DNA of 44,138 bases from Bdellovibrionota bacterium (GCA_049436045.1 JBMTHG010000003.1:1-44138), one strand, 5' to 3'; positions 1-44,138 are shown, numbered from the stretch's first letter. Numbers and translations: made by a program. Notes: generated by a model not told the origin, from the letters alone.

Positions 1-287
1 ACTGTCGCCGCAGCGGCAGCCAGAGGCGCTGCATGTGGAGCCTCATCTTGAACTTTTGTTTTTCTTTTAAGCAGAGAAAGGCCTTTCATCATTCCCGCTT
101 GAAGAAGGCTTGGCCACTTTGGAATATATAAATTGATCAAAAAAGCAGCCAAGGCCAGAGCATTCAGAACGATCATGATCCAAATGCTAATCGTCCAGAA
201 ACTCTCTAAACTTTCTTTGGGCATCACAGCGGGTGCACGTTTGGTCACAAATTCAGAAGAAGCTGTAATGAGAAGCCCAAACACCAC
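1..287 (-). CDS. Partial membrane protein, runs off the left edge (not in the ORF track)
   Basis: Open frame from GTG at 287 or 284: VVFGLLITASSEFVTKRAPAVMPKESLESFWTISIWIMIVLNALALAAFLINLYIPKW..., with one clear hydrophobic segment. Preceded by TTGCCA-18-TAGTCT on the minus strand. Confidence 0.6.
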   Translation of the reverse strand, partial: MVFGLLITASSEFVTKRAPAVMPKESLESFWTISIWIMIVLNALALAAFLINLYIPKWPSLLQAGMMKGLSLLKRKTKVQDEAPHAAPLAAAAAT

Positions 288-387
288 TATAAGACTAGGT
301 TACCTTGTTCGGGGCTGGCAAGAAAGAGGCTTTAAATCGTCTATAAAATAATCTCACTTTTTTTGGCGTATTTTTGTATAACAGCCT

Positions 388-1848
388 ATGACCACAGCCG
401 ATATTCCGCTCTCATTGACCTTTGATGACGTATTGCTAGTGCCTCAAGCGAGTGATTGTTTGCCCTCGCAGGTGAATCTTCAAACAAAAATTTCTAGGCA
501 GTTTGAGCTGCGCATTCCGTTGATATCAGCCGCCATGGATACGGTGACTGAATCGAAAATGGCCATTCGATGTGCGCAAGAAGGTGGCTTGGGTGTGATT
601 CATAGAAATTTATCGCCAGATCGACAGGCCGCTGAAGTTCATCGGGTGAAAAAGTTTGAAAGTGGAATGGTCGTGAATCCAATCACGATTGGACCCAATG
701 AGACCTTGTTAGAGGCTCGAAAGATTATGGATCAGCATCATATTTCTGGGCTTCCGGTTGTGGAGTCTGAGAAATGTGTGGGAATTATTACCAATCGCGA
801 TTTGCGATTTGTAGAAGACATGAGGCAACTCGTTTCAAGTCGAATGACAACTCAACTCATCACGATCGAAGAAGGAGCGAGCGCTCAAAAATCGAGAGAC
901 CTCCTAGGCAAACATCGAATTGAAAAACTTTTAGTTGTGGATTCATCGGGGCGATTGAAGGGCTTGATCACGATCAAAGACATCGAGAAAACCGCAAAAT
1001 ATCCAAATGCCACCAAAGATGAGCGAGGAAGCTTGCGCGTGGGCGCGGCCATCGGAACGGCTGCGGATTTTGAAGAGCGAGCGGAGAAGCTCTCTCGCTC
1101 AGGTGTCGATGCTCTCTTTTTAGACACGGCTCATGCACATTCAAAATCTGTTCTCGAAGTTTTAAAGCTATTAAAGAAAAATTATTCTCATATCGCTGTT
1201 GTCGCCGGAAATGTGGCGACGGCTGAAGGGGCAAAAGCTTTGATTGATGCCGGAGCAGATGCCATCAAAGTGGGTGTCGGCCCGGGAAGTATTTGCACGA
1301 CTCGCGTGGTGGCCGGAATCGGTGTTCCGCAACTTTCAGCGATTATGAATTGTCGAAAAATTTGCGAAGAGGCGGGTGTCGCGATGATCGGCGATGGAGG
1401 CATCAAATATTCTGGTGATGTGGTCAAGGCCTTGGCTGCGGGAGCTCAAGCCGTGATGATCGGCTCGTTGCTGGCGGGCACAGACGAAAGCCCGGGAGAT
1501 ATTATTCTCTATCAAGGGCGATCTTATAAAGAGCACCGTGGCATGGGTAGTATTGAGGCCATGCGAGAGGGCTCTCGAGATCGATATTTTCAAGCTGACA
1601 ATTTAGAAGCCGAAAAGTTAGTGCCCGAGGGGATCGTGGGGCGAGTTCCTTATCGCGGCAGCGTTTCGTCGGTGATTTTTCAGCTCATGGGCGGTGTGAG
1701 ATCGGGTATGGGATATTGTGGAGCTCGAGATATTTCTGAGCTTCAGAAAAAAGCAAAATTTGTTCGAATCACGGCGGCGGGCTTGCGTGAATCTCATGCT
1801 CACGATGTGATTGTGACAAAAGAAGCGCCGAACTATCAGTTAGTTTAA
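388..1848 (+). CDS. guaB: IMP dehydrogenase
   Basis: [20 protein letters not shown] pair, catalytic [10 protein letters not shown]-terminal KEAPNY. Confidence 0.99.
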
Positions 1849-1851
1849 TTC

Positions 1852-3393
1852 ATGGAAGCTTGTTGGATCATCGATTTTGGCAGTCAATACACTCAGTTGA
1901 TTGCGCGAAAACTTCGTGAGCTGGGAGTTTTTAGTGAAGTTCTTTCACACGAAAAGTTTAAATCGATTTCTTCGATCGATAAAAACGTTCGAGCTTTGAT
2001 TTTATCGGGGGGGCCGGCAAGCGTTTTAGACGCTCACGAAGAGACAGACTTTCCCTGGAAGAAAATTGAGATTCCGGTTTTGGGAATTTGCTATGGAATG
2101 CAACTGATGGCTAAAAGTTTTGGCGGCCAGGTGAAGTCAGGTTTAGCCAGAGAGTATGGAGTTCACGAGATTCGTTTTGAAAACTCTCGTTTGGCGACTC
2201 AAACTCAATCGACGAAGACTCAAGCCACAAAAGTTTTGATGTCGCACGGTGATCATGTGGAAGAAGTGCCTTCTGATTTTTTTGTCACCGCGCGCTCTGA
2301 ATCTGGAGTGATCGCTGCCATGGAGCATGCATCAAAGCCTTGGTTTGGATTTCAGTTTCACCCTGAAGTTCATCATACGGAACTTGGCACGAGCTTTTTA
2401 AAAAAGTTTTTAGAGCTGTCGGGATTTCAGTTTGATTGGAAGCCCCAGCATATTTTTGATGAGATCCGCGAGGAGCTTCAGAGAAAATTTCCAGAGGGTA
2501 AAATTTTGTGCGCTTTAAGTGGTGGGGTTGATTCGACTGTTTTGGCAGTTCTTTTGAATAAGATTTTTCCCGAGCGCGTGCTTTGTTTTTGTGTCGATAC
2601 GGGCCTACTCAGAAAAGATGAGATTAAAAATTTGCGGCAAATGTTTGAAGATGAGTTTCATTTTCCGATTGAGATCATCGATGCGAGTTAAAGATTTTTA
2701 TCGGCTTTAAGTGGAGTAGAAGACCCAGAAGAAAAGCGAAGGCGAATCGGTCATTTGTTTATTGATATCTTTCGAGAAGAGAGCCGTGCTCATGCAGACT
2801 TTCAATATTTGGCGCAGGGCACTTTGTATCCCGATGTCATTGAAAGCACGAGTGCGCATGGTGGGGCGACGGCCAAGATCAAGAGCCATCATAATGTCGG
2901 GGGCTTGCCTTCGGATCTCTCATTTGAATTGGTGGAGCCTTTTCGAATGCTCTTTAAAGATGAAGTCAGACGACTCGGTGAGTTTTTGGGAATTTCAAAA
3001 TCTTTTGTTTTGAGACAGCCCTTTCCTGGGCCGGGCTTGGCGGTGCGCGTGGTGGGTGAGGTGACTCGTGACAGACTTGCGAAGCTTCGAGAGGCAGACT
3101 GGCATCTTCAAGAAATTTTAAAAGCTCGTGGGCTCTATCAGAATTTATGGCAGTCTTTTTGTGTATATCTGCCGTTAAAATCGGTGGGTGTGATGGGAGA
3201 CGCCAGAACTTATGAGGAATGCATTGGCGTTCGATGTATTGAATCTGAAGACGGAATGACGGCGCATGTCGCAGACATTCCTGGTCCTGTGCTTCACGAG
3301 ATTTCGACTCGAATCATCAACTCTGTCTCAGGAATTAACCGAGTGGTTTATGATATTTCGTCAAAACCTCCTGCCACCATCGAGTGGGAGTGA
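1852..3393 (+). pseudogene. guaA: GMP synthase interrupted by a single in-frame TAA at 2689-2691 (real nonsense mutation or base-call error)
   Basis: DFGSQYTQLIAR, GICYGMQ, FHPEV and SGGVDS lie before the stop. The same frame continues [16 protein letters not shown]...[11 protein letters not shown]...KSHHNVGG...KPPATIEWE. Confidence 0.93.
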
Positions 3394-3394
3394 T
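3376..3394 (+). repeat. Left att-like repeat (guaA 3' end)
   Basis: ACCATCGAGTGGGAGTGAT matches 8766-8784 at 16/19 positions. Confidence 0.75.
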
Positions 3395-3747
3395 TCAAGT
3401 TGAGCGCGCATTTATAAATATTCATGTGGTTTAGTTAAAACGAATTTTTCTGTAACTATAGATGAGGGCGAAGAAGAATGCCGAGAGCGGCGTTCACTTG
3501 ATGCCTCAGCAGAGCTGGTCTGTAACCCTTTGTTATGAGCAAGGGTCGTCGACCGAATACTTTTCTGCAACCTAGGAGGATAATTTTGCATACTTCAGTG
3601 CATAATCGAAGTCCAAAAGAAACGTGCTGTTCAGTCTCTTAACAAATCGATAGTATAGGGCTGAAATTTGATCAAGGAAGATGAGAAATGAAATGTTATG
3701 GCGAATGGAAAGCTAGAAAGTTTTTTTATTAAAGGGCGAGAAAGATA

Positions 3748-4023
3748 ATGAATATTGAACAAGCAAAAAAAATAGTTATTCAAGCCATATCCGAGGCACT
3801 CGAAGGTAAAGTGGCGATTTCGGAAGAGATGGAGCTAATTGGTGGAGAGTCCTTATTGGATTCAATGAAATTAGTTGAAGTTTGCCTTGCTTTGGAAGAC
3901 TTGGCTGATGAGCATGGGTTTGAATTCGATTGGACCTCGGAGGCCGCTATGTCTAAATCTCGCAGCATGTTCCGAAGTGTTGCGGCTCTTGCTGAAGAGT
4001 TTGCAAGTCAATCGGAGGGCTAA
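3748..4023 (+). CDS. Acyl carrier protein (accessory type)
   Basis: 91 aa, acidic, LLDSMKLV phosphopantetheine attachment motif. Confidence 0.88.
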   Translation: MNIEQAKKIVIQAISEALEGKVAISEEMELIGGESLLDSMKLVEVCLALEDLADEHGFEFDWTSEAAMSKSRSMFRSVAALAEEFASQSEG

Positions 4024-4701
4024 GTGATTATTGTAACTGGTGCGAGTCGAGGACTAGGGAAAGCAATTTCTGAGCGGTTAATGAATAAAGGTGAGGAAGT
4101 TATTGGCCTAGTCAGATCGCCAGACGGCCTAAACATTGCCGCTATTGAATGTGACATAAGCGAGTACTCCTCGGTTAAAATGGCTGCTCGCGAAGTTAAG
4201 AAAATGAAGAAGCCCATCAAAGCATTTATCAATGTCGCTGGTGTTGCATCAATGAATATGGCTGTCACTACTAATGAATCGACTGTTCAGAAGCTGATTC
4301 AAACGAACCTCGTTGGAACCATCTATTGTTGTCAGCTTTTCGCACCATTAATGATACGTCAGAAGCACGGCAGTTTTATAAACTTTTCAACTATAGCTGT
4401 TGCACTAGCCTTAAAGGGTGAATCTGTTTATGCGGCTTCAAAGGCGGGTGTTGAATCATTTTCCCGTACGTTTGCAAGAGAAATGGCTGACTTTAACATT
4501 AGAGTGAACTGCATTGCACCAGGGCCCATACGTACAGACCTTTTAAGAGGTATAACGGATTCACAGATTGAAAAGATAACGTCTCAGCAAGTGATTTCAA
4601 GACAATTCCAAAAGTCAGATGTCTGTGATTTGGTCGAGCTGTTAATCGATGAACGAGCGGCCTCGTTAAGTGGGCAAGTGCTCAATGTTGGTGGTGTTTG
4701 A
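4024..4701 (+). CDS. SDR family oxidoreductase, FabG-like
   Basis: TGASRGLG, NVAG, YAASK, NCIAPG. Confidence 0.93.
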   Translation: MIIVTGASRGLGKAISERLMNKGEEVIGLVRSPDGLNIAAIECDISEYSSVKMAAREVKKMKKPIKAFINVAGVASMNMAVTTNESTVQKLIQTNLVGTIYCCQLFAPLMIRQKHGSFINFSTIAVALALKGESVYAASKAGVESFSRTFAREMADFNIRVNCIAPGPIRTDLLRGITDSQIEKITSQQVISRQFQKSDVCDLVELLIDERAASLSGQVLNVGGV

Positions 4702-5996
4702 TGAAATTGATAGATAAGCTTAAAGAGCGTTGGAACGAAATTGATTATCCATTTTTAGTTCACTCAACAGGTTCTTTACGATTCAGTGAGATAGCAGATC
4801 AAGAATCTGTAGATTTATCTGAAGTAAAGAGCGGTGATGTTGTAGCTCTTATCGGAGATTTTGATCCTCAATCAATTTTAACGTTATTGGAACTCATAGA
4901 TAAAAATGTGATTCTTGTACCCCTTACCCTAGGCACTCGATCACAACATGAATATTTTTTTGAATCAGCATTGGTTGATGTGGTGATTGAAGGTGGTTCG
5001 GTTAGGCGCTTACGGCATAATAATAAACATGAGTTTATTGATAAATTGCGCTCAGACAAACATGCTGGCTTAGTGTTATTTTCAACAGGTACTACAGGTA
5101 GGCCAAAAGCCATTTTGCATGACTTAACTCTGTTTATGCGGCGCTTTGAAACTCCGCGTCCCACCCTAAAAACGATAAACTTTTTATTGTTTGATCATAT
5201 CGGCGGTCTGAATACATTGTTTCATACTTTATTTAACAAGGGCACGGTTGTAGCGCCTAAGTCTCGGAGTGTTGAAAACATCTTGGCTGCGTGTTCCGAG
5301 CACAAAGTCGAGGTGTTGCCCACAACTCCCACATTTCTTCGAATGATGTTAATGAGTGGTTTGATTCCAGATAGTGTGCCAGAGACACTGCGTATCATTA
5401 CGTATGGCACTGAGCGCATGGATCAACCCACACTCGATGCGCTATGTGAATTGCTTCCGAATGTAGATTTTAGGCAAACCTTTGGAATGTCTGAGCTGGG
5501 CATAGTTCGTGTCAAAAGCGAACAGCGAAACAGTCTGTTTATGAAAGTGGGTGGTGAGGGTGTTGAAACAAGAGTTGTAGATAATGTGCTTGAGATCCGT
5601 TCGCAGACGCGAATGCTAGGTTATCTAAATGCAGAAAGTCCTTTTGATAGCGATGGTTGGTATAACACTAAGGATGTTGTAGAGGTAAAAGGTGACTACT
5701 ACAAAGTCACTGGACGTGTCAGTGATGTTATTAATGTTGGTGGACTTAAGTTCATGGCTAGTGAAGTTGAACGTGTTGCGCTCACCTTTCCTAATGTCTC
5801 ACTAGTCAAAGCTATACCTAAGCAGAACCCAATTACTGGGCAGCATGTAGAGTTGCTTGTTCAGCCGACTAGTGAAGACGATATTGAGAAAGAAGCATTG
5901 TTGGCTTTTCTTAAAGAACGATTACAGCCGCACATGGTTCCAAAAAGAATTCGTGTTGAGAGTGTTGCTGTTGGACATAGATTTAAAAAGGCTTAA
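4701..5996 (+). CDS. AMP-binding acyl-CoA/acyl-ACP ligase (ANL superfamily)
   Basis: FSTGTTGRPK P-loop, FGMSE, GWYNTKD, GRVSDVINVGG. The start overlaps the SDR stop (TGATG). Confidence 0.9.
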   Translation: MKLIDKLKERWNEIDYPFLVHSTGSLRFSEIADQESVDLSEVKSGDVVALIGDFDPQSILTLLELIDKNVILVPLTLGTRSQHEYFFESALVDVVIEGGSVRRLRHNNKHEFIDKLRSDKHAGLVLFSTGTTGRPKAILHDLTLFMRRFETPRPTLKTINFLLFDHIGGLNTLFHTLFNKGTVVAPKSRSVENILAACSEHKVEVLPTTPTFLRMMLMSGLIPDSVPETLRIITYGTERMDQPTLDALCELLPNVDFRQTFGMSELGIVRVKSEQRNSLFMKVGGEGVETRVVDNVLEIRSQTRMLGYLNAESPFDSDGWYNTKDVVEVKGDYYKVTGRVSDVINVGGLKFMASEVERVALTFPNVSLVKAIPKQNPITGQHVELLVQPTSEDDIEKEALLAFLKERLQPHMVPKRIRVESVAVGHRFKKA

Positions 5997-5998
5997 TT

Positions 5999-6583
5999 AT
6001 GATTAGTTTTCATGAAGTTACAGCTGATGATGCTGAGCGTATTCTGCGATGGCGTATGTCTCATCGTGTCACTAAGTTTATGAACACTGATGTTGAATTT
6101 AATCTCGACAATCAGCGGCAATGGCTGGAATCAGCTTATCAGAAAACACATTATTATCACTGGATCATTAAGATTGAAGGTAAGCCAGCTGGGTTGATTA
6201 ACGTGTGCGATTACGACCCAGTCAATAAGACATCTTCTTGGGGTTTTTACATCGGTGATGATGACTTAGTAGGTTACGGCGCATTCATACCACCGATGCT
6301 TTATAATTTTTTGTTTTATCAACTTGAGGTTGAGAACATTCAAGTTGAAGTCTTTTATAACAACCTTAGTGTGATAGGACTTCATCAACTTCATGGCTAT
6401 AAATTTTTGCCAAGTAAGGATCGTGTCATAGATAAAAATGGTCGAGAGATTCTACTCGTTGCCATGAATCTATCATCAGCTGATTGGGCAGGTAATAAAC
6501 GATTTAAGAAGCAGATTGCTGAGTTCCCAACAAGTATGTGGGAATCCAAACCTATTCATCTAAAAAATATAGTCGCAGACTAA
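5999..6583 (+). CDS. pseH: PseH-like GNAT N-acyltransferase
   Basis: ILRWR...KFMNTD...QRQW, WGFYIG and N..VIGLHQLHG resemble the PseH family. It lies near pseC and pseG. Confidence 0.7.
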   Translation: MISFHEVTADDAERILRWRMSHRVTKFMNTDVEFNLDNQRQWLESAYQKTHYYHWIIKIEGKPAGLINVCDYDPVNKTSSWGFYIGDDDLVGYGAFIPPMLYNFLFYQLEVENIQVEVFYNNLSVIGLHQLHGYKFLPSKDRVIDKNGREILLVAMNLSSADWAGNKRFKKQIAEFPTSMWESKPIHLKNIVAD

Positions 6584-6592
6584 TCTTTTCTT

Positions 6593-6940
6593 ATGATTTT
6601 TTCACTTGAAAAAATTTGTGACAACGATGTTCATATTAACGTTTTGTATGGCTTGTTAAATTCGAGAATTCACAAAATAAGTCACAAGAATATTCCATCA
6701 TTAGAAGAGCATAGCAATTTTGTTAGGAATCATCCTTATAGAGCTTGGCTTCTTGTGCAGGTTTTGGATGAAGAATTTGAGCCGTTGCCTGAGTTAAAGT
6801 CAATGAGAGCCGCACAATTCTCTATCAATGTAGCTCCTAGCAATATCAATTTAATTGAGGCTTTAGAGCAATATGGTTGTAAATGCTCACAAATTAGCTT
6901 CTTCCTTAAGTGTAGTAACCCAACGCACATATGCCGCTAA
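6593..6940 (+). CDS. Short GNAT-like hypothetical protein, possibly internally deleted
   Basis: LYGLL...ISH..IPSLEEH..FV.NHPYRAW and INVAPSN motifs, which I recall from nonulosonic acid cluster proteins. Short for a full GNAT fold. Confidence 0.5.
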   Translation: MIFSLEKICDNDVHINVLYGLLNSRIHKISHKNIPSLEEHSNFVRNHPYRAWLLVQVLDEEFEPLPELKSMRAAQFSINVAPSNINLIEALEQYGCKCSQISFFLKCSNPTHICR

Positions 6941-7215
6941 AAAAACAACCGTTTAATGCTGACTAGATAGAGATATACGACGAAGGAGTTGTGTATAAGC
7001 GCGGCGAGTATTGGCAAATGCGTATGTGGTTAGGCAAAGAAAAGAAAGACGCACGGTTTAGCTTACGCACACGCAATAGAGATGCAGCAATAGATAAAGC
7101 GAAAAAGGTTTATCACGAGCTATTGGCATTAGCTGGACACAGCAATAAGGCGACTACACAACGCTACATTGACTTGCGTCCAGCAGTTATTAAAGCTGCG
7201 GTTGAGTTAGTTTGA
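6931..7215 (+). pseudogene. Tyrosine integrase remnant (N-terminal arm-binding segment fused to the C-terminal catalytic tail)
   Basis: MPLKKQPFNAD*IEIYDEGVVYKRGEYWQMRMWL...SLRTRNRDAAIDKAK joined directly to box II LAGHSNKATTQRY. In-frame TAG at 6964-6966, core domain missing. Confidence 0.8.
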
Positions 7216-8535
7216 TTAGATTGCCAAATAGTTCAAAAAAGCTTGCGCTTTCCTGTTTAACGTATTTGGTAATCTGCGAGTATTGTATTGAGAGCCAACT
7301 TCAGCATTGTTCCAATGGTAAACATTTGTCAAAAGTCCAAATAAGTATCTGGCGTCAATGAATATTTGGCTATGTGGAGTAGGTAGAGTGGATGTGCTAT
7401 CCATAAAGGCGATATTGTTAGAAGCTTTTTTATTGGCATTTATGATGGCACATTGGTCATTGGGAAGATTGAAGCAAAAATAATAATCTTCTTCACATTC
7501 AGATTTAGTTATCGCATTACGCGTGGCGGAAACCAGTAATCTTTTTAGCGGCAGTTGGGATATCTCTTGTTCAGAAATGAGGCGTTCATAATCCATTTTC
7601 TTATTCTTTATTTCGTCAATACACTTTTGTATACCAACCTCGTCGTATTTCTTAGTTCTAATACCGATAGGTTTTAGTGTGCTTGTATTGATTTCTCCTC
7701 CATTGTCTGCCAGAACAACAGCATTACTATCAAACTCTAAAACTTCAACTGGGTCTGCTACACCTCTTACAGCATTTAAATGTGTAAGTTTCCCTCCTAA
7801 CACATATTTGCCAGCGAATGGAATATTTACCTTCGCATCCATTTTGTGAATAAGTGTTTTATATCTTTCAAAAAAAGATTTTTTCTTTTTCTCTGCCTCT
7901 GAATATAGATTGTTATCTGTTGCATCAAAATAAGTTTGCGGATACGAGCCAGCCCCCGTGTAACCGCAAAGTAAAATATCAACTTCCCCAGCAGCATCCT
8001 TTAAGGTTTGCCTCATCGGTTCATCAAAAATAATATCATTAGCGTTTACAAGACAATGCGTTTTATTTGTTGTCTTGTATTTGATAACTATTGCTGAATC
8101 TATGTCTGACAAGCTGCCAGTGCGATGTGGAATAATTTGTAACTCAGTATTGCCTATGGTTAGTGGCTCTTTAAGTATCGTTGCTTCAATACCGTCTGCT
8201 CGCATCTTTCCTGCCAAATGGTTGGGGTTATGGTCTGCGATTAGAATCTTTTTAAAGCCATATTTTTCAAAATAACTTTTAAGAAAATCACTATCGTAAT
8301 GATCTGGATGGATGTGGGAAATATAGATATAGTCAACATCACCAATACTATTTAGAGGATTATTTATTTTTGGATACTGATACCAACTTCCATCATATAT
8401 TCCCTCGGTAAACCAAGGGTCGTGAAGTATTACTAAATCGGGTGTTTGGGTAATGACGCAAGCAGAGTAAATATAGCGAACGTTTATAGAATCAGAGGTG
8501 TGATTTGTATCTTGCGTAAGTTTAGTCATTACCAT
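7216..8535 (-). CDS. Metallo-beta-lactamase-fold protein, CMP-Neu5Ac hydroxylase/UlaG-like, without a Rieske domain
   Basis: DPWF..G.Y.GSW, YIYISHIHPDH (HxHxDH), IDSA, NAND, IPFAG. Confidence 0.8.
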   Translation of the reverse strand: MVMTKLTQDTNHTSDSINVRYIYSACVITQTPDLVILHDPWFTEGIYDGSWYQYPKINNPLNSIGDVDYIYISHIHPDHYDSDFLKSYFEKYGFKKILIADHNPNHLAGKMRADGIEATILKEPLTIGNTELQIIPHRTGSLSDIDSAIVIKYKTTNKTHCLVNANDIIFDEPMRQTLKDAAGEVDILLCGYTGAGSYPQTYFDATDNNLYSEAEKKKKSFFERYKTLIHKMDAKVNIPFAGKYVLGGKLTHLNAVRGVADPVEVLEFDSNAVVLADNGGEINTSTLKPIGIRTKKYDEVGIQKCIDEIKNKKMDYERLISEQEISQLPLKRLLVSATRNAITKSECEEDYYFCFNLPNDQCAIINANKKASNNIAFMDSTSTLPTPHSQIFIDARYLFGLLTNVYHWNNAEVGSQYNTRRLPNTLNRKAQAFLNYLAI

Positions 8536-8689
8536 TCCAAAAAGTTGTCGTAACCTCTTTCATTTTACGTCTACGTCAAAGCTTTGAGAAGCGTTTTTGC
8601 TTTTTGTCGCGCACCATATAAACATAAGCGTGTAAAATCAAATCAGCGAAACAACTTCCGAAGAGTAGAGTGGTTAAACACGCAATGGT

Positions 8690-8711
8690 AAAGTTATACA
8701 AAAGTTACACA
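8690..8711 (+). repeat. Tandem 11-bp repeat, candidate integrase arm-type binding sites
   Basis: AAAGTTATACA AAAGTTACACA about 55 bp inside the right att. An inverted TGTAACT copy lies at 3451, about 57 bp inside the left att. Confidence 0.5.
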
Positions 8712-8765
8712 GCAGACTTAGGCTGCGTTGTAACCCTTAAAAATGCTAGATTTTCAGCCAACGTT

Positions 8766-8784
8766 ACTATTGAGTTGGAGTGAT
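8766..8784 (+). repeat. Right att-like repeat
   Basis: ACTATTGAGTTGGAGTGAT, which reads T-I-E-L-E-stop versus T-I-E-W-E-stop in guaA. Confidence 0.75.
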
Positions 8785-8851
8785 GTGATTTGGGCTTCAA
8801 AAATTTTCTTGTGGTCTAATTGAAAGGCTTAAGAGAAAATCTTTTTAACTT

Positions 8852-10000
8852 ATGATTCCCTATGGTCGTCAAGAAATTCTAGATGAAGATATTGAAGCTG
8901 TGATTCAGGTTTTAAAATCTGATTTTCTCACGCAGGGGCCTGCCGTTCCTCGCTTCGAAGAAGCGATCAAAAAAGTGACTCATGCCAAATATGCCATCGC
9001 GATGAATAGTGCGACCTCAGCTCTTCATGCCGCTTGTGCCGCTCTCGATTTGAAAGAAGGCGATTGGCTTTGGACTTCGCCAAATACTTTCGTGGCCTCT
9101 GCCAATTGCGCAAGATACTGCGGTGCTCAAGTTGATTTTGTTGACATTGATTCAAAAACTGCAAATTTGTGTGTCAACCAACTGGAAAATAAACTCAAAG
9201 AGGCCAAGGCTAAAAATCGTTTGCCTAAAATTCTTATTCCGGTTCATCTTTCTGGGCTCTCCTGCGATATGGAAGGGATCGCTCGTCTTACGCAAGCTTA
9301 CGGCATCAAAATTATTGAAGATGCTTCACACGCGATCGGAGCAAGTTATCGCGAGCGACCTGTGGGCTCTTGTGACTTTAGCGACATCGTTGTTTTTAGT
9401 TTTCACCCTGTAAAGATCGTGACCACGGGTGAGGGCGGCGCTGCCGTCACGAATGATGCGAGTTTAGCCGCTCGCATGGCTCGATTTCGAACTCACGGCA
9501 TCACACGTGATCCCTCTGAAATGAGTCGCGAGCCCGATGGCCCCTGGTATTACGAGCAAATTGATTTGGGCTGGAATTATCGAATGACTGACATTCAGGC
9601 GGCTCTTGGCGTTTCTCAAATGCAACGCTTAGAAAAATATGTTCATCGTCGAAATGAATTGGCAAAGCGATACGATCAACTCTTGAAGGAACTTCCCATT
9701 CAAAGGCCCATTCTTCCGACGGACTCTTTGTCTTCATTTCATCTCTATGTCGTTCGAGTGAGTTCTAAAAATCATCGAAAAATTTTTGAGGGCCTGCGCT
9801 CTCGAGGAATTGGAGTGAACTTGCACTATATTCCGGTTCACTTTCATCCTTATTATCAAAGTTTAGGATTTAAGAAGGGCCAGTTTCCTGAGGCCGAGCG
9901 ATATTATTCAGAGGCCATCAGTCTGCCTTTGTTTGCACAAATGACAGAGAGTGAACAAGATCAGGTCGTGGCCGCTCTAAAGTCAGAATTGGAAACCTAA
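8852..10000 (+). CDS. pseC: UDP-4-amino-4,6-dideoxy-N-acetyl-beta-L-altrosamine transaminase
   Basis: MIPYGRQ..FLTQGP, NSATSALH, EDASHA, FSFHPVKIVTTGEGG, PWYYEQ..LGWNYRMTDIQAALG. Confidence 0.95.
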   Translation: MIPYGRQEILDEDIEAVIQVLKSDFLTQGPAVPRFEEAIKKVTHAKYAIAMNSATSALHAACAALDLKEGDWLWTSPNTFVASANCARYCGAQVDFVDIDSKTANLCVNQLENKLKEAKAKNRLPKILIPVHLSGLSCDMEGIARLTQAYGIKIIEDASHAIGASYRERPVGSCDFSDIVVFSFHPVKIVTTGEGGAAVTNDASLAARMARFRTHGITRDPSEMSREPDGPWYYEQIDLGWNYRMTDIQAALGVSQMQRLEKYVHRRNELAKRYDQLLKELPIQRPILPTDSLSSFHLYVVRVSSKNHRKIFEGLRSRGIGVNLHYIPVHFHPYYQSLGFKKGQFPEAERYYSEAISLPLFAQMTESEQDQVVAALKSELET

Positions 10001-10007
10001 GAAAGTT

Positions 10008-11093
10008 ATGAAAGCGAAAATCGCTTTTCGAGTCGACGCCTCTCTAGAAATAGGAACGGGTCATGTGATTCGATGTTTGACCTTGGCCGAATCGCTTCGA
10101 CATCAAAACTTTGCGTGTCTTTTTATCTGCAGAGAAAAAAAATCTCATCTTAAGACTCTGATCGAGTTGCGCGGGTTTGAGTGCCAACTTTTGCCAACTG
10201 AAACCCCTGAAGACGATGGTTCTACAACTCATTCGGCATGGCTTGGCGTTTCGCAACAAGAAGATGCGGCCCAAACAGAGAGTATCTTAAGAAAAATAAT
10301 GCCCGAATGGCTTATCGTTGATCATTATTCTCTCGATTCCACTTGGGAAAATAGGCTTCGAGCCTTTGCCAAAAAAATAATGGTGATTGATGATCTGGCC
10401 GATCGTTCACATTCTTGTGATCTTCTTCTCGATCAAAATCTCGGTCGAAAAGATCTAGATTATGATTCAAGATTAGATAATGGCTGTTTGCGCTTGATCG
10501 GGCCCGACTACGCGCTTCTTCGCCCAGAGTTTTTAAAAATTCGAGATCAAAGTTTGCTGAGAAGAGGCGATGGAAAGCTAAATCGCATTTTGATTTCGCT
10601 CGGTGGGGCTGATCCTAGCAATATCAGCTCTAAAGTTTTAGAGCTTCTCGCTAAGACAAAATTGCCAGTGACCACGAAAATTCACCTCGTTCTTGGGGAG
10701 CTCTCTCCTTGGCGCGATGAACTTCTAGCCCAAGCCTCTCGAATGCCCTTCGAGACAAAAGTTCTTGTGGGCGTTTCTGATATGGCCTCGCTCATGGCCG
10801 AGGCTGATCTTGGCATTGGCGCCGCGGGCACGAGTTCGTGGGAGAGATGTTGTTTAGGGCTTCCGACTTTGCTTGTGGTTTTGGCTCAGAATCAAAAGCT
10901 CGCGGCAAAAGCTCTCAGCGATTGTGGTGCGGCTTTATTGCTTGGCGAAAAAGAAAATTTTCAAAATGATTTTGATAAAGTTTTTTCAGATCTTTTAAAG
11001 CCAAATCAGCTTTCTCAAATGTCACAAGCCGCAGCTCATCTGGTAGATGGCCGAGGAACCCAGAGAGTTATAGAAAAAATACTTTCTCTGTAA
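10008..11093 (+). CDS. pseG: UDP-2,4-diacetamido-2,4,6-trideoxy-beta-L-altropyranose hydrolase
   Basis: FRVDAS.EIGTGHVIRCL, VDHY, IDDLADR, GAAGTSSWERCCLGLP. Confidence 0.95.
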   Translation: MKAKIAFRVDASLEIGTGHVIRCLTLAESLRHQNFACLFICREKKSHLKTLIELRGFECQLLPTETPEDDGSTTHSAWLGVSQQEDAAQTESILRKIMPEWLIVDHYSLDSTWENRLRAFAKKIMVIDDLADRSHSCDLLLDQNLGRKDLDYDSRLDNGCLRLIGPDYALLRPEFLKIRDQSLLRRGDGKLNRILISLGGADPSNISSKVLELLAKTKLPVTTKIHLVLGELSPWRDELLAQASRMPFETKVLVGVSDMASLMAEADLGIGAAGTSSWERCCLGLPTLLVVLAQNQKLAAKALSDCGAALLLGEKENFQNDFDKVFSDLLKPNQLSQMSQAAAHLVDGRGTQRVIEKILSL

Positions 11094-11114
11094 GAATGAT
11101 GAATTAATCATTCT
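11093..11114. terminator. Weak hairpin between convergent pseG and pseI
   Basis: AGAATGAT-gaatta-ATCATTCT, an AT-rich 8-bp stem. Confidence 0.3.
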
Positions 11115-11117
11115 GAT

Positions 11118-12164
11118 TCATTCATCAGAAAATGCGCTCCAGCTTACGGCTTCACCGCGTGAGACATCTTTTGATAATTTCTTTCCAAGGATTTCATCGA
11201 AATGCTTAGGAGCTAATCCGTAGCCCGGACGAATTCGTCGAATGTCTTCTTTCGTGATTTGAGCGCCGGCTTTTAAATCTTTTACAAAATAAAGTGATCT
11301 TCGAAAAACTTTGCTCTTTGATTCAGTCTCGGGTCTTGAAAAATTATCTTTGCCAAGAGAAAGCCAGGCTTTTCGTGTTGTTTCGACGAGTGACTTCAAC
11401 TCATGAGGCTCAATTGAAAAATCACTGTCAGGGCCTTTTTCGCTGCGGTCGATGGTGAAGTGTTTTTCAATCGCGACAGCACCCAGAGCCACGGCGCCAA
11501 TGGCGGCAGTATGATCGAGTGTGTGATCAGAAAGACCGACTTCAACCTGAAACTGCTTTTTAAGGCTTAAAATATTTCGAAGCTGCGCCTCTTCCGTGGG
11601 AGCCGGGTAGCTGCTGATGCAATGAAACAACAAAATAGAATCTGCGCCAGCCGATCGAGCGGCTTCTACCGCTTCACCAATTTCGGTTTCAGAGGCCATG
11701 CCCGTGGACATCAAAATGGGTTTTTTTGTTCGTGCGGCTCTTTGAATCAACGGAAGGTCTGTGAGTTCAAAGGAGGCGATTTTGTAGGCAGGCGCATCTA
11801 AACTTTCTAAGAGCTCGACGGCACTTTCATCGAAAGGAGTAGAAAACAAAGTCACATCAATTTTTTTTGCAAAATCAAAGAGCTCCTGATGCCAAGCGAA
11901 AGGGGTATAAGCCTCTTTATAAAGATCATAGAGTTTGTAGCCGTCCCAAAGTCCGCCTTTGATCATGAAATCGGCTTTGTCGCAATCAATCGTCATCGTG
12001 TCGGCTTCATAGGTTTGAATTTTAACGGCATGAGCCCCGGTTTCTTTTGCTGCAGCCATTGTCTTTTTTGCGCGCTCGATCGATCCGTTATGATTTGCTG
12101 AAACTTCAGCAATGATGAAGGGTTCGTGAGAGCTGTTAATGATTCTATTTTTGATTTTGAACAT
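11118..12164 (-). CDS. pseI: Pseudaminic acid synthase
   Basis: IIAEVSANHNG, KIQTY, YKIASFE, GLSDHT, IEKHF, C-terminal SAF domain (RRSLY, IRPGYGL). Likely start is MFKI at 12164. Confidence 0.95.
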   Translation of the reverse strand: MFKIKNRIINSSHEPFIIAEVSANHNGSIERAKKTMAAAKETGAHAVKIQTYEADTMTIDCDKADFMIKGGLWDGYKLYDLYKEAYTPFAWHQELFDFAKKIDVTLFSTPFDESAVELLESLDAPAYKIASFELTDLPLIQRAARTKKPILMSTGMASETEIGEAVEAARSAGADSILLFHCISSYPAPTEEAQLRNILSLKKQFQVEVGLSDHTLDHTAAIGAVALGAVAIEKHFTIDRSEKGPDSDFSIEPHELKSLVETTRKAWLSLGKDNFSRPETESKSKVFRRSLYFVKDLKAGAQITKEDIRRIRPGYGLAPKHFDEILGKKLSKDVSRGEAVSWSAFSDE

Positions 12165-12219
12165 AAATTTTCTCTGATTGATAAAACTTATTTTACCGCA
12201 TTGGGGCCCGAAAGCTAGC

Positions 12220-12855
12220 TTAAGTCTTTTTATCCAAAATTTTTCGCAAGCGAAGAACCTCTTTAGAGATTTCAGAATCCCATCCAGAGAACTCTTTCGG
12301 CAAATCGGAGGTTCGATGAAAACTTCCCTTTTCGGATTGTGCCACAGGTTTAAATTCCATAGCGATGATTTGATCGAGATTCTCGATGAATAGTTTTTCC
12401 ATTTCAAAAAAAAGCCGCTGATAAGTTTGTGAAAATGTTTTCTCACTTTCATTGAACTGAACAAGCTTTTGATAGAGTATCGGGCCGGTGTCTATGCCCT
12501 CATCTATGAAGTGAATGCTCACGCCACTTGGAGTGCCTTCAAAAAACGACCAAAAGTTGGAGTGTGCGCCTCGATTCCAGGGAAGATACGACATATGAAG
12601 ATTGATGATGGGAGTTTTCGCTTCTTTAATTAGCTTTTGATGAAGAATGTGCCTGTATCCAAAACTGATAATCAAATCATAAGAGCTCAGTGAATTTATC
12701 TTTTCAGAGGTTTGCCAAACTTCACAGTTTTGATCGGCTAGAATGTTCGGGAGTCGAGTTTGTGTTTCATCGTAACCCAGAAACAAAATCTTTCTCGCGG
12801 GCTGCGGGATAGATTTGAGCAAGCGCGGTACAGTCGCAATTTTCTCACTGCTCAT
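12220..12855 (-). CDS. Formyltransferase N-terminal domain protein (probable sugar N-formyltransferase)
   Basis: ISFGYRHIL, INLHMSYLPWNRGAH, GVSIHFIDEGIDTGPI. Confidence 0.88.
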   Translation of the reverse strand: MSSEKIATVPRLLKSIPQPARKILFLGYDETQTRLPNILADQNCEVWQTSEKINSLSSYDLIISFGYRHILHQKLIKEAKTPIINLHMSYLPWNRGAHSNFWSFFEGTPSGVSIHFIDEGIDTGPILYQKLVQFNESEKTFSQTYQRLFFEMEKLFIENLDQIIAMEFKPVAQSEKGSFHRTSDLPKEFSGWDSEISKEVLRLRKILDKKT

Positions 12856-12989
12856 TGCTAAGAATCTCCAAGCCTGATCGAAAGACTCGTCAACATCCCC
12901 TAGGAATATCAGCAGCTTAGTTTAAAGACACGAAGAAGCTCGACAATTTAGAATCTTAGGTCTTTCTTCTGGGGTGTGTAAAAATTACA

Positions 12990-13018
12990 TTGACCAAGGT
13001 CTTGGTTTTGGGCATCCT
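12990..13018 (+). promoter_or_regulatory. Candidate sigma70 promoter overlapped by a palindromic operator
   Basis: TTGACC-17 nt-CATCCT. Inverted repeat ACCAAG-gt-CTTGGT at 12993-13006. Confidence 0.45.
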
Positions 13019-13024
13019 AAAACT

Positions 13025-13215
13025 TAGTACAGCAAGCGTTAGAGAAAAGCTTTTTGAATGATTTGGTTGGAGATTCTTCAAGACAATGGGGGGGGAGTTT
13101 CAAAAGCCGAATTTATGGGGGGCTGATAAAGTGGTTCCTGGTGGGGACCCGAGCTAAGGCTGCGATGAGATGACCCGATGGGGTAGTAGAGTCATCTTGT
13201 CGCAGCCTTTTTTTT
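13025..13215 (+). ncRNA. Candidate small RNA with repeated RUGGGG tracts
   Basis: Plus-strand promoter and terminator in a gap where both neighbouring genes are on the minus strand. G-runs at 13088-95, 13117-22, 13143-46 and 13180-83. Confidence 0.5.
13156..13215 (+). terminator. Intrinsic terminator
   Basis: 19-bp stem (13156-13174 with 13191-13209), including two G-U pairs that form only on the plus strand, with a T8 run at 13208-13215. Confidence 0.8.
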
Positions 13216-13226
13216 ACCCAAGTAAT

Positions 13227-14600
13227 TTATTTAGATTTCGGAGCTTGAAGGGGCAAGAAGCCCATAGGCGCAATAATCTTTTCAACATTCACATTCTCTC
13301 GGCCAACGATCTGAACTGTCACGTCTTTGAGATAAGTTTTCATGACTCTTTGAACATCCTCAGGACTCACCTTCGCTAGGCGATTGATAAAGCTATTAGA
13401 GTTTTCCCAGCCAATTCCAAAAACTTCGTAGAGCGAAAAAATAGCGGCTTGAGAGGCTCGAGTTTCTCGCCCAGAATACCAAGACGAAAGAAATTTTCGC
13501 ACCTGCAAATCTAAAAGCTCGGGCGAGACCATTTCGACTTGAAGCTTTTTAACTTCATCAAACATCACTTTTACAGCTTCTTCGAGCTTGGTAGAGCTCA
13601 CATAAAGACTGCCCGAATTGATTCGAGAGTTTCCGAGAGAGGCTCTCACGGCGTAGGTGAGCCCTCGTTTTGTTCTCACTTCATCAAAAAGCCGATTATC
13701 TAAAATCTGAAGAGCAATCGCTAGAGCCGGATAATCTTCATGAAATAATGCTGGCGCTCTAAACTTTGCCAAAAAATAGGTCGTCGGAGCATCAAACTTT
13801 TCAAAATATACTCGGCTTTCATTTTTTAATGCTTCAGTGACTTCAGGCGTGCGAGTGCCGCTCTCAAATTTAGAAAAATATTGCTCGATCAGCTCAGTGC
13901 TTTCTTTTTGAGAAAGTTGACCCACGATTACAAAAAGCAAATTAGATTTTCCAAAAGATTTTTGGGCAGCCGCCACAATGTCTGATCGGGTGATTTCGGC
14001 AATGCTATCTTCATAGCCCGTTGGGCGACGATAGTAGGGATGATCTCGGTAAAATGATTTGTGCATTAAAAGCTGAAGCAAAGAATCAGGATTTTGTTTT
14101 TCACTCTGAAGCCCATGAGCGGCTTGAGCTTTTAACAAATCGAGCTCGCTTTGTTCAAAAGAGGCCGCTGACATCATCTCTGCCGCAAGATTCAAGACTT
14201 CAGGTAAAAATCTTTTCAGAGATTTGATTTCAATATCCAAGGCGTCATAACCCGCATCAAAACTCAAAGTGGCACCCGTTCGAATCAGAATCTCATTGAT
14301 CTTCTCTTTGCTAAATGACTTCGTGCCTTTATAGAGCATACTCGTCATGAGGGCTAAAGTTCCCGCCTTGGGAGCAAGATCAACTCCTCCAAAGCCGCTG
14401 ATTTGAATCGCTACAATTTCACTTGAGATATCTTCATAGGCAGGAGTCTCATGCAAAATCACGGGCATTCCAGCGGCGCTAAAGCTGCGGGTATTTTTCG
14501 TGAGGTCAAAACTTTGTGCTAACATATCGCTGGATCTCCCCATCATTATCAGTGCGAAAAAAAATAGAAGTTTCATCAATTTCATTTTCAAAATTCTCAT
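13227..14600 (-). CDS. M16B (pitrilysin family) peptidase, non-catalytic partner subunit
   Basis: Signal peptide, no HxxEH motif, NRLFDEVRTKRGLTY motif. Confidence 0.9.
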   Translation of the reverse strand: MRILKMKLMKLLFFFALIMMGRSSDMLAQSFDLTKNTRSFSAAGMPVILHETPAYEDISSEIVAIQISGFGGVDLAPKAGTLALMTSMLYKGTKSFSKEKINEILIRTGATLSFDAGYDALDIEIKSLKRFLPEVLNLAAEMMSAASFEQSELDLLKAQAAHGLQSEKQNPDSLLQLLMHKSFYRDHPYYRRPTGYEDSIAEITRSDIVAAAQKSFGKSNLLFVIVGQLSQKESTELIEQYFSKFESGTRTPEVTEALKNESRVYFEKFDAPTTYFLAKFRAPALFHEDYPALAIALQILDNRLFDEVRTKRGLTYAVRASLGNSRINSGSLYVSSTKLEEAVKVMFDEVKKLQVEMVSPELLDLQVRKFLSSWYSGRETRASQAAIFSLYEVFGIGWENSNSFINRLAKVSPEDVQRVMKTYLKDVTVQIVGRENVNVEKIIAPMGFLPLQAPKSK

Positions 14601-16036
14601 TTCTGATCTGTTGAATCAAATTTTATGAAGTCTCCGCTCTCTGGAACTAAAGCCCCAAGAACATAATTTTGATTTTCAATATAGCGACGAATAGCCGCAT
14701 CAATGTCTTTCAGGCTAATCGACTTCATTTCAGAAATGTAATTTGTATAAAAATCAAGTTTGCCCGTGCTCGTCCAAACAGAAGCCAGCGCCAAGGCATA
14801 TTTTTGCCCGACTTCTCTGTCGAAGGCCGTTCGAACTTCGATCGAAGTTTTTGCAAGCTCCAGTTGCTCCTCTGTAAAAAATCCTCCAGCGGAAATTTTT
14901 TGAAGCAGAGCTTTGAATTTGTCGTAACCTGCCTGAGCTTTCTCAGGGCTGGTATCCAAGCTAAAAAACAAGGGGCTGGTATAGCGCTGCGACCACACAT
15001 AAAAATAAGCGCTGGTGGCTAAGCCAGAGTGCACCAATTCTTTTTGAAACTCTGAAGACTCCATGCCGAGCATTAAGCTCATCAAATCTAGCGCGATGAC
15101 CTCACGGTTCTCTAAATTTAATCTCGGGCCTTGATAAGCTTTCACAATGCTCAGCGTTTGAACGGGAGCCCGTTTGATAAAGACCTTTGTCTCTTCAAGA
15201 GGGGGATGTTCAGGGATCGGATTTTCTTCAAATGGATCAGCCGATTTTTTCCATGGCCCCCAATATTTTTCAACTAGCTTGAAAGTTGATTCCGGATCGA
15301 AATCTCCCACCAAAAATAAGGCTGAGTTGTTGGGGATATAAAAGCGATTTTGAATCTGTTTCATCTGCTCTTGACTGGCCGCCGTGATGACTTCTCTCGA
15401 TCCGATCGTATTTTTTCTTGAGAAGTAGGTAGAAAATAAGCGCTCAAGAATATCTTTTTGATAAAAAACCTGAACAGGTGAAGCCTCATAACGGTCGAAC
15501 TCTCCAATGACCACCTGTCTTTCTTTCTCTAACTCATCGGCCAAAAACTTTGGAGAAATTGTGGCATCCGCCATGAAGCCTAATCCAGGCTCTAAATATT
15601 TCGTTTGAATCGTAAAGAAATATCGCACAGATTCCGTTGACGTATAGGCGTTCATATTTGGGCCGAGCTCAACACCCATTTCATCCAAGGCCTTCATAAA
15701 TTCAGCCTGACTCGGAATCTTTTCATTCGCTTTAAAAAACATATGTTCATAAAGATGGGCTAATCCATCGATGTCTGGAGTTTGAACATAAGCCCCGTTT
15801 TTTACCGCTAAGAGCACCGTAATCATGGGGATGTCTTTTTTTGGAAACATATAAACTTCGAGGCCGTTGTCCAAAGTCTTCAAAATTATGTCAGATTGCT
15901 GTTTGATTTCGGTCATAGGGCTCCCTTGAAAACGAGTTTCGGATGTCGGGCGAGAGGCATCACTGGAATTTTCTGAATTTTTTGTGCTACAGGCTGTACT
16001 TAAGGCGAAGAAAGCAATAATAAAAAAATTCTTCAT
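14597..16036 (-). CDS. M16B zinc peptidase, catalytic subunit, lipoprotein
   Basis: GLAHLYEHMFFK (HxxEH), NAYTS. The start MKNFFIIAFFALSTAC has a lipobox and a GGAG RBS. Confidence 0.93.
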   Translation of the reverse strand: MKNFFIIAFFALSTACSTKNSENSSDASRPTSETRFQGSPMTEIKQQSDIILKTLDNGLEVYMFPKKDIPMITVLLAVKNGAYVQTPDIDGLAHLYEHMFFKANEKIPSQAEFMKALDEMGVELGPNMNAYTSTESVRYFFTIQTKYLEPGLGFMADATISPKFLADELEKERQVVIGEFDRYEASPVQVFYQKDILERLFSTYFSRKNTIGSREVITAASQEQMKQIQNRFYIPNNSALFLVGDFDPESTFKLVEKYWGPWKKSADPFEENPIPEHPPLEETKVFIKRAPVQTLSIVKAYQGPRLNLENREVIALDLMSLMLGMESSEFQKELVHSGLATSAYFYVWSQRYTSPLFFSLDTSPEKAQAGYDKFKALLQKISAGGFFTEEQLELAKTSIEVRTAFDREVGQKYALALASVWTSTGKLDFYTNYISEMKSISLKDIDAAIRRYIENQNYVLGALVPESGDFIKFDSTDQK

Positions 16037-16050
16037 GAGGCGCGCTCCAT

Positions 16051-16821
16051 ATGGCTGATAGTTTAAAGATAAATACCGTAACTGCAAGGCAAATCCCCGC
16101 GATTTCATTTTCTCTTCGCGAGGTCTTAATTCACTCCAATCCCCCGCTCAATGTGTGGCTTAGAGACTTTTTGAAGCTTCATGAAAACTTGTCAGAGCAA
16201 GATTTTGAGAAGCTTTGGTGGAGCTGGCGCTCTCAAAGAAATTCGTTAGCGGCGGCGGGCGAGTTTTCAGGAGACGATCGAAATGAGTCTTTAAAAAAAT
16301 TTGTTTCAGAAAACTTTCCGACTTCAGCGCAAAAGTTTGATGAGGTTTACCGCGCTTCGATCAAGCTGGTTTTTCCGCAGTATGTTGAAGATGTGCTCGT
16401 GACACTTAAAGAGCGCGGATACCGTCTAGCCTGCGTCACCAATGAGCCCGAAGCCTCATTAGAATATCTAAAAATGTTTCGACTCTTAGATTTTTTTGAA
16501 ACTCTGATTTTGGCGAAAGAAGAGGGCCATCCAAAACCAGAGAGCCGAGCATTCGAGCTTCTTATCGAGGAGTTACAGATTCAACCAAATCAGTTGATTC
16601 ATGTAGGCTCTCAGTTTGCTACCGATGTTTGTGCTGCGCGTGCGGCGAATGTGGCAAGTCTGATCTATGATCCCTTGAAAGAGGAATTAAAAACAATAGA
16701 GTTGCTTGAAGCTGCTCCAGAAAAGAAAGTGATTTCAATTTCAGAAGTCCGGCAAAATCGTTGGAGTGAAAATCTTCGAGTCATTCAGAAGTTCGATGAG
16801 TTGTTAGAGATTTTTCGATGA
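16051..16821 (+). CDS. HAD-superfamily fold protein with degenerate catalytic motifs
   Basis: CVTN, HPKP and HVGSQFATDV are present, but motif I reads ISFSLREVL with no Asp. Confidence 0.75.
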   Translation: MADSLKINTVTARQIPAISFSLREVLIHSNPPLNVWLRDFLKLHENLSEQDFEKLWWSWRSQRNSLAAAGEFSGDDRNESLKKFVSENFPTSAQKFDEVYRASIKLVFPQYVEDVLVTLKERGYRLACVTNEPEASLEYLKMFRLLDFFETLILAKEEGHPKPESRAFELLIEELQIQPNQLIHVGSQFATDVCAARAANVASLIYDPLKEELKTIELLEAAPEKKVISISEVRQNRWSENLRVIQKFDELLEIFR

Positions 16822-17546
16822 AACCAGCCGTTGTTTTGGTGTCGCCGAAGGGAGATGAAAATCTTGGCGGAGTCGCCCGCCTCATGGCTAATTTTGGCCT
16901 AGAAGACCTTCGATTGGTGCAGCCGCGCTGCGATTTGCACTCAGACGCTTGTCGAAAGCGAAGTCTAAAGGCGCATCACTTGATCGAGAATGCCAAACTC
17001 TTTGATAACCTCTCTCAAGCCTTAAGTGACATTCAGTTCGCCGGCGCATTTTCGATGATGCCTCAAAGCGTTTCAGCGCCAGTTTCAACTCTTCCTGATT
17101 TTTTTGTGGAACGATCTTCTTTGCTTAACACCCAAACTTCTGCGCTTGTCTTCGGACGAGAAGACAATGGTCTTGAGGCAGAGGAACTTTTAAAATGCAA
17201 CGAGATCATTTGGATTCCCACCGCCGATGACTTTCCTTCAATCAATCTCACCTCTGCCGTCGCCATGGCTCTTCAGCTTTGGTTTTCAACTCAGCAAAAA
17301 ATTTCAATTCCACAGCGAGGGGATTTTCAATTGCCGCCCAAAAAAGATGAGGAAGTTTTTTTTCATTCGCTTCGCAATCTTTTAGAAGAAATTGAATTTA
17401 TGAAAACAGACTCCGATCATATTCTCGATGATCTTCAAAACATGTATCGACGAGCTGCGATTTCTGATCGAGATTTAAGAATTTTGTTTGGCGTGATCTC
17501 TGACATCGGGCGTCATTTAAAGAAGCAGATCATTTCAAAAGCCTAA
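16818..17546 (+). CDS. trmJ: TrmJ/LasT family SPOUT tRNA methyltransferase
   Basis: LVSP...NLGGVARLMANFG, LVFGREDNGL, IPT...PSINLTSAV. Confidence 0.88.
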   Translation: MKPAVVLVSPKGDENLGGVARLMANFGLEDLRLVQPRCDLHSDACRKRSLKAHHLIENAKLFDNLSQALSDIQFAGAFSMMPQSVSAPVSTLPDFFVERSSLLNTQTSALVFGREDNGLEAEELLKCNEIIWIPTADDFPSINLTSAVAMALQLWFSTQQKISIPQRGDFQLPPKKDEEVFFHSLRNLLEEIEFMKTDSDHILDDLQNMYRRAAISDRDLRILFGVISDIGRHLKKQIISKA

Positions 17547-17581
17547 AAGTCTTTGCAAAAAAAGTTACCTTTCAAGCTTCA

Positions 17582-17611
17582 TTGCGCAGTGCTTTGGCGC
17601 AGTGCTACAAT
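17582..17611 (+). promoter_or_regulatory. Sigma70-type promoter overlapped by a 10-bp direct repeat
   Basis: TTGCGC-18-TACAAT with an extended -10 TG. GCGCAGTGCT occurs at 17584 and 17597. Confidence 0.5.
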
Positions 17612-17651
17612 GATCGTTAAGGGCGATCTGAAGCGGGGGAGGAAAGCCGGT

Positions 17652-18191
17652 TTGATTAGAAGTTTAGTTGTTTTTGTTGGCCTGTTTTTTGTTTTGTCGT
17701 CGTCTCACGCAACGACCGTAGTCGATGTGGGCATCAGCGCGTTAAGTCGAAACGCTGTAGAAATTTATCGAGTAAAAGTTTTAAGTTCGTCTTACCAAAC
17801 CTGGAACGCCAGCGTGTGGACGTCTCATCGTGTTCAAATTCTAGAAAATATCAAGGGTGATGCGGCATCTGGGGAGGTCGTTGATCTGCACTTGCCCGGA
17901 GGTGTTGACGGTGAGAGAACCGTCAAGATCTCCGGCTTGCCGCAGATTTTACCTGGCAAGGAATATGTGGTTTTTTTAAGAGATCGTGTGGGCCAATCAA
18001 GTCTTAATCGATTTGCTGATTGGTCAGCCTATTTGGTGTCTCGAAACTCCGAGGAGGATCGCTTTGTGATCGCTGTCGGGGCGAATGAGGGACGGCTATC
18101 CAATCAACAGCAATCTTTTCATGCGGTTAAAGCTTCGAAAATCTGGAGTTACGAAAATTTTTTAGAAGAAATTTATTGGAATATTGAATAG
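17652..18191 (+). CDS. Secreted hypothetical protein, partner of the downstream matrixin
   Basis: TTG start after a GGAGG RBS. Signal peptide ends SHA-TT. Contains the LPGG...G.P...G.EYVVFL pattern. Confidence 0.7.
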   Translation: MIRSLVVFVGLFFVLSSSHATTVVDVGISALSRNAVEIYRVKVLSSSYQTWNASVWTSHRVQILENIKGDAASGEVVDLHLPGGVDGERTVKISGLPQILPGKEYVVFLRDRVGQSSLNRFADWSAYLVSRNSEEDRFVIAVGANEGRLSNQQQSFHAVKASKIWSYENFLEEIYWNIE

Positions 18192-18205
18192 CGACTAAAG
18201 AGAGG

Positions 18206-19279
18206 GTGGGCGCTTTGCGATTTTCTTTTTTTACATTTGTGATTCTTTTCCTTCTCGCGGAGGCGACGGAGCTGAGGGCGTTCACAGTGATCTCAAACGC
18301 CGGTCGACCCGCGGTCTGGGCTGATCGGTCGGTCACTTATGAGCTCTACAATATTCCCAATAATTTTAAGGATCCAATTCGAGACTCGTTTGAAGCCTGG
18401 AGGCTCATCACGGGTGTTGATTTAAGCTTTACAGAGGTGAACTTGGGGGGGCCGAATGGTGCTCGCCAAGGTCGAAACTTCATCCGATGGGTCGAATCGG
18501 GTTGGAGCCAGCTTTCGTTTCGACCTCCATCAAATGCTCTGGCTGTGACTCTTTCGTCTTTTAATTCCGTCACTGGCGAAATCAATTATGCTGATATTTA
18601 TTTTAATGCGCAGAATTTCGATTGGGCCATCGTTGAAAACGAAGACGACTTAAGCTTCATTGATGTTCAAAACATTGCAACTCATGAGGTGGGGCATATG
18701 CTTGGCTTGGACCATTCCTCCGTATCTTTTTTTGAGTCTGACCCTGATTTGTATGAAGCCACCATGTTCTATGCCTCGGGGCGCGGTGAAACTTCTCGTC
18801 GAGAACCGAAGGTCGATGATGAGAGAGGAATAAGAAGTTTGTATCCCTCATCCCCAACGGCAGCTCCCACGATTGAATTAGTCGAGCAGATCGAGTTGAT
18901 TGGTGATTACGCCGTTTATCGAATTCGCGGCGAGAATTTTAACGAGCTAACAAGCTTCGTGCTTTCGACACTCGATTACAGTTACTACGACGTGGTGGCA
19001 CGCTATCGAACGATTTTTTCATCAACAGAGGCTGAAGTAGAGTTCGATTTGGGAGGCTTTGACGCCACAGAGGCTACGATTGTGGCCTTCAATCATCCCG
19101 AGAGTCTTTTTAATTATTCTTTAAACCTCACCACAGGTCAGGCCACCGCCAACTCAGTTTCACCAAAATCGGGAGGGGGCTGCAGTGCTTCTTCTCACGG
19201 AGGTGCTGATTCCAAAACTTTCTTTTTCTTTGCGAGCGCTCTCTTGGCCTTGATGATGCTTCGTCGAAAAAAAGCTTAA
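18206..19279 (+). CDS. Matrixin (M10-like metzincin) with a MYXO-CTERM-like sorting tail
   Basis: Signal peptide, ADIYFN, HEVGHMLGLDHS, Met-turn ATMF. The C-terminus is GGGCS, a hydrophobic helix, then RRKK. Confidence 0.92.
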   Translation: MGALRFSFFTFVILFLLAEATELRAFTVISNAGRPAVWADRSVTYELYNIPNNFKDPIRDSFEAWRLITGVDLSFTEVNLGGPNGARQGRNFIRWVESGWSQLSFRPPSNALAVTLSSFNSVTGEINYADIYFNAQNFDWAIVENEDDLSFIDVQNIATHEVGHMLGLDHSSVSFFESDPDLYEATMFYASGRGETSRREPKVDDERGIRSLYPSSPTAAPTIELVEQIELIGDYAVYRIRGENFNELTSFVLSTLDYSYYDVVARYRTIFSSTEAEVEFDLGGFDATEATIVAFNHPESLFNYSLNLTTGQATANSVSPKSGGGCSASSHGGADSKTFFFFASALLALMMLRRKKA

Positions 19280-19290
19280 AAAACGAATGC

Positions 19291-19320
19291 TTGCCAATCG
19301 ATTTCAAGCCTCGATACTCT
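19291..19320 (+). promoter_or_regulatory. Sigma70 promoter, probable leaderless transcript
   Basis: TTGCCA-18-TACTCT, ending 6 nt before ATG 19327. Confidence 0.55.
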
Positions 19321-19326
19321 TAAGGC

Positions 19327-19860
19327 ATGTTTGGAAATTCACATTGGAAGCAAGAAGTGAGTCATGCTCTTCAGGAGCTCAACCAAAAAGTCAGCGAGCT
19401 CGAAAAGCAACAGGCTGATCTAAAATCTCAAAATCAACGATTGAGCATGTTGCTAAAGAACGTGGCTCGAAAATTGGCCTTAAAGCTCCCCATGTCACTG
19501 GAGTCTTTAGATAAGGGCCTGATGTATGATCTGATTTTCTCAGAAGAGCTAGAGGCTTGGCTTGGCATGGCGCAAGACGGAATCATCATTGATCTTCGAC
19601 CCGCAGAAGACTTCAATCGAGATGCGATTCCAGAGGCCGTTCAGGTTTCTGTGGAAAAGCTTCCACAGAAGATGGAGGGTCTCTCGAAGCACCAGCCCAT
19701 TCTTTTTGTGTGTGAAAATGGAATCAAGAGTGTTTCGGCCTGTGAACTTTTTGCCGCTAAAGGATTTGCCTTTCTTTATGTTTTAAAGGGCGGCATGGCT
19801 CACTTTGAAGGAAAGACAGTGCCGAATCTTGAGCATCAAGAAGCTATTGCTCAAGCTTAA
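19327..19860 (+). CDS. Rhodanese-domain protein with an N-terminal coiled coil
   Basis: IIDLR..EDF....IPEA, CENGIKS active-site loop, LKGG. Confidence 0.88.
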   Translation: MFGNSHWKQEVSHALQELNQKVSELEKQQADLKSQNQRLSMLLKNVARKLALKLPMSLESLDKGLMYDLIFSEELEAWLGMAQDGIIIDLRPAEDFNRDAIPEAVQVSVEKLPQKMEGLSKHQPILFVCENGIKSVSACELFAAKGFAFLYVLKGGMAHFEGKTVPNLEHQEAIAQA

Positions 19861-20792
19861 GACTGCATTTGCTCTCGAATCAAAGATCCAATTTTTTCGA
19901 TCTCGTGATCTGATTGTCGATCCAGCTCTTGCTGATATTCGGAGGAGTCATTTTTTTCCAAGAATTCTCGAGTGAATTTTCCCGACTCAATTTCTGATAA
20001 GATTTTTTTCATGTTTTCTTTTACCGAATCATCGATCACTCGATCCCCGCGAGTGACATCTCCAAATCTGGCCGTCGGGCTGATTCGAGAGCGCATTCCT
20101 GAAATTCCGTGCTCCCAAATCAAATCGACAATGAGCTTCAACTCATAAAGAGTTTCGAAATACGCAGTTTTTGGATTGTAGCCAGCTTCCACCAGAGTTT
20201 CGAAACTTTTTCTAAGGAGGCTGCTGACACCTCCGCACAAAAGAGCCTGCTCTGAAAACAGATCGCAAATGCATTCATCTTTAAAGCTCGCCCAAAAAAT
20301 AGCTTTCGGATGGCAACCGATTGCCAGAGCGAGTTTTTCAATCTCTCGTTTTTCTCCGGGGCCGATCGGATTTTTTTCGGTGGCCTCATAGGCGAGAACC
20401 CCCGGCAGTGCTTTGGCTGTTCCATAGAGTCGCTCCAATCCAGAGGCCGCCCCCTTTGGAGCGATCAAGATGTGTGCGGGCCCTTGTGGCTCAACAGGAA
20501 TTAGCTGAAAGCTGGTTGAAAAGCCGTGTGCAAAAACAATCCATCGAAGATGGGCCTGCTTTAGGAGGTGTTCCCGATAAAACTTGGCCTGAGCCTGATC
20601 GGGCAAATTCAAAAAAACAACTTCTGATTTTTCGATACATTCTTCCGGACTCATTGGCTCGAAGCCATCTTTGACGGCTTGATCCCAAGATCGACCTGGC
20701 CGCAGACCCAACAGAAATTTAAAATTTGATTTTCGAAGATTCAATGCCTCCGCTCTTCCCTGCGAACCATAGCCGAGCAATCCGAGTTTCAT
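19857..20792 (-). CDS. ilvC: Ketol-acid reductoisomerase (class I)
   Basis: GYGSQG, FAHGF, APKG, DLFSEQALLCGG, AYFE..ELKLIVDL, ISPTARFG. Confidence 0.92.
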   Translation of the reverse strand: MKLGLLGYGSQGRAEALNLRKSNFKFLLGLRPGRSWDQAVKDGFEPMSPEECIEKSEVVFLNLPDQAQAKFYREHLLKQAHLRWIVFAHGFSTSFQLIPVEPQGPAHILIAPKGAASGLERLYGTAKALPGVLAYEATEKNPIGPGEKREIEKLALAIGCHPKAIFWASFKDECICDLFSEQALLCGGVSSLLRKSFETLVEAGYNPKTAYFETLYELKLIVDLIWEHGISGMRSRISPTARFGDVTRGDRVIDDSVKENMKKILSEIESGKFTREFLEKNDSSEYQQELDRQSDHEIEKIGSLIREQMQS

Positions 20793-20870
20793 GGGGGTTA
20801 AATAGCATTGTTTTCAATGAGTCTCCAAGGCCAGCTTGAGAAAATCGCAGACTCATGGCATGGATGAGCC

Positions 20871-21560
20871 ATGTCACAGACTCATTCCAAGTCATTGCAT
20901 TTTGCCTTTCAGCAGATTCCCGAGGGCGGATTTGAGATTCACTTCGAAGAGGATTTCTCAGATCTCGTTTTAGGGGCTTTTGATGATGATCAGGCGAATC
21001 TCAGTGAGCTCAAAAAAACTTTCTCTCAACCCATCGTCGGGCGGGCAACAGTCGTCAAAGTGGCCTCGAAGGTGGATATTAAGGGAGGCTTTAAAACTCG
21101 AATTTCTGGAATTTGTGATCGATGCATGATGCCCGTTGAAAAAGACATTTCGGGGCCCTTGGAGTTCTTTTTGATGCCTCAAAGCCAGTTTTCAAAGCAC
21201 GATAAGCCCGGTGGCAAGGTGATTCATGGCTCCACAAAAGATTTAAAACCCTCAAGACATCGTTCTTCATCCAAATCTAAAGTGCTCACCGATGCTGAGG
21301 GGGAGCATGAGGACGTTAGCTTTGGTGCTTTTGATGGAAAAGTCGTCGATTTGCGGCCTCTTTTGCGTGAGGAGCTCATTTTGGCCCTCCCCATGCGGTT
21401 TTTGTGTTCAGCTGAATGTAAGGGGCTCTGTTTGGAATGTGGCCAAAATCTCAACTTGGGGCTCTGTGCGCCGGGCTGTTCTTCTGTGGGAATCGAGCTT
21501 CTCGAAGATCGCCCGAAGGCCTCAGCCCTCAGTCATGTGTTAGAGCCGCTTAAGCCCTAA
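20871..21560 (+). CDS. yceD: YceD/DUF177 family protein
   Basis: CDRC, LREELILALPMRFLCSAECKGLC..CG. Upstream of rpmF, with a long internal basic insert. Confidence 0.9.
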   Translation: MSQTHSKSLHFAFQQIPEGGFEIHFEEDFSDLVLGAFDDDQANLSELKKTFSQPIVGRATVVKVASKVDIKGGFKTRISGICDRCMMPVEKDISGPLEFFLMPQSQFSKHDKPGGKVIHGSTKDLKPSRHRSSSKSKVLTDAEGEHEDVSFGAFDGKVVDLRPLLREELILALPMRFLCSAECKGLCLECGQNLNLGLCAPGCSSVGIELLEDRPKASALSHVLEPLKP

Positions 21561-21654
21561 ATTTTTAATCTTAATTCGTTGTGCTTCTGAGTTTGATTCG
21601 GTAAGAATTTTGGTTTCTCCGTGATCGAAAAATGGAGAGATTTGAGGTGAAATT

Positions 21655-21837
21655 ATGGCTGTACCAAAGAAGAAAACGTCAGCATCAAAAAGTAAAATGC
21701 GAAGAGCCAATTGGAATGTGAAACTTCCTGGTCTCTCAAAATGTTCCAACTGTGGAAGCTCGATAAAGCCCCACAAAGTGTGTCCGTCTTGTGGTTACTA
21801 CAAGAAACGAGAAGTGGTTCGTAGCGAAGTCGCTTGA
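21655..21837 (+). CDS. rpmF: 50S ribosomal protein L32
   Basis: MAVPKKKTS, CxxC...PH.VCPSCGYY. Confidence 0.98.
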   Translation: MAVPKKKTSASKSKMRRANWNVKLPGLSKCSNCGSSIKPHKVCPSCGYYKKREVVRSEVA

Positions 21838-21839
21838 AA

Positions 21840-22946
21840 ATGAAAATGAGAATCGCGCTTGATGCGATGGGGGGGGATTTTCTAGCGGCTCCGAATCTAT
21901 TGGGAGCTTACTCAGCACTTCTTCGTGCTGAGGATGAAAAAGAAGATCTGCAAATTTTTTTATGTGCTCCTCAAAAAGAGCTCCGTGAGAGCCTCTCACA
22001 AATTCTAGCCAACAAATCAGATCAAAAATTAGACTTTAAATTCGAGACCTCTCGCTGGGAGGCTTGGGAGCGAGAGCAAAAGATTGTTTTCGTGGAGGCC
22101 GAAGATGTCGTGGGAATGGATGAAAGCCCATCGGCGGTTGTTCGCTCCAAAAAGAATTCGAGCATGGCGAAATGTTTTCAGCTTGTGAAAGAGGGGCAGG
22201 CAGATGCAGCGCTTTCAGCCGGAAACTCTGGGGCGATGATGGCCTATGGCATTGCAATTTTGGGTCGACTTCCGAGCGTGAAGCGGCCAGCGATTCTTTG
22301 TCACTTTCCCTCTCAAGAAGGCGTTACGGCTTTGTTAGACTCTGGAGCCAACGTCGATTGCACGGCTCTTCACCTAGAGCAATTTGCTTGGATGGGAAAA
22401 CTCTACGTTCAGGCGATTTTTGATAAGCCCAAAGTGAAAGTGGCTGTTCTCAATATAGGTGAAGAAGAGGGCAAAGGAAACGAGCTCGTTAAAGAGGCTC
22501 ATGAGTTGCTCAAAGCCAAAATGCCAGAAGAATACATGGGCTATGTCGAGGGTCGAGATCTTTTGACGGGTCGAGCCGATGTCATTGTGTGCGATGGTTT
22601 TGTGGGCAATGTCGTTTTGAAGACAGCTGAGGGTGTGGCCAAAGCTGTGGGGCGAATTTTGAAGCAAGAGTTTTCAAGAAGCACAATTTGGAGCTTTGGA
22701 GCCTGGCTCGCTCGCGGGGGCTTCATGGCCATGAAATCAAAGCTAGACTATCGAGAGTATGGCGCGGCTCCTTTGATTGGCCTGCAAGGGCTCGGGCTCA
22801 TTGCGCATGGCTCGTCTGACGCGAAAGCGATTTCGAGTGCTATTCGCATGGCAAGTCACTATGCGAAACAGGGTCTGATGGAAAAACTAAAAACACACTT
22901 TTCAGCTCCCCAAATCGAAGAGAAGCTGGCAAAAACAGAGGCATGA
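21840..22946 (+). CDS. plsX: Phosphate acyltransferase
   Basis: IALDAMGGD, SAGNSGA, LDSGAN, NIGEEEGKG, VCDGFVGNVVLK, HGSS. Confidence 0.97.
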   Translation: MKMRIALDAMGGDFLAAPNLLGAYSALLRAEDEKEDLQIFLCAPQKELRESLSQILANKSDQKLDFKFETSRWEAWEREQKIVFVEAEDVVGMDESPSAVVRSKKNSSMAKCFQLVKEGQADAALSAGNSGAMMAYGIAILGRLPSVKRPAILCHFPSQEGVTALLDSGANVDCTALHLEQFAWMGKLYVQAIFDKPKVKVAVLNIGEEEGKGNELVKEAHELLKAKMPEEYMGYVEGRDLLTGRADVIVCDGFVGNVVLKTAEGVAKAVGRILKQEFSRSTIWSFGAWLARGGFMAMKSKLDYREYGAAPLIGLQGLGLIAHGSSDAKAISSAIRMASHYAKQGLMEKLKTHFSAPQIEEKLAKTEA

Positions 22947-23698
22947 GTTTTTTTCGTTTAGATGACAAAGTGGCATTGGTGACTGGGGCGAGTCGAGGCA
23001 TTGGCGCTTCGATTGCAAAGCGTTTGGCAAAGGCTGGTGCCACAGTGATCATCAATTTCAAGAGCAACCAGAAGCAGGCTGAGGACGTTCTCAAAGAAGT
23101 TCAAAAAGACAGTCCAAAATCACAGGTTTTGGGCTTCGACATTTCTGAAGCCGCCGCGGTGGATGCTGCGGTTGAAAAAATTCAGGCAGAGTTTGGGAGT
23201 ATTCATATCGCTGTTTGCAATGCAGGATTAGCTCGCGACGCTCTTTTGCCGCGATCTACTCCCGAGCACTTTGACGAGGTGATTCGAACGAATCTGCTTG
23301 GAACAATCAATGTCGTCAGAGGTGTTTCTCGCGCGATGATGAAAAATCGCTATGGGCGAATTATCTGCATGGGCTCTGTCGTGGGCGAAATGGGCAACAA
23401 GGGTCAGTCTGCATATGCGGCCTCCAAATCGGCGCTTTTTGGATTTTCAAAATCCGTAGCCAAAGAGCTCGCTTCTCGAAATGTCACCTGTAATGTGGTC
23501 TGCCCTGGATTTATCGAGACCGAGATGACCGGAGAGCTCTCAGATCAGGTGAAAGCGGCCTATTTGCAAAACATTCCGCTCAATCGCTTCGGATCAGCCG
23601 AAGAGGTGGCGGCTTGCGTGCATTATTTGGCTTCTGAGGAGGCCTCATATATTTCTGGGACAAAGATTGACATCAATGGTGGACTTCTCATGCAATAA
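22943..23698 (+). CDS. fabG: 3-oxoacyl-ACP reductase
   Basis: TGASRGIG, NAG, GNKGQSAYAASK, PGFIETEMT. Sits in the fab cluster. Confidence 0.96.
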   Translation: MSFFRLDDKVALVTGASRGIGASIAKRLAKAGATVIINFKSNQKQAEDVLKEVQKDSPKSQVLGFDISEAAAVDAAVEKIQAEFGSIHIAVCNAGLARDALLPRSTPEHFDEVIRTNLLGTINVVRGVSRAMMKNRYGRIICMGSVVGEMGNKGQSAYAASKSALFGFSKSVAKELASRNVTCNVVCPGFIETEMTGELSDQVKAAYLQNIPLNRFGSAEEVAACVHYLASEEASYISGTKIDINGGLLMQ

Positions 23699-23728
23699 GA
23701 GAAGTCAGAGCAATTAAGGAGAATAGAT

Positions 23729-23965
23729 ATGGATCTAGAAAAACAAGTAACGGCACTCATCAGCAAAAGCCTCAAGATAACAGAAGACAAAATTAAGCCT
23801 GAAAGCTCTTTTGTCGATGATCTTGGAGCTGACTCACTCGACATCGTCGAGTTGGTGATGGCGATGGAAGATGAGTTTCAAATTGATATTCCAGACAAAG
23901 ACGCTGAATCGATCAAAACAGTTCAAGACGCAATTTCTTACATTGGTAAGCACAAAGCGGCCTAA
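23729..23965 (+). CDS. acpP: Acyl carrier protein
   Basis: [21 protein letters not shown], with an AAGGAG RBS. Confidence 0.98.
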
Positions 23966-23973
23966 TCTCGCTT

Positions 23974-25218
23974 ATGTCGCGAAGAGTTGTTGTCACAGGC
24001 TTTTCAGTTGTTTCTTCGATTGGTGTTGGATCGGAGGAAAACTGGCGAGCCTTGATCGAGGGCAAATCGGGCGTCGATAAAATTACTCGCTTCGATGCGA
24101 CTGACTTTAAGACGCAATTTGCGGCTGAGGTGAAAGACTTCGATCTTGAGAAGTTTGTGCCAGCAAAAGAAGCTCGCACGATGGATCATTTCATTCACTA
24201 TGCGATTGCCGCTGGGCAAATGGCTGTCGATCATGCCGGGCTCTCATCCCTTAATGAAGTCGAAAAACAACGTGTGGCTACAATCGTAGGATGCGGCCTT
24301 GGGGGTCTGAACGAAATTGAGGATGGAAAAAAAACCATCATGGAGCGAGGCCCGTCAAGACTCTCGCCTTTTTTCATTCCTAAGTTGATTTCAAATCTCG
24401 CAGCGGGCCACTTGGCGATTCGCTTTGGATTTGGGGGCCCAAGTTTCTGCACAACCTCGGCCTGCTCAAGCGGTGCGCATGCGATTGGTGAAGCTTTTCG
24501 AATGATTAAAAACAACTATATTGATCGAGCCGTGACAGGTGGCACGGAATCTACGATTAGTGCTCTTTGTGTGGCTGGCTTTAATTCGATGAGAGCTCTT
24601 TCAACTCGAAATGATGCACCTCAAAAAGCTTCACGGCCCTTCGATAAAGATCGAGACGGCTTTGTGGTGGGCGAGGGCTCAGGACTTTTAATTCTTGAGG
24701 AGCTAGAGCTCGCCAAAAAACGAGGGGCGAAAATTTTTGCGGAAGTTATCGGTTATGGGGCCAACTGTGACGCCTATCATATGACCGCACCATCTCCTGA
24801 GGGCCGCGGTGCCGCTGAGGCGATGAAGTTAGCTCTTGAAGAGGCTAAGATTGATCAGGAAAAGATTTTAGCGATCAATGCGCATGGCACTTCGACCGGC
24901 CTTGGAGACGTAGCCGAAACTCAAGCCATCAAGAAAGTTTTTGGAGATCACGCTTATAAAATGAAAGTGAGCTCAACGAAGTCGATGGTGGGGCATACGC
25001 TTGGAGCGGCTGGTGGAATTGAAAGCGTCTATGCGATTCAAGCTCTTCAGCATCAGGTGGTGCCTCCAACGATCAACTTGGATAATCCTGATCCCGAATG
25101 TGATCTCGACTATGTTCCGCATCATGCTCAAGATTGGAAGCATGATTATGCGCTTAGCAATAGTTTTGGTTTTGGCGGCACAAACGCGAGTTTAATTTTC
25201 AAAAGGTTTGTCGATTGA
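23974..25218 (+). CDS. fabF: Beta-ketoacyl-ACP synthase II
   Basis: RRVVVTG, SACSSG, NAHGTST, KSMVGH, SNSFGFGG. Confidence 0.97.
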   Translation: MSRRVVVTGFSVVSSIGVGSEENWRALIEGKSGVDKITRFDATDFKTQFAAEVKDFDLEKFVPAKEARTMDHFIHYAIAAGQMAVDHAGLSSLNEVEKQRVATIVGCGLGGLNEIEDGKKTIMERGPSRLSPFFIPKLISNLAAGHLAIRFGFGGPSFCTTSACSSGAHAIGEAFRMIKNNYIDRAVTGGTESTISALCVAGFNSMRALSTRNDAPQKASRPFDKDRDGFVVGEGSGLLILEELELAKKRGAKIFAEVIGYGANCDAYHMTAPSPEGRGAAEAMKLALEEAKIDQEKILAINAHGTSTGLGDVAETQAIKKVFGDHAYKMKVSSTKSMVGHTLGAAGGIESVYAIQALQHQVVPPTINLDNPDPECDLDYVPHHAQDWKHDYALSNSFGFGGTNASLIFKRFVD

Positions 25219-25661
25219 AGCTCTTCATCGGAGCGGATCACGCGGGCTTTGATTTAAAAGAAGCTCTTAAAAAGAAACTTTCGGGCACTCTTGAACTCAT
25301 CGATCTTGGCACCGATTCAACGGAGTCTTGTGATTATCCGGATATTGCGGCGGATCTATGTCATGAAGTTTTAAAAAATTCCGATTCACTGGGTCTTTTA
25401 ATTTGCGGATCAGGATTGGGCATGTCGATGGCAGCGAATAAGATTCATGGAATTCGAGCGGCCTGTGTTTCAGAGCCGATCTCGGCGGGGCTTTCGCGAA
25501 AACACAATAATGCCCAGATTCTTTGCTTGGGGGCCCGAATCATTTCTGAAGATCAGGCTTTAAATTGTTTAAATGCATTTTTGAACGAGTCTTTCGATCA
25601 TCAACATCAAAGGCATCAGCAAAGAATTGATAAAATTTCAAAGCTTGAAGAAAACTACTAA
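25215..25661 (+). CDS. rpiB: Ribose-5-phosphate isomerase B
   Basis: GADHAG, DYPD, CGSGLGMSMAANK, HNNA. Confidence 0.96.
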   Translation: MKLFIGADHAGFDLKEALKKKLSGTLELIDLGTDSTESCDYPDIAADLCHEVLKNSDSLGLLICGSGLGMSMAANKIHGIRAACVSEPISAGLSRKHNNAQILCLGARIISEDQALNCLNAFLNESFDHQHQRHQQRIDKISKLEENY

Positions 25662-25709
25662 GCTCAATTTAAGCTTCGGCATCTTGAAGAAACACGCTAG
25701 ATTACTCCT

Positions 25710-26939
25710 ATGAACGATTCAGTTTTCGGTCTCATTGATCAAGAAAAAGAAAGACAGCTCAGTCAGCTTGAGCTGATTGCTTCAGAAAATTTTGCTTCTG
25801 AAAATGTTCTTCGTGCCACGGGCTCCGTGCTCACAAATAAATATGCCGAGGGCTATCCCGCTAAGAGATACTATGGGGGCTGTGAAGTTGTTGATGAAGT
25901 TGAAGAGATCGCGCGCCAACGATTGAAACAACTTTTCTCTGCCGAATCTGTGAATGTTCAGCCTCACTCTGGATCGCAAGCGAATATGGCAGTTTATTTT
26001 GCCGTGCTTCAACCCGGAGATTGCATTTTGAGTATGGATTTGTCTCAAGGCGGGCATCTCACTCACGGAGCTTCTGTGAATTTTTCAGGGCGACTCTATA
26101 AGATCGTGCACTATGGTTTAGATCAAAAAGCTTATATTGATTATGATCAAGTGCGAGACCTCGCGCGTGAGCATCGTCCTAAACTGATTGTGGCGGGCGC
26201 TTCGGCTTATTCACGCGTGATCGATTTTAAGGCTTTCAAAGAGATTGCGGATGAAGTTGGCGCAAAAACTCTAGCCGACATTGCGCATCCTTCAGGATTG
26301 ATCGCCGCAGGTCTGCATCCCTCTCCGGTCGGACTTTTTGATTATGTCACATCAACAACGCACAAAACTTTAAGGGGCCCACGGGGCGGAATCATTCTCA
26401 GCACGGCAGAAGCAGCTAAAGCTGTTGATTCGCGCATCTTTCCTGGAATTCAGGGCGGGCCGCTCATGCACGTGATTGCGGCAAAGGCGGTTGCATTTGG
26501 GGAGGCTTTGGACTCTCGGTTTAAAGTTTATGCTCAACAAGTCATCAAAAACGCACAGGCTCTTGCGGAGCAATTGCAAGCTGAGGGTCTCAGTGTTGTC
26601 AGTGGCGGAACCGACAATCATTTGATGCTCATTGATCTGCGACCTTTTGAAATCACGGGTCAAAAAGCTGAAGATGTTTTAGGAAGAGCTGGAATTACAG
26701 TGAATAAAAATCTGATTCCCCAAGATCCACAGTCAGCGCGTGTGACCTCAGGTATTCGCCTAGGAAGCCCTGCTTTAACGACTCGAGGCCTTTTGGAACC
26801 TGAAATGAAGTCGGTGGGCCAATGGATTGTTAAGGCTCTCAAGGCCTCTGAAAATGAAGAGAAATTACTTCAAATTCGTGAAGAGATTCGGGATTTTTGT
26901 GCTCAATATCCTCTTTGGACTTGGCCAAAAAACGCATGA
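25710..26939 (+). CDS. glyA: Serine hydroxymethyltransferase
   Basis: [31 protein letters not shown]. Confidence 0.98.
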
Positions 26940-26996
26940 TTTTTAAAGCCTCCGCGTTTTGACAAAAGCAATGACACGAACTAAGGCTAGGAATCC

Positions 26997-27425
26997 ATGG
27001 GTTATCGTCGAATGGCGCGCGAAGCGGCACTAGGTTATCTTTATCAGTCTGATCTCGGGTTACAAACACGAACCGATAATCCTCAAGTTTTTGCGAAACA
27101 CTTTGAGATTCCCGATGACTCTCGCGAGTTTTTTGTGAACCTCGTTCAAGGCGTTCTTAAGGAGCAAACTCTAATTGATCAAGAGCTGCAAAGAGTCTCT
27201 GAGCATTGGAAGCTTCAGCGAATGGCTCGTGTGGATCGTGTGGTTTTAAGAATGGCGGCTTGGGAGCTGATGTTTTCAAAAGAGACGCCTTTTAAAGTGA
27301 TTCTTGATGAGGCGGTTGAGATTGCTAAAAAGTTCAGCACTTCAGAGAGTGCATCTTTTGTAAACGGGCTTCTTGATGAGTTGGCCAAAACTTATCGAGC
27401 TGAGCCTGAAAGCGCTCTGAAATAA
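26997..27425 (+). CDS. nusB: Transcription antitermination factor NusB
   Basis: RRMARE.AL..LYQ, W...R...VDR..LR, DEAVEIAKKF, FVNGLLD. Confidence 0.96.
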   Translation: MGYRRMAREAALGYLYQSDLGLQTRTDNPQVFAKHFEIPDDSREFFVNLVQGVLKEQTLIDQELQRVSEHWKLQRMARVDRVVLRMAAWELMFSKETPFKVILDEAVEIAKKFSTSESASFVNGLLDELAKTYRAEPESALK

Positions 27426-27467
27426 AAGGCTTGGCGCCTCTGATCAATTGAATTTATTCTAAGTTTT

Positions 27468-27959
27468 GTGGTGATTTTTAAAAAGATTCCAGAAGAGCTC
27501 GACGGATTCGACGGCGATCTTGTCATTTCGATTGTAGGAAAAGATGAAGTGCCTCTTCGAGCGACGAACGCGTGGTTGGATTGGCGACTTTATGGAAACC
27601 TCGGAGAGTTGGTTTCTCGGCGCGTGTTTCAGTCTGAGGTGGGTGAACGATGTATGTTGCCTACGTATTCAAAGTTCAAGTTTGATCGTCTGATTTTAGT
27701 GGGTGGAGGGCATCTGTTTAAAGAGTCTTCTCTTCCCGATTCAAAACAAGGTCGAGAGCATTGGTTTGAGATTTTTAAGCATGTCGAAGAAATTACTCGC
27801 TCACTTAAGGTTGAAAAATTTGGCTTAAGCCTGCCGCGATATGAAAACAGCGCTCAAGAAAAAGCCCTGCTCGAAATTTTGAAATCTTCTAGTCTGCCAG
27901 AAAAAACATTTTTGTTTTTGTGTCGCGCGGCTAGTTTTTCAAAGGCCTTAGGGGCTTAG
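27468..27959 (+). CDS. Stand-alone M17 aminopeptidase N-terminal-like domain protein
   Basis: D..PLR....LDWRL.G.L..L....F....GE..M and R.ILVG.G pattern, with no catalytic domain. Confidence 0.7.
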   Translation: MVIFKKIPEELDGFDGDLVISIVGKDEVPLRATNAWLDWRLYGNLGELVSRRVFQSEVGERCMLPTYSKFKFDRLILVGGGHLFKESSLPDSKQGREHWFEIFKHVEEITRSLKVEKFGLSLPRYENSAQEKALLEILKSSSLPEKTFLFLCRAASFSKALGA

Positions 27960-30900
27960 CGAATCACATTGATTCTGTTGAAAATCTTAAATCTTCCTGC
28001 AAAATTTCTTCCAGAAATCACAAAAGCTTGATGATTATTATCGATCAAATAGTGAATCCAGCTTTCATCTTGGTGTTTCCAGATTTGAGATTCGACGCCA
28101 AATTCTCGAAGCTCTAAGGGGAGGTCTTGGTTTGAAATTTTCTGCCCTCGATTTTTGAAGTCAGACAGACCTTGGGTTTGCAAGTGAGCTCTTTCTGAAA
28201 TGATCTGCTGATCTCTGATCTGCTTGAAATAATCATCCAGCTCAAACAAGCTTCTCGAAGAGACTCGACTGAGACCAGCCTCAGATTGATGGAGTTTTTG
28301 TAAGACATCTTTCATCGACTGATCGGCCGTTAAAAACCGTGATTGCAAGTGAGAATAGCTCTCGGGAGTGGCAAGAGCTGAGTCAGTTCGATCGGTCAAA
28401 AAGCCTCGGCGCTGATGAGAATATCGAGTCCAAAAATGCTGCCATTGAAGCCATTGATCTCTCAGCATCAGATAAGAGTCGACTTGAAGCCTTTGAAGGG
28501 CGATCGAGCTTTGAAGCTGATTTTGTTGCAACTGGTTTCGCCACGAGACACCTTGAGTCAGTGAGTGCGCTCGATCAAAAACTGAAATCCAAAAATGACG
28601 ATAGCCCTCCACAGGTAAAGAAGCCTCTCTTAAGCTTGTGATTTGAGAAAGACTTTCATCCAAGAGTTTCAGAATCTGTGTCGAGAGCTCAGAGAGATTT
28701 TGCTCTCTTCGCGAGATGTTTCTCGAAGAAGAAGCTTTTGAGCTTTTTTGTGCGAGTAAAACTTGATCGATTAAAATCTCCATTTCGTCTCCAAGCTGAA
28801 GAAGTTTTTGATCGATCTTTCGTGACTGAGTTTCAAGTCTTGAGATCTCACTTTTGAGTCGAGGCAACACGTCGCCAAGCGAAGCTCGCTCTAAACCTTC
28901 AATTTTTGCTTGAGCAGTTTTTATATTTCGATCGAGTTGCAATAGAGATTTGCTTCGACGTAGCTTCCAGTTTTGAAGCTCGAATTTGATGCGTTTGACC
29001 TGGGGCAATTTAATCGGAAGAAGACCATACACTTTAGCCCCCATTCGAGCTAAGAAGTGCGCGCCTTGAGTCAAGCGACCCCAAATTCCGCGATTTTCAG
29101 ATAGCCATCTGGCTTCGAGTCTCAATAAGCGGTGCCAGGCATTTTCTCTTTCGACCCAAATCTTAAGGCGATCTTTAGGCTGAAGAGATCGGCGAGCCCA
29201 GGTTTCTAATTCTGCTCGCTGTAAGTCTTTGATCGCGCTGGCTTCGAGTTCGAGAAGTTGATCTCGTTGACGTTTAAATTTTTCAAGATGTCGATGCTGT
29301 TGCCCCATTTGTCTTAAATGGATAACGCGACTCCAAGGTAGAGCGAGTTCGAGGCTTAAAGCCCCCGCTCCAAAGCTCAAAGCTTCAGAAGAAAACTGAC
29401 CCAAATCTCGAAAGGCCCACAATCGCTCTGAGGCGTCGGCCGGAAAAACAAGGGATTTGCTCACGCGCCCAAGATATTGAAGTTCTTGAGCAGCCCATTG
29501 ACCAGGTGTCCAAATCAATTGATCGACGGGCACTTCATACCAAGACTGTGAATGATCTTCAAAAAAATAGGCAGAGCCGATTCTAAGACCCGCATCTCCA
29601 AACAAAACGCTAAAAACCAACTTGCCACCGAGACTGCGAAAAACCAAATGAAAGGCCGAGCCCAAGAAAAGAGCGGGAATCAGTCGCGCCGGATCAGACA
29701 CAAAGCCGTGCGCAAAGGAGCTTAGATAAACAAGAGGGGATGAGTAATCAGTTTTAGCTTGTTTGTTTTTATCAAACAAAGTCTCTTGAATTCTTTGAAA
29801 ATCCTCTTTCGTTAACTCAGCACCTGACTGTTCTTCGATAAAATTTAATCTTCGCCATTCATTTTTTGATTTTTGCCATTCAAGACTCCAATATTCTTGG
29901 CTCGGAAACAGATGAATCATCAGAGTATCAATCAACCATTGCGGATAATGGCCGTAGTCAATCTGCGAGCGGTTTTCTTCAATCGAATCGGCCATATCAG
30001 CTCGAATTTGAGAACTGCTCGATACCACCTGACCATCCATCAGCTCGACTTGTGGGGCATCATGAGATTCTACTTCAAAGTCGACAATCTCAAGCAGTCT
30101 CAAGCACAAGTCATCTTCAAACTTTTCGAGTTCGGCAGTGTTAAGAGATGAGATTTGATGCAGACGCTCTTGCCAATAGATTCTCTCACCCACACTCAGA
30201 GGAAGCCTCCAAAGAACACGCTCTTGTTCAAAAAGAGGAAGCTGCCGAAATTTTTGATCAAGAAAAATGAAGGAGTCTTCAAGCGTTAAAAAAGGAAACA
30301 AGGCAACAGCAATCAATGGTCGAATGGCCTCAGGCAAATCCTTGTTTTTTAATTTTCCCTCTGTTCGCATGAGAAAGAGTGCGTCATTAAAGCGTTGTCG
30401 ATCACGATCGGTCAGAGATTCGCTCAACTCGATATAATCTTTAATTTGGAAAAAAATTTCTTGAGCGGTGAGGCTAGAGGCCGATTGAAATCCCGACCAT
30501 TGATCGCTCATGAAATTTTCGAGCCACACGTGTCCCGACATCTTCCATGTGTCTTCTTGAGATTTGATCCAAAGATCTTCCCAGCTTAAACGCCACTGCG
30601 CTCGATGCGAGGCCAAATACAGCTGCCAATAAAAATCTATTTGGTCGCTATAATCACTTCGATCAAGCCCCAACGAGCGATCGGTAGAAACAAAATGATT
30701 TCGAAATGCGGCCTCATCGAGCGGTAAATGTCGATCAAGTCGTCCCAAATAAAGATAATCGAAGTAAGCACTTTCTACGGATTCATCAGAAATGCCAAAA
30801 ATTTTTGCGGCAGCAGCATAATCTTTTTGATTTAAAAATTTTTGATCTGCGATACTTTCAAAAATTTCCTGATCTCTATCACTGATCGATTGCAGGCGAT

Positions 30901-31390
30901 AAAAATGTTTTCGATCATCCGAGTTTAGGCCTGCCAAAAATTGCGAATCTGCAAACAGAGGAAATCGAATCATTTCTTCTCGAATTTGAATCTGAAGAAT
31001 TAAAGATTGAAGAATGTCGATGAACTTAGGGTCTTGCAGGCGGAGTTGTTCTTGATTCACTTCATAGAGCTGCGGAAGACGAGACGAGTGATGGCTTTCA
31101 AAGTTCTGACTTAATTCCAAAAGGCTCACCGGAAAATAAAACAAATAATCGAATTCTTCTGAAAGATGGCTGGGATCTAAGTTCAGCTCTGAAAAATAAT
31201 CAAATAGATCTTCTAAGCGAAAGCGCTGCTCTTTGAGCAAGCCGCCATCGGGAACTCCTAAGACATGAAGCTGACGCCAATTTTCTTTGAAATCCAATAT
31301 CTGAGATCGAGAGAGTTCAGAAAAGTTTTGGGCCTGAAGATCTTTTAGAAAGAAAAAAAATAAAAACAAAATCGCCCAAGAAAACCTCAT
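27956..31390 (-). CDS. Large exported/membrane hypothetical protein (1144 aa)
   Basis: Long uninterrupted ORF with a signal peptide, central hydrophobic Gly/Ala-rich segments and a C-terminal coiled coil. No recognisable catalytic motif. Confidence 0.8.
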   Translation of the reverse strand: MRFSWAILFLFFFFLKDLQAQNFSELSRSQILDFKENWRQLHVLGVPDGGLLKEQRFRLEDLFDYFSELNLDPSHLSEEFDYLFYFPVSLLELSQNFESHHSSRLPQLYEVNQEQLRLQDPKFIDILQSLILQIQIREEMIRFPLFADSQFLAGLNSDDRKHFYRLQSISDRDQEIFESIADQKFLNQKDYAAAAKIFGISDESVESAYFDYLYLGRLDRHLPLDEAAFRNHFVSTDRSLGLDRSDYSDQIDFYWQLYLASHRAQWRLSWEDLWIKSQEDTWKMSGHVWLENFMSDQWSGFQSASSLTAQEIFFQIKDYIELSESLTDRDRQRFNDALFLMRTEGKLKNKDLPEAIRPLIAVALFPFLTLEDSFIFLDQKFRQLPLFEQERVLWRLPLSVGERIYWQERLHQISSLNTAELEKFEDDLCLRLLEIVDFEVESHDAPQVELMDGQVVSSSSQIRADMADSIEENRSQIDYGHYPQWLIDTLMIHLFPSQEYWSLEWQKSKNEWRRLNFIEEQSGAELTKEDFQRIQETLFDKNKQAKTDYSSPLVYLSSFAHGFVSDPARLIPALFLGSAFHLVFRSLGGKLVFSVLFGDAGLRIGSAYFFEDHSQSWYEVPVDQLIWTPGQWAAQELQYLGRVSKSLVFPADASERLWAFRDLGQFSSEALSFGAGALSLELALPWSRVIHLRQMGQQHRHLEKFKRQRDQLLELEASAIKDLQRAELETWARRSLQPKDRLKIWVERENAWHRLLRLEARWLSENRGIWGRLTQGAHFLARMGAKVYGLLPIKLPQVKRIKFELQNWKLRRSKSLLQLDRNIKTAQAKIEGLERASLGDVLPRLKSEISRLETQSRKIDQKLLQLGDEMEILIDQVLLAQKSSKASSSRNISRREQNLSELSTQILKLLDESLSQITSLREASLPVEGYRHFWISVFDRAHSLTQGVSWRNQLQQNQLQSSIALQRLQVDSYLMLRDQWLQWQHFWTRYSHQRRGFLTDRTDSALATPESYSHLQSRFLTADQSMKDVLQKLHQSEAGLSRVSSRSLFELDDYFKQIRDQQIISERAHLQTQGLSDFKNRGQKISNQDLPLELREFGVESQIWKHQDESWIHYLIDNNHQAFVISGRNFAGRFKIFNRINVIR

Positions 31391-31414
31391 CCAATTATCA
31401 GGAATTAGGCCATC

Positions 31415-32035
31415 TTATTGGCTTTGTCGAGTTAAGGCCCGCAAGTATTCCAGAGCCACTTGGCTTGTTTTGAGGTCTCTATGCCATTGAAATTTCAACA
31501 GTTTTTTGATTTCCGTCGATTTGATTTGCTGATCGAAAAAAGCGCGGGCGAGTTTTTGACCGAAGCCCAGCCCCTTTTGATGAATTGAATCCCAAAGGGG
31601 GTCGTTTGTCTTTTGCTGTTTCGGAGCAGATTTTGGAAGCATCAGCGATTGAACAAAAGTGCCGAAAGACTCGTGAAGCACAGCGATGTTGTGCATTGAT
31701 CGAGAATCCTCCAAATCATCGAGCGAGGTTTTTTGAAGACTGAGCGAATAGAGATGCGCCGTCTCTTCTGGCACTTGCGTCCAGTGGCTCACATAACCAA
31801 GCAAGGGCCGCCGATGAAGAACTGCACCGCCTCGACCGAATTGAATCTCATGAATGAATTTTTTCTCATTTTCTGTTCGCTGAGACAGACTGCCCTTCGA
31901 TTCTTTCGAAAGAAACAAATAGAGAGGAGGCCGACGAGTTTTCAGATGAATGAAGTTTGTTGATAAAAAACTCCAAACAAAATCTGAAAACTCATCAATT
32001 TGTTTTTGCGTGTTCTTAAGCTTGAGCTGCCACAT
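31415..32035 (-). CDS. Hypothetical protein with a possible zincin-like EExxH motif
   Basis: Overlaps the pepA stop. Contains PEETAH and a downstream HESFG. Confidence 0.6.
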   Translation of the reverse strand: MWQLKLKNTQKQIDEFSDFVWSFLSTNFIHLKTRRPPLYLFLSKESKGSLSQRTENEKKFIHEIQFGRGGAVLHRRPLLGYVSHWTQVPEETAHLYSLSLQKTSLDDLEDSRSMHNIAVLHESFGTFVQSLMLPKSAPKQQKTNDPLWDSIHQKGLGFGQKLARAFFDQQIKSTEIKKLLKFQWHRDLKTSQVALEYLRALTRQSQ

Positions 32036-33524
32036 ATTCAAACAGCAAGCGCACGGGAACTCCAGAAGCTCCAGGAGCCCCTACGAAATCCCGAGGGCTA
32101 TCATACCAACCGCATCCCGCAATATCGAGATGAGCCCATGGCACTTGATTTTCGATGAAGTGTCTCAAGAAGATGGCGGCTGTGCTGGCTCCGCCGCCTT
32201 TGCCCTTGCTGATATTTTTGAGATCGGCAACTTCTGACTTTAGAAGATCGGCATAAAAATCATCAAAGTCGGGCAGAGGCCAAAGGTTTTCGCCACTCAC
32301 TGCCATGGCCTTCATCAAATCAGACTCTAATTTTTTATTATTCGTGAATAGTCCGGCTGCCGCATCACCGACCGCCATGGCGCAAGCTCCGGTAAGAGTT
32401 GCTACATCAACGATGGCTTTGGGTTTGAAATGAGTGCTGGCATGAAAGAGCGCATCGCCAAGAATGAGTCGCCCCTCAGCGTCGGTATTGAGAACTTCAA
32501 TCGTCTTTCCATTCGCCATGGTGATGATATCTCCCGGGCGTTGAGCTTTTCCGGAGGGCATGTTTTCTGCACTCGGCACGATGACGATCAAATTCACTTT
32601 TAAGGCGAGCTCCGTCACAATTTTAAAGACTCCCAATACGCTGGCCGCACCCGCCATATCGTATTTCATCGTCTCTTGAGCTTGAGGGGGCTTCAGTGAC
32701 AAACCTCCGGAATCAAAAGTGATTCCCTTTCCAACGAGAACGACTGGCTTATCTGTTTTTTTCGCGCCCCAATACTCGAGTTGAATCAATCGCGGAGGAT
32801 TGTCAGAACCTTGACCTACGGCCAAAATTCCTCCGTAGGAGTTTTTACTGAGTTCTTTTTCCGTCCAGACCGTCGATTTAATTTTCGTTTTTGATTTCGA
32901 CGAATGGCTCATCTTTTGAGCCATTTCCCCCAAAACTTTAGGAGTAAGATGTCGAGGAGACATCGAGATGAGATAGCGAGCGAAATTGACTCCAGACGAA
33001 ATGGCAGCGGCTCGATTTTCAGCGCCAAGCAATGATTTTGTCTCACGCGCTTCTGGGGCGATAAATTGAAAATGAATTTCTTTCGAGGCTTCAGATTTTT
33101 TGGCCTGAGATTGCTTCATTTCATGATATCGAAACTGAAAGACTCGAGAGCCGATTTCAAGAGCCTCTAGAATTTCTGAGCCTTTAAGCTTTGGCAAACT
33201 GGGCAGCAAAATGGCCACATTTTCTTTCAAATTTCTTTCTTGTGCAGCTTGAACGCATTTCGCTCCTAGGATTCTAAATTTTTGAGCACTCAAAGCTTGT
33301 CGGCTTCCGGCTCCTATCAGACAAATTCGCTGAGTCGAGGGATGTCCAGGGGTATACAAAATCAGGCTTTCTTTCCATTTTCCGGAAAAATCCTTTTTTA
33401 AAACAAGCTGAATATATTCTTGAAGAGCTTTATCTTTCAAAGTCCCGATGATTTTTTTTGAGTCATCAACGAAGACGATGAGGGCTTCAAGATTTTTCAT
33501 TTGGTTAAGAACAACATGATTCAT
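32016..33524 (-). CDS. pepA: Leucyl aminopeptidase (M17)
   Basis: VGKGITFDSGG, MKYDMAG, NTDAEGRL, ATLTGA, WAHLDIAG. AAGGAG precedes ATG 33524. Confidence 0.97.
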   Translation of the reverse strand: MNHVVLNQMKNLEALIVFVDDSKKIIGTLKDKALQEYIQLVLKKDFSGKWKESLILYTPGHPSTQRICLIGAGSRQALSAQKFRILGAKCVQAAQERNLKENVAILLPSLPKLKGSEILEALEIGSRVFQFRYHEMKQSQAKKSEASKEIHFQFIAPEARETKSLLGAENRAAAISSGVNFARYLISMSPRHLTPKVLGEMAQKMSHSSKSKTKIKSTVWTEKELSKNSYGGILAVGQGSDNPPRLIQLEYWGAKKTDKPVVLVGKGITFDSGGLSLKPPQAQETMKYDMAGAASVLGVFKIVTELALKVNLIVIVPSAENMPSGKAQRPGDIITMANGKTIEVLNTDAEGRLILGDALFHASTHFKPKAIVDVATLTGACAMAVGDAAAGLFTNNKKLESDLMKAMAVSGENLWPLPDFDDFYADLLKSEVADLKNISKGKGGGASTAAIFLRHFIENQVPWAHLDIAGCGWYDSPRDFVGAPGASGVPVRLLFEYVAAQA

Positions 33525-33571
33525 GAACAACTCCTTTTAAAGGCAGGAGATACACCAAAGAGTTTTGAGAG

Positions 33572-34369
33572 TCATGGGTTGATTGAAGAATTTTCAATTC
33601 CAGGAGTGAGGTCGTCTTGAAGCATGTCTGAGAAGTGAGAGGCATTTAGCAAAATAATATCAACGCGTCGGTTTTGGTTTCGACCGGCGGGTGTTAGGTT
33701 GTTTGCCACGGGTTTATAGTGAGCGTAGCCCATGGCGGTCACTCTTCGGGGGCTCACACCAAACTGATCGATCAAAAGCTTTGTCATCGAGGTAGCTCGA
33801 AGTACCGAGAGGTCCCAATTATCATAAAAACGATTTCCGATCACGGGAAGTGAGTCGGTGTGACCCTCAATTGAAATTAAGCGATCACTTTGCTTGATGA
33901 CATCTGAAACGATAGAAATCACAGGATAAAGCTCGGGAGGAATTTCAGTGGAGTCTGGCTCAAAGAGATAGCCGGCCGATAAACTGATGACAACTCCGCG
34001 TTCATCAATTCTCAGTTTGATAGGGCTCGCTTCATCTTGAAAAACAACGTCGAAGCCTTGAGTATCGAGAGCCTTTCTAATTTCCTCGATAATCTCTTCG
34101 TTCGTGATACTTCGTTTCACCACAAATCGTCGGGCTGATTGCTGCTGGCCTTTGAGGCCCGCAATATCTAATTCCATTTTGATTTTGCCGCTTTTCTCTC
34201 CTAAAAATGCTTCATTGAGAGCTTCGCTTAAGGCTTTGATTTTTGCGGCATCACTTTTGCTCATCGAGTAGAGAACAACGAAAAACGCGAAGAGAAGAGT
34301 AACCATGTCAGCATAGGGAATAATCCAGCGTTCGTGGTTTTCATGCTCTTCATGTTTTTTTTTGCCCAA
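33572..34369 (-). CDS. motB: Flagellar stator protein MotB
   Basis: ERWIIPYADMVTLL transmembrane segment with the conserved Asp, plus an OmpA-like domain (EGHTD, NWDLS..RA, NRRV). Confidence 0.95.
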   Translation of the reverse strand: MGKKKHEEHENHERWIIPYADMVTLLFAFFVVLYSMSKSDAAKIKALSEALNEAFLGEKSGKIKMELDIAGLKGQQQSARRFVVKRSITNEEIIEEIRKALDTQGFDVVFQDEASPIKLRIDERGVVISLSAGYLFEPDSTEIPPELYPVISIVSDVIKQSDRLISIEGHTDSLPVIGNRFYDNWDLSVLRATSMTKLLIDQFGVSPRRVTAMGYAHYKPVANNLTPAGRNQNRRVDIILLNASHFSDMLQDDLTPGIENSSINP

Positions 34370-34371
34370 GA

Positions 34372-35133
34372 CTAGACCTCTTCTTTGGCATCTTGATCAA
34401 CGATAGCAAGCAAGTGAGATGAAATGATCGTGGGAGAGGTGCCTGATTGAATATCTTTTACGCCTACACGAATCATTTCGTAATAAAGGCCCTCGTGATG
34501 GGCCATGGCTTTAAGCTTACTTCCCAGGGGCATAAAGAGAAGGTTCGAAAAGCCCACTCCATAAACGGTCGCGATAAAAGCCACGGCAATTCCTGGTCCG
34601 ATCGCATCCGGATTACTCAAGTTTTCCATCACGTGAATCAAACCCAAGACCGCTCCTAAAATTCCAACGGTGGGGCAATAGGCTCCAAACTGAGTATAAA
34701 ACTTAGCCGCCAATTCATTTTCAGTAGCTCGATGTTCAATGCGCGATTCTAACATTTGAGAAACGAGATTGGGCTCAAGACCGTCGACGGCAAATTTGAT
34801 TCCCTCTTTAAGAAGAGGATCTTCAATGCTATCTTTTTGTTTTTCGAGAGCGAGTAGCCCGTCTTTTCTCGCAATGCTTGCGAGATTACAAATCTGCTCA
34901 ACGAGCGCATCGTAGTCGTGATGAGAACCTAAAAACGCTAACTTCAATCGCTTCAGGGCGAGCATGGTTGCCGTAAAGGGAACATCCAAAAGAGTCGCTC
35001 CTAGGGCTCCCCCCACAACGATCATAAAAGCCGGTCCTCCCATGATCGATTTCATGTGGCCACCCTCTAAGATCATTCCCGTAAGAATCATGCCCACGCC
35101 GAGTGGCAGACCAATAATACTCCCCTTTTCCAT
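34372..35133 (-). CDS. motA: Flagellar stator protein MotA
   Basis: EGG..., ARKDGLLALE, PTVGILGAVLGLI, AFIATVYGV..NL...P. Confidence 0.95.
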   Translation of the reverse strand: MEKGSIIGLPLGVGMILTGMILEGGHMKSIMGGPAFMIVVGGALGATLLDVPFTATMLALKRLKLAFLGSHHDYDALVEQICNLASIARKDGLLALEKQKDSIEDPLLKEGIKFAVDGLEPNLVSQMLESRIEHRATENELAAKFYTQFGAYCPTVGILGAVLGLIHVMENLSNPDAIGPGIAVAFIATVYGVGFSNLLFMPLGSKLKAMAHHEGLYYEMIRVGVKDIQSGTSPTIISSHLLAIVDQDAKEEV

Positions 35134-35139
35134 GTTTCT

Positions 35140-35148
35140 ATTTTAGCA
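35140..35148 (-). promoter_or_regulatory. Extended -10 element of motA, probable leaderless transcript
   Basis: TGCTAAAAT followed by 6 nt and then ATG, with no Shine-Dalgarno. Confidence 0.6.
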
Positions 35149-35290
35149 AATTCACATGAGGATTTTTGAAAAATCGCTCTCCGACGCGATGCAATTCTTT
35201 GACTCGGCGCTGCTGAAAATCTGGCGCATCGAGTAAAGGATTGCTTGTAATTGAAACTAGTGGGAAAATTTTGTTGGAGAGGGGATTAGA

Positions 35291-36307
35291 TTGCTGCGAA
35301 ATCGCATCGCTGTAGATTTGGGAACAGCCTATTCAATTGTTGCTGACTCTTACTCAGAGAATTTTAAACGTCTCGCCTCAAGTGTTGCGGTTGAAGAAGC
35401 CACTCAAAAGCCGATCGCCTTTGGAGATGAAGCAAAACTCATGTCAGGGCGCTGCCCACCCGGGATTGAAGTGATTCGTCCCATGCGAGACGGCGTGATC
35501 ATCGATTTTAAGATTACCAATTCATATCTGAGCTATCTCGTAAAAAGCATCGATCGCTTTCCCTGGTTGTTTAAAAAAGATGTTTATCTTTGTATTCCTT
35601 GGGGGGCGACTCATGTGGAGGTGAAGGCCTATGTGAAGGGTTTGAGTCGCTTTAACCGAAGAGTTTTTCTTGTGAAGGAACCCTTCGCAGCAGCTCTCGG
35701 GGCGGGCAAAGACATCTTCTCTTCAAAGCCAATGACGATCGTCGATATGGGCGGCGGAACAACCGAGATCGCCACCTTGTCGGCGGGCTTTATGTTAAAG
35801 GCAACTTCTTTGCGCTTGGCGGGCACTAGCTGTGATCAAAAAATTATGGACGGGCTGAAACGCCTCTATGATTTCGAAGTGGGTGTCTTAATGGCCGAAG
35901 AGCTAAAGATGGATCATGCGAGTGTATGGCCTCTTCAAGAAGATTATTTCGTCGAAGTAAAAGGTTTTGAGCGTCAAAGCCATTTGCCAAAATCTCTTTT
36001 AGTGTCGACCGCTGATTTGCGCTCCTTTTTAGAGCCCTTGGCCGTGCGAGTAGAGAATGCGATTGTTGAACATGTAGAATCTCTAAGTTCTTATGCTCTC
36101 GATGTTTTGAAAGAAGAGGGCTTGATTTTAACGGGGGGAACAAGCCTTTTAAGGGGCTGGGCTGAGCGCCTTGAAAAACGTTTAGAATTGCCAGTTCGCT
36201 TGGCTCCAGAGCCTCTTTTGAGTGTGATACGAGGTCTTAAAAAAATGATCGAAAGGCCACGCGACTTTAAACGCATCGTTCAGCTTTCGATGGAAGTCTT
36301 TCGTTGA
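35291..36307 (+). CDS. mreB: Divergent MreB/Mbl family actin-like protein
   Basis: DLGT, RPMRDGVI.DF, EPFAAALGAG, DMGGGTTEIA, LTGG. Not linked to mreCD. Confidence 0.85.
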   Translation: MLRNRIAVDLGTAYSIVADSYSENFKRLASSVAVEEATQKPIAFGDEAKLMSGRCPPGIEVIRPMRDGVIIDFKITNSYLSYLVKSIDRFPWLFKKDVYLCIPWGATHVEVKAYVKGLSRFNRRVFLVKEPFAAALGAGKDIFSSKPMTIVDMGGGTTEIATLSAGFMLKATSLRLAGTSCDQKIMDGLKRLYDFEVGVLMAEELKMDHASVWPLQEDYFVEVKGFERQSHLPKSLLVSTADLRSFLEPLAVRVENAIVEHVESLSSYALDVLKEEGLILTGGTSLLRGWAERLEKRLELPVRLAPEPLLSVIRGLKKMIERPRDFKRIVQLSMEVFR

Positions 36308-37599
36308 TCCGATCTGATCTGAATGATACCGATTATAAGAAAATGAAATCTCAACGCCAGCATAACCGCTCCAGACATTCACGAAAAAAATCATGGCAGT
36401 CTCGATCGCCAAAATCTAAGAGACAATATCAGCAAAAGCTGGAGTCTCTTGCCGGAATGGCCAAAGTCAAATTGAGTGTCGACTGGATGGAGGGCTCTGA
36501 AGATGACTTTAGCTATTTGCCCGCGCTTTTTCATTTTTTCCCCGAACTGACAGATAAAATTCCATGCTTGAGTCTTCGATCATGTGAGGAGGCGTCGCTG
36601 CCAACAAGACTTCAGAGATCCCAGCATTTGTTTGGTCAAAACTATGTCTTTTGGAAGGAAGAAAATCTCGATGCTGATTTTCTCACTGAAAATGTCGCCA
36701 AAAAAATGGAATTTATTTTGGGCTCTTACACGAATGATTTGAAAGAGGGGCAAAAAGTTATTATCTCAGGCTTCATCGACAATCCTTATGTCATCGACTT
36801 AGCAACAGCCGCTTCGGCAATGAAATTGAAGCCGGAACTTTTTTTTCTAAAGTCTAGAATTTCAAGGCCTGAACTCATTAAACTTTTGCAGCTTCAAAAA
36901 GCAGGAGTGCGTTGTCGCTTTTTTGAATCAAAATCCTCATTAGAATGGGCTTTTAAACGCCAAAAATTTTACTCCTATTTTAAATCACGAAAGATTTTGG
37001 ATTTTGGTGGTGACAACAACTTGGGGGCTCTTGGCTATTTGAGTTCTCTTTTGGAGTTAAGCCAGCAGCCATTGCCTTCGTTTGATATGATTATGCTGCC
37101 GATTGATTCGGGGATCAGTTGGCTAGGTCTCGAGCTGGGGCGGCAGCTTCTAGGCTGGGAAGACACAAAGATTGTGGGCTTTAGCACTCGTCATGAAGTG
37201 GGAGAGCTTAAAGTGAGACTGGCAAATGAAGCGCGTGCTTTGATTGAGTTTTTGCGGCCGATGATGGACGTATCTTGGTTTCGTGAGTTTGATCTCTCTT
37301 CGATGATGATTTATCCCGCGCTCGGGCAAGACATCGAGAAAAACCTGAGATGGATGAACCGCTTTCAAGAGTTAGAAGGCTTTGACATTGATTTGTTGAG
37401 AGTCGCTCCAGCTCTGATGGAGGCGGCAAACTTCTTAAGAGTCAAAAAGCTCAACGATAAAAAAATCCTCTTCTGGAACACGGGCCAACATGTGGCGGCT
37501 AATGAAGAGGTTATCGATTTGAGCTCTTTGCGCCTTGCGCGAGCCATTCGAGATTGGCCAAAAACACCTGATCTAAATGCCTTGATGGGCGCCTTTTAA
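36304..37599 (+). CDS. Degenerate ACC deaminase/D-cysteine desulfhydrase-like protein (PLP fold type II)
   Basis: PT.LQR, KKMEFIL, GG...GALGY, FD.I..P..SG, LFWNT. The canonical GGNK lysine is absent. Confidence 0.7.
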   Translation: MIRSDLNDTDYKKMKSQRQHNRSRHSRKKSWQSRSPKSKRQYQQKLESLAGMAKVKLSVDWMEGSEDDFSYLPALFHFFPELTDKIPCLSLRSCEEASLPTRLQRSQHLFGQNYVFWKEENLDADFLTENVAKKMEFILGSYTNDLKEGQKVIISGFIDNPYVIDLATAASAMKLKPELFFLKSRISRPELIKLLQLQKAGVRCRFFESKSSLEWAFKRQKFYSYFKSRKILDFGGDNNLGALGYLSSLLELSQQPLPSFDMIMLPIDSGISWLGLELGRQLLGWEDTKIVGFSTRHEVGELKVRLANEARALIEFLRPMMDVSWFREFDLSSMMIYPALGQDIEKNLRWMNRFQELEGFDIDLLRVAPALMEAANFLRVKKLNDKKILFWNTGQHVAANEEVIDLSSLRLARAIRDWPKTPDLNALMGAF

Positions 37600-37616
37600 A
37601 AGTTAGATTTTTTGAT

Positions 37617-38951
37617 TTAGTGATCCAGATCAATAATCGTATCCGGAGGAAGCAGGTCAGCTTCGGGACGACCAAGATAAAAGCCTTGACCGAAATCAAT
37701 GTCAAAAGATCGAACCACTTCCAGCTCTTCTCGTTTCTCTATTCCCTCGACAAGAATCTTCGCATTGATCTTTCGGGCGATGTCGGTGATTGCTTTGAGC
37801 AGTTCTTGTTTCACGCTATGTTCATGAATGTTTCGGATGATGCAGAGATCCACTTTTACAAACTCTGGTCTGAGATTCGCAATCGCTTCGAGGCTGCCGT
37901 AACCAGAGCCGATATCGTCGACGGCAAGGCCAAAACCTCGCGCTGAAAAATACTGATGTTCTTTTTGAAAGAGAGCGTAGTTTTCAATGGCGACTCTTTC
38001 GGTGACTTCAAACACAATGTTACTTCCGGCAAGTTTTGAAGAAGATAAAAGATGATTGAGTTCTTCTCCTCGAAATTCCGGGTCATGCATCGTGTTCGGA
38101 AACGTATTGATAAAAAGCTTTTGATCAGGGCAAAGATTTCTAATGTTTTGAAGAGCCTTTCGGCGACAAAGTCGATCGAGCTCAAATGAGAGATTAGTTT
38201 TATCTGCCACTCCAAATAGCATCAAAGGACTTTCCATCGCCGTTCCTTTTGGACCGCGAGAGAGAGCCTCGTAGGCGAAGATTTTGCCTGTCTTTAAATC
38301 CACAATTGGTTGATAGAGAGTGCGAATATTTTCTTCGATGATGATTTCTTTTAAAGATTCATGAACTTTGATCATGAACCGATCACCATTAAATTTTGCC
38401 AAAGATTTTCCCTGCTCAATCAATCGATAAACCGTTCTCTCTTGAGACAAAAGAGGATTGAACACGGCATAAGAATAGCCAATATCAGCTTTGAGAATTT
38501 TTTTAGTGTAAGGGTAAGTCAGTTCAAAAATGCGAGCGTTGAGTTGCTCAGAAAATCTCTCAATGATTTGCTGAAGATTTTCCATTTTTAAGAAGCTTGT
38601 ATACTCTTCTCGTTTCGCCGACAAAAATAGCAGAAAGTTTTCATCTCGTGGATGCCGAATACTCAAGATATCGTCTTGGCGAATGAGCTTGCCCTTAAGT
38701 TCTTGAATCGACGCAATCGCTTCTCTTAAGACTTCAGAGTAAACCGAGTGGCCATAGTCATATTCGATTTTACATAGGTCACTGGCATCAATATAAATCA
38801 ATCCAAGAGCTCTTTGTTTGACGAGCACTTCTTGTAAATCTTGCATGTAGTGAAGAAAGCTATAAAGGCCAGAAGATTCATCGAGATGAGGCGACGATGA
38901 CGAAGCAGACATCAAGGGCTTCTTTGAAGCCGGCGGTTTAAAATCAATCAC
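37617..38951 (-). CDS. EAL-domain c-di-GMP phosphodiesterase with a degenerate GGDEF domain
   Basis: YQPIV, YEALSRG, FEVTE, DDIGSGY, VKVD, EGIE. The GGDEF position reads RDENF. Confidence 0.92.
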   Translation of the reverse strand: MIDFKPPASKKPLMSASSSSPHLDESSGLYSFLHYMQDLQEVLVKQRALGLIYIDASDLCKIEYDYGHSVYSEVLREAIASIQELKGKLIRQDDILSIRHPRDENFLLFLSAKREEYTSFLKMENLQQIIERFSEQLNARIFELTYPYTKKILKADIGYSYAVFNPLLSQERTVYRLIEQGKSLAKFNGDRFMIKVHESLKEIIIEENIRTLYQPIVDLKTGKIFAYEALSRGPKGTAMESPLMLFGVADKTNLSFELDRLCRRKALQNIRNLCPDQKLFINTFPNTMHDPEFRGEELNHLLSSSKLAGSNIVFEVTERVAIENYALFQKEHQYFSARGFGLAVDDIGSGYGSLEAIANLRPEFVKVDLCIIRNIHEHSVKQELLKAITDIARKINAKILVEGIEKREELEVVRSFDIDFGQGFYLGRPEADLLPPDTIIDLDH

Positions 38952-39125
38952 TGAACCTTCCCCCGATTCCCAAAACAGGAAACGATTTTTAAAATAAAAA
39001 AGCCCACTAGGCCTTAACCCCTCACCTTGGTCTCAATCAATTTTGATGAAGCCCAAAAGATATTCTAAACGATGCTTGAATCTTTTGGCAGTCCCACCCT
39101 CATCCTCACCTAAAATTTTAAGTAT

Positions 39126-39154
39126 TTGATCCGATGGGGTCAAACGAGTAGCAT
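39126..39154 (+). promoter_or_regulatory. Candidate sigma70 promoter for tolC with an overlapping imperfect palindrome
   Basis: TTGATC-17-TAGCAT. Palindrome TTTGATCC-gatg-GGGTCAAA. Confidence 0.45.
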
Positions 39155-39175
39155 GAGCTGAGAGTTTTTTTTGAA

Positions 39176-40642
39176 ATGATTAGCCATTCTAAAAGCTTAG
39201 GAGCCAGTCGCCCGAAAGTTGCAAGAGTTTGCATAGCGTCAGTGCTCTTGCAACTCGTTGCGGCATTTGCGATCGCTCAAGAAGTAAGCCCCACCGACAG
39301 CACTCAGCTATCACTCACGAAGTTGTTAGAGCTGGCGCAACAAAATGTAGACCTCAAAAAACTCAACCAATCTTCTTTAAAGCAAGCTCAACTAAGGCTC
39401 AGTCAGGTTAACGCAGAGCGATGGTTAAGCACGTTTGATTTACAAGTTCTTTCAGGAGTGGTCCCCAATGTCGATGCTAACGCGGCCGTCGCCGCAAAAA
39501 ATGCCTCTGATTTTCTTTTCAATCTGAAATCCAATGACTTAGAGAATGATTTTTCCTTCACGGGTTTGGGGCCTTTTGTTCAGTTAGAGGTCAAAGCAAT
39601 TCAGCCGCTCTACACTTGGGGGAAGATTTCAGGTTACGAAAAAATGGCCAGTGAAAACATCTCTTTGGTCGGAGCTCAGAACCAATCTCGTGTGGATGAG
39701 ATTCGATATCTCACCAAGAAAGCTTTTTATAATCTTCTCTTTTCTGTCGAGGCCATCAATGTGCTCTCGGAGGTTCAAGAAAAACTTCAAGCGGCTGAAG
39801 ACAAGCTCGAGGAGCTTTTGATCAAAAACTCGAAAAATGTCGAAGAGCAAGATCGACTAAAAATTAGAGTTTTTGCCTCAGATGTGGCCAACCGTCTTTT
39901 GGATGCTCGCCGGGGAGAAACTCTCTCGAGAACGGCTCTGGCGGAGCTTACGGGCATTCGTGGAGACTGGAAGCCTATTCCTGAGCAGTTAAAGCCCGAG
40001 CCTGTGGATAATTTGATCAAAGAAGAGGTGATTCGAACCGCCATTTCGAAAAAGCCCAGCATTTTGCAACTCGATCGCTTGATTTCGATCAAAAAGGCAG
40101 AGAAGCAGGTCGCCCGCTCTGATTTGTTCCCCAGTATATTTTTGGCCGGCGAGCTCAACTACGCTTATGCTCCTGGCCGAACCGATGTCAAAAATCCCTA
40201 TTTGAATGATCCTTTTAATCGATTTGGCTTCGGGGTGGCTTTGGGCTTCAAACAAGATTTGGGTCTTTATCGCAGCCTCAACAAAATGGAGCAGTTAGAG
40301 ACCGAGATTTACAAAAACGAGGCGCAGCGCCAGCAGTTGATCGCTCTCACGCGACTTCAGACCGAAGAGCACTACGAAAAAGCAGCCAATTCGATTGAAG
40401 GAATTCAAATCAATGAAAAGGGTTTTCGTGCTGCACGAAGCTGGCTCACCTCGACAGCGCTTTCTTACAATTTGGGTACGGCCTCCACCAAAGACGTTCT
40501 TGAGTCTTATGCGGCTTATTTTAAGGCTAGGCTCGATCTCATCAAGAGCATTTTTGAGCTCAATATGGCTCTGGCCGAGCTCTCTAGGGCCGCCGGCATC
40601 GAGGCAGTGGCGGGCCTCAACACGCCATCTCCATCGCTTTAA
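39176..40642 (+). CDS. TolC family outer membrane efflux protein
   Basis: Signal peptide, QPLYTWGK, two helical OEP repeats, S..FP, Y..G.....DVL. Confidence 0.88.
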   Translation: MISHSKSLGASRPKVARVCIASVLLQLVAAFAIAQEVSPTDSTQLSLTKLLELAQQNVDLKKLNQSSLKQAQLRLSQVNAERWLSTFDLQVLSGVVPNVDANAAVAAKNASDFLFNLKSNDLENDFSFTGLGPFVQLEVKAIQPLYTWGKISGYEKMASENISLVGAQNQSRVDEIRYLTKKAFYNLLFSVEAINVLSEVQEKLQAAEDKLEELLIKNSKNVEEQDRLKIRVFASDVANRLLDARRGETLSRTALAELTGIRGDWKPIPEQLKPEPVDNLIKEEVIRTAISKKPSILQLDRLISIKKAEKQVARSDLFPSIFLAGELNYAYAPGRTDVKNPYLNDPFNRFGFGVALGFKQDLGLYRSLNKMEQLETEIYKNEAQRQQLIALTRLQTEEHYEKAANSIEGIQINEKGFRAARSWLTSTALSYNLGTASTKDVLESYAAYFKARLDLIKSIFELNMALAELSRAAGIEAVAGLNTPSPSL

Positions 40643-40747
40643 GTTTTTGACGCCAAAAAGACTTTGCACATAAATGTCAAATTTGTGTATGACCTTGCTC
40701 ATCCATAGGTCTGAAAGGTAAAAATATCCTTTCTAAGGAGAGCAAAA

Positions 40748-41851
40748 ATGAAAAATTTGAAATTAGCCATTGTGGGCGTGGGAAACTGTGCCAGTTCACT
40801 CCTTCAGGGCATTGAATATTACAAAAGAGCCAGTGCTGATGAAAAGAGCCGACATTTAGGGCTCATGCACTACGATGTTGGGGGATATCTTCCAGAGTCT
40901 TTGCAAGTGGTAGCGGCGTTTGATGTCGATAAGCGAAAAGTTGGGCAGACATTAGAAAAAGCGATTTTCGCTCAGCCAAATTGCACAACTCGAATCGTTG
41001 ATGAGATTTCAGCAACGGGTGTCACAGTTCAAATGGGCCATGTTTTAGATGGAGTTTCTCCTCACATGGCAGATTACCCCGAGCATCGATCATTTCGAGT
41101 GAGTGATGAGAAGCCGGTCGATGTCGTGAAGGTTTTGAAAGAAAGTGGCGCAGAAGTTTTGATTTGCTATTTACCTGTAGGTAGCGAAGAGGCTGTTCAA
41201 TTTTATGCTCAAGCTTGCCTCGATGCCAAAGTGGCCATGGTGAACTGCATGCCCGTGTTTATCGCCTCGAAAAAAGAGTGGGCCGATAAATTCAGAGCCG
41301 CTGGAGTTCCGATTGTTGGCGATGATATCAAGAGCCAATTAGGAGCAACAATTGTTCATCGAGTTCTCACAAAAACATTTTCAGATCGAGGAATTAAGCT
41401 CGAGAGAACTTACCAGCTGAATACCGGTGGAAACACTGACTTCTTGAATATGCTCAATCACTCTCGTTTGAAGTCGAAGAAGATTTCAAAAACAGCGGCC
41501 GTTCAAAGTCAGTTGCCAGTGCCTCTTGATCCAGACAACGTTCACATTGGGCCTTCGGATTATGTTCCTTTTCAAAACGACAACAAAGTTTGCTTCTTGA
41601 GAATGGAAGGTACGGGCTTTGCGGGTGTTCCTCTGCACTTAGAAATGCGACTCAGTGTTGAAGACTCTCCGAATTCGGCAGGAGTTGCCATCGATGCGAT
41701 TCGATGTGCAAAATTGGCGCTCGACCGAAAAGTTTCAGGGCCTCTTTATTCCATTTCGTCTTACACGATGAAGCATCCGCCGATCCAAGTGGCTGATGCT
41801 GAAGCTCACCAAAATGTTGAAAACTTCATCGCCGGAAAATTGGAAGCATAA
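40748..41851 (+). CDS. ino1: myo-inositol-1-phosphate synthase
   Basis: GVGNCASSL, YLPVGS, GDDIKSQ.GATI.HR, YQLN.GGNTDF.NM, DSPNSAG. Confidence 0.97.
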   Translation: MKNLKLAIVGVGNCASSLLQGIEYYKRASADEKSRHLGLMHYDVGGYLPESLQVVAAFDVDKRKVGQTLEKAIFAQPNCTTRIVDEISATGVTVQMGHVLDGVSPHMADYPEHRSFRVSDEKPVDVVKVLKESGAEVLICYLPVGSEEAVQFYAQACLDAKVAMVNCMPVFIASKKEWADKFRAAGVPIVGDDIKSQLGATIVHRVLTKTFSDRGIKLERTYQLNTGGNTDFLNMLNHSRLKSKKISKTAAVQSQLPVPLDPDNVHIGPSDYVPFQNDNKVCFLRMEGTGFAGVPLHLEMRLSVEDSPNSAGVAIDAIRCAKLALDRKVSGPLYSISSYTMKHPPIQVADAEAHQNVENFIAGKLEA

Positions 41852-41870
41852 GAGCGAATCTCAAGAGAAA

Positions 41871-42539
41871 GTGGATGCGGGAAAGATCACTCATTCCCGC
41901 CTGCTCTCTGAGGAAGTGAAGCGATGGTGGATTCATGATTTCATGGGCCCGCTTGAGCGATTTTTAATTTTTAGAAAGATAAAGCCAAACGCCCTCAGCC
42001 TAACCGGTCTGTTCATCAACACGATCTCGGCGGTGTTTATTGGTCTTGATTTTCTAATTCCAGGAGGCTGGCTGCTCTTTTTGGCGGGCTCTTTCGATTT
42101 TTTAGATGGGCGCATCGCTCGATCCACCAACCAAGTAAGTGCCTCTGGGGGCTTTTTTGATTCCGTCTTAGACCGTTATATGGATTTAAGTATCTTTTTT
42201 GGCTTGGCCTATCTTTTTCAAAATAGTCCGGCCATTTGGTTGGTCTATCTTTGTATTTTAGGAAGCGTGACGACTTCTTATGTTCGCGCAAAGTCAGAGA
42301 GTTTGGGAATTCCTTGCTCTGGGGGGGCGATGCAAAGACCCGAGCGGATTTTTTATATCGGTGCGGGCTGTGTGATCTCAGGCTATTACGAGGCTTTAAG
42401 GCTTCCCTTTGAAAGTGCTGATTACAGCTACCATAACGGCTTTCTCATTTTGATTTTGGGGGTGATTGCTGTGGCGAGCAATTATGTCGGCCTGACTCGC
42501 TTTTATCAGACTTTTCAAAAGCTAAAAGAAAAGAACTAA
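41871..42539 (+). CDS. CDP-alcohol phosphatidyltransferase, probable phosphatidylinositol(phosphate) synthase
   Basis: PN.LS, DFLDGRIAR...G.F.DSVLDRY.D, SYVRAKSE, QRPER. Adjacent to ino1. The start is uncertain (the ORF is open from 41796). Confidence 0.9.
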   Translation: MDAGKITHSRLLSEEVKRWWIHDFMGPLERFLIFRKIKPNALSLTGLFINTISAVFIGLDFLIPGGWLLFLAGSFDFLDGRIARSTNQVSASGGFFDSVLDRYMDLSIFFGLAYLFQNSPAIWLVYLCILGSVTTSYVRAKSESLGIPCSGGAMQRPERIFYIGAGCVISGYYEALRLPFESADYSYHNGFLILILGVIAVASNYVGLTRFYQTFQKLKEKN

Positions 42540-42661
42540 GAGAGAAAAATCTGCATTTTTCTGGAGTTTTGAGGGGCATTCCAGGCCTGAAGTTTCGTTT
42601 TCCAAACCCTGCTCGCTCTTTATGACTTTCTTTGAGCCTTTTGAGTGGTTAAAGTGATCAG

Positions 42662-43378
42662 ATGATCAATTCTATTTTGCTTTCAGTTTTGTTGATGGCG
42701 CAATCCTCAGGCTTGAGCACGATTTCTAGCGCAAAAGAGCCTGAGGTAAGGCCCGTGGCTTCCTCAAAAATTTTGTATTCGGCATATCCCGTCGAAAAAT
42801 CATCGAGTTCGAAATTTCTCGTCGATAAGTTTTCGTCATTAGAATCTAAGGTTCAGAACTACGAAAAGCTTTCAAAAGACGAAAAGCAAAAGCTTGATGT
42901 TGAGATTCGAAAGGTGGTTTCAAGCGCTCTTGATCTCGACACTTTAGGAAGACGAGCCATGCTGGCCTATTGGGATGAAGTCGCCAAGCTTTCTCAGGGG
43001 CAAAAAAAATTAGATGATTATCAAAAAGTTTTCAAAGACCTGGTTGAAGAGAACTATTTAGAAAAAGCACGATCTTATATTAACAAAGACCATCAGATTT
43101 ATCTCATTGAAGAAGATGAAAAATCTAAATTAGTTTTGATCAAAGCGTATTTAAAAAAAGCTGATGCGGATGTTCTTTTGGAATTTAAAATGCAAAAAAA
43201 TCCTCCCGCCATTTTAGATATCAAGCTCGATGACACCTCACTTGAGGGAACTTATCGCAGCAGCTTCAATCGAATCATTCGTGGAAAAGATAAGTTAGAA
43301 GATGGATTTCAAGAGCTGATGAGAGTGATGAATGCTCGATTAGATGAATTGAGAAAAGATGGAGCGACTCGCCTGTGA
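42662..43378 (+). CDS. MlaC/Ttg2D-like periplasmic lipid-binding protein
   Basis: Signal peptide, LD...LGRRAM..YW, F..LV...Y, DI......SL...YRSSF..II. Confidence 0.75.
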   Translation: MINSILLSVLLMAQSSGLSTISSAKEPEVRPVASSKILYSAYPVEKSSSSKFLVDKFSSLESKVQNYEKLSKDEKQKLDVEIRKVVSSALDLDTLGRRAMLAYWDEVAKLSQGQKKLDDYQKVFKDLVEENYLEKARSYINKDHQIYLIEEDEKSKLVLIKAYLKKADADVLLEFKMQKNPPAILDIKLDDTSLEGTYRSSFNRIIRGKDKLEDGFQELMRVMNARLDELRKDGATRL

Positions 43379-44138
43379 AATTAGTTTTATCTTGGATTTT
43401 TTTCTTTCAGACTTTTGTTTTTGCGAACGCTTTTGCAGAGCTAGCTTTTTTAAAAAACTTTCCCAAGCAATCTTATCGCGAAGTTTTTTCAGATGGGCGA
43501 TTGATAGGAAAGACCGAGTCTTCATGGCGAGAGGTCGAAGGGGCGCGCCTCGAATTCAACGAGCAATCAAGTATGCAGATTCAGCTCTTTGGGAAGGCGC
43601 AAACCATCAGCACGCAACTCAGTATTTCAACAGACGATCAACTTTTTATTCAGAATTTCACCTATGAAATGAAGAGCGATGATTCGACTTTGAGAGTAGA
43701 GGGCCAAAGATCGAATGATTTAATGAGATTAAAAAAACTTCAGGCCGGGGGGCAGCAGGTGAAAGAGATTGCTTTGCAAGAGCCCATCTTATTATTGCCT
43801 CTCATTCGTCCCTTTCTGTTGAAGCGTGGATTGATGGGCTTGAAAAAAGAATTCGTTGAAACCGCTCAGTTGTTAGAGCCTGCAGCCTTAACTCTTATTC
43901 CGATGAATCTTAGGGCAAAAGCAAACTCTAAGGGCTATGAAGTCATCACCACTTATCTTTCTCAAACTTTGACAAGTCAGCTCGATTTGAAGGGTGAACT
44001 TATTGAGGAAAAAACAGATTTTGCTGGAGTGCCATTGCTCGAAAAAACGGTAAGTCGCGAGCATTTCCAAAGTGTAAAAATTGCCGGAATGACGTCTGAT
44101 TTAGTCGAGAGAGTCAAAGTGGATTTTCCGCGACTAAA
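43375..44138 (+). CDS. Partial exported protein, N-terminus resembles deltaproteobacterial transglutaminase-like proteins (not in the ORF track)
   Basis: The GTG overlaps the upstream stop (GTGA). The frame MKLVLSWIFFFQTFVFANAFA... stays open to the window end. The catalytic domain would lie outside the window. Confidence 0.65.
   Translation, partial: MKLVLSWIFFFQTFVFANAFAELAFLKNFPKQSYREVFSDGRLIGKTESSWREVEGARLEFNEQSSMQIQLFGKAQTISTQLSISTDDQLFIQNFTYEMKSDDSTLRVEGQRSNDLMRLKKLQAGGQQVKEIALQEPILLLPLIRPFLLKRGLMGLKKEFVETAQLLEPAALTLIPMNLRAKANSKGYEVITTYLSQTLTSQLDLKGELIEEKTDFAGVPLLEKTVSREHFQSVKIAGMTSDLVERVKVDFPRL

Follow-up and report, generated by a model that had tools for sequence, protein, structure and literature searches.

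In the 44,138-nt stretch of Bdellovibrionota DNA analysed here (the window), four genes encoding a carrier protein, a reductase, a ligase, and a PseH-like GNAT probably form a kit that adds an unusual acyl group to flagellar pseudaminic acid, and this kit sits on a decayed island at guaA. Little is known of the enzymes by which pseudaminic and related acids receive N-acyl groups other than acetyl (PMC11040635). The locus, together with the co-occurrence of its GNAT subfamily with ligase and SDR genes (31/33 loci, see below), yields a specific hypothesis involving four proteins and open to in vitro reconstitution; if it is right, the kit would also offer an enzymatic route to Pse derivatives. 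Every gene named in an earlier note on this DNA was recovered at its coordinates by profile and motif matches, though not every role proposed there survived.

The first gene (3748-4023, + strand) encodes a 91-aa protein that reads as a dedicated acyl carrier, with the Ser of an LDSM motif as its presumed phosphopantetheine site. No Pfam family matched it at E<=1; when a profile built from 16 homologs was compared with the PDB, all 45 matches at E<=1 were carrier proteins, the best of them DltC at a weak E-value of 0.0095. The LDSM serine (Ser39, S39) is kept in 16/16 aligned homologs and aligns to the LDSM Ser of DltC. The second gene (4024-4701, +) encodes a FabG-like classical SDR, that is, a ketoreductase (adh_short, 147 bits), in which the motifs TGASRGLG and YAASK are intact (classical TGxxxGxG and YxxxK); with 155.5 bits against a cut-off of 297.75, it falls below the FabG equivalog TIGR01830. 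The third (4698-5996, +) encodes an adenylate-forming ANL ligase, the presumed carrier-loading enzyme, which matches PF00501 (AMP-binding) at 63.2 bits (cut-off 29.9) and has an intact STGTTGRPK motif at residues 129-137, fitting the (S/T)GT(T/S)GxPK of ANL enzymes.

A familiar arrangement of this kind is DltA/DltC, where a stand-alone ANL ligase likewise serves a small dedicated carrier; DltC is also what the carrier profile matched best in the PDB. The likeness has limits: the window carrier matches with weak E-values, the window kit has an obligatory SDR, and where the Dlt acceptor is teichoic acid, the acceptor here would be a nucleotide sugar.

Homologs of the ligase, 58-82% identical, were found in 80 loci from many phyla. 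The order ACP-SDR-ligase is identical in 77/80, the remaining three loci starting within the SDR gene, and the carrier homologs in the 77 loci that reach that far are 45-91% identical. The gene after the ligase could be called in 69/80 loci and is an acyltransferase in 45 of these, drawn from four superfamilies (GNAT 22, PglD-like hexapeptide 17, KASIII-like 5, and Antibiotic_NAT 1); no recognisable family was found there in 18/69, and other enzymes in 6/69. Ligase, carrier, and SDR thus stay together as one module, while the acyltransferase that follows them is exchanged.

The fourth gene (5999-6583, +) encodes a GNAT that, by homology, is a PseH/FdhC-related N-acyltransferase. It scores 90.4 bits against TIGR03585 (PseH), or 90.7 bits in the search of the genome, below the cut-off of 93.1. 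The best single-sequence match in the PDB is PseH (4xpk, 1.1e-5), and the two best matches of the subfamily profile are FdhC (3.8e-14) and PseH (4.6e-13). All 28 invariant subfamily positions are present in the window protein, and its G-x-G loop is kept, compatible with CoA. A search of the whole genome returned no other PseH-like gene, the next best match scoring 26 bits. Like PseH, the protein has the GNAT fold, and its relatives hold an equivalent place in the pse operons of other bacteria; it differs from PseH in lying below the TIGR03585 cut-off and in being 22-29% identical to the canonical PseH of pse operons.

FdhC of Acinetobacter nosocomialis (PDB 5kta), a GNAT that moves 3-hydroxybutanoyl onto a dTDP-amino sugar, offers a second comparison: it N-acylates an amino sugar with a larger group than acetyl and is the best profile match of the window subfamily. 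The donor of FdhC is a CoA thioester and its acceptor a dTDP-3-amino sugar, whereas the window GNAT lies beside a dedicated carrier protein, which FdhC is not known to have.

What sets the window GNAT apart is the company that its subfamily keeps. In 31 of the 33 loci whose GNAT reaches 33% identity or more, SDR and ligase adjoin the gene, and in 17 of the 33 a PseI homolog lies no more than 7 kb away. By comparison, a ligase was near canonical PseH-like GNATs (22-28% identical to that of the window) in 0/10 loci. In the three Alteromonadaceae and two Lysinibacillus loci read for divergent forms of the GNAT, a small carrier protein with a DSx motif is present too. Loci L066 and L273 carry the order pseB-pseC-pseG-ACP-SDR-ligase-GNAT-pseI. 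A tblastn map of these two and of the Alteromonadaceae and Lysinibacillus pse operons detected no second homolog of the window GNAT, which fits the PseH position for this subfamily. The subfamily is therefore bound to the triad and often to pse operons as the only N-acyltransferase detected; because it is nearly always accompanied by ligase, SDR, and carrier, its donor is probably not acetyl-CoA. An association with nonulosonate loci, which the earlier note would require of the block, holds for the GNAT subfamily and fails for the triad itself, as a NeuB-family gene is within reach in only 5/80 triad loci and the triad was found in 0/80 PseI loci.

We propose the following route. The ligase would adenylate a short carboxylic acid and load it onto the dedicated carrier, where the SDR would modify the tethered acyl group; reduction of a keto to a hydroxyl group would be the likeliest change, for example 3-oxobutyryl to 3-hydroxybutyryl. 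The GNAT would then move the acyl group from the carrier onto the C4 amine of UDP-4-amino-4,6-dideoxy-beta-L-AltNAc, the product of PseB (encoded on another contig) and PseC. PseG, PseI, a cytidylyltransferase, and a Maf transferase would carry the sugar onward, so that Pse5Ac7(acyl) would be delivered to flagellin alongside the Pse5Ac7Fo made through the neighbouring PseJ. Several points weigh against this route: the CoA thioester used by FdhC and the CoA-compatible loop of the GNAT, the GNAT's score below the PseH cut-off, the weak carrier matches, the scarcity of nonulosonate genes around the triad, and the lack of a PseF above its cut-off.

Equivalent genes have been described before. In the flagellin glycosylation islands of Aeromonas group II, pseH is followed by orf1-orf3 (ACP, 3-oxoacyl-ACP reductase, and AMP-dependent synthetase), and enterobacterial islands have Acp/FabG/CaiC (PMC7874193, PMC4875605). 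These are the same three kinds of gene beside pseH, and an Aeromonas locus (L044) is among our 80 ligase homologs at 75% identity. The published islands differ in adding LuxE and LuxC, and their genes were read, without a test, as fatty-acid or liposugar genes, whereas the window kit is minimal, lies on a guaA island, and is read by us as a short-acyl donor for the GNAT. If our reading is right, it accounts for the "fatty acid" genes long noted in flagellin glycosylation islands.

Following the published interpretation (fatty-acid channelling or a liposugar; PMC7874193 and PMC4875605), the triad could instead supply some other acceptor with an acyl chain, fatty or otherwise, with the GNAT an ordinary acetyl-CoA or acyl-CoA variant of PseH. 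LuxC or LuxE does accompany the gene set in those islands and in locus L284, and the gene behind the ligase belongs to no recognisable family in 18/69 loci and encodes another kind of enzyme in 6/69. We nevertheless consider this unlikely: of the genes with which a chain could be built (LuxC, LuxE, ketosynthase, dehydratase, enoyl reductase) none occurs in the window, the triad stays constant while the acyltransferase superfamily behind the ligase switches (45/69), and the GNAT subfamily almost never occurs without ligase and SDR (31/33).

Downstream of the kit lie pseC (8852-10000, +; TIGR03588, 559 bits), pseG (10008-11093, +; TIGR03590, 307 bits), pseI (11118-12164, - strand; TIGR03586, 497 bits), and a pseJ-type formyltransferase gene (12220-12855, -) immediately preceding pseI in the same orientation, whose product matches PseJ best in the PDB (6ci4, 2.3e-37, residues 22-200). 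A pseJ-pseI pair is likewise found downstream of guaA in locus L200. By homology, PseJ and the GNAT would both act on the C4 amine, as the earlier note had supposed in suggesting that the two compete there. PseB, Maf, and a second PseG are encoded on contig C86 of the same genome, in which no PseF above the family cut-off was found.

These pse genes had been taken for residents, a view that we abandon. The nearest relatives of the window PseI and PseC are proteobacterial, the window PseC sharing 58-65% identity with most of the PseC proteins encoded in proteobacterial pse operons, and both proteins are, as far as sequence comparison tells (a tree in the case of PseI), xenologs. The segment from 3394 to about 12970 is wholly inserted relative to the family, and this genome no longer has the pseF-pseH-pseI locus native to the family, which was lost or replaced. 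Here, then, is a genome of a predator lineage in which the ancestral pathway has been partly replaced by imported parts.

Between the kit and pseC, on the opposite strand, is a gene for a 439-aa MBL-fold metalloenzyme (7216-8535, -; PF13483, HIHPDH motif) that had been described as CMAH-like. The architecture of CMAH is a Rieske iron-sulfur domain plus an MBL-like catalytic domain. The MBL fold stands: PF13483 and PF12706 are the only domain matches, and the HxHxDH motif is invariant. The CMAH identity does not, as no Rieske domain matched at E<=1 and no solved CMAH is among the fold matches. A structural model (pLDDT 83.5) has FrsH, NAPE-PLD, and CmlA as its top fold matches; by Foldseek, FrsH (1.2e-11) and CmlA (1.1e-9), diiron beta-hydroxylases whose substrates are tethered to carriers, reach TM scores of only 0.38-0.40 and NAPE-PLD is similar, so that on the model an oxygenase and a hydrolase are indistinguishable.

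The MBL gene invites a scheme with two nitrogens, in which PseJ would formylate N7, the MBL enzyme would deacetylate or open N5, and the GNAT with its acyl-carrier would re-acylate N5. This would account for a formyltransferase and an acyltransferase side by side, and in the window the MBL gene does lie together with PseJ and the GNAT kit; homologs of the MBL gene adjoin pseJ-like and NeuB genes in 3/12 scanned metagenome loci (L392, L393, and L406) and pseB, pseC, and a cytidylyltransferase gene in L398. Such a sugar exists (PMC11040635). Three observations make us give the scheme little credence. The MBL gene accompanies the triad nowhere else in our sets (0/80 ligase, 0/42 GNAT, and 0/80 PseI loci); the complete pse operons lack a second homolog of the window GNAT, as fits the PseH position; and the modelled fold suggests no deacetylase, its top matches being diiron hydroxylases and a phospholipase D. 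Acylation of the C4 amine by the GNAT is our preferred reading.

The segment 3394-8826 is a decayed integrative island in the att site at the 3' end of guaA, with the four-gene tailoring kit as its intact cargo. The target gene, guaA (1852-3393, +), has an in-frame TAA at 2689-2691, where relatives have a codon for E or Q; the reading frame is otherwise continuous, and NF000848 matches both halves. The left, attL-like direct repeat (3376-3441, +) starts with the last six codons of guaA and its stop and runs on for about 48 nt, with the core GAGTGGGA at 3382-3389; in the right, attR-like repeat (8766-8826, +) the guaA end recurs in degenerate form, and 8772-8779 reads GAGTTGGA. In local alignment the two are only about 75% identical. 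Their score was reached by 0/300 shuffles of the intergenic region and by 1/100 over 10 kb, the latter being borderline. The G+C content is 0.37-0.42 in the 1-kb bins of 4001-9000, against 0.41-0.49 elsewhere. A 6519-nt contig from an independent run covers 2833-9351 with 9 differences, so the junctions are not peculiar to the window assembly. Neither an excised or empty form nor a joint across the island was seen among the contigs of four runs, in which rare forms would not show.

Behind the GNAT gene lies a separate gene for an accessory domain, o115 (6593-6940, +), that is fused to the GNAT in Verrucomicrobia, followed by the remnant of a tyrosine integrase (6931-7215, +). The latter, from about 429 aa, is internally deleted to 74 codons, its N-terminal part being joined to the last 31 residues; a tblastn search found no plasmid matches of its family. 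By class, the island can be likened to GIsul2-type islands, which insert at the guaA 3' end by a tyrosine integrase and have repeats with a GAGTGGGA core, the att core given for GIsul2 in PMC9376610. The same paper shows an att-flanked unit without its own integrase being mobilised in trans. The window island differs in that its cargo is for glycan tailoring rather than resistance and that no intact integrase is present, only the remnant. Signs of decay in the cassette include the integrase remnant, a 35-residue internal deletion in o115, whose 3' end is foreign, and the nonsense codon in guaA.

One may ask whether the cassette is only a non-functional relic of an old integration, with the PseJ branch (Pse5Ac7Fo) alone in operation. 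The reduced integrase, the damaged o115, the nonsense codons that interrupt guaA and follow the GNAT gene, and the degenerate att repeat would all suit this. Against it, none of carrier, SDR, ligase, and GNAT is truncated, and their catalytic motifs and all invariant subfamily residues are kept; the accessory domain is also missing from the working-looking operons L026, L066, and L081; and another study's contigs hold the same block (9 differences in 6.5 kb). We judge a dead cassette very unlikely.

Relatives of the window genome have M16 peptidase genes directly after guaA. The cargo downstream of guaA varies among them, and the guaA-M16 junction is empty in 3/10 informative relatives; the 3' end of guaA is thus a real integration slot, and the repeat, the integrase remnant, the low G+C content, and these empty sites together uphold the island proposed in the earlier note. 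A remnant of the ancestral guaA-M16 intergenic region survives at 12972-13215 (+), with a 24-nt element (12972-12995) that recurs unchanged in the empty site of a relative and a terminator-like hairpin (13156-13215).

Similar kits recur at the guaA site in unrelated marine bacteria, and this recurrent docking shows a route by which glycan tailoring genes pass between phyla. Elsewhere, guaA directly precedes the triad in 7/80 triad loci, and the guaA end is repeated in two of these (L021, 17/18 nt; L042, with a small deletion). In a quick tree, all eight guaA-adjacent triads fall in one clade of 23 rows (SH-aLRT 100), and 0/63 other rows are guaA-adjacent. We tentatively suggest, as a possibility that we would not yet put at even chances, that the triad acts as a plug-in donor module of universal use in amino-sugar N-acylation, including that of nonulosonic acids, partnered with an acyltransferase that fits the sugar, and that one marine clade travels as small att-flanked islets without an integrase, moved in trans by guaA-specific integrases. 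If this is true, the guaA terminus would therefore be a docking slot that different phyla share for genes that tailor surface glycans. The integrase family of the window's remnant also adjoins guaA in another genome (G033).

The gene series opens at the window start with guaB (388-1848), directly followed by guaA (1852-3393, plus strand). Next on the plus strand come a 91-aa carrier protein (ACP; 3748-4023), a FabG-like SDR (4024-4701), an ANL ligase (4698-5996), a PseH-like GNAT (5999-6583), and two short ORFs of 115 and 74 aa (o115, 6593-6940; o74, 6991-7215). An MBL-fold gene (7216-8535, minus strand) is followed by pseC (8852-10000) and pseG (10008-11093), both on the plus strand, and by the minus-strand genes pseI (11118-12164) and a PseJ-type formyltransferase (12220-12855), whose nearest solved relative is PseJ (6ci4, 2.3e-37). 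From 13227 onward there are housekeeping genes (two M16 peptidases, a HAD hydrolase, trmJ, and others, up to ilvC and plsX). Here, we will call the ACP, SDR, and ligase the triad, and the triad plus GNAT the kit. No Rfam family reached its gathering score and no tRNA was found within the window, and PADLOC had no match for the MBL protein, o74, or o115. The block 2833-9351 was recovered with 9 differences in contigs of another study's run, and parts of the same stretch are present in two further studies.

The best-supported reading, drawn from sequence comparison, is that the kit would act as an acyl-carrier-dependent PseH replacement, making N7-acyl pseudaminic acid (Pse) alongside the N7-formyl Pse from PseJ. 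The earlier note had placed a PseH-like GNAT beside the ACP, SDR, and ligase, and this gene is indeed present. Its score on the PseH model, 90.4 bits, falls short of the cut-off of 93.1; it is the sole PseH-like gene in the assembly (2.17 Mb, 425 contigs). A search that used 13 aligned GNATs as its query returned 43 loci. Where the GNAT was at least 33% identical to that of the window, the SDR and ligase adjoined it in 31/33 loci, and a PseI homolog lay within 7 kb in 17/33; no ligase was found in the 10 loci whose GNATs are canonical and PseH-like (22-28% identical). The subfamily occurs in three versions, namely the window type, the Alteromonadaceae type, which sits within pseB-pseC-pseI-pseG...Maf operons, and the Lysinibacillus type, with the order GNAT, ACP, ligase, SDR, pseF, pseG, pseI, pseC. 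A small carrier protein with a DSx motif was seen in all five loci read of the latter two types. Since no second homolog of the window GNAT was detected in the pse operons that carry this subfamily, the GNAT occupies the PseH position there. The best PDB matches of the subfamily profile were FdhC (3.8e-14) and PseH (4.6e-13). Three observations make 3-hydroxybutyryl our leading guess for the acyl group: the ketoreductase is an obligatory part of the kit, the GNAT is kin to FdhC, and Pse variants of natural origin are known (PMC11040635).

The triad itself is a conserved, mobile module. The carrier protein has no Pfam match; its family is tightly conserved with an invariant LDSM serine, and all 45 matches of the family profile in the PDB were carrier proteins (best E 0.0095). 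Scanning one genome per species, we took the best 80 of 133 ligase relatives (58-82% identical), which come from Alpha-, Beta-, and Gammaproteobacteria, Verrucomicrobiota, Planctomycetota, Chloroflexota, Actinomycetota, Bacteroidota, Acidobacteriota, Bdellovibrionota, and Desulfovibrio. The order ACP-SDR-ligase and its spacing were identical in 77 of these 80 loci, the remaining 3 starting within the SDR gene, and a quick tree of the ligases crosses taxonomy. Triad DNA is only 63-75% identical to that of the window, so this spread does not reflect recent transfer. As a separate case, ligases from MAGs labelled Klebsiella and Chloroflexota (L024, L033, L028, L031) are near-identical (branch lengths 0.025-0.041, quick tree), pointing to transfer in the very recent past or to faulty binning.

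The co-directional ORF directly 3' of the ligase could be called in 69 of the 80 loci. It was a GNAT in 22, a PglD-like hexapeptide transferase in 17, KASIII-like in 5, Antibiotic_NAT-like in 1, another enzyme in 6, and of no family in 18. An acyltransferase thus stands behind the ligase in 45/69 loci while its family varies, and we therefore regard the triad as a fixed donor-like module with a changing acyltransferase. The expected tie between the block and pse loci holds for the GNAT-bearing form and fails for the triad alone: only 5 of the best 80 loci have a NeuB-family gene, and the triad is absent from all 80 loci taken around the nearest PseI homologs, so it is a general module whose Pse link is confined to the form with the GNAT. 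In a less favoured rival explanation, the triad would serve a different acceptor, as in the published "liposugar" idea (PMC7874193, PMC4875605). Beyond these two island surveys, literature searches in open PMC and bioRxiv turned up no paper connecting a carrier protein with the N-acylation of such sugars. We considered the Shewanella sfm cluster as a parallel and rejected it: its genes encode a TPP enzyme, a methyltransferase, and an ATP-grasp protein, with neither a ligase nor an ACP. In Gayadomonas (L284 8526-13466), genes for a GT2, a LuxC-like reductase, and a 1217-aa Maf come after the kit, an arrangement that ties it to the LuxC/LuxE genes of the Aeromonas islands.

The MBL-fold protein, previously described as CMAH-like, possesses an HxHxDH motif and no Rieske domain, and the likeness to CMAH cannot be sustained beyond the fold. 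Relatives of it (44-70% identical where the match is full-length) came from 25 metagenome loci, of which 12 were scanned for neighbours (53 of 61 ORFs submitted). A NeuB-family gene lay near the homolog in 4 of the 12, 3 of these also having a PseJ-like formyltransferase, and one further locus had pseB, pseC, and a cytidylyltransferase. It is a Pse-associated putative enzyme. A structure model from 15 sequences (pLDDT 83.5) was nearest to FrsH, CmlA, and NAPE-PLD, with TM values of 0.38-0.44; the diiron hydroxylases FrsH and CmlA have amino acids tethered to a carrier as their substrates. A second rival would employ this enzyme in a route of N5 re-acylation; the Pse genes near its homologs are compatible with such a role, and the position of the GNAT in pse operons points to PseH replacement by the kit.

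The guaA att site proposed in the earlier note is supported by a repeat of the gene's end and a tyrosine integrase remnant. A segment made up of the final six codons of guaA, its stop, and ~48 nt beyond (3376-3441) recurs with ~75% identity at 8766-8826, just upstream of pseC. The score of this repeat against the intergenic region was reached by 0/300 shuffles, and over 10 kb by 1/100. The left copy holds GAGTGGGA and the right copy GAGTTGGA; the former is reported in PMC9376610 as the GIsul2 integration site at the guaA 3' end. This repeat supersedes an earlier candidate (3514-3530 versus 8722-8738). A third copy was sought to the right of pseJ and not found, the score there being below that of shuffles. 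The remnant, o74, consists of residues 21-66 of an integrase of ~429 aa (471 relatives) joined to its C-terminal 31 residues with the R-Y motif; o74 had no tblastn match in plasmids. In a genome of another family of the same phylum (G033), the same integrase family lies directly after guaA and is likewise internally deleted. Such forms recur in this integrase family (74, 206, and 214 aa, and that of G033; P0004, P0005; L417 1561-1984), each retaining an N-terminal portion together with the final 31 residues. The G+C content is 0.37-0.42 in the 1-kb bins of 4001-9000 versus 0.41-0.49 elsewhere in the window. The contigs of four runs gave no reliable joint across the island; the sole long joint (4493 to 13975) had sides of only 21 letters and was discounted as a coincidental match from other organisms.

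As had been suggested for this site, the cargo after guaA varies among relatives. The family backbone runs guaB, guaA, a gap, two M16 peptidases, HAD, trmJ, and onward, and the gap is an empty 0.4-0.6 kb in 3 of the 10 informative family genomes and filled in the others with 1.6 to >7.8 kb of varied cargo, including efflux genes, a radical SAM gene, a large peptidase, and, in one genome (G007), a DUF4910 protein, a methyltransferase, and a GNAT. Within the ~20-kb backbone, this is the only junction that varies. Further afield, guaA lies directly upstream in 7 of the best 80 triad loci, and in the quick tree all 8 guaA-linked triads fall within one 23-row clade (SH-aLRT 100), the 63 rows outside it having no guaA link. 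The guaA end recurs at 17/18 nt 7.6 kb downstream in L021, and with a small deletion 3.5 kb downstream in L042, both repeats being intergenic and at the cargo end; no integrase was recognised between the repeats in either locus. Elsewhere, guaA is followed by a GNAT and accessory gene (L270) or by a pseJ-pseI pair 2.5 kb downstream (L200). Two Kistimonas genomes (L042 10304-10496; L097 6624-6813) share a triad island and right flank at 86% identity and differ upstream, where one has guaA and the other a second copy of a 190-nt segment also found right of the island.

Within the window, a 24-nt intergenic element (12972-12995) is identical to one in the empty guaA-M16 spacer of a relative (G006), and is followed by a terminator-like hairpin (13156-13215). 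The element carries a TGTAA...TTACA inverted repeat, with similar motifs downstream of guaA in G010 and G012, and may be a conserved operator. From the family backbone junction and the shared element and hairpin, we infer that all of 3394 to ~12970 was inserted, pse genes included, so the pse genes called "resident" in the earlier note are not so. By sequence, the nearest matches of these genes are foreign: PseI shares 59-64% identity with PseI of Burkholderiales and other proteobacteria versus 49-53% with that of the family, and PseC shares 58-65% with most of its counterparts in proteobacterial pse operons. In a FastTree tree, the window PseI groups with loci of SAR116 (order ACP-SDR-ligase-GNAT-accessory-pseI), L200, and Prochlorococcus (99 local support), set apart from six family rows by several starred branches.

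Signs of decay should also be weighed, since a third rival holds that the cassette is a relic without function. The accessory domain o115, which in Verrucomicrobia forms a fusion with the GNAT and in SAR116 and Glaciecola stands alone, is without 35 residues kept in all five homologs, and its last codons extend into the integrase element; the catalytic motifs of the window SDR and ligase are intact, which speaks against a relic. The normally essential guaA has an in-frame TAA (2689-2691) at a codon for E or Q in four relatives, and the assembly yielded no second copy of the gene; the TAA is a genuine nonsense mutation or else a consensus error. Recoding was rejected, as TAA is the normal stop here (26 of 40 window ORFs).

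As for the rest of the pathway, pseG2-pseB-maf is retained in 14/14 family genomes, and contig C86 of the source genome carries together PseB, a Maf/PseD-type flagellin glycosyltransferase, and a second, borderline PseG. Relatives have pseF-pseH-pseI between leuS and ung (L184-L187); in the source genome, a single inverted, divergent cytidylyltransferase gene replaces them (C20; L154 9045-10922), only 39-45% identical to the relatives' pseF. A "PseC-like" gene 24-29 kb from guaA in relatives was dismissed as a solitary aminotransferase in a housekeeping context; it was not found in the source genome. No PseF in the source assembly scored above the cut-off; the candidates for this role are a pair of CTP_transf_3 proteins, of which one bears a fused DUF4910 domain. 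Aminopeptidase-like DUF4910/DUF2172 proteins recur in glycan contexts, as in this cytidylyltransferase fusion (L007, contig C274), beside a triad (L078 10089-11426), and in the guaA slot of G007 (L141 532-1815), and their homologs adjoin PseI in 5 of 80 PseI loci.
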